A program made the position numbers and the translations under genes. DNA of 55,330 nucleotides from Candidatus Levyibacteriota bacterium (lineage in GTDB: Bacteria > Patescibacteriota > Microgenomatia > Levybacterales > UBA12049). Positions 1 through 55,330 of this stretch are shown here, piece by piece. The stretch covers positions 1 through 55,330 of the forward strand of contig JAYRIM010000012.1 in assembly GCA_041906785.1 (NCBI GenBank). The letters are read 5' to 3'. The stretch's first letter is position 1; each line of letters begins with the position of its first letter. Under the pieces are notes generated by a model, which saw only the letters and a list, made by a program, of their open reading frames with translations, had not been told where the DNA came from and ran no database searches.

Positions 1-240
1 ACTATGCTAATAGCCAATGATGTTCCGGAGGTTTTGGGGCGAGTAAATGAGCATGAAAATCGAAGCAAAATTTTGGTACGTACAGAAAGTAAAGAAGAGG
101 CAGACAGATTATTCTATGGCCTCTCAAGCGGAGGAGAAGTAGAAGGATCTATAGGAGACAGTCCGTGGGGCACATATGCGGGTATGTTTCGAGATAAATA
201 CGGTATAGAGTGGATAATTGAATTTTCTCCTACTAAATGA
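1..240 (+). CDS. VOC-fold / PhnB-like protein (glyoxalase-bleomycin resistance superfamily), C-terminal fragment; 5' end lies outside the window
   Basis: The ORF is open to the window edge. The C-terminal 'SPWGTYAGMFRDKYGIEWIIEF' parallels 'APWGDTFGMLTDKFGVRWMVN' of the paralog at 2924-3346, a typical PhnB-like C-terminus. Confidence 0.6.
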   Translation, partial: TMLIANDVPEVLGRVNEHENRSKILVRTESKEEADRLFYGLSSGGEVEGSIGDSPWGTYAGMFRDKYGIEWIIEFSPTK

Positions 241-333
241 AATAGTCTTTCAAACATTGTTCCAATTGTAATCAATAGATTTATACAATTAATAGTTTCG
301 CAATTCATCTACAGGTGCAGCCAATTGAAATAT

Positions 334-603
334 TCATTTATTGGGGCGTTTTCCGTAGCGAAACCAACCAAGTAGTATTACCGTTCCAAGAATAACTCCT
401 AAAACATTCGGAATCACGATCGGCAGACTTTTTAATTCAAATCCATAGAGAATCCATATGGATGATCCCACTACCATGATTAGATATGATAACGGAGCAA
501 TATCTTTAGCACTTTTTGTCCGGAAAATTTTAATTGCCTGAGGAAGACTTCCTAATCCTAAAAAAACGCCTGTTATTGTCGCTAAACCTGCAAGTATTGT
601 CAT
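334..603 (-). CDS. SemiSWEET / PQ-loop family sugar transporter (3-TM, 89 aa)
   Basis: 89 aa with three hydrophobic helices and an 'LPQ..KIFRTKS..DISPLSY'-type PQ-loop motif (GSLPQAIKIFRTKSAKDIAPLSY). Confidence 0.7.
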   Translation of the reverse strand: MTILAGLATITGVFLGLGSLPQAIKIFRTKSAKDIAPLSYLIMVVGSSIWILYGFELKSLPIVIPNVLGVILGTVILLGWFRYGKRPNK

Positions 604-723
604 AAATTCAGTTTATCATTTATAACAAGCTATTTAAAATGCAGCAAGAATTTCCAGTTAATCAAGTAGCTAGGAAATAAATTCTCCTCTATTCCATCAA
701 GCAATGCAGAATGTACCAGTATT

Positions 724-1485
724 CTATCGATAACTTTTTATAAATCTCCTTGCTCGTTTTTGTAATTCTTCATATGAACTATCAACTTTTGGATTGCCTA
801 AAGACATTAAGCTTCCTATTGTCGTAGCGTTGGTAGCAATTGGAAATCTAACTTCTGGTCTTTGTCGTGTACGGAGATAATAACCATGTCCAGCTCTCTC
901 TATCATTCGCAACCTTTCTCTATTGGAGTAACGCCCTAAGACATATAAATCGAGACTATGCTCTGGTATTTCTGACGCACCATTAATAACTGAACTGAAA
1001 GATGTCCGCAATCGATGAAAGTTCCCTTCTGTTGACAGGCATGAGATTCCCCGTGCTGATGTCAGCATTAAAGAAGGAAAGTAGACAACAAGTTCTATTG
1101 GTCCAACAGCATGAGTAAATGCCGTAAATGAATTATCGTTATCAAATTCTGCAGGGACAAGATCAATAGAAACATCACCCTTTGATAGATTTATTCGATT
1201 TTGTAATCTCGGATTAATAATATCCCCTTTTCTAAATCCGAGAGTACCTGTATAAAAATCGACCAGAGAATTCAAACCATTTTCTGCAACGTACACATCA
1301 ATATCATGGATCGGACGATAATCCTGCCCTACATTTAATGCATATGCGAAAGAGCCTTGTATCGCATATGGAACACCTAGCTCTCTAGCATTATTAGCGA
1401 ACTGTTTTCCTATTTCTAGAATATGTCTGTTGGCAGAAGAAAATTCACGTTCAGGCTGATGCATTGTGAGATATTCTTTCTTCAT
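724..1485 (-). CDS. Putative Pol-beta-superfamily nucleotidyltransferase-fold protein (ANT/Lnu-like architecture)
   Basis: A G-S-x(n)-D-x-D signature 'QGSFAYALNVGQDYRPIHDIDVYV' plus a later acidic residue in 'VSIDLV'. Its start lies 3 nt downstream of the stop of the upstream glycosyltransferase on the same strand. Confidence 0.4.
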   Translation of the reverse strand: MKKEYLTMHQPEREFSSANRHILEIGKQFANNARELGVPYAIQGSFAYALNVGQDYRPIHDIDVYVAENGLNSLVDFYTGTLGFRKGDIINPRLQNRINLSKGDVSIDLVPAEFDNDNSFTAFTHAVGPIELVVYFPSLMLTSARGISCLSTEGNFHRLRTSFSSVINGASEIPEHSLDLYVLGRYSNRERLRMIERAGHGYYLRTRQRPEVRFPIATNATTIGSLMSLGNPKVDSSYEELQKRARRFIKSYR

Positions 1486-1488
1486 AGG

Positions 1489-2739
1489 TTAATGGATAAA
1501 TTGGCGGATAGCATCCCAAAACTCTCTTTCTGCTCTAGCCTGAGTAAATTGTTCACCCCATGCGAGAGCACGATCCTGCATATAATGCAAAATTTGTGGA
1601 TTATGCAGACAATTACGAATATGGAGCGCTGTATCCGAAGAACCATTTAACGGAGCACCTATTAATGTGGAAGATTCGGTTATAAGTTGGGCTGCCGCTT
1701 CAGCTTGTTTTGCCGACATTAACGCCATACCGCCTCGAGCAGCTTCTTTTAATACATTTGATGAGCCTTCAAACAGTGACGTAAGCAATTGTATATCGTA
1801 GGTATTATATAATTCGTATAGTTCTTTATACGTTTGTGAACCGATATATTCAATTACAACTCGCTCACTTTTGCCATATTTTGCGTCTATAGCATCAATT
1901 CGCTCAGAAACTCTCGACAGCTCAGCCTGTTCAGATGCTGAATCTGCAGGACCAGCAATTGTAAATTTAACCCGTCTAAATGGGCCATCTGATGGTAAAT
2001 TGTCTTTAGAGGCAAGTAGTTGTCCATAGGCATCTGCAACCCAAAGAAAATTTTTAACTCTGTTTATTCTTCCAACTGAGAGAACACCCAACTGATCATC
2101 CTCTAGAAATTTTCGTCTCGTTTCCATATAGTTAGGACTCATACGCAGATCTGCGTCCATCTCAAAGCCTACCTGATCTTGAACAACTGCTATTCTATCG
2201 GGATGAACGCCCACGTTTACTAATGAGGCTTTTGTCGCATTAGAGAATGCGATATTCCCCGCACTTTTCTTTCCAACAAAGGACCATAAACCCGTAACCG
2301 CATGATCAAGAAGCGGATCAATTATCTTTCTTGGGCCTGAATCAGGGGCAGCTCTCGAGAGTGTATCAGTAATAACATGCCTCCATACAACAACAGTTTT
2401 TGCCCGCATATCTGGTTCCATCAACCCAAAAAGTTGTGCTCCATAGGCATAAGGATGATTTAAAACAATTGCGTCAGGATTTTTTTCTCGTATATCATGA
2501 ATAGTTTGTATTAACTGATCTGGGCGAATAATATTTAGCTTTAAATCCAACACATGAATAAACGGAGGTGTTACATGACCTTCTACCGATAGCTCTTCTG
2601 GTATAGGAAAGGGAGAATAGACAGTCCAGTATGTATCAGGCTGACCAAACCCAAGCACTTTTCTAGTGTTTATTTCAGCTCCGCCTTTATGCGCTAGATT
2701 ATTATCAGCAATCATGACTACTTCGTGTTTAGAACTCAT
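1489..2739 (-). CDS. GT-B fold glycosyltransferase (GT4/GT1-like)
   Basis: C-terminal E-x7-E-like motif 'LFEGSSNVLKEAARGG' and a Rossmann-like N-terminus 'VVMIADNNLAHKGGAE'. The ORF extends to 2781. The ATG at 2739 (MSSKHEVVMIAD) is chosen as the start, which is uncertain. Confidence 0.6.
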   Translation of the reverse strand: MSSKHEVVMIADNNLAHKGGAEINTRKVLGFGQPDTYWTVYSPFPIPEELSVEGHVTPPFIHVLDLKLNIIRPDQLIQTIHDIREKNPDAIVLNHPYAYGAQLFGLMEPDMRAKTVVVWRHVITDTLSRAAPDSGPRKIIDPLLDHAVTGLWSFVGKKSAGNIAFSNATKASLVNVGVHPDRIAVVQDQVGFEMDADLRMSPNYMETRRKFLEDDQLGVLSVGRINRVKNFLWVADAYGQLLASKDNLPSDGPFRRVKFTIAGPADSASEQAELSRVSERIDAIDAKYGKSERVVIEYIGSQTYKELYELYNTYDIQLLTSLFEGSSNVLKEAARGGMALMSAKQAEAAAQLITESSTLIGAPLNGSSDTALHIRNCLHNPQILHYMQDRALAWGEQFTQARAEREFWDAIRQFIH

Positions 2740-2923
2740 AAGATAAACGCTTATTATACTATAAGATAGATATCGAGGCAAGGCTGTGGGGTTTTACGTA
2801 TGTTTGTACTATTGTTTTAGAGATTGCCTCTTCCGTTTTATTGGTATATTATGTTCATGTCAATTTGGTTACTGTCGTAATAAATTTACATTGAAAATCA
2901 TTCTGAAAGGGGGTGAAGAGAAG

Positions 2924-3346
2924 ATGAATTCACTACTTAATCCATATATTAGTTTTAGAGATAATGCTCGAGGAGCTATGGAATTTTATAAAACTGTTTT
3001 TGGTGGAAAACTAACAATGAACACCTTTAAAGAATTCCATGCATCACAAAATCCTGCAGAAGAGAACAAAATCATGCATGCTATGTTAGAAGCAGATAAT
3101 GGTATTTTGTTTATGGCTGCTGATACTCCTAACAGCATGGAATTTAATCCTGCAAGTAATATTAGCATGTCGCTCAGCGGAGACAATGAATCAGAACTGA
3201 GAGGATATTGGGATAAACTTGTAAAAGAGGGAACAATAATTATGCCGCTTGAAAAAGCACCATGGGGTGACACATTCGGTATGCTTACAGACAAGTTTGG
3301 TGTTCGCTGGATGGTAAATATCACAGGCCAAAAGGCACAAGCTTAA
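2924..3346 (+). CDS. VOC-fold PhnB-like protein
   Basis: 'NPYISFRDNARGAMEFYKTVFGG' and 'APWGDTFGMLTDKFGVRWMVN' are typical of PhnB-like members of the glyoxalase/bleomycin-resistance superfamily. The ATG at 2924 is preceded by GGGGGTGAAGAGAAG, a Shine-Dalgarno-like sequence. Confidence 0.7.
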   Translation: MNSLLNPYISFRDNARGAMEFYKTVFGGKLTMNTFKEFHASQNPAEENKIMHAMLEADNGILFMAADTPNSMEFNPASNISMSLSGDNESELRGYWDKLVKEGTIIMPLEKAPWGDTFGMLTDKFGVRWMVNITGQKAQA

Positions 3347-3456
3347 ACTTGTTCATTCCATTCTAGAAAATCCCTGCTGTAACAAGCGAGGTTTTTTATA
3401 TTCTCAATAAATTATATATTGAAATTTTTATACCCTATTGTTAGAATGGGAAAATC

Positions 3457-3858
3457 ATGAAAATGAATCCTGTTGTTCACTTCGAAATGCCTGCAAAAGA
3501 TAAAAAACGTGTCGCAGATTTTTATACAAAAGTCTTCGGATGGAATATGCAGCAACTCGGAGCTGAAATGGGAAATTACATACTCGCCACAACAACCCCA
3601 GTTGATGAAAAGACGCAACGACCAACAGAACCAGGGGCTATTAATGGAGGGTTTTTTGATTGGAAAGATGATGAATTAAATCGTGTTCCCCATCTCGTCA
3701 TCTCTGTTGAGGATATTCAAGCAAGTACGAAAGCAGTGCAAGAATCAGGGGGAGAAATTCTTGGAGAACAAATGAATATCCCTGGTATTGGTCTGTATGT
3801 TTCATTCCGTGATTCTGAAGGAAACATCGTCGGCATGCTCCAACCAACAATGCAGTAA
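3457..3858 (+). CDS. VOC family (glyoxalase/bleomycin resistance/dioxygenase fold) protein
   Basis: 'VVHFEMPAKDKKRVADFYTKVFGWNM' and 'GIGLYVSFRDSEGNIVGMLQ' fit the canonical beta-alpha-beta-beta-beta VOC module pattern. Confidence 0.7.
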   Translation: MKMNPVVHFEMPAKDKKRVADFYTKVFGWNMQQLGAEMGNYILATTTPVDEKTQRPTEPGAINGGFFDWKDDELNRVPHLVISVEDIQASTKAVQESGGEILGEQMNIPGIGLYVSFRDSEGNIVGMLQPTMQ

Positions 3859-3875
3859 TTACACTTCTTTTATTC

Positions 3876-4253
3876 ATGAATACAATCGGTTATTTCGAAA
3901 TCCAAGCAGATCAACCCCAAAGAGCAGTAGCTTTTTATTCTGAAATTTTTGGCTGGAACTGTACGAAGGATGAACATATTCCTATTGAATATTGGAGAAT
4001 TCAAACGAGTGGTATAAACGGCGCTATTTTACAACGGCCTGCGAAAACTCCACCATCAGAACATGGAACAAATGCTTATGTGAATTCTATACAAGTGGAG
4101 AATTTTGATAAAACAGCACAAGCGATTTTAGAAAAAGGCGGACGTGAAGCATTACCTAAGTTCGCAATTCCGGGGAAATGTTGGCAAGGATATTTTCTCG
4201 ATACTGAAGGAAACACATTTGGAATATTTGAGGTTGATGAAAAAGCTGCCTAA
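3876..4253 (+). CDS. VOC family protein (paralog of 3457-3858)
   Basis: 'IGYFEIQADQPQRAVAFYSEIFGWN' and 'GYFLDTEGNTFGIFE' match the pattern of the adjacent gene. Confidence 0.7.
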   Translation: MNTIGYFEIQADQPQRAVAFYSEIFGWNCTKDEHIPIEYWRIQTSGINGAILQRPAKTPPSEHGTNAYVNSIQVENFDKTAQAILEKGGREALPKFAIPGKCWQGYFLDTEGNTFGIFEVDEKAA

Positions 4254-4254
4254 A

Positions 4255-4764
4255 CTATTTTCCCTCGTAGGCTTTTTCTAAATCTGCAACGATGAGTTTA
4301 TGCATTTCTAACATTGCATTTACTACTCTATGTGATTTTTCTTTATCCGGATCTCCTATTAACTCACCCAATCGTCTCGGGATGATTTGCCATGATAATC
4401 CAAATTTATCTTTGCACCAGCCACATTGTTCAGACTCGGGAACTGCTGAAAGTTTTCCCCAAAAGTAGTCGACTTCAGCTTGATCCTTGCAATCTACCAA
4501 TAAGGAAATAGATTCGTTAAATTTGAATAGTGGACCTCCATCAAGAGCCTGGAATTTTTGTCCGGCTAGTTCAAATTCTACAGTCAGAACTTTACCCTGC
4601 ATTTGTTCTGCCCCAGGAGTTTCAATGCCCTTTTCGTATCGTTGAATAAAGTTTATTTTAGAGCTTTTATCGCTATATGGAGCACCGTTAAACGTATCTA
4701 CGTAGTAGTTCACCGCTTCTTCACAATTCATATCAAACCATAAAAAGGGAGTAATTTTTTGCAT
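4255..4764 (-). CDS. VOC-fold protein, PhnB-like family (the family often annotated as '3-demethylubiquinone-9 3-methyltransferase domain')
   Basis: 'ITPFLWFDMNCEEAVNYYVDTFNG' and 'CGWCKDKFGLSWQIIP' are hallmark strings of this family. The ATG at 4764 is preferred over the TTG at 4773. Confidence 0.7.
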   Translation of the reverse strand: MQKITPFLWFDMNCEEAVNYYVDTFNGAPYSDKSSKINFIQRYEKGIETPGAEQMQGKVLTVEFELAGQKFQALDGGPLFKFNESISLLVDCKDQAEVDYFWGKLSAVPESEQCGWCKDKFGLSWQIIPRRLGELIGDPDKEKSHRVVNAMLEMHKLIVADLEKAYEGK

Positions 4765-4801
4765 GAATATCAAATGATATTAAGTGTTAAAGTGACAAAT
4801 G

Positions 4802-5668
4802 TCAACCTCTGCTCTTTCTAAGAATAAGGTCTAGTAATTTATGATCAGGTTTTAAAATCCCAGGTCCGCCAGAATGATCCCAAATAATATGTCTTCCCTT
4901 CTTCTTTTTAAGATAAGTTAAATATGCTAAGTAACTTCCAACACAAAGTTCAAATACCACCATCAAGCCGACATAATAAGTCATGATAGGAGCAGTAGCT
5001 ATAGTAATCTCATTTGAAGAAATGATGAACGTAAGTATTGTAACGACAATACTTCCAGTAAAGAACTGATAGACTGCTGTCCCGTTTGCTATATTAGAAA
5101 AAGCAACAAAAAACCCTGTGATACTTCCAGCCATTAGCAATACTTGCCAGTTGGTTGTGCCATTAGGAACTTGAAGCGACACATCTAATACTGCAAGAAT
5201 GAGAAAGACTAATATCCATCCGGAGAAAATAAGGATATGACTGATTGGTCCATGGAATAAACGGGTGGCGATATATTGTGTTTTATATGATCGGGTATCC
5301 CGGAGTTCCGGAAGTGTAAAATCTTCAAGCATAATTGTCGTAATGTATATTCCATTTCCGTAGAAGGTGACCCATATAATGATTAGATACAAAAGCATCT
5401 CACAATACAATTGTAGGGAATACTGTATACCTGGCCTTTGTAAAATTAAAAAAAGAAAAAATGAGAAATATAAAGCTACTGATAGATTTAAAACTAAATT
5501 GATTGCAGTTAACTTTATAATTCTCCTACTTGTATGCTTTCTCTGAGCTAACGGTTTTTTAGTCATTTTTTCTCTTAAGAAAATGTACAATGGCCCACCG
5601 ATAACAAAAGCAATCGTAAAAAGTAAAAGTAGGGTTTCTTCTAATGCCATTCCTACATTATTACTCAT
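4802..5668 (-). CDS. Polytopic membrane protein of unknown function
   Basis: At least seven hydrophobic helices and no recognisable motif. The start is ambiguous (5704, 5668 or 5650). Confidence 0.4.
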   Translation of the reverse strand: MSNNVGMALEETLLLLFTIAFVIGGPLYIFLREKMTKKPLAQRKHTSRRIIKLTAINLVLNLSVALYFSFFLFLILQRPGIQYSLQLYCEMLLYLIIIWVTFYGNGIYITTIMLEDFTLPELRDTRSYKTQYIATRLFHGPISHILIFSGWILVFLILAVLDVSLQVPNGTTNWQVLLMAGSITGFFVAFSNIANGTAVYQFFTGSIVVTILTFIISSNEITIATAPIMTYYVGLMVVFELCVGSYLAYLTYLKKKKGRHIIWDHSGGPGILKPDHKLLDLILRKSRG

Positions 5669-5722
5669 TTTGGTATATTTACACAACGAATAAGGATGAT
5701 ACAATACAGCTAGTACAAGGGT

Positions 5723-6028
5723 ATGACGAAAAATCCGCTGCTTAATGCCTTAGCCGCTAGCCTTTATATTATCTTAGTCGCATCAATAATGTTTTATGGG
5801 CCTAGAAATTCAGGTGCTGAAGATTCAATCATTGCCCCAATTGCCATTATTTCTCTCTTCACCCTTTCTGCAGCTGTTATGGGATATCTATTCATCTACC
5901 AGCCCCTGCTTCTACTTCTTGAGAATAAAAAGAAAGAAGCTGTACAGTTGTTTTTAAAAACAGTTTTCGTCTTTGCCGGCCTTACCCTAATCGCACTCGC
6001 ATTATTATTCTTCAGAATTCTAGGATAA
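5723..6028 (+). CDS. Small 3-TM membrane protein of unknown function
   Basis: 101 aa with three hydrophobic segments. It sits immediately upstream of the NUDIX gene on the same strand. Confidence 0.4.
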   Translation: MTKNPLLNALAASLYIILVASIMFYGPRNSGAEDSIIAPIAIISLFTLSAAVMGYLFIYQPLLLLLENKKKEAVQLFLKTVFVFAGLTLIALALLFFRILG

Positions 6029-6034
6029 ATAATT

Positions 6035-6487
6035 ATGAGAATAATACATAGAAATATCGTTGGTGGTTTTCTTTTTTCACGCGATAATAAACTTCTATTG
6101 GGACGTAGTCGAACAGGAGGTGTTTATAAAGGTTGTTGGATTGTACCTGGTGGAGGAATTAATAAGGGAGAGACAGAAACGGAAGCATTAAAAAGAGAGA
6201 TATTTGAGGAAACAGGCGTTGATAGCTCAATTGCAAAGGTAGAACAAATTGAAGGTGCTTTAAGCGGTGAAAGTGAAAAGGTTTTACGTGAAACACAAGA
6301 GCGTGTGCTGGTAAAAATGAATTTTTTAAACTTTAAGGTTTCTTTTCCTCTAGACTCAGATGACATACATACAAAAAGTGGTGATGATTTTCAGGATGCG
6401 CGATGGTTTACTCTAACTGAATTGCAAAATATACAGTTATCACCCCCGACTGTACTTACATTAAAAAAGTTGGGTTATTTAAAATGA
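6035..6487 (+). CDS. NUDIX hydrolase
   Basis: Nudix box GX5EX7REUXEEXGU is present as 'GGGINKGETETEALKREIFEETGV'. Confidence 0.85.
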   Translation: MRIIHRNIVGGFLFSRDNKLLLGRSRTGGVYKGCWIVPGGGINKGETETEALKREIFEETGVDSSIAKVEQIEGALSGESEKVLRETQERVLVKMNFLNFKVSFPLDSDDIHTKSGDDFQDARWFTLTELQNIQLSPPTVLTLKKLGYLK

Positions 6488-7083
6488 GAAGAATTGTTGT
6501 TTTTAACCTAATATCAGTTGATGGATTCTTCGCTAGAGAAAATGGCGATATTGATTGGCATCAAGTCGACGACGAATTCAATCAGTTTGCAATCGAACAA
6601 ACGGATTCATTTGGTGGCATTATCTTCGGCCGGACAACATATCAACTCTTCGAATCATTTTGGCCTCAAGCATTGAAAGATCCGAATACTTCAAACGATG
6701 ACCGAAAAGTGGCGCAGATTATCGATGATATCTGGAAACTTGTTTTCTCGAAAACACTGAAAGAAGTTACTTGGAAGAATTCCAAGCTATACCATGAAAT
6801 CGATCCGAAAGAAGTAAACAAATGGAAACAATATGACGGCCCGCCTTCTCCGCCAGCTGGCGGATTCGGTGAGGTAAAAAAGGATCTAGCCATCTTCGGC
6901 AGCGGAACTATTGTCCAACAATTTTCAGACTTAGGGTTGATAGACGAATACCGCCTGATGGTCAATCCAGTAGTGTTAGGCAAAGGAAAAACAATGTTTA
7001 AAAAACCAATGAATTTGAAATTAACAAATACTAGAATCTTCAAAAATGGGAATGTCCTCCTCTATTATCAACCTATAAAATAA
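6484..7083 (+). CDS. Dihydrofolate-reductase-family protein (RibD C-terminal domain type)
   Basis: 'RIVVFNLISVDGFFA', 'FGRTTYQLFESFWP', 'IFGSGTIVQQFSDLGLIDEYRLMVNPVVLGKG' and 'VLLYY' fit the RibD_C/YwjB-like pattern. An ATGA overlap links it to the NUDIX gene. Confidence 0.75.
   Translation: MRRIVVFNLISVDGFFARENGDIDWHQVDDEFNQFAIEQTDSFGGIIFGRTTYQLFESFWPQALKDPNTSNDDRKVAQIIDDIWKLVFSKTLKEVTWKNSKLYHEIDPKEVNKWKQYDGPPSPPAGGFGEVKKDLAIFGSGTIVQQFSDLGLIDEYRLMVNPVVLGKGKTMFKKPMNLKLTNTRIFKNGNVLLYYQPIK
6843..6870. repeat. G+C-rich palindrome inserted in frame within the DHFR-family gene
   Basis: A perfect 16-bp palindrome tccgccag|ctggcgga lies at 6849-6864. It is flanked by a 3x3 mismatch and then gcc/ggt. 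It encodes 'PPSPPAGGFGE' in an otherwise AT-rich gene. Confidence 0.6.
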
Positions 7084-7123
7084 ATTCATACACACTTCTT
7101 TCAGAAAACCAAATGGAATAATA

Positions 7124-7151
7124 TTGCAATTTTATTTTTCTTCGCTATACT
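7124..7151 (+). promoter_or_regulatory. Candidate sigma-70 promoter for the VOC gene at 7158, possibly giving a leaderless mRNA
   Basis: TTGCAA (7124-7129), a 16-nt spacer, then TATACT (7146-7151). The ATG at 7158 lies 7 nt after the -10 element. Confidence 0.3.
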
Positions 7152-7157
7152 AAACGT

Positions 7158-7526
7158 ATGTCAAAATTGAATCTTAATTCCATTATGATCGGAACCATGC
7201 AGCCAAAAGAGCTTGCTGCATTTTATGAAAAAGTTTTTCAGAAAAAACCAGACATGGCTGAAGGTAATTGGTCTGGTTGGCAAGTAGGAGACTGTTTTTT
7301 TAATATAGGTGAACATTCTGAAGTGAAAGGAAAAGCGAAGGAGCCTCAAAGATTAATTCTTAACTTTGCAATAAAAGAAGTAAAAGAAGAGTTTGAAAGG
7401 ATTAAAGCCCTCGGTGCCACTGTGATAAAAGAACCATATGAAATGCAAGGTATGTGGATTGCCACATTTGCCGATCCTGATGGAAATTATTTTCAGCTCA
7501 TGACTCCTTGGGAGAATAACCTCTAA
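7158..7526 (+). CDS. VOC family protein
   Basis: 'SIMIGTMQPKELAAFYEKVF' and 'ATFADPDGNYFQLM' fit the VOC module pattern. Confidence 0.65.
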   Translation: MSKLNLNSIMIGTMQPKELAAFYEKVFQKKPDMAEGNWSGWQVGDCFFNIGEHSEVKGKAKEPQRLILNFAIKEVKEEFERIKALGATVIKEPYEMQGMWIATFADPDGNYFQLMTPWENNL

Positions 7527-7559
7527 GCAATCTTTAGAACTTCTGCTATAATCTCATCA

Positions 7560-8504
7560 ATGAAAAGTCTAGTTCTAATAGTTCTGATTATAATTTTATC
7601 TGGTATCTTCTATTATTTTAGCACTGAACATATTACTTCATTAGAACCGCCAATTATAAAAGGAGTATCAGGGAAATATGGAGCATCACTTCCTCTTGAG
7701 GGCACTGCATATCCCCACTCTAAAGTTCTTATTTATATAAATGGACAGTATACAGACGATGCGCCCGTAGATGACCGAGGGTCTTTCTCCAAAACGCTTC
7801 TTTTTACTACAAACGGTAAAAAAAGCATTAAAACAAGACAGACATATAAAAATGTAATGAGTGATTATAGTGAAGAGTATAAAATAGAGACAGATGTGAC
7901 TCCACCTGATGATAAAGACTTTACATTAACAACTAAATTTCCTGAAAGTGATACGAAAGGTAGTATTCTTATAAAAGGTACAGGTAGTCCGAACGATTTT
8001 CTTATTATTGATGACCAAAAGTTTCAAATATCTGATGACGGGACATTCGAGCTTACGTATTATCTCTCAGAAGGAGAAAATGATTTAGGATTTGCTATGG
8101 AAGATGCATATGGGAACAGAACAAATATTTTAGAACGGCATGCAATGTATGTGGATTCCACGCCACCTGTTATTTCAAATTATTTTCACCCAACGAATAA
8201 AGGAGCTACACAGGAGTCTGTCGTAATCAATATCGGACAATGGCAAGGCTATTTAGATTCAGTAAACTCAGTTGCTATTACTGGCTCTATACAAGGAAAA
8301 GTAAAAAGCATAACGGTTGATGGAAAAAATATTAGTTGGGATGAAAACAATGCAATATATGAACGAGTGAATCTCTTTATTTATGGAGGTATAAATAAAT
8401 ATAAAGTTGTTGTCGAGGATATGGCGGGAAATCTGGCAACAAGCTATGTCGAAACAACAGCAGAAAGAGATACTGATGAATTGAATGTGAATCTCAATGA
8501 TTAA
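7560..8504 (+). CDS. Membrane-anchored extracytoplasmic protein with probable Ig-like beta-sandwich repeats
   Basis: An N-terminal TM helix (LVLIVLIIILSGIFYYF) is followed by beta-rich repeats: 'PLEGTAYPHSKVLIYINGQ', 'VTPPDDKDFTL', 'STPPVISN'. Confidence 0.4.
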   Translation: MKSLVLIVLIIILSGIFYYFSTEHITSLEPPIIKGVSGKYGASLPLEGTAYPHSKVLIYINGQYTDDAPVDDRGSFSKTLLFTTNGKKSIKTRQTYKNVMSDYSEEYKIETDVTPPDDKDFTLTTKFPESDTKGSILIKGTGSPNDFLIIDDQKFQISDDGTFELTYYLSEGENDLGFAMEDAYGNRTNILERHAMYVDSTPPVISNYFHPTNKGATQESVVINIGQWQGYLDSVNSVAITGSIQGKVKSITVDGKNISWDENNAIYERVNLFIYGGINKYKVVVEDMAGNLATSYVETTAERDTDELNVNLND

Positions 8505-8520
8505 TATATTGAGAATAAGA

Positions 8521-9609
8521 TTACCCTAAGTAATCTCGAAGTTTATTGCCACGTGAAGGATGACGTAGCTTTCGCAGCGCTTTCGCTTCAATTTGACGAA
8601 TACGTTCACGAGTGACAGCGAACATGCGCCCGACTTCTTCAAGAGTCTTTGGTCTTCCATCTTTTAAGCCGAAACGCTCTTCAAGTACTCTTCTCTCACG
8701 ATCAGACAATGTCTGCAGTACTTGATCAACTTGCTCTTTTAGCAATTCTTTTGAAGCTGTATCAAATAATGTTGGAGCTGCTGCATCATGAATAAAATCT
8801 CCAAGTTTACTGTCTTCCTCATCTCCCACTGGAGATTCCAGAGAAGCCGGATTTTGAGATATTTTAATAATCTCAAGCGCTTTTTCTGGTTCTATACCAA
8901 GAACTTTCGCTACCTCCTCTGGAGTTGGCTCACGCCCTAGTTCCTGCATGAGTTTTCTAGACGTTCGAAGGAAACGATTGATATTCTCGACCATATGAAC
9001 AGGAATACGAATTGTTCTCGCTTGATCTGCTATAGCTCGGGTTACTGATTGACGAATCCACCAGGTAGCATAGGTAGAAAACTTAAACCCTCTTCTCCAA
9101 TCATATTTTTCTACTGCACGAATAAGTCCTTGATTTCCTTCTTGGATAAGATCAAGAAGCGTTAATCCACGACCGATGTATTTTTTTGCGATAGAGACCA
9201 CTAAGCGCAGATTCGAATTGATCAATTTTTGTTTCGCCTGTTTGTCACCTTTTTCAACTTTTTTTGCTAACTCTATTTCCTGATCAAATGAAAGAAGTGG
9301 GATACGACCAATCTCTTTTAAATACATGCGTACTGGATCTGAAACAGTCCCTTCCGCAAGAACAGTTAATGCTTCAAGCTCTTTCTCAAGATCCTCTATT
9401 GATTTCTGATCATCTCGTTCCTGAGCAACAGATTCAAAAACATCAATATTTGATTTGATAAGCTTATCATATAACGAATCGAGCTCTTCAATATGATCTT
9501 CTGGACGCGAAAAAATACCAAGAATTTCTTCTTGGGTGATATATCCGCGTTTTTTCGCAGTTATGACAATATCACTTAAAATTGCAGGGAGTTTAGTTTT
9601 GGCGCTCAT
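8521..9609 (-). CDS. rpoD: RNA polymerase primary sigma factor (sigma-70 family, RpoD)
   Basis: Region 2 '[44 protein letters not shown]', region 3 'IRIPVHMVE', and region 4.2 '[29 protein letters not shown]'. Confidence 0.95.
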
Positions 9610-9783
9610 AAAACAATACGAAAAAATACCATTTTCATGGTAGCACTGTTGATTCTATCATAATCTCCTAAACTTACAAGCCCCGTTATATGTTCTCTAC
9701 CCTAACTAATAAGCTGAAATATTGGTTTTTCATAAAAACTGTAGTATAAAAACCTGTAGTTATTACATGTAACGGGGCAAGCC

Positions 9784-11556
9784 CTATCCTGATTTGAGTA
9801 AGCCAATAAGTTGTGAGTATACCTCCTTTAGTTTCTGTGTGTTTTCTTCATCTTTTTCTATCTCTTTCTCTTTTAATTCCTCTGTGATCTGCTTTATTTT
9901 CTCTTTTATATACATCTCCCGTAATTGTGTAGCTGTTTTCTCTACTTCGACGTGAAGTTTTTCATCGTTTTCGAACGCAGGGAGCGGTAATAACAGTGCA
10001 ATATTATATGGGGCCAGAAGCTCTGTCGGTATATATGACTGTAATGTATCCCGGGCACCATCCTTCATGTTCTCATAAAACCCAGCCAATACATAAAATA
10101 ATTTTTGAGAAGCTCGCTGCTTTGCCATAAATGGCTGTAGCTTCTGCCAAGAAGAAGCAAAATGTTTTTCTGGTGTAGTATCCTGTAAAATCAGTGCTAG
10201 CAAGTATTCTTCAAGCTTTTCTTCCCTTGATTTTTGTTTTAAATCCGAAGGCTCCTTTGCAGGTATAGGAAGCTTCTTTCGTAACCGTTCAAGCTCCTTT
10301 ATGATACTTTCCGACGAACTATGGATAGCATTACTGAGCTTATTAATGTAATGCTCCCTAACAATTGCATTTTCAATCTCATTAATAAAAGGAAGTACTT
10401 CTTCTGCAAAACGCTGTTTTCCTTCTGAACTATTCGTATCGTACTTTTGAGCTGTCTGCTCGAAAAGATAATCATAGATATTGCTGTCCCTCCTAACAGC
10501 CTCTTTAAAGAGAACTGGATTTGTACGGAGCGACTCATCTGGATCTTTACCTGAAGGAATGACTACAACAGTTGTTGCTATGCCACGTTTTGCAACAACT
10601 GAAAGACTTCTCTTTATAGCTTCCTGTCCAGCAGTATCTCCATCGAAACAAAACGTGATTTTTTCAGCGTATCGTGAGAGTAAACGAACTTGTTGTTCAG
10701 TTAACGCTGTTCCTTTTACAGCCACTACATTACTGATGCCATGCTGGAAACAACTTATGACGTCAACCTCTCCTTCGACGAGTAATACTTGGTTTTGTTT
10801 TTTAATTGCTTCTTTTGTAACATGTAACCCATACATTTGCTCCCGCTTATGATAAACAAGCGTATCTCTGGTATTTATATATTTGCCTCCATTCGCTGGA
10901 ATACCATCAACCACACGGCCTGAGAAACCAACAGTATTATCATGATGGTCAATAAGCGGAAACATTAAACGGCCTCGGAAGAAATCAATTACATCATATC
11001 TTCCCTGAAGTGCCAGTCCTGCATCAACTACATCTTCCTTCTTACATTGTTTTCTTCGAAGAAGGTATTTTGTGAGATCTGAGCCTCCTGCTGGAGCAAA
11101 ACCTAACTTAAATGTCTCTATTACTTTATCTGTAAGACCTCGTTGTTTTACATACTGAAGAGCATGATTACCTGCAGCATGCTTGGTTAAAATAAAATGA
11201 TAATATTCAGAAGCCAATGCGTTTATCTTATAGAGGGCTTCTTTTTTTGCAGAAGTAGCTGTATCTGCATAGGATTGAGAAATAAGTTCAATTCCTGCAC
11301 GTTTTGCAAGTATTTTTAACGCTTCTGGAAATTCTAATCGTTCATATTCCATTAAAAACGTATAGATATCTCCACCTTTCCCACAGCCAAAACAATGCCA
11401 GAGCTGCCGCTCTTGAGAAATATGAAAACTTGGTGTTTTCTCCCCGTGAAAAGGACATAATGCTTGGAAGTTCTTTCCTGCTTTTTTTATAGTTATATAT
11501 TCTGAAAGGAGGGAAACAATATCTATTTTTTCTCTAATTTGAGCGACTTGGTCCAT
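9784..11556 (-). CDS. dnaG: DNA primase
   Basis: Zinc ribbon 'CPFHGEKTPSFHISQERQLWHCFGCGKGGD', TOPRIM 'LLVEGEVDVISCFQHG' and 'CFDGDTAGQEA'. It lies upstream of rpoD, as in the classical macromolecular-synthesis operon. Confidence 0.95.
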   Translation of the reverse strand: MDQVAQIREKIDIVSLLSEYITIKKAGKNFQALCPFHGEKTPSFHISQERQLWHCFGCGKGGDIYTFLMEYERLEFPEALKILAKRAGIELISQSYADTATSAKKEALYKINALASEYYHFILTKHAAGNHALQYVKQRGLTDKVIETFKLGFAPAGGSDLTKYLLRRKQCKKEDVVDAGLALQGRYDVIDFFRGRLMFPLIDHHDNTVGFSGRVVDGIPANGGKYINTRDTLVYHKREQMYGLHVTKEAIKKQNQVLLVEGEVDVISCFQHGISNVVAVKGTALTEQQVRLLSRYAEKITFCFDGDTAGQEAIKRSLSVVAKRGIATTVVVIPSGKDPDESLRTNPVLFKEAVRRDSNIYDYLFEQTAQKYDTNSSEGKQRFAEEVLPFINEIENAIVREHYINKLSNAIHSSSESIIKELERLRKKLPIPAKEPSDLKQKSREEKLEEYLLALILQDTTPEKHFASSWQKLQPFMAKQRASQKLFYVLAGFYENMKDGARDTLQSYIPTELLAPYNIALLLPLPAFENDEKLHVEVEKTATQLREMYIKEKIKQITEELKEKEIEKDEENTQKLKEVYSQLIGLLKSG

Positions 11557-11696
11557 ACGAAGTAATTATGAGTTATGGGTGGTGAGTTATGAGTAGGAAC
11601 CTACAACCCACAACAGACAACTCATAACTGACAACTGCATTGTATCATGCGATTTCTAGAATTCCTATTCCAGGACATTTATAGTACAATTGACGA

Positions 11697-12179
11697 ATGC
11701 AACTCCATTTCCAAAAAACATCAGAATTACAAACATTATTGCATCGTATTTTCGAAAAGGAAAAGCAAAACATAAAGCGTGTGCTTCCAAATAGCGATAT
11801 CCAACATATAGGAAGTACTGCTATTCCTGGATTGTTGACGAAAGGCGATTTGGATATCCTCGTCCGTGTTAAAAAAGAAGAATTTTTACATGCTAAAGAA
11901 AGACTTTCTTCTCTCTATCGGTTTGACCCCGGGAATCCACCAACTGAAACCTATACGGGGTTTGATTCAAGTCACTATAACTTTCCGCTCGGCATCCAAC
12001 TTGTAGTGAATGGTTCAGAAGAAGATAATGAATTCATGAGAGTTCGGGAGCTCCTTTTAAAGAACGCTACTTTACGTGAACAATATAATGCGCTTAAACA
12101 AGCATATGAAGGAAAAGAGCGAGACGAATATAGAAAAGCAAAAGCACAATTCATCACAGCTATGCTTCAAACACACTAA
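11697..12179 (+). CDS. GrpB family protein (nucleotidyltransferase-fold, UPF0157)
   Basis: 'IQHIGSTAIPGLLTKGDLDILV' is the characteristic GrpB motif. Confidence 0.7.
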   Translation: MQLHFQKTSELQTLLHRIFEKEKQNIKRVLPNSDIQHIGSTAIPGLLTKGDLDILVRVKKEEFLHAKERLSSLYRFDPGNPPTETYTGFDSSHYNFPLGIQLVVNGSEEDNEFMRVRELLLKNATLREQYNALKQAYEGKERDEYRKAKAQFITAMLQTH

Positions 12180-12240
12180 TCTTTCTTCTTGACCTATGAA
12201 TAGCTGAGCAGTATACTCATCACAGACCTGACCATACTCA

Positions 12241-13836
12241 ATGCCAAAAAAATCTACTAAACATTCTTCAAAACAATCAAGCGCACTTGTGGCTGCAGTA
12301 GAGAAATCAGTGAAATCCGATTTCGAAGTAATCTATATGAAACATCAGGATTATGTAGGATGGCCGAAGAATACTCCCCATCTTTATCAAAATATTGCTA
12401 GAAAAAATTCTGCAGCGATCGTAGGAGCGGCACTAGGTGATGAAGGAAAAGGCCGACTGGTAGATAACCTTATCTCTACGTTTCTTAAAAAACCCGGTAT
12501 AAAAAAAGTGTATCTTGTTCGCTTTCAAGGCGGAAACAATGCTGGACATACAGTTGAAAAAGATGGGGTGAAACTCGCGCTCCACGTCGTTCCCTCCGGA
12601 ATTTTCTATAAAGATGTCATAGGTATTATGGACCGCGGAATGATTATTCATCCTGAAGATATGCAAACAGAAATTCTCTATGCTGAGAAACACGTTGGTA
12701 GTCTAAAAGGCCGATTGTTTCTGTCAAATGATGCAATCATGTGCAGTGATCTTGAACGGGCAGAAGAGCAAGTAAATAAAATTAAGGAAGGGAAATCAAA
12801 GGGCGGTACAGGACGCGGTATTGGACCAAGTTACGCCCATCATTATGATAAAACCGGCCTGAGAATTGCTGATTTACTAGGAGATGACTGGCAAGAAAAA
12901 TTGTCTAGTCGTTATGACCGCTATCTAAAAGAGTTTAGTGTATTTAACGTAGATCTGGCTACATCAGAAGTGCCAGATTTTTTTACAACGAAAAAAACTG
13001 GGATTTCTACAGTCAGAACTGTTGGTGATAAGAAAACGTTTCTAAAACGGTTAGCAGATACACGTGCGTGGATTATAAAAAGAAAATTAGTTACTAATAC
13101 GTTTCTTATCCATCAACGTATTAGTGATGATAAAACAGCAGCAGTCGTTTTTGAAGGCGCGCAAGCTGCCGGTTTAGATGCCTGGATAGGAACTCGCCCA
13201 GATGTTACAGCCTCGAATACATCTGCATATGGAATACGAGAAGGAACCGGGTTTTGGCGTATTGAAAATATCTATTACATAATCGGTGTTATTAAAATTC
13301 CATATACCTCAAGTGTCGGTGCTCGACGAATGCCTACACATATAGACCTTCCGAAGAATCTCTCTGATCTACCGAAGAATCGTTCGAATGAGCAAGAATG
13401 GGCAGCATTTGTTCGTGAAACAGCACATGAATATGGAACCACCACAGGCAGACCAAGAGATATAAATTATATTGACTTATCGCTCATTACATATAATGCC
13501 CGTATGGCAGGAGTTGAAACGCTTGCTATAACACATGCAGATATTGCACGCGAAACAGATACTATCCAAGTGTGTACACACTACACAGATAAAAAAGGCA
13601 ATCTCGTATATTATCAGCCAGGGCTATCATTTATCGCTGATGTTATTCCTCATTATGTTTCACTACCAGGATGGGATGGGACAGCTTGCCAGAAAGCAAA
13701 AACAATATCCGATTTACCCAGAAATTGTTTAAAATTTCTTGCGTTTATCCAAAAAAGGACAGGATTTCCGATTGTGGTTGCTACGACAGGACCAGACCGA
13801 AGAAATATTATTACCTTCCCAGGCTACATAGACTAG
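12241..13836 (+). CDS. purA: Adenylosuccinate synthetase (extended, insert-bearing form)
   Basis: P-loop 'GDEGKGRLVD', 'GGNNAGHTV', 'GTGRGIGPSY' and 'TTGRPR'. It has about 55 extra N-terminal residues and internal inserts. My recollection is that typical bacterial PurA is about 430 aa. Confidence 0.85.
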   Translation: MPKKSTKHSSKQSSALVAAVEKSVKSDFEVIYMKHQDYVGWPKNTPHLYQNIARKNSAAIVGAALGDEGKGRLVDNLISTFLKKPGIKKVYLVRFQGGNNAGHTVEKDGVKLALHVVPSGIFYKDVIGIMDRGMIIHPEDMQTEILYAEKHVGSLKGRLFLSNDAIMCSDLERAEEQVNKIKEGKSKGGTGRGIGPSYAHHYDKTGLRIADLLGDDWQEKLSSRYDRYLKEFSVFNVDLATSEVPDFFTTKKTGISTVRTVGDKKTFLKRLADTRAWIIKRKLVTNTFLIHQRISDDKTAAVVFEGAQAAGLDAWIGTRPDVTASNTSAYGIREGTGFWRIENIYYIIGVIKIPYTSSVGARRMPTHIDLPKNLSDLPKNRSNEQEWAAFVRETAHEYGTTTGRPRDINYIDLSLITYNARMAGVETLAITHADIARETDTIQVCTHYTDKKGNLVYYQPGLSFIADVIPHYVSLPGWDGTACQKAKTISDLPRNCLKFLAFIQKRTGFPIVVATTGPDRRNIITFPGYID

Positions 13837-14021
13837 TGAACTCTTCTGCTTTGTAAAAAATCTACTAACACCATCAAGGTGATAAGACCTAGCGGCACAA
13901 TAACTAACCATGCTAAGAGAAATGATAAAACTGAATCTTCCATAACTTTTTTCTATCACAAAAATGTAAGAGAAGTGTAAAAAGTATGAGTGAGACGAGC
14001 AATAAGTGATACACTGTTTCT

Positions 14022-14354
14022 ATGAGTGATCTAACGACACAACGTTGCGTGCCATGTGAAGGGAATGTTCAAGCCTATACTGCTGAGCAGATTGCTCTTT
14101 ATACTTCACAAGTTCCAGATTGGTCGCTCATAGATAACAAGAAACTTCAGCGGACATTTCTCTTTAAAAATTTTTCAGAGGCACTTGCGTTTGTTAATAA
14201 TGTTGGAGCGATAGCAGAAAAAGAAGGACATCATCCAGATATTAATTTGCATAATTGGAATAAGGTAACTCTAACGTTCTGGACCCATGCAATAAATGGT
14301 TTATTTCTCAATGATTTTATTCTTGCTGCAAAAATAGACACACTGATCACATAA
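14022..14354 (+). CDS. phhB: Pterin-4-alpha-carbinolamine dehydratase (PCD/DCoH family)
   Basis: 'ALAFVNNVGAIAEKEGHHPDINLHNWNKVTLTFWTH' carries the canonical HHPD motif. Confidence 0.85.
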   Translation: MSDLTTQRCVPCEGNVQAYTAEQIALYTSQVPDWSLIDNKKLQRTFLFKNFSEALAFVNNVGAIAEKEGHHPDINLHNWNKVTLTFWTHAINGLFLNDFILAAKIDTLIT

Positions 14355-14419
14355 CTATTCGTTATACTTTGCTCTTTTATTGCTAGACATATTTCTCTTT
14401 TTTCCTGCATAATGAATAT

Positions 14420-15952
14420 ATGCTAGCGAAAGTTCTATCTGCTGCTGTCGTAGGCATAGATGCATTACCTGTAGAGGTTGAAGTAGATATTGCTTCGCAA
14501 GGACTTCCATCGTTTACCATAGTCGGACTACCAGATAAAGCTGTGGAAGAAGCAAAAGAGCGAGTAAGATCAGCAATTAAAAATTCCGGAGCAGACTTTC
14601 CTGCTAAACGAATTACTGTTAACCTAGCTCCTGCAGATCTACCAAAAGAAGGTCCTACCTATGATCTACCTATTGCTCTTGGCATATTATTGGCATCAGG
14701 GCAATTACAAGCTGATATCTCTGACATTCTATTTATTGGTGAATTATCGCTTGATGGGAATGTTCGAGCAGGCAATGGCATTCTTCCACAAGTATTAATG
14801 GCCGGAAAGCAACGTATTTCTAGTGTTTTTCTTCCGGCTGATAATGCACCTGAAGCTGCAATTATTGACACTGTCTCGATCTTTCCTATTTCGAATGTAG
14901 TGTCACTGATGCAACATCTAAATAAACAAAAAACAATTAACCCATTACCACCTATCTCATTTCAAAAAATAATAGCTCAGAATGATCATGAATATGACAT
15001 GAAAGATGTAAAAGGTCAGCAGAAAGCCAAGCGCGCGCTAGAGATTGCTGCAGCTGGTGGCCATAATCTGCTCATGAAAGGTCCACCTGGCGGAGGAAAA
15101 ACGCTGTTAGCAAGAACGCTCCCGTCCATTCTGCCAGAATTAACATTTGAGGAAACGCTTGAAGTTACGAAAATATATAGTGTCGCTGGGCAATTGGATA
15201 GTCAAGTCGTTATGCAACAGCGTCCTTTTCGATCTCCCCATCATACTATTTCGCTCGCAGGACTTATTGGCGGTAGCAGCAATCCTAAACCTGGAGAAAT
15301 GACGCTTGCCCACCGAGGGGTTCTTTTCCTGGATGAGTTTCCTGAATTTCCTCGACATATTTTAGAAGGGATGAGACAGCCCATAGAAGACGGTATTGTT
15401 ACAATCTCTCGAGCAAATGGAAAAACGACATTTCCCGCTAAATGTATGATTATTGCTGCACAAAACCCCTGTCCATGTGGCTATCTCGGCGATCCCACTC
15501 ATCAATGTGTATGTACTGCTTTACAAATAAATCGTTACCAAAAAAAGATTTCTGGACCATTATTAGATAGAATCGATCTTCATATTGATTTACCTGCAAT
15601 TAAAGTAGATAAACTTACAGAAGATGCTATCCTCGTTGAACCTTCTTCACGTATCAGAGCCCGGGTTCAAAAAGCTCGAGATACCCAAACAAAGCGATAT
15701 AAAAATACTCTACTTACTTGTAATGCTGAACTAACCAGTAAACTGATACGAGAATATTGTGTATTGACAGAAGAAAGTAAGCAGTTATTAAAAAGGGCTG
15801 TTATAACACTACATCTTTCAGGTAGAGCATATCATCGAGTTATTAAAATTGCGCGTACTATAGCTGATCTCGAAGCTTCGGAAACAATTTCTGAAAAACA
15901 TATTGCCGAAGCATTGCGATATAGACCTCGTGTAGTATTAAGTAGCATGTAG
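14420..15952 (+). CDS. comM: YifB/ComM family Mg-chelatase-like AAA+ ATPase
   Basis: N-terminal Lon-like 'LPSFTIVGLPDKAVEEAKERVRSAI', Walker A 'GPPGGGKT', 'GVLFLDEFPEF', the Zn-ribbon-like 'CPCGY...C.C' and 'SGRAYHRVIKIARTIADL'. Confidence 0.9.
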   Translation: MLAKVLSAAVVGIDALPVEVEVDIASQGLPSFTIVGLPDKAVEEAKERVRSAIKNSGADFPAKRITVNLAPADLPKEGPTYDLPIALGILLASGQLQADISDILFIGELSLDGNVRAGNGILPQVLMAGKQRISSVFLPADNAPEAAIIDTVSIFPISNVVSLMQHLNKQKTINPLPPISFQKIIAQNDHEYDMKDVKGQQKAKRALEIAAAGGHNLLMKGPPGGGKTLLARTLPSILPELTFEETLEVTKIYSVAGQLDSQVVMQQRPFRSPHHTISLAGLIGGSSNPKPGEMTLAHRGVLFLDEFPEFPRHILEGMRQPIEDGIVTISRANGKTTFPAKCMIIAAQNPCPCGYLGDPTHQCVCTALQINRYQKKISGPLLDRIDLHIDLPAIKVDKLTEDAILVEPSSRIRARVQKARDTQTKRYKNTLLTCNAELTSKLIREYCVLTEESKQLLKRAVITLHLSGRAYHRVIKIARTIADLEASETISEKHIAEALRYRPRVVLSSM

Positions 15953-16034
15953 TATGTATTAAGTTATTTCAGATGAGCATTCTACTTGCTACATGATTCA
16001 TACTACACTAGTATAGTAAAATACTACCGCTTTT

Positions 16035-16910
16035 ATGAGAAAGTTTTTCACAATAATTGTATATACAGTTATCATACTCCTTATAGGCAGAAATGTACCT
16101 CAACTTCCACGATTTTTTATCTTTACCACTCCCCAAAGACAGAAAAATCTTTTTCTTGAAAATTTGAAAAGGGAAACGTATAAACGCATACAATCACAAA
16201 AAGCGAATTACGGTATTTACTTTGCTGATTTTAATACTAACGATGCGTTTGGGATAAATCACAAAGAAATTTTTACTGCTGCTTCTGTAAATAAGGTACC
16301 AATAGTTGCCGTTCTTTATTATCTAGAACATAAGGGGAAAATAGATTTAGATGAACAGATTACGCTCCAAAAGGAAGATATCCAAGATTATGGTACAGGT
16401 TCTCTTCGCTATCAAAAGCCAGGTGAAACCTATTCATTAAAAACACTTGCGAAATTGTCACTACAACAATCTGATAATACTGCAGCACATATTCTCGCCA
16501 ACCGTATCGGAATGCCAGCAGTCCAAAAGACAATTAGTCAATGGGGCCTGGCACAAACAGATATGGAGAACAATAAAACCTCGCCATATGATATGTATAT
16601 TCTTTTTAAAAAATTGTATAAAGGTGAAATTACTTCAGTAGCTCGCACACAGGAGCTATTCGGTTTTATGATAGATACAGATATTGAAGACCGACTTTCA
16701 GCTAATGTACCTAACGGCACGCAAGTTTACCATAAAACTGGAGACGTCGTGGGTGGACTTCATGATGTGGGAGTCATCCAAAGAGACGGTGTTGTTTTTT
16801 TCCTAGGGATTATGACGTCTGAAATCGGTGAGAGCGAACAGCAAGTGAAAAATACTATTGGGACAATAGCGCATGATATTCTTTCAAGCTACGAAAAGAA
16901 AGATCTATAA
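16035..16910 (+). CDS. Class A beta-lactamase-like serine hydrolase, membrane anchored
   Basis: SxxK 'SVNK', SDN 'SDNTAA' and KTG 'HKTGD' occur in the correct order and spacing. An N-terminal hydrophobic anchor is present. Confidence 0.75.
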   Translation: MRKFFTIIVYTVIILLIGRNVPQLPRFFIFTTPQRQKNLFLENLKRETYKRIQSQKANYGIYFADFNTNDAFGINHKEIFTAASVNKVPIVAVLYYLEHKGKIDLDEQITLQKEDIQDYGTGSLRYQKPGETYSLKTLAKLSLQQSDNTAAHILANRIGMPAVQKTISQWGLAQTDMENNKTSPYDMYILFKKLYKGEITSVARTQELFGFMIDTDIEDRLSANVPNGTQVYHKTGDVVGGLHDVGVIQRDGVVFFLGIMTSEIGESEQQVKNTIGTIAHDILSSYEKKDL

Positions 16911-16912
16911 TG

Positions 16913-17974
16913 TTATAACAGACGTGGCTGATCTTCGTTTTGTTTCGGAAAAGTAATATCTAAATGCTGATATGCCTGTTTCGTCGCCACTCTTCCTCGT
17001 GGAGTACGCTGAATAAATCCTATTTGGAGTAAATACGGTTCTACCACTTCTTCTAATGTACCAATATCTTCTGAGATAGTTGAGGCAAGTGTTTCTACAC
17101 CTACTGGTCCTCCGCTGTGTTTTTCGATAATCGCACGCAGAAAACGAATGTCATGTTCATCAAGACCAAGCTCATCAACTCTAAGCATGTGTAATGCCTC
17201 TTTAGCTAACTGTTCAGTAATCTTACCAGTCCCTTTTACTTGGGCATAATCACGAACTCTTTTTAAAAATTTTAAGGCGATTCTGGGAGTACCACGACCT
17301 CTTTTTGAAATCTCATGAATACTTTTCTCATCAATGTCGACGTTCAATTTTTTAGCTGCGTTTTTAATGATTACTCCTAATTCTTCTGGCGAGTAAAAGT
17401 TAAGTCGATGAATGACGCCAAATCTATCACGCATTGGCGCTGACAATAATCCTATACGTGTTGTTGCACCGATAATCGTAAATTGGGGAAGATCTAAACG
17501 TAAAGTACGCGCTGATGGCCCTTTACCTATAATAATATCTAAGGCGAAGTCTTCCATCGCAGGATAGAGTGTCTCTTCTACAACTTTATTTAAACGATGA
17601 ATCTCGTCAATAAAGAGAATGTCACCTTTTTCAAGGTTCGTTAATATAGAAGCGAGGTCCCCAGCTCTTTCAATCGCCGGCCCTGATGTTACTCGGATAT
17701 TACTTCCCATCTCCTTCGCTATTATGTGGGATAAGGTTGTTTTGCCTAACCCTGGAGGGCCATAGAGTAGAACATGCTCAATTGACTCACTCCTTTTTTT
17801 GGCAGCTTCTATGGCTATTTTTAACGCTGTTTTAATATTTTCTTGGCCATGAAACTCTGCCCATGATTTAGCTCTAACAGATGTAAGCAATACTTCCTCT
17901 TCAGGATTAATTTGTTCAGTTGGTAACTGTGTTTTGTTTATCATAATTTCCAATTTCGAATTTCCATTTTCCAA
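16913..17974 (-). CDS. ruvB: Holliday junction branch migration ATPase RuvB
   Basis: '[20 protein letters not shown]', '[10 protein letters not shown]', '[17 protein letters not shown]', 'RGTPRIA' and '[17 protein letters not shown]'. Confidence 0.95.
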
Positions 17975-18047
17975 TTAATTTCTAATGTATCAATTAACCA
18001 ATTCGCAACTTGAAACTAACTGGAAATTGGCAACTGGAAACTGAAAA

Positions 18048-18620
18048 TCACTTTCCTAAATATTTCAGTGCAAGACGTATCTTTTCACTTGTTGTAGCTC
18101 CATCTTTCTGTGTTGCTCGAATTGCCGTGATAGCTTCTTGCTGAGTGAAACCAAACCCTTTTAAAGCCTCACTGACCTCATCAACTCCCGTACCCATTGT
18201 ATTAATATCTAGATCTTCTCCTGTTCCCAGTTTCCCTTTTAATTCAATGATCAATTTTTGTGCGTTCTTTTTCCCAAGCCTTGGTACAGCAGTGAAAAAC
18301 GCTGCATCTCCTTGAAGAATTGCTTTTATAATGTCCCCTCGAGTCCCAACAGAAAAAATACCGACAGCTGTCTTCGGACCAATACCCGAAACATTTAAAA
18401 ATTGTTCAAATAGTTGTAAATCTCCGAAATCTTTAAAACCATATAATTCTAAGGTGTCTTCACGAACATGTGTATAGATACTTAGGCTAACAACATCTTG
18501 AAGTTTTATCTGTGAAAGAACTGAGGAAGCCGCTAATACTTTATAGCCGACACCGTGAACATCAATAATAATATACGGATCGGAACGATGGATAACGATT
18601 CCTTTGAGCAGCGCAATCAT
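18048..18620 (-). CDS. ruvA: Holliday junction DNA helicase subunit RuvA
   Basis: 'MIALLKGIV......IIIDVHGVGYKV', HhH 'LNVSGIGPKTAVGI' and 'VPRLGKKNAQKLIIELKGK'. The longer ORF to 18692 runs into a repeat element and is rejected. Confidence 0.9.
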   Translation of the reverse strand: MIALLKGIVIHRSDPYIIIDVHGVGYKVLAASSVLSQIKLQDVVSLSIYTHVREDTLELYGFKDFGDLQLFEQFLNVSGIGPKTAVGIFSVGTRGDIIKAILQGDAAFFTAVPRLGKKNAQKLIIELKGKLGTGEDLDINTMGTGVDEVSEALKGFGFTQQEAITAIRATQKDGATTSEKIRLALKYLGK

Positions 18621-18654
18621 AGAAGTAGGGAGATTATAACATACTAAAAAAGAT

Positions 18655-18745
18655 ACATGAGACAAAAGGGACAGAAGAGCCAAAAGAACCAAAGGGGAAA
18701 TCTTACCTTTGTCTCCTATGTCTCACTTGTCTCCTTGGTCCCATT
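18655..18745. repeat. Intergenic structured repeat, copy 1 (family shared with 21083-21178)
   Basis: It shares 'gaagagccaaaag' and 'ttacc(c)ctttgtctc..ttgtctc' with copy 2. Internally complementary words are gagacaaaagg / cctttgtctc. It lies between ruvC and ruvA. Confidence 0.6.
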
Positions 18746-18746
18746 T

Positions 18747-19226
18747 TTACTTTGGCATTTTCATTGAGAAAGCATGAGTTAAAGCAATTGCTAATGCATC
18801 AGCGACATCATCAGGCTTTGGTATTATTTCTAGCTTTAACAACGTCTTTACCATTTGTCCAATTTGTGTTTTTTCTGCCCTGCCATATCCTGTTAAAGCC
18901 ATTTTCACTTGGAGAGGTGTATAAATTGCTACAGGAAGTTTCGCCTGACAAGCAGCAAGGAGAACAACACCACGCGCCTGTCCGACAATTAATGCAGTTT
19001 TCGCATTAGTATTAAAAAACAACTCTTCAATCGCTAAAACATCAGGATTTTCTCTGTTAATAATTTCTTGTAGTTGCTGATATACATCCAGTAGCCGCTC
19101 TTCAATCTTTCCGTTTACTTCTGTTTCAATACAGCCAAAATTTTGACTTTTGAATTTTGAATTTTGAATTTCTATCACTCCCCACCCTGTCCTTCCAATA
19201 CCTGGGTCTATTCCTACAATCTTCAT
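18747..19226 (-). CDS. ruvC: Crossover junction endodeoxyribonuclease RuvC
   Basis: 'MKIVGIDPGIGRTGWGVIE', 'LAIEELFF', 'GQARGV' and 'DDVADALAIALTH'. The ATG at 19226 is preferred to the ORF start at 19277. Confidence 0.9.
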   Translation of the reverse strand: MKIVGIDPGIGRTGWGVIEIQNSKFKSQNFGCIETEVNGKIEERLLDVYQQLQEIINRENPDVLAIEELFFNTNAKTALIVGQARGVVLLAACQAKLPVAIYTPLQVKMALTGYGRAEKTQIGQMVKTLLKLEIIPKPDDVADALAIALTHAFSMKMPK

Positions 19227-19316
19227 ATATCCCAGTATACCATGACACCATGTCCCATAGTTTGACTTTCCCTTCACTCTTGTTTATAATACGAAAGTAC
19301 AGTACAATATATCACT

Positions 19317-19988
19317 ATGGCACAACATCCAAAACTTGAAGTTCAAAAACGCACAGTTTTAGGTAAACAAGTAAAAAAGCTTCGACGCGAAGGGCTCTTA
19401 CCAGCAAATATTTATGGAAAAGAACTTGCTTCAACTGCAGTACAGGTTACATACCCCGAATTTGATGCTGTATTTAAAGAGGTCGGCGAGACAGGCTTAG
19501 TAGATGTGATGCTTGATGGTGAACGTCGCCCAGTTTTAATTAAAAATATTCAGTGGAATTACCGCACACGTAAACCTCTCCATGCTGACTTATATCAAGT
19601 CAACCTTAAGGAAAAAGTGAAAACCATGGTGCCTCTTACTATTACTGGCGAACCAAAGGCAGTCACAGAAAAGCTCGGGGTTCTACTTACGCCACTTTCT
19701 GAAGTAGAAGTTGAAGCGCTTCCAGAGAAACTTCCTGAAAATATCGAAGTTAATGTTGAGCATTTAGCTAACCTTGATGAACAAATTCTCGTAAAGGATC
19801 TCAAAGTATCTGCAGACGTTACAGTACTTACTGACGCAGAACAAATCGTGGCAAAAATAGGCGAAATGATGAAAGAAGAAGAGCCAGCGCCAACTGAAGA
19901 AGAAGTTCAAATGCCTGAAGTTATCGGCGAAAAACCAGCAGAGGGCGAAGAAGCGACTGCTGAAGAGCCAACAGAAGAAAAATCGTAA
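19317..19988 (+). CDS. rplY: 50S ribosomal protein L25 / general stress protein Ctc form with acidic C-terminal tail
   Basis: 'LEVQKRTVLGKQVKKLRREGLLPANIYGK' and 'LHADLYQV', followed by a long E-rich tail. Confidence 0.85.
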   Translation: MAQHPKLEVQKRTVLGKQVKKLRREGLLPANIYGKELASTAVQVTYPEFDAVFKEVGETGLVDVMLDGERRPVLIKNIQWNYRTRKPLHADLYQVNLKEKVKTMVPLTITGEPKAVTEKLGVLLTPLSEVEVEALPEKLPENIEVNVEHLANLDEQILVKDLKVSADVTVLTDAEQIVAKIGEMMKEEEPAPTEEEVQMPEVIGEKPAEGEEATAEEPTEEKS

Positions 19989-20432
19989 TTACTTCCCTAT
20001 TTTATCTAAAAGAATTTTTCCCTGGTAAAAGTTTGGATCAATAGCTAACGCTTGTGTCGTATACTCTCTAGCCTCTTTAACATTCCCAAGCTGATACTCT
20101 AATAAAGCGAGCTGGAAATATCCGTCTCTATATCCCTTATACTTTTCAATATTCTTTTTCCAAATTTCTCGTTTCTGGAGTAACACAGTTTTTTCTTGTC
20201 TTAGCGAGAGTAATGCCGCTCTATTCTTCTGAATATCTGACAGGATAATATGTATTGTAAAAACCAATACCAATGATAATGCAAGCGCATAAACAACAGG
20301 TTGTGTTATTCTGAGCGAAAATAATGTCTCGGGAAAATCTCGGGGAATACTCGGGAATTTAACGTGTATCTTTTTCCATGCTTTAGGCTTGGTTTGCATC
20401 TTTTTAAAAAAATGCCTTAGTTTTTGATACAT
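19989..20432 (-). CDS. Membrane-anchored TPR-repeat protein
   Basis: One TM helix (VVYALALSLVLVFTIHIIL) and a TPR-like 'YFQLALLEYQLGNVKEAREYTTQALAIDPNF'. The start (20432 or 20399) is uncertain. Confidence 0.5.
   Translation of the reverse strand: MYQKLRHFFKKMQTKPKAWKKIHVKFPSIPRDFPETLFSLRITQPVVYALALSLVLVFTIHIILSDIQKNRAALLSLRQEKTVLLQKREIWKKNIEKYKGYRDGYFQLALLEYQLGNVKEAREYTTQALAIDPNFYQGKILLDKIGK
20329..20361. repeat. 3 x 11-nt tandem TCGGGRA array, copy 1
   Basis: The units are tcgggaaaatc | tcggggaatac | tcgggaattta. This is about 80% identical to the array at 24318-24350. Confidence 0.6.
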
Positions 20433-20460
20433 ACGCAGGATACGAATAAGTATACAACGC

Positions 20461-21078
20461 TCAAGTAACTTTAACAAACTCTGCTGTTTTATAAAACTTC
20501 GGATCACTTTCAAATATAATATCTTTTGATTGAACTAGATCAATGTTAATAATTCCATTCATATGATCAATTTCATGTTGGAATACTCTATTTAATCGCT
20601 TCCCTGCTTCACTTTCTGCTTTTGTCTTCCAATATTGTTTTTTACCAGTCTCGTCGAGATATTCAAATTCAATCCAAGCAGGTCTAGCAACAGGAGCAAT
20701 GCATGGATGAGCACTCATACACATTTCGGGATAGAGTAATTGTTCTTTCGACTGTTTTGTGATTTTCGGATTAATAATAATAAATGTTTTTTTCTCATAC
20801 TTTTGTACATGAATGATCGCAAATCGTTCAGGAATTCCTACTTGCACTGCAGCTATGCCAACACCCATACTTGTAAGCTTCCTATAACGCCTGAGGCACC
20901 GTTTAACATAAGCAAGCTTTCTCTGAAAATCTTCAGAGTGAGTGTCTTCAACACGTTTTGATTCCTCACGAAGCATTTGAGAATCACCAATCTGATAGAT
21001 AAAAGAAAATGTTTTGATGATTTCTGAGTATTTCTCTTTTTTAAACTTTCTAAATGGAGGTTTCTGCAGTTTCCACAT
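20461..21078 (-). CDS. def: Peptide deformylase (divergent motif 2, N-terminal extension)
   Basis: Motif 1 'GVGIAAVQVG', motif 2 'EMCMS' (consensus EGCLS, Cys retained) and motif 3 'HEIDHMNG'. Confidence 0.8.
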   Translation of the reverse strand: MWKLQKPPFRKFKKEKYSEIIKTFSFIYQIGDSQMLREESKRVEDTHSEDFQRKLAYVKRCLRRYRKLTSMGVGIAAVQVGIPERFAIIHVQKYEKKTFIIINPKITKQSKEQLLYPEMCMSAHPCIAPVARPAWIEFEYLDETGKKQYWKTKAESEAGKRLNRVFQHEIDHMNGIINIDLVQSKDIIFESDPKFYKTAEFVKVT

Positions 21079-21082
21079 AGAC

Positions 21083-21178
21083 GAAAAGGGCCCAAGGAGA
21101 CCGAAGAGCCAAAAGGGCCAGATGTGGTTTTACCCCTTTGTCTCATTTGTCTCTTGTGGCTCATTGGGCCCCTTTATC
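21083..21178. repeat. Structured repeat, copy 2; overlaps the 3' end of valS
   Basis: It contains 'aagggcccaaggagaccgaagagccaaaagggcc ... cccctttgtctcatttgtctcttgtggctcattgggccc'. The outer gggccc...gggccc arms are complementary. It shares words with 18655-18745. The last ~16 codons of valS (LIKGPNEPQETNETKG) are encoded by it. Confidence 0.6.
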
Positions 21179-23385
21179 AGAGGCCAGGATTCTATCATAA
21201 TTGACTCTTTATGGTCTATAATTTTCTGATAGAGTTCTTCAGTGACAAACGGCATGAACGGATGTAATAATATTAAGGACATTTGGAGCAGATATTCCAG
21301 CGCTGGCTGTGCTTCCTCTCTTCTCTGTTTTGATTGCTCAATATAAATGTCCGCAAAGTCATGCCAAACGAAATTATATAGCTTCTCTGTAGCCAAATGC
21401 AGGTTAAATTGTTCAATGTCTTTTGTGACATCAGTAATTAATACCTGGAGTTTTGTTAGAATCTCTCGATCATTGTCATGCTGAGCAGCGCGAAGCATCT
21501 TTTCATAAGATTCTTCACTCCGTTCAGAATGACTAATCTCTAAACCTTCAGGCTTTAATTCTAAAACATATCGCGCTATATTGCGAAGTTTTGTACCAAA
21601 ATTACGGAAATTTTTACAACGCTCATCCATAGTTTGTCGTGATGCTTTTCCGTCTCTTCCAGGGGCTGAATAGGTATATAAAGCCATTCGTGTCGCATCT
21701 GTTCCCCATTGCTCACGAAGTACATTCGGATCTATACCATTCCCTAACGATTTTGAAAACTTTCGTCCTTGAAGGTCCCTAATCATGCCATGGAAAAACA
21801 TATTTGTAAAAGGAATGCTATCAGCAAAATACAGACCCAGCATTATCATACGAGCTATCCATAAGTATTTAATTTCAGGAGCTGAAATTTCAAAAGACCA
21901 TGGGTAATACCTTTCAAGCTCAATATTTTTTTCGGGTTTACCCCGCGAAGTCCCGCTCAGCGGGACGGAGTGGGGCCATCCGAGTGTTGCTAGCGGCCAC
22001 ATACCAGAAGAAAACCAAGTATCAAGTACTTGGTCATCTTGTACCCAATGATGTTCCCCGCAGGTTTGGCAAACATGGTGTGGCTTTTCAAGCGATACAA
22101 CCATATCTTTATCTTTACCCACAGCTTTTCCGGAATTGCATTTGTCGCAATACCACACTGGAATACGATGCCCCCACCAAAGCGAGCGGGAAATAGACCA
22201 ATCATGAATATGCTCTAACCACTCACGAATAATTGTTTCGTAGTTTTTAGGGATAAAGTTTATTTTTTTAAGATTAACTAACGCCTTCTCTGCTAAAGGT
22301 TGCATTTTTACAAACCACTCTTCAGAAATGAGTGGTTCAACAGTAGTTTTACATCGTTCACAGACAGGGACTGAATGGACATATGCTTCTTCTTTTTCAA
22401 GTAATCCTTGCTCACGAAGTAATGCTGCTGCTTTCTCTCTCGCCTCAGCGATTTTTAATCCTGCTAATTCTGGGTGCAAATCAGTAATTCTACCTTCTTT
22501 ATTAACCACATGGAGAATTGAAAGTCCATGAGTTTTTCCTATTTCGTAATCGAGAATATCATGTCCCGGAGTAATTTTTAACGCTCCTGTACCAAACTCT
22601 TTTTCAACACGTTCATCTTCAATGATAGGAATTTTAGTCTGCGTGAAAGGATTTATGGCAAACTTGCCAATAAACTTTTTATATTTTGGATGATTTTTAT
22701 ATATTGCGATTGCCACATCAGCGGCTATCGTTTCAGGCCTTGCTGTTGCAATAGTTATAAACTCTTGCGTATTTTCAATAGCATATCGTATATAAAAAAG
22801 CGTCTCTTTTCGCTCCTGATATTCCATTTCTACATCTTCAATCGCCGTTCCGCATTTTGGACACCACTGAACAATATAAGCGCCTTTATACAATAACCCT
22901 TCCTCCCAAAACTTTTTAAATTCAGCAAATACCGCCTCTTGCACTTTTTCTTCTAACGTAAAGACTTCATGTGACCAATCAGCAGAAACACCCATTACTG
23001 TCCAGGTATTATGAAATGACGTATACACCTCGTCTTTAAATTGCCAAGCACGCTTTAGCCATTCTTCTCTCCCCAATTTTTGTTTCGTTAAACCTTCTTT
23101 GGCAAGTTTTTTATTCAATGTTCCTTCAAATTGAATGCCTGCATGATCAACTCCTGGTAGAAGGAGAACGTCATACCCTTGGAGTCTTTTAAAACGAGCA
23201 ATCGCATCAAGAATAGCATGTTGCATCGCATGGCCAAGATGCAATTCTCCAGTTAAATTCGGCGGAGGCATAAGAAGAGAGTATGGCTTTTTATCAGAAA
23301 GTGGATCTGCCTTAAAGTACCCCTTTTCTTCCCATCTTTTATATGTTTCAGCTTCACTCACTGTATTAATAGAATTCTTATCCAT
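21130..23385 (-). CDS. valS: Valine--tRNA ligase (short form lacking the long C-terminal coiled coil; carries in-frame palindromic inserts)
   Basis: 'PPPNLTGELHLGHA' (HIGH), 'WSISRSLWWGHRIPVWYC', 'DTWFSSGMWP' and 'KFSKSLGN' (KMSKS). Confidence 0.9.
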   Translation of the reverse strand: MDKNSINTVSEAETYKRWEEKGYFKADPLSDKKPYSLLMPPPNLTGELHLGHAMQHAILDAIARFKRLQGYDVLLLPGVDHAGIQFEGTLNKKLAKEGLTKQKLGREEWLKRAWQFKDEVYTSFHNTWTVMGVSADWSHEVFTLEEKVQEAVFAEFKKFWEEGLLYKGAYIVQWCPKCGTAIEDVEMEYQERKETLFYIRYAIENTQEFITIATARPETIAADVAIAIYKNHPKYKKFIGKFAINPFTQTKIPIIEDERVEKEFGTGALKITPGHDILDYEIGKTHGLSILHVVNKEGRITDLHPELAGLKIAEAREKAAALLREQGLLEKEEAYVHSVPVCERCKTTVEPLISEEWFVKMQPLAEKALVNLKKINFIPKNYETIIREWLEHIHDWSISRSLWWGHRIPVWYCDKCNSGKAVGKDKDMVVSLEKPHHVCQTCGEHHWVQDDQVLDTWFSSGMWPLATLGWPHSVPLSGTSRGKPEKNIELERYYPWSFEISAPEIKYLWIARMIMLGLYFADSIPFTNMFFHGMIRDLQGRKFSKSLGNGIDPNVLREQWGTDATRMALYTYSAPGRDGKASRQTMDERCKNFRNFGTKLRNIARYVLELKPEGLEISHSERSEESYEKMLRAAQHDNDREILTKLQVLITDVTKDIEQFNLHLATEKLYNFVWHDFADIYIEQSKQRREEAQPALEYLLQMSLILLHPFMPFVTEELYQKIIDHKESIMIESWPLIKGPNEPQETNETKG
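21475..21533. repeat. 59-nt imperfect palindrome in frame inside valS
   Basis: The arms are gtcatGctgaGcAgCgCgaagCatctt (21475-21501) and aagattcttcactccgttcagaatgac (21507-21533), which is the reverse complement of gtcatTctgaAcGgAgTgaagAatctt. It encodes 'SHSERSEESYEKMLRAAQHD'. Confidence 0.65.
21941..21975. repeat. 35-nt G+C-rich palindrome in frame inside valS
   Basis: The structure is ccccgc-gaa-gtcccgc-tca-gcgggac-gga-gtgggg. It encodes 'HSVPLSGTSRGKP' exactly where my recalled E. coli ValRS sequence has no residues (after 'TLGWP'). Confidence 0.65.
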
Positions 23386-23526
23386 ATGATGAATTGCTGT
23401 ATTGTTTTATTGTTGTATTGCTAAACGCAAATAACAATATAGCAATTTCTGAAACTGATTCTACCACAGCCTCAGATTTAGTTCAATTGCATTGAGTTCT
23501 ATATTCACGTTGTTTATACTAAAAAC

Positions 23527-24327
23527 ATGCAGGAAAACATTGAAACTAATGTCACTGAAGCTACTGTAGGAAAAGATTCTCTGAGAAAATTAAAGATTTC
23601 TCATTTTTTGGGAATAGTAATAATCTTTTTTTTGTTTTTCCTTTTTATATTTTATTACAATTTTAGTACTGATAACTCTAGAAGAAGCTTACGGAGAATA
23701 TCACCTTCAGATTCAAAACCAACTCCGACACCTACACATTCCATTAAAAAGCTTTTTACTGTATTTGAGTTACCAAAAGGTTGGACTAAAAAAATGTATT
23801 CTCAAGATGTTGATTATTATAAAGAAGGTTTTCCTGGATCGTCCTGTCTTCCTGAACAATGTCTATTTTTTGAAAGTAAAAAATACATTCATGAAGAAAA
23901 TACATACTATTCATCTCCTTATAAAGAAGGCAGGCTCATGGGGTTTGCTAATTTTATCTCAGCAAGAAATTTTTTAAGCAATTCTGTAAGTGGTCTCAAT
24001 GAAAACAATTTTTATCAATTATTTCTTGAAAGATTTCCTGAAACTACTCCTTACCCATCGACTGAATGTGGTCCCATACATATCAGAGAAAAGCCTCAAA
24101 AGGTAGTTCTGGGAAATTATCAAACAATTCTTTCAATTACACACCCCCTTTGCAACTATGAAGCTGACTCTGTAACCTATATACAAGAAGGCTATTATTT
24201 GCTTTTAGATGAAAGCACTATTTTAGCCATATACTTAAATTACGATAAAGCATCTCCTATATCTCCTCCTGAAAAGAATAGATTTCTAGAAGCACTTTCC
24301 ACTCTAAAGATAAATAATCGGGAATAA
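23527..24327 (+). CDS. Membrane-anchored hypothetical protein
   Basis: One N-terminal TM helix (FLGIVIIFFLFFLFIFYY) and a PT-rich linker. No recognisable motif. Confidence 0.4.
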   Translation: MQENIETNVTEATVGKDSLRKLKISHFLGIVIIFFLFFLFIFYYNFSTDNSRRSLRRISPSDSKPTPTPTHSIKKLFTVFELPKGWTKKMYSQDVDYYKEGFPGSSCLPEQCLFFESKKYIHEENTYYSSPYKEGRLMGFANFISARNFLSNSVSGLNENNFYQLFLERFPETTPYPSTECGPIHIREKPQKVVLGNYQTILSITHPLCNYEADSVTYIQEGYYLLLDESTILAIYLNYDKASPISPPEKNRFLEALSTLKINNRE

Positions 24328-24350
24328 TTCGGGGAATGCTCGGGGATTAT
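24318..24350. repeat. 3 x 11-nt tandem TCGGGRA array, copy 2
   Basis: The units are tcgggaataat | tcggggaatgc | tcggggattat. The array spans the two convergent stop codons at 24325-24327 and 24347-24349. Confidence 0.6.
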
Positions 24351-25663
24351 TCTGTCTTATTTACTAATTGATAGCCTCGTGTACGAATGGTTTTAATTTC
24401 ATAATTGCTATTTTGCTGTCGTAATTTTGTACGCACTCGTGCTATTAAGCGATCAATCGCCCAGTCAGAGATTCCGAAATCTTTTGATTCTGGCCACACA
24501 GCTTCAATGATATCTTCCCGTTCACAAATCGCATCTTTATGTGCCTCAAGCACTGTAAAAAGTGCATGTTCTTTCCTGCTAAAGTGAACGCTGTTTTGTT
24601 GACCTTGTAACATTGTCTCAGCCTGTTGACCAATATATTGTTGAAAAAGTGGACTAAAAACGCAGATTCTTCCTTGTTTCTCCTTTAAAAAACCTGTCTG
24701 CCATAGATATTCCCCCTCTTTCTTGTCATCTTCCTCAATTGGTAATCCTATTGATGCTTTATGAAGAATTGTTTTCTCTTTTTCTGTCAAACTATCCCAT
24801 AACTCTTCTGACTGTAACGTAATTCTCTCGTCCTGAGCAAGTAAGTCAAAAAGTTCTTGCATGTTTTTCGGTAATTGATCTTTATTCTCATAGAGAATAA
24901 TGAGGCTTAGCTGGAGATATTGGACATAGCCATTTACTACATCAAGTATCGCTTCATGGAGAGGTTCTGCAAGAGTAAGATTATACCGCTCTCTATAGGT
25001 GTTATAAATTGTTTCCATATCAGATCGATGAGCCAAGTTCATATATATATTTTTACAAAACAAAGATAGTGAGGCTCGAGAAAATACAGAAGGAGCTAAC
25101 TGATCAAGACTTCTATAACTTGTGAAAACATAAGATATTTTTTGGTGAGTCCAATCTTTTAATCCTTGTAGATTATCGAAAAAAGAAGGCGTTACCACAT
25201 CGCTCATACGGTCAAACCGAATAAAGAAAAGGGTCGGCACAAATCCGGCATTCACAATCTTCATTAACACGGTTCGAAGGCTATCAAGCGTTAGGAAGTG
25301 ATCCTGAACCTGGATTGTTTTTAGGAAGAGTTGCTCAATATCTTCTTTTTCCTCTTCAGAAATATCTGTTTTCTCTACACTATCAACTATACGTTTCAGG
25401 GTTAATGTCCAGAAAGGAAAAATATCTCTTTCAATAAGATCGTTTAAATCAATCGGTACGAAAAGATGTTTTTCTTTTTCACTAATATATGTTGGAACAA
25501 TATTTTTATGATTCAGAAAAAAACGGAGAAAGTTACTTATACCAACACGCTTCATACCAATGATGTCTACAGACTCTCTTCGCTGAAGAAAGGTTCCAAG
25601 AGTTTTTGCATCCTGTTCGCGGAAGCGCAACGGATACTGGGATTCTATAATTGTTGGGATCAT
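24347..25663 (-). CDS. ATPase-like N-domain fused to a C-terminal OmpR/PhoB-type winged-helix DNA-binding domain (orphan regulator, no receiver domain)
   Basis: The C-terminus 'SRKEHALFTVLEAHKDAICEREDIIEAVW......DWAIDRLIARVRTKL......IKTIRTRGYQL' matches the trans_reg_C pattern. The N-terminus has a degenerate P-loop 'IIGMKRVGISNFLRF' and a Walker-B-like 'LFFIRFDR'. Confidence 0.6.
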   Translation of the reverse strand: MIPTIIESQYPLRFREQDAKTLGTFLQRRESVDIIGMKRVGISNFLRFFLNHKNIVPTYISEKEKHLFVPIDLNDLIERDIFPFWTLTLKRIVDSVEKTDISEEEKEDIEQLFLKTIQVQDHFLTLDSLRTVLMKIVNAGFVPTLFFIRFDRMSDVVTPSFFDNLQGLKDWTHQKISYVFTSYRSLDQLAPSVFSRASLSLFCKNIYMNLAHRSDMETIYNTYRERYNLTLAEPLHEAILDVVNGYVQYLQLSLIILYENKDQLPKNMQELFDLLAQDERITLQSEELWDSLTEKEKTILHKASIGLPIEEDDKKEGEYLWQTGFLKEKQGRICVFSPLFQQYIGQQAETMLQGQQNSVHFSRKEHALFTVLEAHKDAICEREDIIEAVWPESKDFGISDWAIDRLIARVRTKLRQQNSNYEIKTIRTRGYQLVNKTE

Positions 25664-25743
25664 GCCGATATTTTACCTTATTTTATCTATTTCTCAAAAT
25701 GATTCTTGCTACAAAGATGCATTGTGTATACAATATTTCAGGT

Positions 25744-27078
25744 ATGTTTAAAAATGTAAATGAGCTAAAACTTACCTTTAAAGATAATCTTACATTTCAT
25801 GATCCTAAAATTACTATTCACAATCCCCAAGCCATAACCCCTGAATTAGTAGACAAATTAACATATACCCTCGTTTTTAGTACTGATGATTCACTAAAAG
25901 CGACAATTCGACGGATAATTCATGAACTGGCAAAACTAAATGAAAGTCCTTCCTCATCAATTAGGCCGCTATACACAGCGATAGGGAAAGGTCAGGTAAA
26001 AGGCTTTACCGTACCAGCTATGAATATTCGCATGATGACCTATGATACCGCTCGAGTTATGTTCCGAGTAGCCAAGAAAAAAAGAGCAGCGGCATTCATC
26101 ATTGAGATCGCCAGAACTGAAAGCGAATATACCCTTCAACCCCCCGATGAATTTGCAACCGTTATACTTGCAGCAGCTATACGAGAAAATTATCGTGGAC
26201 CTGTATTTATTCAAGGCGACCATTGTCAATTTAATGCCAAACAATATCTCATTGATAAAGAACATGAACTACAAAGAATTAAAGATTGGGTTACACTACT
26301 TTTACATGCAGACTTTCGAAATATTGACATCGACGGATCAACGCTTGTTGACTTAACTAAACCCTCTCTCCTATCTCAGCAGAAAGATAATGCTTATGTC
26401 ACTGCAGAAATGACGAAATTTATTCGTTCTCACGAAAAGAAAGGCGGCTACGTGGCAATAGGTGGAGAAATCGGCCATATCGGAGATAAGAACAGCACTG
26501 TGGAAGAATTTGAAGCATTTATGCATCAATACATTAATAAAGTTGCACGAGGAAGTGGAATCAGCAAAGTAAGCGTCCAGACTGGTACAAGCCATGGAGG
26601 GGTCATTAGCACTGCTGGAAAAGTACAAACAATGCCTGTTGATTTTTCCGTTTTAACTAATATAGGAAAAGTCGCGAAAGAAAAGTATAACCTGGCTGGG
26701 CCGGTCCAACATGGAGCATCAACACTCCCGATGGATGTTTTCCATACGTTTGTACAGTCTCACACTGTAGAAATCCATTTATCAACTGGTTTTCAGAATA
26801 TAGTTTTTGAAACAATGCCAAAAGAATTACGTGACGAAATATATCATTGGGCAAAAAAACAATTAAAATCAGAATGGCAGACTGGTTGGACAGAAGATCA
26901 ATTTTTATATAAAGTCCGAAAGAAGACCTGGGGGCCATTTAAAAAACATTTATGGCAGCTTTCAGATGCTGAAAAACAACCAATTATCCATGCACTTGAA
27001 GAATATCTTGAAAACATATATGATCAACTCAACATTACTGGGACAGAAGACATTGTGAAACAATATTTATCCAAGTAA
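25744..27078 (+). CDS. fba: Class II (metal-dependent) fructose/ketose-bisphosphate aldolase family, long form
   Basis: 'FTVPAMNIRMMTYDTARVMFRVAKKKRAAAFIIEIARTE', 'IQGDHCQ', 'IDGS', 'GGEIGHIGD' and 'TGTSHGG'. The ATG at 25744 is preferred over the upstream ORF start. Confidence 0.75.
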   Translation: MFKNVNELKLTFKDNLTFHDPKITIHNPQAITPELVDKLTYTLVFSTDDSLKATIRRIIHELAKLNESPSSSIRPLYTAIGKGQVKGFTVPAMNIRMMTYDTARVMFRVAKKKRAAAFIIEIARTESEYTLQPPDEFATVILAAAIRENYRGPVFIQGDHCQFNAKQYLIDKEHELQRIKDWVTLLLHADFRNIDIDGSTLVDLTKPSLLSQQKDNAYVTAEMTKFIRSHEKKGGYVAIGGEIGHIGDKNSTVEEFEAFMHQYINKVARGSGISKVSVQTGTSHGGVISTAGKVQTMPVDFSVLTNIGKVAKEKYNLAGPVQHGASTLPMDVFHTFVQSHTVEIHLSTGFQNIVFETMPKELRDEIYHWAKKQLKSEWQTGWTEDQFLYKVRKKTWGPFKKHLWQLSDAEKQPIIHALEEYLENIYDQLNITGTEDIVKQYLSK

Positions 27079-27080
27079 CT

Positions 27081-28469
27081 ATGGATTCTCAAACCTTTAA
27101 TACACTTCTCCATAAAATCTTTGCACAAGATCCTGAATTAAATAACCTTTCTTTAGAAGAAATTCTAAATACTATCCCAACAATCAACGAATTATCCGCT
27201 CTTCCATCAGGCACACCAGTGTTAGTCCGTACAGATATTGATGTTCCCATTAAAGAAGGACAGGTCATTGATAAGACTCGACTTATTGATTGTTCAGAGA
27301 CAATCAAATTTTGTCGTAGCAAGGGATGGAAAACAATCATTATGGGCCATGTAGGAAGAGATAAAACAAATTCAGCAATGCCTCTATGTCAAACCCTAAA
27401 TGAATTATTACAAGAAAATATTGTTTTTATCGAAAATTGGTTAGACGAAACAGCCAATAAGCTCACAGATGAATGTGTACAACAAATTTCCCAGGCATCT
27501 GCGAGTAGCATCTTTTTATTAGACAATACAAGAAAATATGATATTGAACGTGCGCTTTGGAAAGCAGATGACTCCAACTTTTCTAATATAAGTCAACACA
27601 TGTATACAATCAGTAAAGATATAAGAGAGAGACTCACAGCAATTGAGATCAATGAAGCATTTGCAGCATCGAATATGGATTTTTCTTCTGTAGCAATCCC
27701 TTTACTTATGGAAAGAACAGCAATGGGATTTTATATTGCAGAACAGATGCAAACGCATATTCGAGCAGTGCGTACAGCAAATTGTATCGTATTTAGCGGT
27801 TTAAAAATGGATAAACTCGATGATTTAGAAGGTATTGTTGAAAGAGATAAACTTATTATGATAGTTGCAGCAGGTGCAGTAGGTATGGTCCTCCAAAAAG
27901 CACGAGCAGATCTGAAAGGACAACCGTTTTCAGCAGGAATTGCGGAAACGGATCCTACAAGTAAAGCATTTATTGAACCAAAGCGGGTCGAACAAGCAAA
28001 AAGAATTATTCAAACCTGCGAGAAAAAAAATATTGCTCTCATACTTCCCATTGATTTTCTTCTTGATAATGGTGAAGTTAATAAAGAAATTCCCGAAGGG
28101 CACCTCCAACTAGATATTGGTCCTGAATCCCGAAAACTCTTCGCACAAAAAATTCGTGAATATATACACTTAAGCAAAACAACGAATGAACCTTTTGCTA
28201 TGTTCTATAGTGGAGTATTTGGCAAATTCGAAGATCCACAATTCGCGGAAGGGACAAAAACATTTATTCCATTATTAAAAGAAATGACGCAAGCAGGTAT
28301 AAAAACATATGTTGGCGGAGGAGAAGGCCGGTTAGCGCTTATCAAATATGGGTCTGAAGATGATGTAACGTATGCATTTACTGCTGGAGGGACTGTACTA
28401 ACTTCTTTAACCAATAATCACATCCCCTATCTTAAAGCAATGTATCTTCAGAATACGTTTAAGAAGTAG
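27081..28469 (+). CDS. pgk: Phosphoglycerate kinase (divergent, extended)
   Basis: 'VLVRTDIDVPIKEGQVIDKTRLIDCSETIKFCRSKGWKTIIMGHVGR', 'LLDNTRKY' and 'GGGEG' follow the order of PGK motifs. Its start is 2 nt after the fba stop. Confidence 0.7.
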   Translation: MDSQTFNTLLHKIFAQDPELNNLSLEEILNTIPTINELSALPSGTPVLVRTDIDVPIKEGQVIDKTRLIDCSETIKFCRSKGWKTIIMGHVGRDKTNSAMPLCQTLNELLQENIVFIENWLDETANKLTDECVQQISQASASSIFLLDNTRKYDIERALWKADDSNFSNISQHMYTISKDIRERLTAIEINEAFAASNMDFSSVAIPLLMERTAMGFYIAEQMQTHIRAVRTANCIVFSGLKMDKLDDLEGIVERDKLIMIVAAGAVGMVLQKARADLKGQPFSAGIAETDPTSKAFIEPKRVEQAKRIIQTCEKKNIALILPIDFLLDNGEVNKEIPEGHLQLDIGPESRKLFAQKIREYIHLSKTTNEPFAMFYSGVFGKFEDPQFAEGTKTFIPLLKEMTQAGIKTYVGGGEGRLALIKYGSEDDVTYAFTAGGTVLTSLTNNHIPYLKAMYLQNTFKK

Positions 28470-28472
28470 TCG

Positions 28473-30089
28473 TTATCTTTTTAATTTGTGATACGTTTTA
28501 ATCAAAGTGTTTGTCGAGCTGTCATGTTTTAAAAGAGAAGTGCTGTCTTTTAACTCAGGCACTATTTTCTTTGCTAACACTTTTCCTAATTCTACTCCCC
28601 ATTGATCAAAAGAGTTTATTCCCCAGATAACTCCTTGTACGAAAATTTTATGTTCATATAACGCAATCAATTCTCCTAATGACTTTGGAGTAAGCTTGCG
28701 TGAAAGTAATGTATTCGTCGGATGGTTACCTTCGAATGTCTTATGAGGAATTAATTTCTCCTCTACTCCTTCTGCTCTAAGCTCCTCCACTGTTTTTCCA
28801 AAAGCCATCGCTTCTGTCTGAGCGAAAAAGTTTGCCATAAGTTTCTGATGATGATCTCCAATCGGATGCAAAGGTTCAGCAAACCCAATAAAGTCTGCAG
28901 GGATTAACTTCGTTCCTTGATGAATAAGCTGATAAAATGCGTGTTGGCCATTAGTACCTGGTTCTCCCCAAATAATTGGTCCTGTTTGATAATCAACTTT
29001 TTCTCCATCTTTCCTGACTGACTTCCCATTACTTTCCATATCTCCTTGTTGGAAATAAGCTGGAAAACGGTGAAGATATTGATCATATGGTAATAATGCA
29101 TATGTTTCGCATCCAAAAAAATTGTTATACCAAATTCCTAATAAAGCGAGAACCACTGGCATATTTTCTTCAAACTTTGCTGTACGGAAATGTTCATCCA
29201 TACTATGAAATCCTTCTAGCATGTTATCAAAATGTTCAGGTCCAATCGCTATCATGAGAGACAATCCAATAGCGCTGCATAATGAGTATCGTCCTCCAAC
29301 CCAATCCCAAAAAACAAACATGTTCTCAGGATTAATGCCGAAAGCTTTGACTTTTTCCATGTTTGTAGACAATGCGATAAAATGTTTAGATACCGCTTCT
29401 TGACTGTGTAGTGCTTCTAAAAGCCACTTTTTAGCTGTTTCAGCATTTGTCATGGTTTCTTCTGTAGTAAATGTTTTAGACGCGATAATAAATAATGTTT
29501 CTTCTGGGTTAAGATCTCTCGTGCTTTCATAAAAATGCGTAGCATCAATATTTGAAAGAAAACGGACTGTGAGGGAACGCTCACTATAAAACTTTAACGC
29601 TTCATATGCCATAACAGGACCAAGGTCTGATCCCCCGATACCGATGTTCACAATGTTTTTTATCGGTTTTCCTGTATACCCTCTCCATTCTCCTACTCTA
29701 ACTTTCCTTGCAAACGTTCGCATTTGCTCAAGCACTCTATTCACGTCAGGCATAACATCAGTACCGTTAACGGAAATGGGGTTATTCGAACGATTACGAA
29801 GCGCGATATGAAGAACTGGTCGATTCTCTGTGGTATTTATGGCTTTTCCAGAAAACATTGCATTAATTGCTTCTCGAAGTGATACTGACTCTGCAAGCTG
29901 TAATAATAATCGAAGCGTTTCTGAAGTAATACGGTTTTTCGAGTAATCTAAATACCAATCTCCTACGTGTAAAGTAAACGTTTCTCCTCTATGCTCATCG
30001 AGTGAAAATAAGTCGCGTAGATGTTGATTTCGAATCTGCTGATAATGGTTTACGAGGATTTGCCAAGAAGAAACTTTATCGATACTCAT
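28473..30089 (-). CDS. pgi: Glucose-6-phosphate isomerase
   Basis: '[11 protein letters not shown]', '[14 protein letters not shown]', '[18 protein letters not shown]' and '[12 protein letters not shown]'. Confidence 0.95.
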
Positions 30090-30283
30090 ACTCCACCATA
30101 CATTATAACATCTCTCATTCTCTATTTTATAAGCATTCCTCTTTTTCAGACTCGTTTTTTAAGCCGTTTTCTCACTTTTAGCCTCGTTTTGTCAGTTTGA
30201 TGTCAGGAAAAAATCTCTTTTGCGTCAAGCCCACCCTTAGGGTTAATGAGATAATGTCTCCATTCCGCAAAAGGAATTTTTTT

Positions 30284-31429
30284 ATGCTAGACAGTCAACA
30301 ACATATCGCTGCCTCAAGAGCTGGGTATAAGATGGATTCGCCGCAATTAGTACGCCCAGCCAACACTTTAACACAAGAGCCCCACTTTCCTCAACTCCCA
30401 AGAGTTGTAAAAGATGTTGCAGGGTTAAATGGAAATATGCAAGGAGTTGAAATGTTACGAAATGGCACCTCTGGGGTACAAGTTGCACGAGTAGATACGA
30501 CAGATGGATCTATGGTGTTGAAGTGGGATCTTAGGCATCCTGAAAGAGTAAAACGAGAACTTGAAGGCTGGCAGAGATTACAAGGTACTCCTTTAGAATC
30601 CTGGTTACTTCCTATCACATTTGCTTCCTTAGATAAAAGCACTTTTGGTATGCCACATTTTAATGGAGTTGAGTTACGTTCAGGCATAAAAAGGGGAGAA
30701 ATTGATACTCCAATGGCAACAGCAACATTAGATGCATTACTTGACACAAAACTCCAAAGTTGGCAAGATCAACGAAGCAACGGCTTAACCAATAATGGAG
30801 AAATCGTATCTATGCAACGAGAAGAATGGCCAGATACACTTGCTAGGCTTGATGCTGCACTTACCCTGATGGCTGGGAGATATAATGTTAGTAAATATGA
30901 TCTGGTCACGCGTCCAATAATAGTTGCAGATCGTCAACTTCCTGCTTTAGCTGATGTAATTATCCAAACTGATCGAAAACTACGCCAAGAACCTAACTAC
31001 ACTGTTCTTAGTCATAATGATGCTACTGGTGGAAATATCATCGTTAATCCTGATACTGGGGAACGAGCTCTCCTAGATCCTGCATGGGCAGGAAATGGAG
31101 ACCCGGCAGAAGCATATTTCCGGGTTGGTAAATATATTTCTGCAACAACGGCTAGCCGAATCGACTGTCGCGATATACAAGTAACACCTACTGGTCTTTA
31201 TATTGATCTTCACGCAGAGGTTCCCCCAACAGCTATAGCTATGCAAAATTTAGCATTTTCTCGTATGCATGAATTTTCGTCTGCGCTTAATGATCCAAGA
31301 TTTCCGGAGAAAGTAGGAGATTATGCATCAGGATCCTATTTAAGAGAAGCGGCTCTTTCTCCACAAAGAGGCCTTGACGGTGGAATCTTTGCATTAATTA
31401 AAGCTGCCGACGTTTCTGGAGTCCAATAA
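30284..31429 (+). CDS. Aminoglycoside-phosphotransferase/choline-kinase-like (APH fold) kinase
   Basis: Gly-rich loop plus Lys 'NGTSGVQVARVDTTDGSMVLKW', catalytic 'LSHNDATGGNIIV' (HxDxxxxN) and a following 'LLDPAWAG'. By eye it is more G+C-rich than its neighbours. The ATG at 30284 is preceded by AAAGGAA. Confidence 0.6.
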   Translation: MLDSQQHIAASRAGYKMDSPQLVRPANTLTQEPHFPQLPRVVKDVAGLNGNMQGVEMLRNGTSGVQVARVDTTDGSMVLKWDLRHPERVKRELEGWQRLQGTPLESWLLPITFASLDKSTFGMPHFNGVELRSGIKRGEIDTPMATATLDALLDTKLQSWQDQRSNGLTNNGEIVSMQREEWPDTLARLDAALTLMAGRYNVSKYDLVTRPIIVADRQLPALADVIIQTDRKLRQEPNYTVLSHNDATGGNIIVNPDTGERALLDPAWAGNGDPAEAYFRVGKYISATTASRIDCRDIQVTPTGLYIDLHAEVPPTAIAMQNLAFSRMHEFSSALNDPRFPEKVGDYASGSYLREAALSPQRGLDGGIFALIKAADVSGVQ

Positions 31430-31432
31430 TTG

Positions 31433-31981
31433 CTACTTTTGTTTATACTTTGTAACAAGTGCTCGCGCTAATGTTACAATATTTAGACTTCCATACTCTT
31501 TTTCTACATTGCTTGCAAGCTTTTCAACGATATCCATCCATTCCGGAAATCGTCGTTCTTGTAATACCATATCATATAGTGTTGCTGTCTTATCAAATAG
31601 TTTTAGCAATTGAAGCTCAATTGGCTTTTTTAAAATTGTTTGCTTCTCCAAGTCCCAACTACTGTAATTATATTCAGGTAACTTTGGTACTGTCATATTC
31701 TCAATTAATCTTTTGACATTTTCAGGAAGATCTTTTGGAAGTGGGGTCAGGGTATCTTCAACAACATCGTGAAAAAGTAAAGCTAATGCTCCTTTTTCCC
31801 TGATGTTTTTTGGCAATTTCGGCTCTGCAAGAATCATTACGGAACACCAAAGAGGGTGCATAAGGTACGGATTCTCTTCCCCGCTAGGCAATTTTCTCAT
31901 CGTTTTCCCATGCTGATTTGGATGCTCTTGATGAGCTTCCGCAACAAGTTCTATATATTCTAACAGTTTTTTATAATCCAT
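31433..31981 (-). CDS. HD-domain protein, RelA/SpoT-hydrolase-like (small alarmone hydrolase-like)
   Basis: 'AHQEH.NQHGK...ENPYLMHPLWCSVMILAE......ALLFHDVVEDT' parallels the SpoT/Mesh1 HD motif order (H...HP...HD..ED). Confidence 0.55.
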   Translation of the reverse strand: MDYKKLLEYIELVAEAHQEHPNQHGKTMRKLPSGEENPYLMHPLWCSVMILAEPKLPKNIREKGALALLFHDVVEDTLTPLPKDLPENVKRLIENMTVPKLPEYNYSSWDLEKQTILKKPIELQLLKLFDKTATLYDMVLQERRFPEWMDIVEKLASNVEKEYGSLNIVTLARALVTKYKQK

Positions 31982-32283
31982 ATGTTTATTATACTAATTA
32001 TAGATAAATATTACCTTCTCCGCTAGACGTAGTATATCTATTTCAGTATAATATATATGCATGGAATTAATCATTCTCCACCCAGATAAACTGCTAAGAC
32101 ATATTATGCAACGTTTTTACTTTGTAACCTCACAATCAACTACTGAGTTACACTTCTTAACGAAAAGGGGTGGCAGACAGAAGGAGTTATTTAGACAAGC
32201 TTGAATACAATATAAAAACAAAAGTTGTGCGAGTACACAATTGGTCGTCTGTATATACTTTACAAATTAAGGTTAAAAGAAAA

Positions 32284-32913
32284 CTAACTTTTAATATTAT
32301 CAAAGTTTTTCTTAACTTCTGTTTTTAAAAATCCTTTTATATCATCATTTGAAACTTCCCTGGTTGGAATATAGTGAATTGGTTCTTCGATAATATCTTC
32401 AAAATATACAAGGCTTTTAAGTATTAGGTTCCTGTCAAGGCTTGGTAACTTCTGTTCACATTTCACTAAAAGTTCTTCTAAAGAGATCATTTGAAGAATA
32501 AAATATAAATCGACATAATCTTTCATTGCAGCTCTACTCACAACTGCTGATAACTTCATACATCCTATATCAATAACCGATGCGAGTTGCAGATGTTCTA
32601 GCTCAATTAATGGTTCAAGAATTAAATAAGGATCATGAAAAAAGCTCAGTTTAATGTTGTTAATAAGAATCGTAAGAGTATTATTCTCTTCTTGTATTTT
32701 TTGTAGTGGATATTGCTCAAAGGTGGCAAGAACTCTCTTAAATAAACCTTCTGTAGGAAAAGGCCTCGCAGTAAAGAAGTCAAAATCTTCGCTTACTCTA
32801 TGCCCGATCTGTAAAGCAAGCGCTGTTCCGCCAGCCAGATAGTACTCTTCTTTAAATGCGGACAACTTAGGCAAGATCTTTTTTCTCTCTTCATTTAAGA
32901 TATTGTAAAACAT
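32284..32913 (-). CDS. Nucleotidyltransferase AbiEii/AbiGii-like toxin family protein (short form)
   Basis: The N-terminal 'YYLAGGTALALQIGHRVSEDFDFF' is the characteristic AbiEii/DUF1814 GGTAL...HR.S.D.DFF motif. Confidence 0.65.
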   Translation of the reverse strand: MFYNILNEERKKILPKLSAFKEEYYLAGGTALALQIGHRVSEDFDFFTARPFPTEGLFKRVLATFEQYPLQKIQEENNTLTILINNIKLSFFHDPYLILEPLIELEHLQLASVIDIGCMKLSAVVSRAAMKDYVDLYFILQMISLEELLVKCEQKLPSLDRNLILKSLVYFEDIIEEPIHYIPTREVSNDDIKGFLKTEVKKNFDNIKS

Positions 32914-32915
32914 AC

Positions 32916-33194
32916 TTACGTATTTGAAAACTGTATGCGTTCTTGTCTACTCATTGGATGAATATCTAGAAGCAGGGACCAAAGTGTTAAAGACTTTTTA
33001 TTCCATTGGCCATAAGGAATTTGCTGAGCAATTCGCTTAATCTCGTACTTCGTATAAGCTGAGAATAACCAGTCAGTAGCTTGTTTCGAGCCATAATTTA
33101 ATATCTGCGCTATTATCAGTCGTTTATGCTTTTGCAGATCAATCTTGTCTAGGTTATATGACCATAGATATGGCTTTACTACTTCTGGAATCAT
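32916..33194 (-). CDS. Small protein adjacent to the AbiEii-like gene (candidate cognate antitoxin/partner)
   Basis: 92 aa, with its stop 2 nt before the AbiEii-like start. The 'LW..NLDKIDLQKHKRLIIAQILNYG...ATDWLF..Y' pattern recalls small proteins found next to AbiEii genes. This is memory-based and unverified. Confidence 0.35.
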   Translation of the reverse strand: MIPEVVKPYLWSYNLDKIDLQKHKRLIIAQILNYGSKQATDWLFSAYTKYEIKRIAQQIPYGQWNKKSLTLWSLLLDIHPMSRQERIQFSNT

Positions 33195-33201
33195 ACATGT
33201 T

Positions 33202-34212
33202 TTATTTTACTATTATTTCGTACGCATCACAAATAAATGTACGAGTCATAGACATTTTCGACATTTCTCCTTTCAGAATAAGATAGTCCATTGGTGTTTT
33301 AAGACCAATGGATTTGTGAACCCGTTGTGTATTGTAGAATAGCAAATAATTCATGAGTTTGTCATTCAACTCCTTGGGGTTGTAGACGAATTCTAGGTGA
33401 TTATCCAAGAATTCCTCCTGAAGGGAGCGTTGGTAGCGTTCTACAACCCCATTCACCTTACAACAACGAGGATAGATAAACACATGTGGTATGTTCCTTC
33501 TTGCAAGATACTCTTCAAACGCTCCTAAAAACTCTCACCCATTATCTGTTTGTATTGTCGTTATCGGAAATGGACAAACCATCTGTAGCTTCTTGAAAAA
33601 ATCAACAGTATTATGGCTGTTTAAACTTTTGTAGTGATATGAAAAAGCAAACTTTGAAGCAATACTAATTGCTGAATACATATATACTTTTAATTCATTG
33701 ACGTATCTTAGAACAGTATCAACTTGCATGTATCCTACCCGTGCTCCTTTTATCACACCTTTCACTCTTGTACGCTGCTTTCTCAACTCATGCCTTTTAC
33801 GACCAGGATCATGATAGATCCTCCCTTGTCTCTGGTAAAACATCTTGTTTCTTTTAATCACTTTTCCAATAGTTGATTCTTTTATGGAAGAAATACCACT
33901 ACTTTGACAATACGTATCTAACAACGGCTTAATCTTCTCTTTACCGATCCTCGGATGTTCCATTCGTAGTGTACGGATAAAGGCAATAATTCTGTAATCT
34001 GTTTCCATCTCTCGTACCTTTCGTGGTCGTGTTGATTTGGGTACAAGTGCTGATAAGTGATTCTTGTTCTCTTTGTATCTTTTCTTCCAAGTCCAGACTG
34101 TTTTTCGATCTATCTGAAACGCTTTCTTCGTTGCTTTTTCTCCGAACTCATCATAAAACTCAAGAATACGAAGCCGTTCTTGTGCTACCTCACTTTCTGA
34201 AAAGTGGCGCAT
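33202..34212 (-). pseudogene. rve/DDE transposase (IS481-like organisation) interrupted by a single in-frame TGA
   Basis: N-terminal HTH region, D in 'YMQVDTV', D in 'IQTDNG', then TGA (33535-33537). The same frame continues 'EFLGAFEEYLARRNIPHVFIYPRCCKVNGVVERYQRSLQEEF', which carries the E of the DDE triad. The two tracked ORFs (33535-34326 and 33202-33483) are in the same frame. Confidence 0.75.
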
Positions 34213-34403
34213 ACTTTCTATCACAGCATTCACCCCCTTTGGCCTTCGTATTCTACTCGTTAAAAAGAAGATCTTAGAAGATCCTGCTGTACCTATTGAT
34301 CTATGTGCTCTTGATGAATATCTCAATTCTCATTTGTCGAATATGTATCGTAACTTATTCACTGTATAGACTTACGACTTGTTCTTCAAGTATAATCATT
34401 TCT

Positions 34404-35108
34404 ATGGAATTAATTAAGTTTATACTCCACTTTGATGAATATCTTAAAATAATAATAAACACTTTTGGGCCGCTAACATATATTTTTCTTTTCTTAATTA
34501 TTTTCGCTGAAACAGGATTTGTCGTTACGCCGTTTCTTCCTGGAGACTCCCTACTTTTCGTCGCTGGAACACTTGCGGGCAGTGGTTTGCTGAATTTCTG
34601 GCTTGTGTATCTTACGCTTCTTTTCGCTGCTATTCTGGGAGATACTGTTAATTATTGGATCGGACATATGATAGGGCCGCGTGTTTTCACTCGTGAGAAT
34701 TCTCGAGTATTTAAAAAAGAGTATTTGGAAAAAACAAGAGAGTTTTATGAAAAACACGGCGGAAAGACTATTATTCTTGCAAGATTTGTCCCTATAGTTC
34801 GAACGTTCGCTCCTTTTGTGGCGGGTGTTGGAAAAATGCATTACAACACATTTCTTCTCTATAACGTCACAGGCGGATTTATATGGGTTACAAGCCTTAC
34901 ACTCGCTGGTTATTTCTTTGGAGGATTACCAATCATTAAAAATAATTTTGAGTTTGCTGTTATTGGAATCGTTCTGATTTCCTTACTTCCTATGATTATT
35001 GAATATATGAAACATAAACGCGAACCGAAAATGACTGAAAAACAACTGCATAAAGCATCATATAAGAATATCCAAGCCACGTTTAAAAAAGAGCATCTAA
35101 AAGATTAA
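34404..35108 (+). CDS. DedA family membrane protein
   Basis: 'IFAETGFVVTPFLPGDSLLFVAG', 'GDTVNYWIG' and 'KTIILARFVPIVRTFAPFVAGV' are canonical DedA/SNARE-associated motifs. Confidence 0.85.
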   Translation: MELIKFILHFDEYLKIIINTFGPLTYIFLFLIIFAETGFVVTPFLPGDSLLFVAGTLAGSGLLNFWLVYLTLLFAAILGDTVNYWIGHMIGPRVFTRENSRVFKKEYLEKTREFYEKHGGKTIILARFVPIVRTFAPFVAGVGKMHYNTFLLYNVTGGFIWVTSLTLAGYFFGGLPIIKNNFEFAVIGIVLISLLPMIIEYMKHKREPKMTEKQLHKASYKNIQATFKKEHLKD

Positions 35109-35139
35109 CTCCGATTAGTTGGAAACACATATAAATATC

Positions 35140-35985
35140 ATGAAACATTCTTTCTTTCAGGAACAAGTTATTCCCTTGCTTCTTACTTTCTTTACTTTTT
35201 TGGTACTCTGCATACTTCTCTATTTATCCATTGTCGGCTTGAATTTAGTTCCATCACAAGAAAAAATATTGTTGGAATTACGGAAAAGAGATATCCTCGT
35301 CGGATTAACAATATATCTAAAAACATCTGTGGACTTTGCTATTTTCATAGGTAATCTGATGAGAAGTAATCCTGGATGGAAAAACAGAATAGCAATTGAG
35401 ATTGGTACTGCAGCGGGAAATGCACTGGGCACAATTGTGATACTTATTATTTGGAATTTTTTTCGAGAAGTACCGCTTCTTATGGCTATTATGATTTTTC
35501 TTGCTTCTCTAGTACTACTCCGTATGGCTGAAGAAAGTTTTGAAGAATTTGAAGAAGCAGGAAACACAGTTCCACGTTTTTTATTACACCAGTTACATCT
35601 TTTACAGAAAATGCTCAGATTTCCAAATAAAACGTTTGCACCACTTCTCAAGTTTATTTCTCCTAGTGCAAGCTTAACAAATATGAAAGCAATTCCCTGG
35701 AAACAGTTGCTTTTCTTTTCAGCAACTATCCCTTTTATTTTAGGACTTGATGATTTTGCTGGTTATATTCCTTTATTTAATATTATTAATGTCTATGGTT
35801 TTGCAGTCGGTGTTTTTCTCGGCCATATGCTGCTAAATATCGCTTTATTTATCTCACCACATAAAACTGCTGAAGCAGTCAAAAATACATGGGTATTAAT
35901 AATCGGAGGACTAGCATTCGTTATTATTGCAGGATGGGGGTTCTATGAGGTTTATCATATTCTAGTAAAACTTTTTCTTCATTAA
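35140..35985 (+). CDS. Polytopic membrane protein of unknown function
   Basis: About 7-8 hydrophobic helices and no recognised motif. The ATG at 35140 is preferred over the TTG at 35119. Confidence 0.4.
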   Translation: MKHSFFQEQVIPLLLTFFTFLVLCILLYLSIVGLNLVPSQEKILLELRKRDILVGLTIYLKTSVDFAIFIGNLMRSNPGWKNRIAIEIGTAAGNALGTIVILIIWNFFREVPLLMAIMIFLASLVLLRMAEESFEEFEEAGNTVPRFLLHQLHLLQKMLRFPNKTFAPLLKFISPSASLTNMKAIPWKQLLFFSATIPFILGLDDFAGYIPLFNIINVYGFAVGVFLGHMLLNIALFISPHKTAEAVKNTWVLIIGGLAFVIIAGWGFYEVYHILVKLFLH

Positions 35986-35991
35986 GCTGTA

Positions 35992-38634
35992 TTATTTCTT
36001 AACTATAGTCGCTTCTATTTCTCTATCTTCTGACAGATCTGTCAAATAAGTCATTGTTTTACCTGAAACCTTTACCTTCTTGTCCTTACTAATAATTTGA
36101 TAATCTGTCGGCACTATCAAGGAAAAAGCGTATGGATCAGCTTGTGTTCCTGGTTGTTTAAATAGAGACAGGGAGTATATACCCGATGCTTGACCAGTAC
36201 CTACTGTAATAGGCACAACATACTGTACCTTTATCGTTTTTTTTGAGGACATTGGAATAGATACGAAAAAGCCATAGACCTTCTTCCCTTCTTGCTCAGT
36301 TGCTTCTACTTCGAGATGATTCAGCGGAATAGATGAGGGGAAAAGCGTAGCGTCTGTAATCGCTGGCTCTATTTCTTGAGATGCTCCATCAAAGTCGATA
36401 CTTTTCAGCTCTGCTCCACCAGGCAGAATAACTCGAAGATAGTTCTTATACTCCCCTCCAAAGGCGTCTCCTTCTTTACTGTTATTATGGTATTGCACCA
36501 TCACGGTCTCTTTCGCCATACCACTGTTATCTAGCACTACAGAGTGAGTAATCGCTCTATCTATATAATAATTTACTTTATTGGCGCCTATATTTGCTTC
36601 ATTTATTCCTAGAAAGTCATTCATCTGTGAATCATTCGTGTCTCGATTATCAGCAAGTGTTGAGGAAAATCCATTTAAAGTAAAAACCTTTTGGAGCCCT
36701 TCATCTGGAAAAGCAAATACTATATGTTTTTGAGAAACGCTTTTCGCAATAGCATTTACAACCTGCATATAGTTTGACTTTTCCGAATCGGTCAGCAGCA
36801 ACGATAAGCTTGTATAGACTGCTCTCAGGAAATCTTTTTTTTGAGTAGATCCTGGGAAAAAGTCGTCCTGGACGTACTTTTGGGTAAGTAGAAAAAAATT
36901 ATCTGCACTAACTGTTTCGTTATATTCTGGAATTGCAAGCGGTCCAATCTCTTGAAGAATATTTTTTATAAAATCTGTATCAACTGCGATGACTCCATCA
37001 ACTTTCTCTCCTGTTTCTAGTTTATAGAAATTTGCTACAGATGCTGCGCTTTTAGGAAAATCCACATCAAAATTACTGTCCCTCATAAACCAATTTTCAG
37101 CATCCATATACCGCTGTAACTGAAAGGGTGGCTCAATATGTTTCTTTAATTGACCGTCAGCATCATAAATGTCTTGTATTGTAAAATTGCTTATTTTACC
37201 TTTCTCTAACTCAAGCAAACCATACGATCCAATGAACCCACCACCAGGACGCAATTCCATATTGTTCTGGAAAAGCATCAAGTACGTACGCGTCCCTTCC
37301 ATACCCAAAACCACAGGCAATACGTCAATAGTACCAGCAAACACAGTGTAGACTTTTTGCAGTGAATCTATTTTCTCTCTATACTGCTGTGGGATTTTAT
37401 TTTCTACTCGCAACGCTGCCAACTGAGCTAGAGATGACTGAACATATCGTGTCCCTAACGAGAAATCTCTCGCTGGATCTTCTGATTGTTGGATAAAAAC
37501 CTTTTCTAAGTAGGTTAACCCTTCAATTCCAGAAAGAAAAATGTCGGCAATCTCTGTTCCTGTTGATATTCCTTCTTCTATCTCTGCTGCGCCTTTTCTT
37601 AAGCCAACAAATTGTAAGAGAGCAATACTCCCCTGCGTTTTCTGTGCATATTGAAAAAATTGCTTTGCGCTTGTCGCAGAGAGACGGGCTTTTTTTAAAT
37701 TTCCTTCTTTTATTTGTAGATATGCTCGCTTTAAATACTCTCCACCAATTACTGAAGAGGTCACTGGTAGTCCAAACCCAAACACCAGGCCAAAAATTAC
37801 AATTATCAACGCAACTTTAGTATAGGGAGATGCCTTTTTTCTTCGTTCTATTACTTGTGTGCTTTTCGGATTATATGTATAGCCAGGAATAATAGAAACT
37901 TCTGGAAGCTTCTCCTGAAAGGTATATGCAGCATCAAAAGATGGATTTTGCATATACTCATCAGTTTTATTATGGGCTGCATTGCCAGGTAATAATTTGA
38001 GCTCTAACAACGGCTCTTTCTTATGCAAATAACGCGCGAGAGTTAACATAGTAACCGGATGCGATGGCATTAATCTTATAACTCGGTGATGTATTCTTTT
38101 CTCTCCACTTATTATCTGCACTAGATATGAAATCGCTGCTTCATCTTCTATAGGAAAAACGTGTAATAAACCATTTTCAGGCAATGTCACTCTCCCACTC
38201 TTACTTTCTTCAAGCAGCATGGAGACGTCGCTTTCCCATCGACTCATCTCCCCAAATAAGTCGCCTAAGATAATTACATTTATCGATGGGGAAAGACTCG
38301 TTAAGTGCTCTATTGTTTTTTTATTTGCATGTTTATGCGAGATGATGATCATTATCTTTGCATTGTCTGCTTCTGCTTTCTGAATAAAAAAGGGTAATAG
38401 ATGAGAGAATTGAGGATCTCGGGAATATACTAACAGCATCACGGAATAAACACAGTTCGGAAGAATTGGAATTTTTTTTGTGAGCTGGACATGATACATG
38501 TTTTTAGCATGCCTTATCGTCTTTGAAGTTAAAAATACTGAGAAGAAAGATTCGGGTAGTTTTTTTAGTATTGCATCTGCAAGTTGATTAGACTGGTCAA
38601 AAATAAGAATTGTTTTTTTTTCTTGAGATTCCAT
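35992..38634 (-). CDS. DUF4012-domain envelope protein with an N-terminal cytoplasmic Rossmann-like domain
   Basis: One central TM helix (ALIIVIFGLVFGFGLPV) and 'YLMLFQNNMELRPGGGFIGSYG', the hallmark DUF4012 motif as I recall it. Confidence 0.6.
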   Translation of the reverse strand: MESQEKKTILIFDQSNQLADAILKKLPESFFSVFLTSKTIRHAKNMYHVQLTKKIPILPNCVYSVMLLVYSRDPQFSHLLPFFIQKAEADNAKIMIIISHKHANKKTIEHLTSLSPSINVIILGDLFGEMSRWESDVSMLLEESKSGRVTLPENGLLHVFPIEDEAAISYLVQIISGEKRIHHRVIRLMPSHPVTMLTLARYLHKKEPLLELKLLPGNAAHNKTDEYMQNPSFDAAYTFQEKLPEVSIIPGYTYNPKSTQVIERRKKASPYTKVALIIVIFGLVFGFGLPVTSSVIGGEYLKRAYLQIKEGNLKKARLSATSAKQFFQYAQKTQGSIALLQFVGLRKGAAEIEEGISTGTEIADIFLSGIEGLTYLEKVFIQQSEDPARDFSLGTRYVQSSLAQLAALRVENKIPQQYREKIDSLQKVYTVFAGTIDVLPVVLGMEGTRTYLMLFQNNMELRPGGGFIGSYGLLELEKGKISNFTIQDIYDADGQLKKHIEPPFQLQRYMDAENWFMRDSNFDVDFPKSAASVANFYKLETGEKVDGVIAVDTDFIKNILQEIGPLAIPEYNETVSADNFFLLTQKYVQDDFFPGSTQKKDFLRAVYTSLSLLLTDSEKSNYMQVVNAIAKSVSQKHIVFAFPDEGLQKVFTLNGFSSTLADNRDTNDSQMNDFLGINEANIGANKVNYYIDRAITHSVVLDNSGMAKETVMVQYHNNSKEGDAFGGEYKNYLRVILPGGAELKSIDFDGASQEIEPAITDATLFPSSIPLNHLEVEATEQEGKKVYGFFVSIPMSSKKTIKVQYVVPITVGTGQASGIYSLSLFKQPGTQADPYAFSLIVPTDYQIISKDKKVKVSGKTMTYLTDLSEDREIEATIVKK

Positions 38635-38861
38635 AGGCAGAGGTTTTACATGTACAGCATACCATATTTAGCCTATTTGGAAAACCAACAGGAGAAATTT
38701 TTTAGAAAATATTTTTAACCCTATAATTTCAAAAAACGAGTCCTTTCGTATTTATTCCACGAAAAGTCTTTGATGGTGATTTTTGATTGTTAACTCAATA
38801 AAAATGTAACAAGAGGATGTTTATACCTATTATCTCTAACTAAAATAGACAAATCTCTATT

Positions 38862-40244
38862 TTAGATTGCTGTGACAATCTTTTTTCGATTATTTTTTTC
38901 TTCTCGGTAATCGAAAGTTTCTTTTTTTAAAGTATATCCTATAACCAGTACTACAAGTAATTGTCCTTGATGAAGAGTTAAAAAGTAATGATCAAATAAT
39001 CCGATTATTGCTATAACTGCTATTAAAGACATCAGAAGAAATTTGTTTTTATCTTTATTTATACTTATTAATAATCTATCTAGAAAAAAGCAGATAAATA
39101 GAAACCCTATTATTCCGATCTCTGCTATTACTAAAAAATAAATGTTGTGAACTGGTTGAATTAGTATCGGCTGGCCTAGTTTTATTTGATAATTAGGTAG
39201 GGAAGAAAGGAAGTTATTTAACCCCACACCAAATAATGGTTTCTCTTCTATCATTGCAATTGCAACATATAGTAATGAGATCCGCTCTGTAAATGCCTCA
39301 TTTTCTGTTCCGAACGATGCATTACGTAACAATATGTTTTTTGTTAAAAACACTATACACAATAAAACTACCAGCGTCATTAATCCCACACTAATGAGCA
39401 ACTTCTTTTTTGTTCTTTGTCTTAATAAGGTAAAATTCTTCAGGGTTATTACTGCATACAGTACGCCTATCACAACGGCTGCCAGAAATGCACTTCTGCT
39501 CATGGATAAAAAAAATGCAGGTATGCTAATAAGAATTGCGAGAAAAAAGAGTGTTTTTCTACTTTTTTTATAAAAAGAAAGCAAGAAAAATAAACATATC
39601 AGTAAAAAACCTCCTAAAACATTAGGGTGGGGGAGTGTGCCATACGGACGAAGGATAAGCGAACCGTCGATAGAGGCATTTGCTATTCCGGGCGTAGAAG
39701 CTGTAAACATTCGCTCACCCAAAAAATAAAAGATACCATTTAACGAACCTTGATTGATGAATTGTGCAATAGCTAAAAAAGACTGCAAGATAACGCTCAG
39801 CGAAAGTGCCTTTTGAAAAACATCCTTATATCTTGATAGAGCAAAAGTTAAATAATAAGTAAACAGAACATATTCTACAATTCGAGATGCACCAAGTAAT
39901 CCTGCTAAAGGATTCTCTGAAGACAGTATACCTATAAAGATGCTAGTTAAAAGAGCATTAAACATATAGAAAGAAACAGGTCGTTGTATTAAAATCTTTC
40001 TAATAGACTGGTTAAAGTTTTGTAATCGCTTTAATATAAATACCAAAAAGAGAACTGATATCAATAAATCAGTTGCATATATTATAGGAGATAAATAATC
40101 TATTCGCATCCCCGCCACAATAGAAAAATCTGGCCAGAAATGTTTTCCAAGTTGCGTCGGTAACAAAAAAATTGTCAGGAAAAAAAGGGGTTTTTCGATT
40201 CTTATTAGGGAGGATTGTAAAAGAAAACGTTGTTTCGTAAGCAA
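38862..40244 (-). CDS. O-antigen ligase / Wzy_C family polytopic membrane protein
   Basis: At least 10 TM helices and 'QPVHNIYFLVIAEIGIIGFL' (the HNxYLxxLxExG-type motif). The ORF start at 40358 would overlap jag by 108 nt. The TTG at 40244 is suggested instead, and this start is uncertain. Confidence 0.65.
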   Translation of the reverse strand: MLTKQRFLLQSSLIRIEKPLFFLTIFLLPTQLGKHFWPDFSIVAGMRIDYLSPIIYATDLLISVLFLVFILKRLQNFNQSIRKILIQRPVSFYMFNALLTSIFIGILSSENPLAGLLGASRIVEYVLFTYYLTFALSRYKDVFQKALSLSVILQSFLAIAQFINQGSLNGIFYFLGERMFTASTPGIANASIDGSLILRPYGTLPHPNVLGGFLLICLFFLLSFYKKSRKTLFFLAILISIPAFFLSMSRSAFLAAVVIGVLYAVITLKNFTLLRQRTKKKLLISVGLMTLVVLLCIVFLTKNILLRNASFGTENEAFTERISLLYVAIAMIEEKPLFGVGLNNFLSSLPNYQIKLGQPILIQPVHNIYFLVIAEIGIIGFLFICFFLDRLLISINKDKNKFLLMSLIAVIAIIGLFDHYFLTLHQGQLLVVLVIGYTLKKETFDYREEKNNRKKIVTAI

Positions 40245-40249
40245 TGACG

Positions 40250-40723
40250 TTATATGCGAGGCTTGATTACTAATACTCTCTCTCGTCCCTCGCCGCGAGA
40301 TTCTGTTTCTACTTGAGGGTCGTCTTGTAGAAGGAGATGGATAACTCTCCTTTCCCATGATTTAAGAGAGGTAAACACTCGTTCTCTCTGCTCCTGGAGT
40401 ACTGAATCTTTCATCTGTTGTGCAAGCTGTTCAAGATAAGCCGTTCTTTGTTTTCGATAATCTCCAACATCAATCATTACACGGATAAACCGCCCAATTT
40501 TCTTGCTAACAGCCAGGGAGAGCAGCAGCTGTAAACTTTCGAGTGTTTCACCATGATAGCCTATTAAGATACCACTTTCTTGTGTATCTAACGTTACATC
40601 TAATGATTCTTCAATAACTGCCACTGATGGAACAACGTCTGTACCTAATACCTGGAAAAATTCTTTTACAATTTCTTCTGCAAGTTTCTTTTCTTCAGCT
40701 GTTATTTTTATCTCTTCTGCCAT
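40250..40723 (-). CDS. jag: Jag/KhpB-type RNA-binding protein (KH + R3H)
   Basis: KH-like 'GILIGYHGETLESLQLLLSL' and R3H-like 'SWERRVIHLLLQDDPQVETESRGEGRERVLVIKP'. Its position downstream of yidC is conserved. Confidence 0.8.
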   Translation of the reverse strand: MAEEIKITAEEKKLAEEIVKEFFQVLGTDVVPSVAVIEESLDVTLDTQESGILIGYHGETLESLQLLLSLAVSKKIGRFIRVMIDVGDYRKQRTAYLEQLAQQMKDSVLQEQRERVFTSLKSWERRVIHLLLQDDPQVETESRGEGRERVLVIKPRI

Positions 40724-40726
40724 TTT

Positions 40727-41557
40727 TTATCCTTTCTTGATCTTTTTCTGCTTTTTGCTTGTTTCTGTGCCATTCTGCGAAGCGATGCTTGTTTTCCTCG
40801 CCTCCGAACGGTTCATAATTGATTGTTGTATGATACCAAAAATTGTAAAAGTATTCCAGTATAAAGCGAGTCCAATTGGGAATGAGTATGCAAAAAAGCC
40901 AATCATAACAGGAAAAAGGTAGAGAGATTGAGTTTGCATCGCCGAAGCGAAATCATTTTCTGTGGACTTTTTTTCTTTTTCTACGGTCGTTGTGGGTTTA
41001 AACATTAACCGAGACTGAATATACTGAAGTCCTCCTGTAATAAATGGGACTACAAGAATTGCCGCCCCTGCCGTTTGCATAAGTTGAGAAGGAGACTGCC
41101 CGAGAGGTAATCCGAAAAAGCTTGTGTCCCACAGTTTATTTAATTTTAGAAAGTCGAAATACAATCCCTTGTTAATAGCTTGAAAAGATGTTTGTCGAAC
41201 AGTCTCATTTAAAACCCCATATAAACCCCAAATAACAGGCAACTGTAAAAGAACCGGTAAACACCCCGCTAGTGGATTTACTCCGTGTTCTTTATAGAGT
41301 TGCATAGTCTCCATCTGTAAACGCTGTGCATCTTTTTTGTGCTTTTCTCGAAGCCGATTAATATGTGGCTGGATTTGCTGCATCTTTTTCGAGGTTCGTG
41401 TTTGTGATGCTATAAGCGGATACAGAAGAAGACGAATGAGAATTGTTAAGACAATAATTGAAAACCCGAGCGCAAAAGGCAGACCAACTCCATGCAGGAT
41501 CTGATAAATTCCAACAAGAACGTTTGCTAAGGGTTGTGTGATGAATGTATAGAACAT
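40727..41557 (-). CDS. yidC: Membrane protein insertase YidC (short form)
   Basis: 'IIVLTILIRLLLYPL', 'KMQQIQPHINRLREKHKKD', 'YKEHGVNPLAGCLPVLLQLPV' and a basic C-terminal tail. Confidence 0.9.
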   Translation of the reverse strand: MFYTFITQPLANVLVGIYQILHGVGLPFALGFSIIVLTILIRLLLYPLIASQTRTSKKMQQIQPHINRLREKHKKDAQRLQMETMQLYKEHGVNPLAGCLPVLLQLPVIWGLYGVLNETVRQTSFQAINKGLYFDFLKLNKLWDTSFFGLPLGQSPSQLMQTAGAAILVVPFITGGLQYIQSRLMFKPTTTVEKEKKSTENDFASAMQTQSLYLFPVMIGFFAYSFPIGLALYWNTFTIFGIIQQSIMNRSEARKTSIASQNGTETSKKQKKIKKG

Positions 41558-41572
41558 AATGATTCTCGCAAC

Positions 41573-41791
41573 TTATATCTTTTTTCTATGAAACCAAGGC
41601 TGGCAGGAAAGAAGGCGTTTTATAGTTAATATACTTCCTTTTATTACGCCATACCGACCAACCACAATTTTAGCATATTCAGAGCATGAAGGCGAATAGC
41701 GACAAATGTTTTGCATTCCAATAATTTGCCTAAGGATTGGAGAAATTGTTACCTGATAGAGAGTAATAATGAAAAGGAGGATTTTTTTCAT
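41573..41791 (-). CDS. yidD: Membrane protein insertion efficiency factor YidD
   Basis: 'YQVTISPIL' and 'CRYSPSCSEYA' match the canonical YidD motif. Confidence 0.85.
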   Translation of the reverse strand: MKKILLFIITLYQVTISPILRQIIGMQNICRYSPSCSEYAKIVVGRYGVIKGSILTIKRLLSCQPWFHRKKI

Positions 41792-42117
41792 ACAATAAGT
41801 TTTGCTTTTTTTAAGGCATCGGCAACACTTCTCTTAAGTTCTTCTGACGAGGTTTTACTTATATCTCGCTTGATAATGAATAGAATATCTTTCCCTTTAT
41901 GCATTGTTTCTCTCTTCTCTTCTATAATTGCGCGAACTTTTCTTTTCGTTGCATTTCGTCTGACTGCTGTCTTACTCGTTCTTTTGGAGACAACAAATCC
42001 CAACCTCGTATAAGAAAGACCGTTATCTTTAGCTTTAATCGTTAATAGATCTGTGGAAAACATTTGGGCATTGGTAAATAAAATTGCCGCTGGTAGACGA
42101 TAAATGCGCGGAATCAT
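41788..42117 (-). CDS. rnpA: Ribonuclease P protein component
   Basis: A small basic protein with 'LGFVVSKRTSKTAVRRNATKRKVRAII', sited between rpmH and yidD. Confidence 0.85.
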   Translation of the reverse strand: MIPRIYRLPAAILFTNAQMFSTDLLTIKAKDNGLSYTRLGFVVSKRTSKTAVRRNATKRKVRAIIEEKRETMHKGKDILFIIKRDISKTSSEELKRSVADALKKAKLIV

Positions 42118-42127
42118 GGAGTAAGTA

Positions 42128-42262
42128 TTAAACGGTAATCTTTCTTCTACCCGTTTTCTGCCGCCTGCTAATTACTTTTCTTCCTGTATGCGAAGACATT
42201 CTCGATAGAAACCCATGTTTTCTTTTTCTTCTAGTTTTTTTAAGTGTAACAAATTTTTCCAT
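42128..42262 (-). CDS. rpmH: 50S ribosomal protein L34 (44 aa; too short for the supplied ORF track)
   Basis: Manual translation of the minus strand gives MEKFVTLKKTRRKRKHGFLSRMSSHTGRKVISRRQKTGRRKITV*. This has the canonical L34 'KRKHGF..RM.T..GR.V...RR.KGR' pattern and the expected position. Confidence 0.9.
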   Translation of the reverse strand: MEKFVTLKKTRRKRKHGFLSRMSSHTGRKVISRRQKTGRRKITV

Positions 42263-42329
42263 ACGCATAGTATAGCAAAGGGAAGGGGAGTACCACAAGT
42301 GCTTCTGCTATTGTTTGTCGAATTCCTTC

Positions 42330-42359
42330 TTGACAAAAAGTTATCCACATTAGTACACT
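42330..42359 (+). promoter_or_regulatory. Candidate dnaA promoter with an embedded consensus DnaA box
   Basis: TTGACA (42330-42335), an 18-nt spacer containing TTATCCACA (42341-42349), then TACACT (42354-42359). It lies 35 nt upstream of the dnaA ATG. Confidence 0.45.
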
Positions 42360-42393
42360 GCTTTGTACTGCCCTAATATGCAATCTGTAGACT

Positions 42394-43740
42394 ATGGAAC
42401 GCGACCCTGAAAAGATCTGGCAACATGTCCTTCAAGAAATAGAAAAAGAGGTATCTCGGGCAAATTTTTTAACCCTCTTTAAACAAACCCTTCTTGTTTC
42501 TTTCGATGATGAAATTGCAACGATAGCAGCGCCTTCGCCAATGATCATTGACATGCTGCAGAAACGTTTCTCTGAAAAAATAAAGTCTCACATCGATGGA
42601 ATAGCTGGTACTAATTCCTCACTCCTCTTTATTGTTAAATCCTTCCAGACCGCTGGGAATGAGGAAGAGCATGCGCCATTATTTGTACAGGCACCAGTAG
42701 AAACCCCATTAAAAATTGGCCATTTGCCAAGGGTTCGTCCGGATTTTACTTTCCAAAATTTTGCTGTTTCCTCTAGTAACCAATTGGCTTTTGTGTCTTC
42801 ATCGACTGTCGCAAGTAATCCAGGCACATCATATAATCCGTTTTTTATTTATGGGCCTGTTGGCGTGGGGAAAACACATCTTATGCATGCAATAGCAAAT
42901 CAAGTCTATCAAAAACAACCGGACGGTAAGATTATTTACATCACAAGCGAGGAATTTACAAACGAGGTAGTTGAGGCAATCCGGGCAAATGAAACAGGAA
43001 AGATGAAAAAGCGCTTCCGCTCTGCAATTCTTCTACTTATAGATGATATTCAGTTTATTGAAGGTAAAGAAAGAGTACAGGAAGAACTCTTCCATACCTT
43101 TAATATTCTTATCGATCAGGGCTCACAAATTGTTCTCTCTTCAGATCGACCTCCAGAAGAAATCAAAAGACTCGAGAAGCGGTTGTCGTCTCGATTTGCA
43201 GGCGGATTGACAGTAGATATAGGAACTCCAGACTTCGAACTAAAAACAGCGATACTGCTTATAAAAGCAAGTAAATATAATATTGAGCTACCAATTGAAG
43301 TTGCAAAATACTTAGCAGAACAGGCTTCGGATGCAAGAAGCCTTGAAGGGCTATTGCTCCGGTTGCTCACGATGGCTACTACACAAAATGTGCCAATAAG
43401 TCTTTCCTTAGCTTCTCATGCTCTTGGCAAAGAAATAAATGAGTCAAAACCACATCTCCATGCAGAAGATGTGATTAAAGTTGTTTGTTCGTTTTATAAC
43501 ATAAAGCCAACACAGCTTCGTGGACCAAAAAGAGATGCTTCTTTAGTTCGCGCAAGACAAGTAACAATGTATTTATTAAAGAACAAACTTTCTATGACAC
43601 TCGTAGAAATAGGCAATCTATTAGGCGGCAGAGATCATACAACCATTATGCATGGTGTGGAAAAGATGGAACTTCTTGTGGATAACAAAGCTACTGTTTA
43701 TGAGGATATCAAGAGGATTTCTCAACAGTTAATTGTGTAA
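42394..43740 (+). CDS. dnaA: Chromosomal replication initiator protein DnaA
   Basis: 'YNPFFIYGPVGVGKTHLMHAI', 'LLLIDDIQF', 'SSDRPP', 'LSSRFAGGL', 'RSLEG' and domain IV 'RARQVTMYLLK......IGNLLGGRDHTTIMHG'. Confidence 0.97.
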   Translation: MERDPEKIWQHVLQEIEKEVSRANFLTLFKQTLLVSFDDEIATIAAPSPMIIDMLQKRFSEKIKSHIDGIAGTNSSLLFIVKSFQTAGNEEEHAPLFVQAPVETPLKIGHLPRVRPDFTFQNFAVSSSNQLAFVSSSTVASNPGTSYNPFFIYGPVGVGKTHLMHAIANQVYQKQPDGKIIYITSEEFTNEVVEAIRANETGKMKKRFRSAILLLIDDIQFIEGKERVQEELFHTFNILIDQGSQIVLSSDRPPEEIKRLEKRLSSRFAGGLTVDIGTPDFELKTAILLIKASKYNIELPIEVAKYLAEQASDARSLEGLLLRLLTMATTQNVPISLSLASHALGKEINESKPHLHAEDVIKVVCSFYNIKPTQLRGPKRDASLVRARQVTMYLLKNKLSMTLVEIGNLLGGRDHTTIMHGVEKMELLVDNKATVYEDIKRISQQLIV

Positions 43741-43766
43741 AACTTGTTAATAAAAAAACACAGAAG

Positions 43767-43911
43767 AAATCCACAATATATCCACATTTTTATCAACACA
43801 TAATCCACATGTGTTTACGCATATAAAAATTTTTCTTATAATCATTTAGTTTTTAATAGAGGAGCATGTTTTAGAAAGTTACAGGATACTCTCGTGTTGA
43901 TTTTTTCCACA
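43767..43911. promoter_or_regulatory. oriC-like DnaA-box cluster in the dnaA-dnaN spacer
   Basis: All boxes share one orientation: aaatccaca (43767-75), atatccaca (43778-86), ttatcaaca (43790-98), taatccaca (43801-09) and ttttccaca (43903-11). An AT-rich tract at about 43821-43860 lies between them. Confidence 0.7.
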
Positions 43912-43948
43912 TTTCCATATACACTACTACAACAACAAAATAGAATAT

Positions 43949-45073
43949 ATGAAGATCCAGGTAAACACAGAAATCTTACAAAAAAAATTATCTTTTATTA
44001 ATCATTCCCTTTCCTCAAAATCCCAATTACCAGTACTTCAAAATTTCTTACTAGAAACACGTGACAATACTATAGTTCTTAGTGGTACAGATCTAGAAAT
44101 AGGTATTGAAACAATCTGTAAAGCAACAGTTGTAGAACCAGGAGCAGTCACAATACCGATAAAAACATTTACAGAACTTATTAACTCATTGCCAGTAGAA
44201 ACAGTAACAATAGAAACCGTAGAAAATACAGTACGGGTAACATCAAAAAAAACGAAAAGTGTTTTTCAAACTATACCAAAAGAAGAATTCCCTAAGCTTT
44301 ATGAGGAAAAAGGTTCACAGATAGCCTCTCTTTCAGCAGAACAAATGAGGAAAGATATAATATCAATTGTATTTGCCGCGAGTATTGATACAACTAAGCC
44401 TGCATTATCTGGAATATTGTTGAAACAAGAGAAAGAAGGCTTTCTTTTTGTGGCAACAGACGGTTATAGATTATCTCTTAAACGACATCAAGCTTTAAAA
44501 TCAGAAGAAATAGTAGACGCAAACCAAGATATAGCTATGATTATTCCCGCTCGAATATTTCGAGAATTGTCTGCTGTAAAAGAGGAAAGCGACTATATAG
44601 TAATGTATATCTCAAAAACAAGTAATCAAGTTCTTTTTGAAATGGGAGAGACACTCATTGTAGGTCGTTTAATAGAGGCAACATATCCTAACTACGAAAA
44701 GATTATTCCAGGAGACTTTTCTGCTCAAACTGTTTTTGACAGAGAGGAACTACAGAAAGCCGTGAAGATTTGTTCGATTTTCGCACGAGATAATGCAAAC
44801 ATTATTACCTTATCTCTAAAAAAAGATAGTATTATTGTGTCTTCAAAAACAGCATCTGCAGGAGAGAACACAGTGACAGTAGAAGCCTCTCTTACAGGAG
44901 AAGAGAATGAGATAGCATTTAACGCTAAGTATCTTCTAGACGTACTAGGAAACGTTACAGCAGCAGATAGATTGGAGTTTGCAATGACAGGGCCGTTAAA
45001 CCCAGGAGTATTTAAAATTGATGAAGATGAATCGTATCTTCATCTTATAATGCCCATACGCTTACAAAGCTAG
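43949..45073 (+). CDS. dnaN: DNA polymerase III beta sliding clamp
   Basis: 374 aa immediately after dnaA, with 'ATDGYRLS', 'YPNYEKIIP' and the three-domain length. Confidence 0.95.
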   Translation: MKIQVNTEILQKKLSFINHSLSSKSQLPVLQNFLLETRDNTIVLSGTDLEIGIETICKATVVEPGAVTIPIKTFTELINSLPVETVTIETVENTVRVTSKKTKSVFQTIPKEEFPKLYEEKGSQIASLSAEQMRKDIISIVFAASIDTTKPALSGILLKQEKEGFLFVATDGYRLSLKRHQALKSEEIVDANQDIAMIIPARIFRELSAVKEESDYIVMYISKTSNQVLFEMGETLIVGRLIEATYPNYEKIIPGDFSAQTVFDREELQKAVKICSIFARDNANIITLSLKKDSIIVSSKTASAGENTVTVEASLTGEENEIAFNAKYLLDVLGNVTAADRLEFAMTGPLNPGVFKIDEDESYLHLIMPIRLQS

Positions 45074-45787
45074 CTATTTATTATCGACAATATATCTGAA
45101 AGTGTGAGTTGAAGGATCAACGCCTTTACTTTTAACCCAATCATTTACTTCTTGCTTTATTTTCTCTACATCTCTACCGTAAACTGTAACCTCGAACGTT
45201 AGTCGATCATAATATTCAATCTTAAATGTACCAGTAGAGTAGGGAGTGTCATAAATGAGTGGATAGTATGTATTAAACAGCTTTTCAGTTTCTTCTCTGG
45301 CAGCTCCTGTGGAATTTTCAGGCGTTTGTGAAGATGTAGTAAATTTCCAATTATATATTGCGTTTCCATCGGCATCATTAAGCGCAAGGGAATATTCAGT
45401 ATTTAATGCTAACCCCCCGTACACCTGAACGACAAGCGTTTTTGAAGGAAAGGAATTACTAAATTCCCAGTGATCAGGTAACGATGGCGTAATTGATAAA
45501 CTAAAGCTTTTTGGTGAGATAACGTATTCGTCTGTGGTAATGGTGATTTTAATTTCCCCTGGATATACGTTGTTTTCTAAGTTTGCAGGCGTTGTCTTTA
45601 AGACGCGGAACTTTTTTTGGGTCGCTGGAATGATAACTGTTGGAGTAGTTGTGTTCATAGTATTGTTTCCGTTATTTTTTAAGGTTCTAGAAAAGAGAAA
45701 CATTATAAAAATGATAAAAATTAAAAGAACAGAAACACTGAAGAAAAGTATTTTATACCGTTTTAATAATGAATAGCTATTTTCCAT
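45074..45787 (-). CDS. Membrane-anchored extracytoplasmic protein (Ig-like domain plus a C-terminal domain shared with 46530-47078); last gene of the T4SS-like operon
   Basis: N-terminal TM helix (ILFFSVSVLLIFIIFIMFLF), 'VLKTTPANLENNVYPGEIKITI' (SbsA/Big_5-like) and the C-terminal 'TFKIEYYDRLTFEVTVYGRDVEKIKQEVNDWVKSKG'. Confidence 0.45.
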   Translation of the reverse strand: MENSYSLLKRYKILFFSVSVLLIFIIFIMFLFSRTLKNNGNNTMNTTTPTVIIPATQKKFRVLKTTPANLENNVYPGEIKITITTDEYVISPKSFSLSITPSLPDHWEFSNSFPSKTLVVQVYGGLALNTEYSLALNDADGNAIYNWKFTTSSQTPENSTGAAREETEKLFNTYYPLIYDTPYSTGTFKIEYYDRLTFEVTVYGRDVEKIKQEVNDWVKSKGVDPSTHTFRYIVDNK

Positions 45788-45792
45788 AAGTA

Positions 45793-46506
45793 TTATTGTA
45801 ATGGTCTATCGTTTCGCCGGTAAAAAACATAGCCTTCTTTATCAACAACATAATTATCAGTAACCATGCAATCCAATTTCCAGTGGGATTGATACGCATA
45901 GAAGGAAACCCTATCCTTAACTTGTTTTACAATTAATATATGTCCCCAAACCCCTCTTTTCGTCACCCCAATATCACCGGGTTGGATATCAGCAGCATTA
46001 CCATCGCCCTCAACTTTTTGATAAGTATAGTTGCCAGAGCGTAAAGAAATAGGATCTCCAGCAATAACACCGCTTGCATTACAATATGTACAGAAAGGAT
46101 TGGAGCTGGTGTCAATAAGCGTGACTACAGACTTAACATATCCAATACACTGTGAACATCCATCAGCAATAACGCTTGCGCGAGAACGCTCGAATGCATC
46201 AAGCTGTGTGCTTGTATAGTTATATTGAGAAAGCGATTGTCTCATACAAGATGCTAATGAATAGCTTTCTGTTGGCAAATAGAGACGAGTAGATCCAGAC
46301 GGTTTTCCACAGGTAACATATGCTTGTCTTATCCGATCTGCAGCTTCTGTAATAAGGGTTGCTCCTCCGGCACCGCATGCAGGAGATGGTTCTGTAGGAT
46401 TGCCAACTTTTGTTAAGATACAATTACTTTCTGAAATTTGCGCTATTGCAAGAGGAGGATTGAAAAAAATGTATAGTAATAAGAAGAGAGAAATAACCTT
46501 TTTCAT
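45793..46506 (-). CDS. Secreted CHAP-domain (Cys/His amidohydrolase-peptidase) cell-wall hydrolase candidate
   Basis: Signal peptide 'MKKVISLFLLLYIFFNPPLAIAQ', candidate catalytic Cys in 'CSQCIGYVK' and His in 'GVWGHILIVKQV'. Confidence 0.5.
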   Translation of the reverse strand: MKKVISLFLLLYIFFNPPLAIAQISESNCILTKVGNPTEPSPACGAGGATLITEAADRIRQAYVTCGKPSGSTRLYLPTESYSLASCMRQSLSQYNYTSTQLDAFERSRASVIADGCSQCIGYVKSVVTLIDTSSNPFCTYCNASGVIAGDPISLRSGNYTYQKVEGDGNAADIQPGDIGVTKRGVWGHILIVKQVKDRVSFYAYQSHWKLDCMVTDNYVVDKEGYVFYRRNDRPLQ

Positions 46507-46529
46507 ATCAGTTTTAGTATAGCAAATTT

Positions 46530-47078
46530 TTAGCACCCTTCTCCTAGGGGATTAAATGTTCTTGCATCTTCTCTGAGCGTTTGCGATATATCAAAGTTTA
46601 AATAAAACACAACAGGAAGTTCACAAATAGCTCTTTCGCTAAAGCCATTTCCTTTAAACCACGCAGCAACCTCTCTTTTTGCCGCTCCTACATCTACTGT
46701 TCTAATTTCAACCATAAAGAGATCTGCGCTTTTAACGTATTCGATTGCATAGGTGGGTGTCTCAGAAACAACCCCAGATTCTTTATTTAGGTTATTTATT
46801 ACTATTTGTTTTGCTTCTTGATCGCTTCTGGTTAAAGGAATTGGATTATCAAGCCTATCGGTTAACTTTTTCGTACCATCTTCATCATAAAACGGTGTCG
46901 GCTCAAGAGTGATCACCCCCGGGAACTGACCTTGGGGTTGTGTGGGTTGTTCACTTATTGATGGTGTTTCTTGCGGAGAGGGAGTTGGGGTCTTTAGAAA
47001 GAGAAATAAAGCCGCAACAAGAGGAAGGACAATGAGTAATGCCCGTTTTCGTAACAGAATAGTAAATAAGTTTTTCAT
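46530..47078 (-). CDS. Membrane-anchored small extracytoplasmic protein (VirB8/PrgL-like architecture, hypothetical)
   Basis: N-terminal TM helix (ALLIVLPLVAALFLFL), a PT-rich linker and a ~120-aa globular domain. The C-terminal 'YAIEYVKSADLFMVEIRTVDVGAAKREVAAWFKGNG' is paralogous to that of 45074-45787. Confidence 0.4.
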   Translation of the reverse strand: MKNLFTILLRKRALLIVLPLVAALFLFLKTPTPSPQETPSISEQPTQPQGQFPGVITLEPTPFYDEDGTKKLTDRLDNPIPLTRSDQEAKQIVINNLNKESGVVSETPTYAIEYVKSADLFMVEIRTVDVGAAKREVAAWFKGNGFSERAICELPVVFYLNFDISQTLREDARTFNPLGEGC

Positions 47079-47081
47079 ATG

Positions 47082-50000
47082 TTACTCTCCCCAATATTGC
47101 CTTGCACAAGCCCAGTACTGCCACTTCTTTCTGTTAGCGGCTAGAATGTCATTGTATTTCAGCATGTTATCTATTTGAGTATACCAAGGGACATCACCTT
47201 TATCATATCGTCCATTTTTGCCATCACACCCTGTGCCAGGAGCAGTTGTGCAGCTGCCCATTTGTCCGAGACCCCATGCACCTCCTTCGTCCGGTGTTCC
47301 AACTTCAGCATGGCCAGCATAGGCATTTGCATTAAAGCCGCTTTCACAAGGGACAATAACTGCAAACCATTTCAATACATCTCGGTTAGTTGCCCCAAGC
47401 TTTAGTTCAAGGAGAGAAAGAACTTTATCTTTATTGCTTTTAAAATCACATGCAGGGTCACCAAAATTTTTCCTGATTGGGTTTTTTAGTTCTGCATAGA
47501 ATCCCCCGCAAGTTTCTGAATTGGGAAGTTCGCCGATAGTACGGGTTTCTCTCCTTTGGGCACCAATTGCTGTGCCGACAGCCTTGTTTGCGATCCAGAG
47601 ATCTCGAGAAATCTTCATTCGAATGGTAATAGTTTGATTTTCAAATGTTCCAACAATATTCCCTGCATATTGTTGATAAATAGTTTTTGCACGGTTTGCA
47701 TAAGCCTGTAAATCATTTCTCCCCATGTTTTGCAGTGTTTGGGTCCAATTATTTGATGTTGAAATATCCAGAGCGATAGCTCGCGCAGTTTCAAAAGCAG
47801 CTATGTCAGGATCCATTAAAAGGATCGATACTGCCTGCTGAGCAGCGGAATCAGCATTCCGCGCAGCATATGTTAACTCAGCTACTGTTTGTGTCGGAAA
47901 AATGAATGGCTGACCCGCGGCATCCTTTATAGATCCAAGCGGTTGTTCTCCAGAAAGATCGACTACTCGCTGTCCAACCTCTCGAACCTTTTCTGCATTT
48001 CCGGCAGAATCCACTCCATAAACGTTTTCAAAATCGAAATTTAGAAACGTGTTGGCTTTACTAACCTGGATTCCATGAGCGACAATAAGTTGTCCTGAAG
48101 AAAACCCATTAGGACAACCTGTCTCAAAAGAGACCACCTGTGATCCGCATCTCATGTAATAAGGATTTCCATTGTTTTTCTCTATGGCGCCAGACCAAAT
48201 GACAGAAAGAAAAGGATCTGTATATTGCTGATCAATATTTGCGGAGAGATTTCTAAGTGCTGTTTGATATTTTGTGACTCTTCCTGCTAGTTCATTTAAT
48301 CGTCGTAAATCATCTGAAGAATACGTAGTGTCAGAATCTCCTGTGGGCGTGGGTAGAAAGTAAGGTGAGCGAGTATAAATAAGAAGATCCCTGCCTTGGG
48401 TCAGGGTTGGGGAAATTGTTCTGTTTGGTCGTTGCAGCTCTTTCAATGACCATTCAACAATTCTCACATCTCTTGGATTTGCGTTTGAACGCAAAGTATC
48501 ACCATTCTCATCAAGCTTCTTGAAAGGTGTAGTTGTACCATCTTCTACTACTTGAGCCCCTTCGGGAATGGGTTCATCAATAACCACATCTTCTGCGATA
48601 CCTTCATAGGAAACTCGTAGGGTATATTCAACAATAACATTGCTCCAGTCTTCTCTGGTGTGAGTAGGATCGTCTGGAAGGGGATCGGGAATTCTGGGAA
48701 TTTCGACAACAGTAGGGCCTTCTTTTACGATTTGAACTTTAGGAAGGGTTCGATCGTCAATGGTTTCGCGGCCTCGAAGTCCTGGTAGTAAACTGTTTGT
48801 CATATCTTGACCAAATACAAGTAATAACAGTAGTAAAATAATCACTACAACCAAGACTATTGGTCCCCATATCTCACTTGTTGCTGCTGCCTCTGCTGCT
48901 TCAGTTAAACCGCTAAAAAACTTTGCTATTTGTTGGGCTTTTCTTGAGTTTTGCGCAAATTGCCGAAGACGTTGAACATTTTGTCTTGCTTGTTGAGCGC
49001 GCTGCTTCATTTGGCGGGCTCTCTGCTGCGTTCTTCTTGCTCGCTCAGCAGGATTTGCTGAACCGGATCTGGTAGTTGGAGATTCAGCATCATCATCGTT
49101 TTCGCTCACATCGTCTCCGATGTCCTCGCCATCACCCAAGCCGCCTTCGCTAGCTGTATCGCCTTCTGAGAGGGGAGAGATTGGTGGGGCCGTTCTTGTA
49201 AACCTTACCGGAGCAGTGCTAGGTGGCGTTCCAAACATCTCGGTAAATTTTCTATCATAATCTGCTGAGTTACCAGCTGCTGATTCAGTTGGCGGGACAA
49301 GCGGCGGAGGTGTAAGAATTACGGATTCTGGTTCTGCTTCAGAAATGCTGGAGGATGCGGCGCTGTGCTCATCATAGGATCTTTGGATAGCAACATATCG
49401 CTCGTAATCTTCTGGGTGTTTTTCTTTAAATCGTTGTTCGACATCTTCTTTAGATATATCTACTTTCGCGCGTTGAATAACTTGTCCTTCAGGAATTCCA
49501 TTGCGCACTATAACTCGACGAACCTCAGGGTGCCATGTGCGGCCATATTGTTGTTGCAGTCTCTTCTTAGCATCTTTAATGAGGTCTGTTTCTATGTCGG
49601 CACCACGATGTCTTGTTTTCCCGTGCTCGTATTCTCCTAACATATATTCAGCAAGAGGAATGCGTAAGCCGCTGTCTCTGTCAGTATAATATTGGCCTCG
49701 ATATGTTCTATCTAATTCTTGTCGCTTTTCTGCTAAAAGCTGAACCTGGATGTTTTCAAATTCTTGCAGCCATTCTGTTTGTAGCTCTTCTTCGATGTCT
49801 CCGATCCTTTCATCTGCAAACATTTCTTGCATATATTCTCTAGGAGGCTCAGAGGGTTTTTCTTCAACAGATTTTACAGTTTCTGATGGTGGCTCTTTAG
49901 CTACCTCTTCTGTCCTTACTTCTTCAATAGTTTTTTCTCCTGTATCGACGGCTCTGGCAATTGTACCGATTTGTTCCTTATAGATTTCAGCTTTTGTTGG

Positions 50001-50735
50001 GTGACTATTTTGGAAGGAGGCAGCGGCCTTCGCCTTTTCAATGCTAAATTGATGCTCAATTTGTGTAGCGGTTGGCCTATCTCCTTGCGCAACTTGTCTA
50101 TCATACCAAGCACGTGTGCTCTCTTTCGCCTCAAGCATCGCTCCTAGATAAAGCGGGTCTTCTAGTGGATTGTTAAATCTGCGGTTCATCTCAGATTCCT
50201 CATGAACCTCTCGAAGTTCTGGATGTAAATTAAAAAATTCCTGTCGAGTTTCCTCCTCTAATTCAGAATGAACTTTTTTAAAAGGAAAAAGCTTATCGAC
50301 AGGATGGTCAGAATCAAACTCGAGATTTGTGCTATAGCGCTTCCATTCCGGGCTGTCTTTGCCGATTCCTAAGACTTTCTTTTTCTCTAGCCATTCACGT
50401 TCTTTTCGAGCCTTTATTTCTTTATACTTATCATGTTCCTCAAGTTTGAAAGCACCTTTCTGGGCTTTTTTTGGAGTTTTATATTCAGACAGTCTTTTAT
50501 GTTCAGGCTTTGGTAGTCGTTTGTTCTTCTCATCTGTACCCTCTTCTTGCTCTTGAGCCTCATCTTCCTTCTCTTCTTCAATTACTTCCCACAAAGAAAG
50601 AGGAATCTCTACATGATATCTTCGTCTTAAATCAGCTGTGATGCTTTGAAAGTCTTTAAAATCAACTGCTTCGAGAAGAACAGGATATTGTTCGAGTAGC
50701 TCTTCTAGTGTTATCGGTTTATTTGTATCATCCAT
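47082..50735 (-). CDS. Giant bitopic protein: charged cytoplasmic N-domain, one TM helix, extracytoplasmic region ending in a lytic-transglycosylase (SLT/VirB1-like) domain; PrgK-like
   Basis: TM helix 'IWGPIVLVVVIILLLLLLVFG' (about nt 48801-48875). The C-terminal 'VPCESGFNANAYAGH......GGAWGLGQMG' matches the SLT E-S...N...GL.Q pattern. The N-terminal ~600 aa are E/K/R-rich, with an R/Q-rich helix 'RARRTQQRARQMKQRAQQARQNVQRLRQ' just before the TM helix. Confidence 0.6.
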   Translation of the reverse strand: MDDTNKPITLEELLEQYPVLLEAVDFKDFQSITADLRRRYHVEIPLSLWEVIEEEKEDEAQEQEEGTDEKNKRLPKPEHKRLSEYKTPKKAQKGAFKLEEHDKYKEIKARKEREWLEKKKVLGIGKDSPEWKRYSTNLEFDSDHPVDKLFPFKKVHSELEEETRQEFFNLHPELREVHEESEMNRRFNNPLEDPLYLGAMLEAKESTRAWYDRQVAQGDRPTATQIEHQFSIEKAKAAASFQNSHPTKAEIYKEQIGTIARAVDTGEKTIEEVRTEEVAKEPPSETVKSVEEKPSEPPREYMQEMFADERIGDIEEELQTEWLQEFENIQVQLLAEKRQELDRTYRGQYYTDRDSGLRIPLAEYMLGEYEHGKTRHRGADIETDLIKDAKKRLQQQYGRTWHPEVRRVIVRNGIPEGQVIQRAKVDISKEDVEQRFKEKHPEDYERYVAIQRSYDEHSAASSSISEAEPESVILTPPPLVPPTESAAGNSADYDRKFTEMFGTPPSTAPVRFTRTAPPISPLSEGDTASEGGLGDGEDIGDDVSENDDDAESPTTRSGSANPAERARRTQQRARQMKQRAQQARQNVQRLRQFAQNSRKAQQIAKFFSGLTEAAEAAATSEIWGPIVLVVVIILLLLLLVFGQDMTNSLLPGLRGRETIDDRTLPKVQIVKEGPTVVEIPRIPDPLPDDPTHTREDWSNVIVEYTLRVSYEGIAEDVVIDEPIPEGAQVVEDGTTTPFKKLDENGDTLRSNANPRDVRIVEWSLKELQRPNRTISPTLTQGRDLLIYTRSPYFLPTPTGDSDTTYSSDDLRRLNELAGRVTKYQTALRNLSANIDQQYTDPFLSVIWSGAIEKNNGNPYYMRCGSQVVSFETGCPNGFSSGQLIVAHGIQVSKANTFLNFDFENVYGVDSAGNAEKVREVGQRVVDLSGEQPLGSIKDAAGQPFIFPTQTVAELTYAARNADSAAQQAVSILLMDPDIAAFETARAIALDISTSNNWTQTLQNMGRNDLQAYANRAKTIYQQYAGNIVGTFENQTITIRMKISRDLWIANKAVGTAIGAQRRETRTIGELPNSETCGGFYAELKNPIRKNFGDPACDFKSNKDKVLSLLELKLGATNRDVLKWFAVIVPCESGFNANAYAGHAEVGTPDEGGAWGLGQMGSCTTAPGTGCDGKNGRYDKGDVPWYTQIDNMLKYNDILAANRKKWQYWACARQYWGE

Positions 50736-50758
50736 AGTCTACCTTTATAGTAGCAGAA

Positions 50759-52855
50759 TTATGGTATAGGAGAAACATATGGAGATGCTCCTTTGTTCTC
50801 AGAAGTAGAAGTTGCAGCAGGTTGATTTTGCGCTGGTTGAGCAGCTTGCGGCTGTGTTGCAGCAGGTGTTGGCTGTGCTTGTGCTGGTTGTTGCGGCGCT
50901 TGCTGTGTTGCTTGATTAGTTGTCGGAGCTGGCTGTTGTGGTGGGACAGGCTCGACAGGTCTACTGACTGGTTGGGCAACCGTAGGCATAGGAGGCGGTT
51001 TTGGTGTTGATGGTTGTTGCTGTGGCTGTGCTCCTTGTTGTCTCTTTAACAATTCTTCTGGATTTGATGTAATCAGTTGGTATTCAAATGGAGCAGCAAT
51101 CACTTTCATCGCCACATGATTTTTCCCTGCGAAAAACAATCCTTCTCCGACATCTGCAGCGAGCAGTAATTCTCGTTCTCCCTCAGAAAGATAAAAGGTT
51201 TCGCCAACCATGTCTACTTCCGCTGTTCCTTGTTTCAATAATACTTGCAAGGATGAGTTTGTTAATACAGCTTTTCCATATTCATTTTTAAGAAAGTCTT
51301 CGACATCCTGTGTGGCTGTAGTTAGTCCCAGATAATATTTACGTGCGCGTTTTGCGAGTGAATAGACAAAGCTTGCAGAGTCTTGGTATTTCATCATGTA
51401 CCACGCCTCATCAAGAATTAGCAAACGGCGTTTTAATGACTTTTTTACCTTTGTCCATACAAAATCAAGAATAATATGCATAGCAATTGGTCGTAGTTCT
51501 TCCTCGAGATTGCGAATAGAGAAAATGGTAAGCGGATTTTTCAAGTCGAAGTTAGAGTGCTGATTGAAAATGCCAGAAGCAGACCCTTTAATAAACTTTT
51601 CTAACCTATATCCAAGGTTTTTAGCAACATTATTTTCCATACCCATTAATGTTTTGTAGAGGTCTTCCATAAGCGGGGGTTTATTTTTTTGGGTAGCAGG
51701 GTCAGGGGTAATGCCTTTTTGACGATATGTCTCGACCAGAGCAGAGTCTAGGATTGCATCTTGTTCAGCATCAAGCTGCCCCATGATTAATCTGAGTAAT
51801 CCATGCAGAGATAATATTTTTAAACCGAGCTCATTTTCTCCTTCTTCATAGACTTGTGATAAATCAAATGGGTTGATTTTGATTTGCGAACCTGAATAGA
51901 ACTCGACGACCTCACCTCCGAGCGTTTTCGTTAGCGTTGGATACTCACCTTCAGGGTCAATAACGATAACTTCTGTACCCATCATGAATTGGCGCATGAT
52001 TTCAAGCTTAATTAAGAAAGATTTTCCTGCGCCGGATTTCCCGAAAACAATCTCGTTTGCATTCTCAAGAGAGAATCGGTCAAAAATTATTAATGAGCCA
52101 TTTTGTTGGTTCATGCCATAGAGAACTCCCTTGTTTTGTGTCATAACCGCGCTTGTAAAAGGAAAGGTAGAGGCAAGTGAAGTGGTGTCCATGTTCCTTG
52201 TAATAAACAGCTTGTCTTGGGCAATGGGAATAGTTGATTTAAACCCTTCTTCCATCTGTAACGTAGCAACCTTACCTATTAAGAGAAGTGAGGCCAACTC
52301 TGTCTGCAGCTGTTTTGTTGCCTCTTGTAATTCAGCGACTGAATCTGAAGACAGTGTAATATAAAAGCTGAATTGAAAGAATCGTTCGACGCCTTTTGCT
52401 AATTCTTCCTGAAGTGCTAATGCGTCTTGCAAGCCTGCTTCGACTTTCGGATCAACAGGATGCCCAGCTTTCGTATCTGAAGAAATGGTAGCTTCCATTT
52501 CTGCTATTTTTCGTTTTAAATCACCAAGAACATCTGATGAAGATGTGGGATAACAGAACATTGAGATCTCCATGGTATGGTCATAATCAATAATCGGCTC
52601 AAGCCAATTAGGAGAAACGAAACGAGGATAGCCAGCGATAAAGAGGGTAGAATAATAACGCTCGCCAACCCGGATATACTTATAATCAACTTCGACTGAA
52701 GAGGGAGCGATAATATCCACAAGAGAAACCATTCCTTTTTCAAGCGCATGAAGTCCTTTCCCAGGTTGCGCTTTCGCTACAGGAGCGGTAGGTTGGGGTT
52801 GTCCGGGTTGTGGTTTTTGTTGACTGGGTTGTGATTTCTGAAATGGTAGTTTCAT
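50759..52855 (-). CDS. virB4: VirB4/TrbE/PrgJ-family type IV secretion ATPase with P/Q-rich N- and C-terminal tails
   Basis: Walker A 'FGKSGAGKSFL', Walker B 'RLLILDEAWYMM' and 'YLGLTTATQ'. The N-domain 'YYSTLFIAGYPRFVSPNWLEPII' fits VirB4. The ~110-aa C-terminal tail is almost entirely P/Q/A/T. Confidence 0.85.
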   Translation of the reverse strand: MKLPFQKSQPSQQKPQPGQPQPTAPVAKAQPGKGLHALEKGMVSLVDIIAPSSVEVDYKYIRVGERYYSTLFIAGYPRFVSPNWLEPIIDYDHTMEISMFCYPTSSSDVLGDLKRKIAEMEATISSDTKAGHPVDPKVEAGLQDALALQEELAKGVERFFQFSFYITLSSDSVAELQEATKQLQTELASLLLIGKVATLQMEEGFKSTIPIAQDKLFITRNMDTTSLASTFPFTSAVMTQNKGVLYGMNQQNGSLIIFDRFSLENANEIVFGKSGAGKSFLIKLEIMRQFMMGTEVIVIDPEGEYPTLTKTLGGEVVEFYSGSQIKINPFDLSQVYEEGENELGLKILSLHGLLRLIMGQLDAEQDAILDSALVETYRQKGITPDPATQKNKPPLMEDLYKTLMGMENNVAKNLGYRLEKFIKGSASGIFNQHSNFDLKNPLTIFSIRNLEEELRPIAMHIILDFVWTKVKKSLKRRLLILDEAWYMMKYQDSASFVYSLAKRARKYYLGLTTATQDVEDFLKNEYGKAVLTNSSLQVLLKQGTAEVDMVGETFYLSEGERELLLAADVGEGLFFAGKNHVAMKVIAAPFEYQLITSNPEELLKRQQGAQPQQQPSTPKPPPMPTVAQPVSRPVEPVPPQQPAPTTNQATQQAPQQPAQAQPTPAATQPQAAQPAQNQPAATSTSENKGASPYVSPIP

Positions 52856-53526
52856 GTTTTTTGTTCTTTAACGAATACAGATTTTAGGTTTTCCGCAATA
52901 TTTGCTGTATCAAACTCTCCTTCAGTATTTTCATTAAAAATATCATAGAACAATTTAATAAGTTCTTTTTTCTCCAATGTCTTTGTTGAGAGCGCGAATC
53001 TTCGTAGCTGTCCATGGACTGATTCTGCTTTTATGGTTAAAGCTTTTTTTGCATTCAAAAAAGCGATTTCTTTTGCTGACATGTTTTTCTGTCCTGGTAA
53101 AGAGCCAGCATTGCCTCCTTCGAGAGAAGAGTATGGAAGAATCACATAAAATGTCTTATTCAAGACGACATTGATTTTTACCATTTCATGAATAAATTCT
53201 CTATAAAGCATAATTTGCCTTGCAAGCATTGGATTTGCGGTTCTTTTCTCTTCTTCCTCAAGAATTTTAAGATAATTTGTTATATCAACGCGTTTATTTC
53301 GTATGAGAATTTGAACAGGAAACGTAAGTGAATTCAGAAACGCTGCATATGAATATATCTTGGTGTCTTTATCTCGTTGTGAGAGCAGTGCGAAATTGCT
53401 TGCAGTTATTTCTATAATAATACACGCGTTTCCACCTCGTAAAAGAACTATTTCGTCGACTATATCAACAATTTCAGTAAATTGTTGGGTTGTTGCATGT
53501 GCTTTCTGAGCAGGATTTAGTGCCAT
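52852..53526 (-). CDS. Soluble protein resembling a stand-alone VirB4 N-terminal domain (hypothetical T4SS component)
   Basis: 'IVDIVDEIVLLRGGNACIIIEITASNFALLSQRDKDTKIYSYAAFLNSLTFPVQILIRNKRVDITNYL' follows the pattern seen at the N-termini of VirB4-like ATPases. There is a 4-nt ATGA-type overlap with virB4. Confidence 0.35.
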   Translation of the reverse strand: MALNPAQKAHATTQQFTEIVDIVDEIVLLRGGNACIIIEITASNFALLSQRDKDTKIYSYAAFLNSLTFPVQILIRNKRVDITNYLKILEEEEKRTANPMLARQIMLYREFIHEMVKINVVLNKTFYVILPYSSLEGGNAGSLPGQKNMSAKEIAFLNAKKALTIKAESVHGQLRRFALSTKTLEKKELIKLFYDIFNENTEGEFDTANIAENLKSVFVKEQKT

Positions 53527-53531
53527 AAGTA

Positions 53532-54614
53532 TTAACCGAAAAGAGATTTACGTAACTCTTCGCGTGCGTCTACAGATATAATCTCTAGTGGCGCAAGTGC
53601 TGCACCATTTATCGTTAATGCCATAGGAGAAAATGTGTGTTGGCCCTTCGGATCCTCGAAGTTGATAGTATAAGTCCCATTTGGAAGCTGGGTGGCTGAT
53701 GCAAATTGTCCAAGGGCGTTTGTTTTAAATGCGCGAACTGACTCACCGTCTTTATTTTTAACTTCTACAAGAATCCCAGATAATATATTTCCCCGAGGAT
53801 CTTTAACTGTACCTGTAATAAGATTGGGGAAGTCTGGAAGCGTTTTGGGTTTCGCCATAGGAGCTGATGCTTGTGAAGGAGCAGCTACATGAGTGTAGGG
53901 AGTTGTTATTGGGGATTGAACTGTTTTAGGCGCAGGTTGTACAGGTAGTGTAGGCTTTGCTTGTTGAGTCTGTAGCGCTGTTACATTATTCTGTATAGTT
54001 ACAGGTTGCTGGGAAAGTTGTTGAGAAGGAAGAGACGACATTTGTTGAGAGGCTGTATGTAAGTCCGACTGTTGAGGAACTAATTTAACTACTTGTGGTG
54101 CTTGTCCGGCTGGCGTGGCTTGTGCTGTAAATAAAGCAGAGAGAAATTGGTTCTCTTTCTGATCGATTGAAGACTTTGGTTCATTCTCTAATGTATCTAA
54201 TAATGATGCCAGTTGTTCTTCTTTCTGGACATTATGTCGAGGTTTTCCTGTTTCAGTAGGCGAGGATTGGGTTTGTCCGATCACGGTTACTGGTTTTAGA
54301 TTAAGGTCTGTAAATGATAATTGCCCTCCTGATTTCTTATAAAAAAACTGATTGGGCTTAAGAAGTGCTTTAAAAAAGTTCGCTACCATTAAATCCATAG
54401 GTCTTCCTTCAAGCGGAAGAAATGCTATTGCTAGCCCTAAGAGTACTAAGGCAAATATTAAAGGAAATTTGATAAGAAAGGTTATCGGTAAGTAGTAGAC
54501 AATGACGGCAAGTAATACTCCTCCAGCCACATACATAAATTGCTTTATGGTCATGCTCCCAACAAGCTTAAACTGAAATCCTGTAACATCCTGGGGAATA
54601 GGGTGGTTCTCCAT
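53532..54614 (-). CDS. PrgI/VirB3-like membrane protein fused through a Q/P-rich linker to a carboxypeptidase-regulatory-like beta-sandwich domain
   Basis: N-terminus 'PIPQDVTGFQFKLVGSMTIKQFMYVAGGVLLAVIVYY' plus a second TM helix, the PrgI-family pattern. C-terminus 'ITGTVKDPRGNILSGILVEVKNKDGESVRAFKTNALGQFA...LPNGTYTINF', the CarboxypepD_reg pattern. Confidence 0.55.
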   Translation of the reverse strand: MENHPIPQDVTGFQFKLVGSMTIKQFMYVAGGVLLAVIVYYLPITFLIKFPLIFALVLLGLAIAFLPLEGRPMDLMVANFFKALLKPNQFFYKKSGGQLSFTDLNLKPVTVIGQTQSSPTETGKPRHNVQKEEQLASLLDTLENEPKSSIDQKENQFLSALFTAQATPAGQAPQVVKLVPQQSDLHTASQQMSSLPSQQLSQQPVTIQNNVTALQTQQAKPTLPVQPAPKTVQSPITTPYTHVAAPSQASAPMAKPKTLPDFPNLITGTVKDPRGNILSGILVEVKNKDGESVRAFKTNALGQFASATQLPNGTYTINFEDPKGQHTFSPMALTINGAALAPLEIISVDAREELRKSLFG

Positions 54615-54721
54615 ATAGAACAGGATATAACGTGAAAAATCCTATTGCAAGCTGATCAAAGTAGATCAAAAGAGGTAAAACTCTATGGTACTATGTGAAA
54701 AATTTGTTTATTACAATTGAG

Positions 54722-54739
54722 GCTAGCAAGCAAGCTAGC
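54722..54739 (-). terminator. Weak hairpin just downstream of the pilin-like gene
   Basis: gctagc-aagcaa-gctagc (6-bp GC-containing stem) lies 12 nt after the stop at 54751. No adjacent U-tract follows, so this is only a candidate attenuator or terminator. Confidence 0.25.
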
Positions 54740-54750
54740 TAGACCAGTTA

Positions 54751-55086
54751 TTACCTACAAGTATCAAACCCAACTGCTGCAAAGTTAATGCATGGGACAC
54801 CGCTTACAAAGCTTACAAAGTTAATAATTGTAAAGGAAAGAAGGATAAGGATTAAGCCTACGATTGCAAATGTCATAGTTCTACGCGCAGATTCTAGCTT
54901 CTTCGCATCCCCTCCAGAATTAACTAATTGAATTCCTGCATAAATGAGGAAAAAAAGAGCAGTTCCGCCTGCAAACATAAGCCCACCATTTACAAGATAT
55001 TTAAGAACAACAGGAACACATCGCAGTGTGGCGACTTTGTCTCCTGGCGAAGAGCTAATTGGTTCTAAACAATCTCCCCAGTCCAT
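54751..55086 (-). CDS. VirB2/TrbC-like pilin candidate (two TM helices, four Cys)
   Basis: 111 aa with two hydrophobic helices separated by the polar loop 'NSGGDAKKLESARR'. There are Cys pairs near the N-terminus (C6, C23) and the C-terminus (C99, C110). Confidence 0.45.
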   Translation of the reverse strand: MDWGDCLEPISSSPGDKVATLRCVPVVLKYLVNGGLMFAGGTALFFLIYAGIQLVNSGGDAKKLESARRTMTFAIVGLILILLSFTIINFVSFVSGVPCINFAAVGFDTCR

Positions 55087-55161
55087 ATATCAAGTGTATC
55101 TATGATACGTGGAAAGTGCAAGTGCTTTGTCAATATCAATAAGAAGTTCTAAAAGAAGTTA

Positions 55162-55330
55162 TTAAGATCCGATAACATTAGAGAAGCTAGGTAAGTTAAG
55201 CGTATTGAGGCCACCGCCGAGGAAGAGGTTGACGACGATATTTAATAAGAAATATGCAGAGAAGGTGACTGCTAAACCGATAAGCGCTGCGACGATTTGA
55301 TTTCGAGCTGCTTCGACTTTTGCTTTATCT
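55162..55330 (-). CDS. Second VirB2/TrbC-like pilin candidate, C-terminal part only (5' end outside the window)
   Basis: Manual translation gives 'DKAKVEAARNQIVAALIGLAVTFSAYFLLNIVVNLFLGGGLNTLNLPSFSNVIGS*'. It has the same polar loop followed by a TM helix as the adjacent gene. Confidence 0.4.
   Translation of the reverse strand, partial: DKAKVEAARNQIVAALIGLAVTFSAYFLLNIVVNLFLGGGLNTLNLPSFSNVIGS

Follow-up and report, generated by a model that had tools for sequence, protein, structure and literature searches.

In Rickettsia, the palindromic repeat RPE-1 reportedly measures 100–150 bp and is said, in the account that Ogata et al. gave in Science in 2000, to occupy in-frame positions within numerous housekeeping genes, where it is read through and lies at protein surfaces. 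RPE-1 is also summarized in PMC3733652 and PMC10969869. Di Nocera et al. 2013 (PMC3733652) describe a CGTC-tagged REP superfamily, in which the tag is frequently TGTC, stems begin with AT, units are arranged as head-outward heterodimers, a dedicated transposase is absent, and copies occur within genes, tRNA synthetase genes included; it takes in Neisseria dRS3 and Rickettsia RPE-4 and RPE-6. The Neisseria NTS has the form CGTCATTCCCGCG..GCGGGAATC, and the three bases ahead of the palindrome and the C following it are critical; the Neisseria Ssn nuclease, of a family of single-strand-specific GIY-YIG enzymes, binds the hairpin and cleaves the single-stranded DNA immediately upstream of the head, the ssn genes have repeats on their flanks, and 2% of the NTS in N. 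meningitidis are intragenic (Chenal et al. 2025; PMC11893778). REP, BIME and REPIN sequences carry a GTAG tag, and their partner is RAYT, a Y1 HUH transposase (Nunvar 2010; PMC2817692).

The CGTC/TGTC-tagged REP class is the same as Neisseria NTS/dRS3, the 'Ssn-related motifs' (SRM) and Rickettsia RPE-4/6. Here we describe two palindromic elements in a valyl-tRNA synthetase gene, both of which are probably copies of hairpin-forming selfish repeats of this class, with Ssn-type nucleases as their candidate partners. The selfish repeat is of a known type; what is new is the variant stem and that it is very often intragenic.

Two palindromic elements in valS

The window (the whole 55,330-nt stretch of DNA analysed) contains a valS gene (21130–23385, minus strand, 751-aa ORF) that is the sole valyl-tRNA synthetase gene of the genome, the remaining class I matches being IleRS and LeuRS. 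Its product matches the 1GAX ValRS with an E-value of 4e-173, and the AlphaFold model of the enzyme has a mean pLDDT of 86. The host is an ultra-small, Daviesbacteria-like bacterium, with a genome assembly of 29 contigs. The original prediction placed two palindromes in frame within valS, and both are real, at 21474–21534 (Element 1) and 21937–21975 (Element 2).

Element 1 (21474–21534, no strand assigned) is a 61-nt head-outward doublet, or heterodimer, of two different hairpin units separated by the 9-nt spacer TTTTCATAA (21500–21508, likewise without strand), whose TT/AA ends lengthen the central stem in the fold. The left unit, TGTCATGCTGAGCAGCGCGAAGCATC (21474–21499, plus strand), divides into TGTCAT-G-CTGA-GCAGCGC-GAAG-C-ATC, and the right unit, AGTCATTCTGAACGGAGTGAAGAATC (21509–21534, minus strand), into AGTCAT-T-CTGA-ACGGAGT-GAAG-A-ATC, each with 0 mismatches to the family pattern given below. 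The left unit has a purine (G.A/A.G) bubble on the plus strand and a G:C pair at N/N', complementary inside the unit; the right unit has the head AGTC in place of TGTC and, unlike the left unit, T:A at N/N'. As single-stranded RNA the element folds with −23 to −26 kcal/mol and z-scores of −4.4 to −4.9, and the DNA folds have z-scores of −2.3 and −3.8.

The translation of Element 1 is SHSERSEESYEKMLRAAQHD, just ahead of the DREIL motif as claimed, at ValRS residues 619–638 and directly preceding NDREIL. In the AlphaFold model this peptide lies between helices 583–609 and 637–658 of the anticodon-binding domain, with pLDDT values of 63–65 for the segment and below 50 at residues 620–624. The net gain at the site relative to the nearest relatives is 13 codons rather than 20, so the native loop has been partly replaced, and within the right unit the stretch CAGCATGAC AATGAT can be aligned to native sequence in distant ValRS orthologues; the event at this site was not a simple insertion.

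Codon alignment with three same-genus orthologues identifies Element 2 as a clean 13-codon insertion between TGG and CCN. The inserted 39 nt (21937–21975, no strand assigned) are made up of TTTA and a 35-nt two-step hairpin, and the presence of GGG at both ends leaves the boundary uncertain by as much as 3 nt. The hairpin (21941–21975, plus strand) reads CCCCGC-GAA-GTCCCGC-TCA-GCGGGAC-GGA-GTGGGG, with an outer stem CCCCGC/GTGGGG, a purine bubble GAA/GGA, an inner stem GTCCCGC/GCGGGAC and a loop TCA. The better fold is that of the plus strand, antisense to valS, and folding z-scores range from −3.1 to −4.7 for RNA and from −2.3 to −3.3 for DNA. It encodes HSVPLSGTSRGK(P), residues 472–484, after TLGWP as had been proposed, and pLDDT is below 50 at residues 473–484. 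The insert is missing in 29 of 29 relatives examined and in the T. thermophilus enzyme, and appears as a 13-residue gap against 1GAX.

Structure mapping supports the proposed surface-loop location, both inserts falling in low-confidence (low-pLDDT) surface segments of the ValRS model. Both elements had also been described as far more G+C-rich than the host gene, which is the case for Element 2 (0.70–0.73 vs about 0.38 for valS) but not for Element 1, which at 0.45–0.50 is slightly above it. To judge from sequence, both elements are probably transcribed and, on translation, would add 20 and 13 residues to ValRS that the enzyme tolerates.

The repeat family and its candidate partner nuclease

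The 26-nt unit has the pattern (T/A)GTCAT-N-CTGA-[mini-hairpin]-GAAG-N'-ATC, and the genome contains 45 units in total and about 20–21 doublets, with 0–2 in reversed-sequence controls. At ≤2 mismatches the genome has 13 matches to the unit pattern and none to its reverse; a gapped unit pattern is matched 42 times (0 reversed), and a published-style regular expression gives 52 matches, 45 of them with complementary N/N', vs 2 in the reversed genome. Each unit is organized as a 5' head (T/C)GTC, an AT-initial stem interrupted by a bubble of purines, and a small inner hairpin that varies between units, with an invariant C directly after the palindrome, and units are joined head-outward as heterodimers. 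All 45 units read (A/C/T)GTCAT ... AT-C; N:N' complementarity is present in 44 of the 45 tagged units, the closing pairs of the inner hairpin are conserved in 44/45 and 43/45 despite sequence divergence, and three-base loops are G-N-A in 16/18. The two units of a doublet are unlike in 20 of 20 cases (P ~1e-4 if independent), N/N' differing between them in every doublet. Doublets measure 58–101 nt and inner hairpins 7 to 21 nt, and single units exist too. No target duplication, conserved target or conserved flank was found at 20 doublets.

Eight doublets are in frame and stop-free within long ORFs, in the genes for ValRS, GlyRS, RecG, RecO, CopA and a Mur ligase, a YjeF-like gene and a sortase-like gene. 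Five of the seven intragenic copies outside valS (CopA, sortase-like, RecO, GlyRS and Mur ligase) are missing in same-genus orthologues, and the remaining two are in loops that are divergent in every relative. The exact 26-nt pattern is present in genomes from more than 15 phyla, which fits the occurrence of 'SERSEES'-type peptides across metagenomes named in the original prediction. A full-text literature search with the strings SERSEES, VILSEAK, LKQVQHD and GTCATTCTGAGCG returned nothing relevant, a search of the CPR-specific literature found no report of in-frame palindromes, and an Rfam scan of 21300–22100 (E ≤ 10) gave chance matches only (snoZ118, GRIK4 3'UTR, U6). Readings of CUGA...GAAG as a hammerhead, a K-turn or another ribozyme were rejected by reasoning alone, the core being without the needed bases and bulge.

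Copies elsewhere in the genome were anticipated for both palindromes; the Element 1 family supplies about 20 doublets, but the full form of Element 2 is a single copy, with family members in related genera only. The Element 2 core hairpin is found in five related genomes (0 in the control) and, at loci L171–L173 and L265 of related genomes, forms the inner hairpin within TGTCAT units, the unit at L265 adjoining a GIY-YIG gene. A near-identical copy is translated as HFVPLSGTSRGK within a 540-aa membrane protein of another genus. The TGTCAT head is absent from Element 2, and a tblastn comparison of the eight GIY-YIG proteins of this genome with loci carrying Element 2-type copies gave one partial match only, which leaves Element 2 without a direct GIY-YIG neighbour link; since it is also without a further full-form copy in the genome, its link to Ssn rests on the common inner hairpin. 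Element 2, whose outer stem is G+C-rich and which is without the TGTCAT head, is probably a single unit of a related sub-family.

The candidate partner is an Ssn-like gene (G000:C28:172852-173139) encoding a 95-aa single-domain GIY-YIG protein (PF01541, E 7e-15). The gene is bracketed by doublets at 172777–172845 and 173117–173215, which provide its ATG and TGA; the genome encodes eight small GIY-YIG genes, one of them bracketed by two doublets. Of 35 motif-rich genomes, 24 have a close homologue (E ≤ 1e-20) and 11 are without one, whereas 7 of the 45 motif-free genomes have one (Fisher P 2e-6). Among the best 30 homologue loci, units lie within 250 nt on both sides in 10 and on one side in 4 more, and repeat-flanked GIY-YIG genes are also seen in related genera (L260, L263–L265). 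The TGTCAT motif goes with the Ssn-like gene across the phylum, and not with RAYT transposases; on this sequence evidence, the units are probably the hairpins that small GIY-YIG nucleases of the Ssn type recognize.

Alternative explanations and proposed turnover in ValRS loops

The doublet architecture is like that of REPINs and BIMEs, and the units could be REP/REPIN sequences that, like those of E. coli and Pseudomonas, are moved by a RAYT (Y1 HUH tyrosine transposase). There is a RAYT-like gene in the genome (C21:25860-26524; PF01797, 38.9 bits; NF047646, 55 bits, below the cut-off of 80) and a weak association across the phylum (18/35 vs 12/45 genomes, P 0.036), but the flanks of this gene carry another inverted repeat, GTACACA..TGTGTAC, and not TGTCAT units, and the head is (T/C)GTC rather than GTAG. 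Y1_Tnp is, moreover, wholly absent in genomes with 62 (G098), 59 (G229), 47 (G101), 30 (G171), 29 (G191), 27 (G053) and 24 (G039) units, several of which are single-contig and 96–100% complete; these seven, the richest genomes without any Y1 transposase, all have a close Ssn-like homologue. We regard movement by a RAYT as very unlikely. It is also very unlikely that the elements are classical MITEs, that is, IS deletion derivatives whose terminal inverted repeats are the substrate of a DDE transposase. Their sizes (58–101 nt) and their TGTCAT...ATGACA ends, which resemble short terminal inverted repeats, would suit a MITE, but target-site duplication is seen at 0 of 20 doublets, and no larger element with the same ends (TGTCATNCTGA) and a transposase was seen. 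The two halves, further, self-fold, covary within the unit and are never alike, single units exist, and the same unit is present in more than 15 phyla. Of the MITE/REP-like assignment in the original prediction, the REP-class dispersed repeat (about 20 doublets, 8 of them in frame) is retained, and the MITE with transposase-type ends and target duplications is not.

Across 112 ValRS orthologues, insertion hot spots are confined to two loops, one following TLGW and the other preceding the (S/T)HPDD helix cap, and these loops have inserts in 31/112 and 57/112. This recurrence and the stability of the predicted mRNA hairpins (−26.5 and −23 kcal/mol) could indicate that the inserts are kept for host benefit, either as mRNA hairpins tuning valS expression or ribosome pausing between domains, or as useful new ValRS loops. 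The inserts, however, differ in sequence, length and family, with many repeat sub-families represented, and their presence or absence is nearly random on the ValRS tree (21 and 30 changes vs 27 and 38 with shuffled labels); a sister ValRS sequence is without either, and the peptides are predicted to be disordered or of low confidence, such that host benefit is very improbable, with a mild effect still compatible. An origin by local template switching or hairpin-driven duplication, or as an artefact of metagenome-bin assembly, is extremely improbable: the assembly is in 29 contigs and template switching can perfect quasi-palindromes, but at none of the fixed positions does either arm depart from the consensus, genome-wide or pan-bacterial, the frame is intact, and independent orthologue assemblies have the same insert class at the same sites, with a DNA-level check in L176–L180.

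The valS copies landed, or were renewed, in two surface loops in a stop-free phase. valS alleles that are 92% identical in DNA bear different elements at both sites, and the RecG loop may have a similar turnover of inserts. The end of the element reads Q-H/N/D-D, resembling the native cap. A tentative proposal, which we think more doubtful than not, is that in Daviesbacteria-like bacteria these repeats are fast-turnover coding cassettes, and that a site which already has a repeat, or resembles repeat ends, is where they are targeted or renewed. The working form of the repeat is probably single-stranded DNA; on the cassette reading, Ssn would cut the extruded hairpin in such DNA and so start the exchange. 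An Ssn-type nuclease may also spread or renew the repeats; to our knowledge the Ssn nuclease has no joining activity, and this mode of repeat movement via Ssn is therefore a guess. If true, the coding-cassette reading would supply the missing spreading route of CGTC/SRM repeats, and essential enzymes in gene-dense genomes would continually acquire and exchange surface peptides.

Several consequences follow for annotation and for the study of these genomes. The 'SERSEES / VILSEAK / MLKQVQHD' peptides in metagenome protein predictions can be ascribed to a defined class of repeats for which there is a candidate partner enzyme, and such inserts are real and are not to be trimmed, but masked in alignments and trees of CPR marker proteins. 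The Ssn/SRM system would be extended to Patescibacteria, with a stem variant that escapes the published search pattern, and in very gene-dense genomes more than one third of these repeats are inside essential genes as translated loops. The two hot spots of ValRS offer a natural experiment on the tolerance of an aminoacyl-tRNA synthetase for foreign peptides, and a place for asking whether Ssn nucleases drive repeat spread.

Comparison with described repeat systems

With the REP/BIME/REPIN sequences the units share a 5' tetranucleotide tag, an imperfect hairpin that is mismatched internally, a GCGNAGC-type mini-hairpin, inverted doublets, and recognition that presumably takes place in single-stranded DNA. 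They differ in having a TGTC tag and not GTAG, and the flanks and phylum distribution of the RAYT-like gene do not fit. The similarity to Rickettsia RPE-1 is one of behavior and not of homology: both are palindromic repeats read through in frame in surface loops, in a small-genome symbiotic host, and here they occupy eight genes, are missing in same-genus orthologues, and lie in low-pLDDT loops. The sequences are unrelated, and the sizes here are 26 nt for units and 58–101 nt for doublets.

The CGTC-tagged REP superfamily is closer, sharing the TGTC tag, an A-T/T-A stem start, a short loop, head-outward (HH) heterodimers, intragenic copies, and no dedicated or flanking transposase. The tail feature is shared in part, being CTT/CCC (CYY) here vs CCA, and the stem differs from that described in its mismatched purine bubble and inner hairpins of 7 to 21 nt.

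The NTS/SRM–Ssn system is likewise a directional unit with a (C/T)GTC head, an AT-initial palindrome and an invariant C. The SRM head (HGTC, an A/T-then-Y stem, and C) is present in 45/45 units, including both units of Element 1, and not in Element 2. The full SRM search string, HGTCWYN(0-2)YYVSBRHN(0-5)WNVSBRGN(0-2)RNCYNB, gives 1 genome match vs 2 in the reversed control and matches 0/45 units, neither of the Element 1 units, and not Element 2; it misses the units because the G.A bubble occupies the S position. The partner gene corresponds too, with a small single-GIY-YIG nuclease gene of ~95 aa flanked by repeats on both sides and a gene–repeat link, or co-occurrence, across genomes. The differences are in the stem, which is G+C-rich in NTS and here has a tandem G.A/A.G bubble and a variable inner mini-hairpin, in the Patescibacteria host with its eight nuclease paralogues, and in the location of the repeats, 8 of ~20–21 doublets being intragenic here vs 2% of the NTS in N. 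meningitidis.

Two palindromic elements in valS

The host genome (1.43 Mb in 29 contigs, 36% G+C, rated 97% complete; the window is contig C12) has a single ValRS gene, valS (21130..23385, minus strand, a 751-aa ORF), the remaining class I matches being IleRS and LeuRS; the ValRS homologues carry the lineage label Candidatus Daviesbacteria (Microgenomates, Patescibacteria). Element 1 (21474-21534) consists of a left unit, TGTCAT-G-CTGA-GCAGCGC-GAAG-C-ATC, a 9-nt spacer and an inverted right unit, the reverse complement of AGTCAT-T-CTGA-ACGGAGT-GAAG-A-ATC, and Element 2 (21941-21975) is CCCCGC-GAA-GTCCCGC-TCA-GCGGGAC-GGA-GTGGGG. Neither matches Rfam in a scan of 21300-22100. Folding z-scores relative to shuffled controls are -3.1 to -4.9 as RNA and -2.3 to -3.8 as DNA, and coordinates, ORF and folds thus confirm the two in-frame palindromes of the original prediction; the peptides proposed for both are encoded as stated. 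Both elements had also been described as far richer in G+C than their host gene, which is correct for Element 2 (0.70-0.73 versus about 0.38) but not for Element 1, where the excess is slight. In an AlphaFold2 model of ValRS (mean pLDDT 86, pTM 0.83), pLDDT falls below 50 at residues 473-484 (Element 2) and 620-624, and the Element 1 peptide (pLDDT 63-65) is placed in the anticodon-binding domain, between helices 583-609 and 637-658; these low-pLDDT segments are most simply read as surface loops, in agreement with the predicted placement.

Element 1 is a dispersed element, as predicted. The pattern GTCATNCTGANCNGNGNGAAGNATC has 13 matches in the genome at up to two mismatches (none when reversed), and 45 tagged units, coding copies included, are found once the middle is allowed to vary. 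Each unit has an outer stem in which ATNCT pairs with AGN'AT (with N complementary to N' in 44 of 45), a tandem G.A/A.G bubble, and an inner mini-hairpin, 7 to 21 nt long, that varies in sequence, with its closing pairs kept in 44/45 and 43/45 units. G-N-A accounts for 16 of the 18 three-base loops, the loop type of the GCGNAGC DNA mini-hairpin, described as very stable (PMC13037366). About 20 doublets (20 by strict tagged-unit count) are arranged head-outward, TGTCAT...ATGACA, spanning 58-101 nt, and none has a target duplication. The two units of a doublet have neither N nor inner hairpin in common in any of the 20 (P about 1e-4); because the covariation lies within units, self-folding of each unit is supported, whereas a nearest-neighbour energy model favours a long inter-unit hairpin instead. 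A tandem array rather than a doublet is present in a further genome from Patescibacteria (G058:C6:6239-6417), where four like-oriented units, GTCATCCTGAGC(C/G)AAGCCGAAGGATC, repeat with an exact 51-nt period.

Element 2 has a different distribution. Copies had been expected elsewhere in the genome, but the full 35-nt form is unique, and only looser GC hairpins, all intergenic, were recovered. Five related genomes together contain 14 copies of its core, GAAGTCCCGC-NNN-GCGGGACGRA (control 0). Similar G+C-rich outer stems surround it at four loci (L167, L169, L174, L175); the L167 copy lies in the frame of a gene for a 540-aa membrane protein, where it encodes HFVPLSGTSRGK. At three others (L171-L173) the core is the inner hairpin of TGTCAT units. 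Element 2 and the TGTCAT units have a common stem-bubble-hairpin plan, the purine bubble of Element 2 being on the strand antisense to valS. Since the core recurs in related genomes, also within TGTCAT units, we regard Element 2 as a single unit of a related sub-family.

Insertion sites in ValRS and other genes

Eight doublets of the host genome lie inside long ORFs, all in open frames: in genes for RecG (C8:33427-33500), a CopA-type ATPase (contig C10), ValRS (the window), a YjeF-like protein (C18), a sortase-like protein (C21), and RecO, GlyRS and a Mur ligase (all C28). They encode VILSxxEES...DPSPxAQDD or CH(P/S)ERSE...Q(N/H)D, and of the three phases in which a unit can be read, TGA closes one, which all intragenic copies avoid. 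In four same-genus genomes the peptides are absent from CopA, the sortase-like protein, RecO, GlyRS and the Mur ligase, and in RecG and YjeF the same loop holds other sequence. The recG of one same-genus relative (L184, genome G003) has a different doublet of the same class in this loop, HPELVSGS...MLKQVQHD, which may be a third hot spot.

The first two hot spots are in ValRS. Among 112 orthologues (60-77% identical), inserts of at least five residues follow residue 470 in 28 and about residue 619 in 37 (57 if loops of at least 30 residues are included); every other internal site has inserts in at most nine sequences. The first site holds xSAKAxxGKP, FDFAQDKP, ASRGEP and tandem arrays, and the second SHPEFISGS..ILKQVQND, VILNEVKE..LRSAQND, IASS..PRNDVIASEAKQS and RHSGEDQNP..APQND. 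In the DNA of five orthologues, hairpin repeats are present at both sites in four (L176, L177, L179, L180) and at the second only in L178; first-site repeats are flanked by TGG CCC ... TAAA CC. On a FastTree phylogeny with loop columns removed, insert presence requires at least 21 and 30 changes at the two sites, compared with 27 and 38 with shuffled labels. Two valS alleles (L179, GCA_039738235; L180, GCA_039738315) with 92% DNA identity have different elements at both sites, and are mosaics of 100% and roughly 85% identical blocks; recombination may therefore have brought elements in, and the mosaic suggests that it was recent and between Daviesbacteria lineages.

The two inserts were predicted to be lineage-specific, and the sister sequence P0003 lacks both. 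For Element 2 this is a clean insertion that, relative to three same-genus orthologues, adds exactly 39 nt at the junction of the TGG (Trp) and CCN (Pro) codons; it is absent from 29 of 29 relatives and from T. thermophilus ValRS, in line with the original prediction's comparison with E. coli ValRS. Element 1 is not a simple insertion of 20 codons, the net gain being 13. A helix cap, (S/T)HP(D/E)D, closes the native loop and is mimicked by the Element 1 end, CAG CAT GAC (Q H D), and the loop of the sister sequence starts with AGTCAT; the change in the host lineage was therefore a replacement or renewal. The hot spots themselves may reflect selection for tolerated sites, or targeting of places that already contain a unit or look like one.

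We note that in other Microgenomates families, valS of five relatives (L013, L014, L018, L020, L026) has in-frame 7-nt tandem repeats (x3 or x5) in the loop homologous to window 21475-21560, with a unit that differs per genome (e.g. GATTTAC, TCACAGT, TCGAAAT, AAATCCG, TC(T/G)CAAA), and the L021 loop contains a GC mini-hairpin with direct repeats on both sides.

Candidate partner genes

Eight small single-domain GIY-YIG genes are present in the host genome. One of them lies outside the window at C28:172852-173139. This Ssn-like gene encodes 95 aa, matches PF01541 with E 7e-15 and is framed exactly by two doublets, 172777-172845 and 173117-173215 (locus G000:C28:172777-173215). Its ATG is part of the ATGACA that ends the upstream doublet, and its TGA is part of the TGTCATTCTGA head of the downstream doublet. 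Of 80 genomes sampled from the phylum, 24 of the 35 that are motif-rich encode close homologues (E <= 1e-20), among them all seven richest, compared with 7 of the 45 that are motif-free (Fisher P 2e-6). Units lie within 250 nt on both sides at 10 of the 30 best homologue loci and on one side at four more. In related genera TGTCAT units flank GIY-YIG genes at L260 and L263-L265, one such unit (L265) containing the Element 2 core, which links Element 2 to Ssn indirectly; the GIY-YIG gene at L254 is flanked by the NTS-like TGTCATTCCCGCGAAAGCGGGAATCCAG.

The RAYT transposases (PF01797, Y1_Tnp), known partners of REP repeats, were considered as partners of the TGTCAT units and are not supported. 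PF01797 is found in 18/35 motif-rich versus 12/45 motif-free genomes (P 0.036), but is absent from all seven richest. The one RAYT-like gene of the host genome (222 aa; G000:C21:25790-26585), which adjoins a tRNA gene, has an inverted repeat of its own, GTACACA..TGTGTAC, on its flanks, with only two or three further copies; the locus resembles what Di Nocera et al. (2013) call a 'TIRYT', and is unrelated to the TGTCAT family.

The other seven GIY-YIG paralogues (C29:640, C14:19740, C21:86801, C26:30626, C23:130993, C28:263233 and C26:19879) have 30-44% mutual identity and GC-rich hairpins in their flanks, and six are beside tRNA genes. At C21:86801 the tRNA 3' end is duplicated, which suggests tiny elements integrated at tRNA genes.

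Relationship to known repeat classes

At least 120 genome records contain an exact match to the 26-nt pattern, hosts among the matches listed including Nitrospirota, Chloroflexota, Acidobacteriota, Bacteroidota (with isolates of Hymenobacter and Mucilaginibacter), Firmicutes, Planctomycetota, Verrucomicrobiota, Alphaproteobacteria, Saccharibacteria and others. In the host phylum it is present in 54 of 201 sampled genomes, and the reversed pattern in none.

Di Nocera et al. (2013, PMC3733652) describe a superfamily of CGTC-tagged REPs, including Neisseria dRS3 and Rickettsia RPE-4/6, in which the tag is often TGTC, stems begin A-T, T-A, dimers are mostly head-outward and often heterodimers, and some copies are intragenic, including in tRNA synthetase genes; a dedicated transposase is given there as not known. 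The Neisseria repeat NTS, CGTCATTCCCGCG..GCGGGAATC, is the target of SsnA, a 94-aa GIY-YIG nuclease, which binds it as single-stranded DNA and cleaves just 5' of it; the three bases preceding the palindrome and the C following it are most critical, and ssn genes typically have their own repeats on their flanks (Chenal et al. 2025, PMC11893778). Judged by sequence, the valS elements are hairpin repeats of this known class, CGTC/TGTC-tagged REPs or Ssn-related motifs (SRM), read through in frame, which supports the predicted in-frame tolerance of REP-like elements and names their class.

New here are the occurrence of SRM-class repeats in Patescibacteria together with an Ssn-like gene that they bracket, the large proportion of copies inside genes, the two ValRS sites that recur as hot spots, and a stem variant with a G.A bubble. 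None of the 45 units matches the SRM search string as published, and they are therefore read as this variant; they differ from the published SRM and NTS in the G.A-bubble stem, which that pattern misses. Palindromic repeats are likewise read through in frame in Rickettsia, like the elements in valS.
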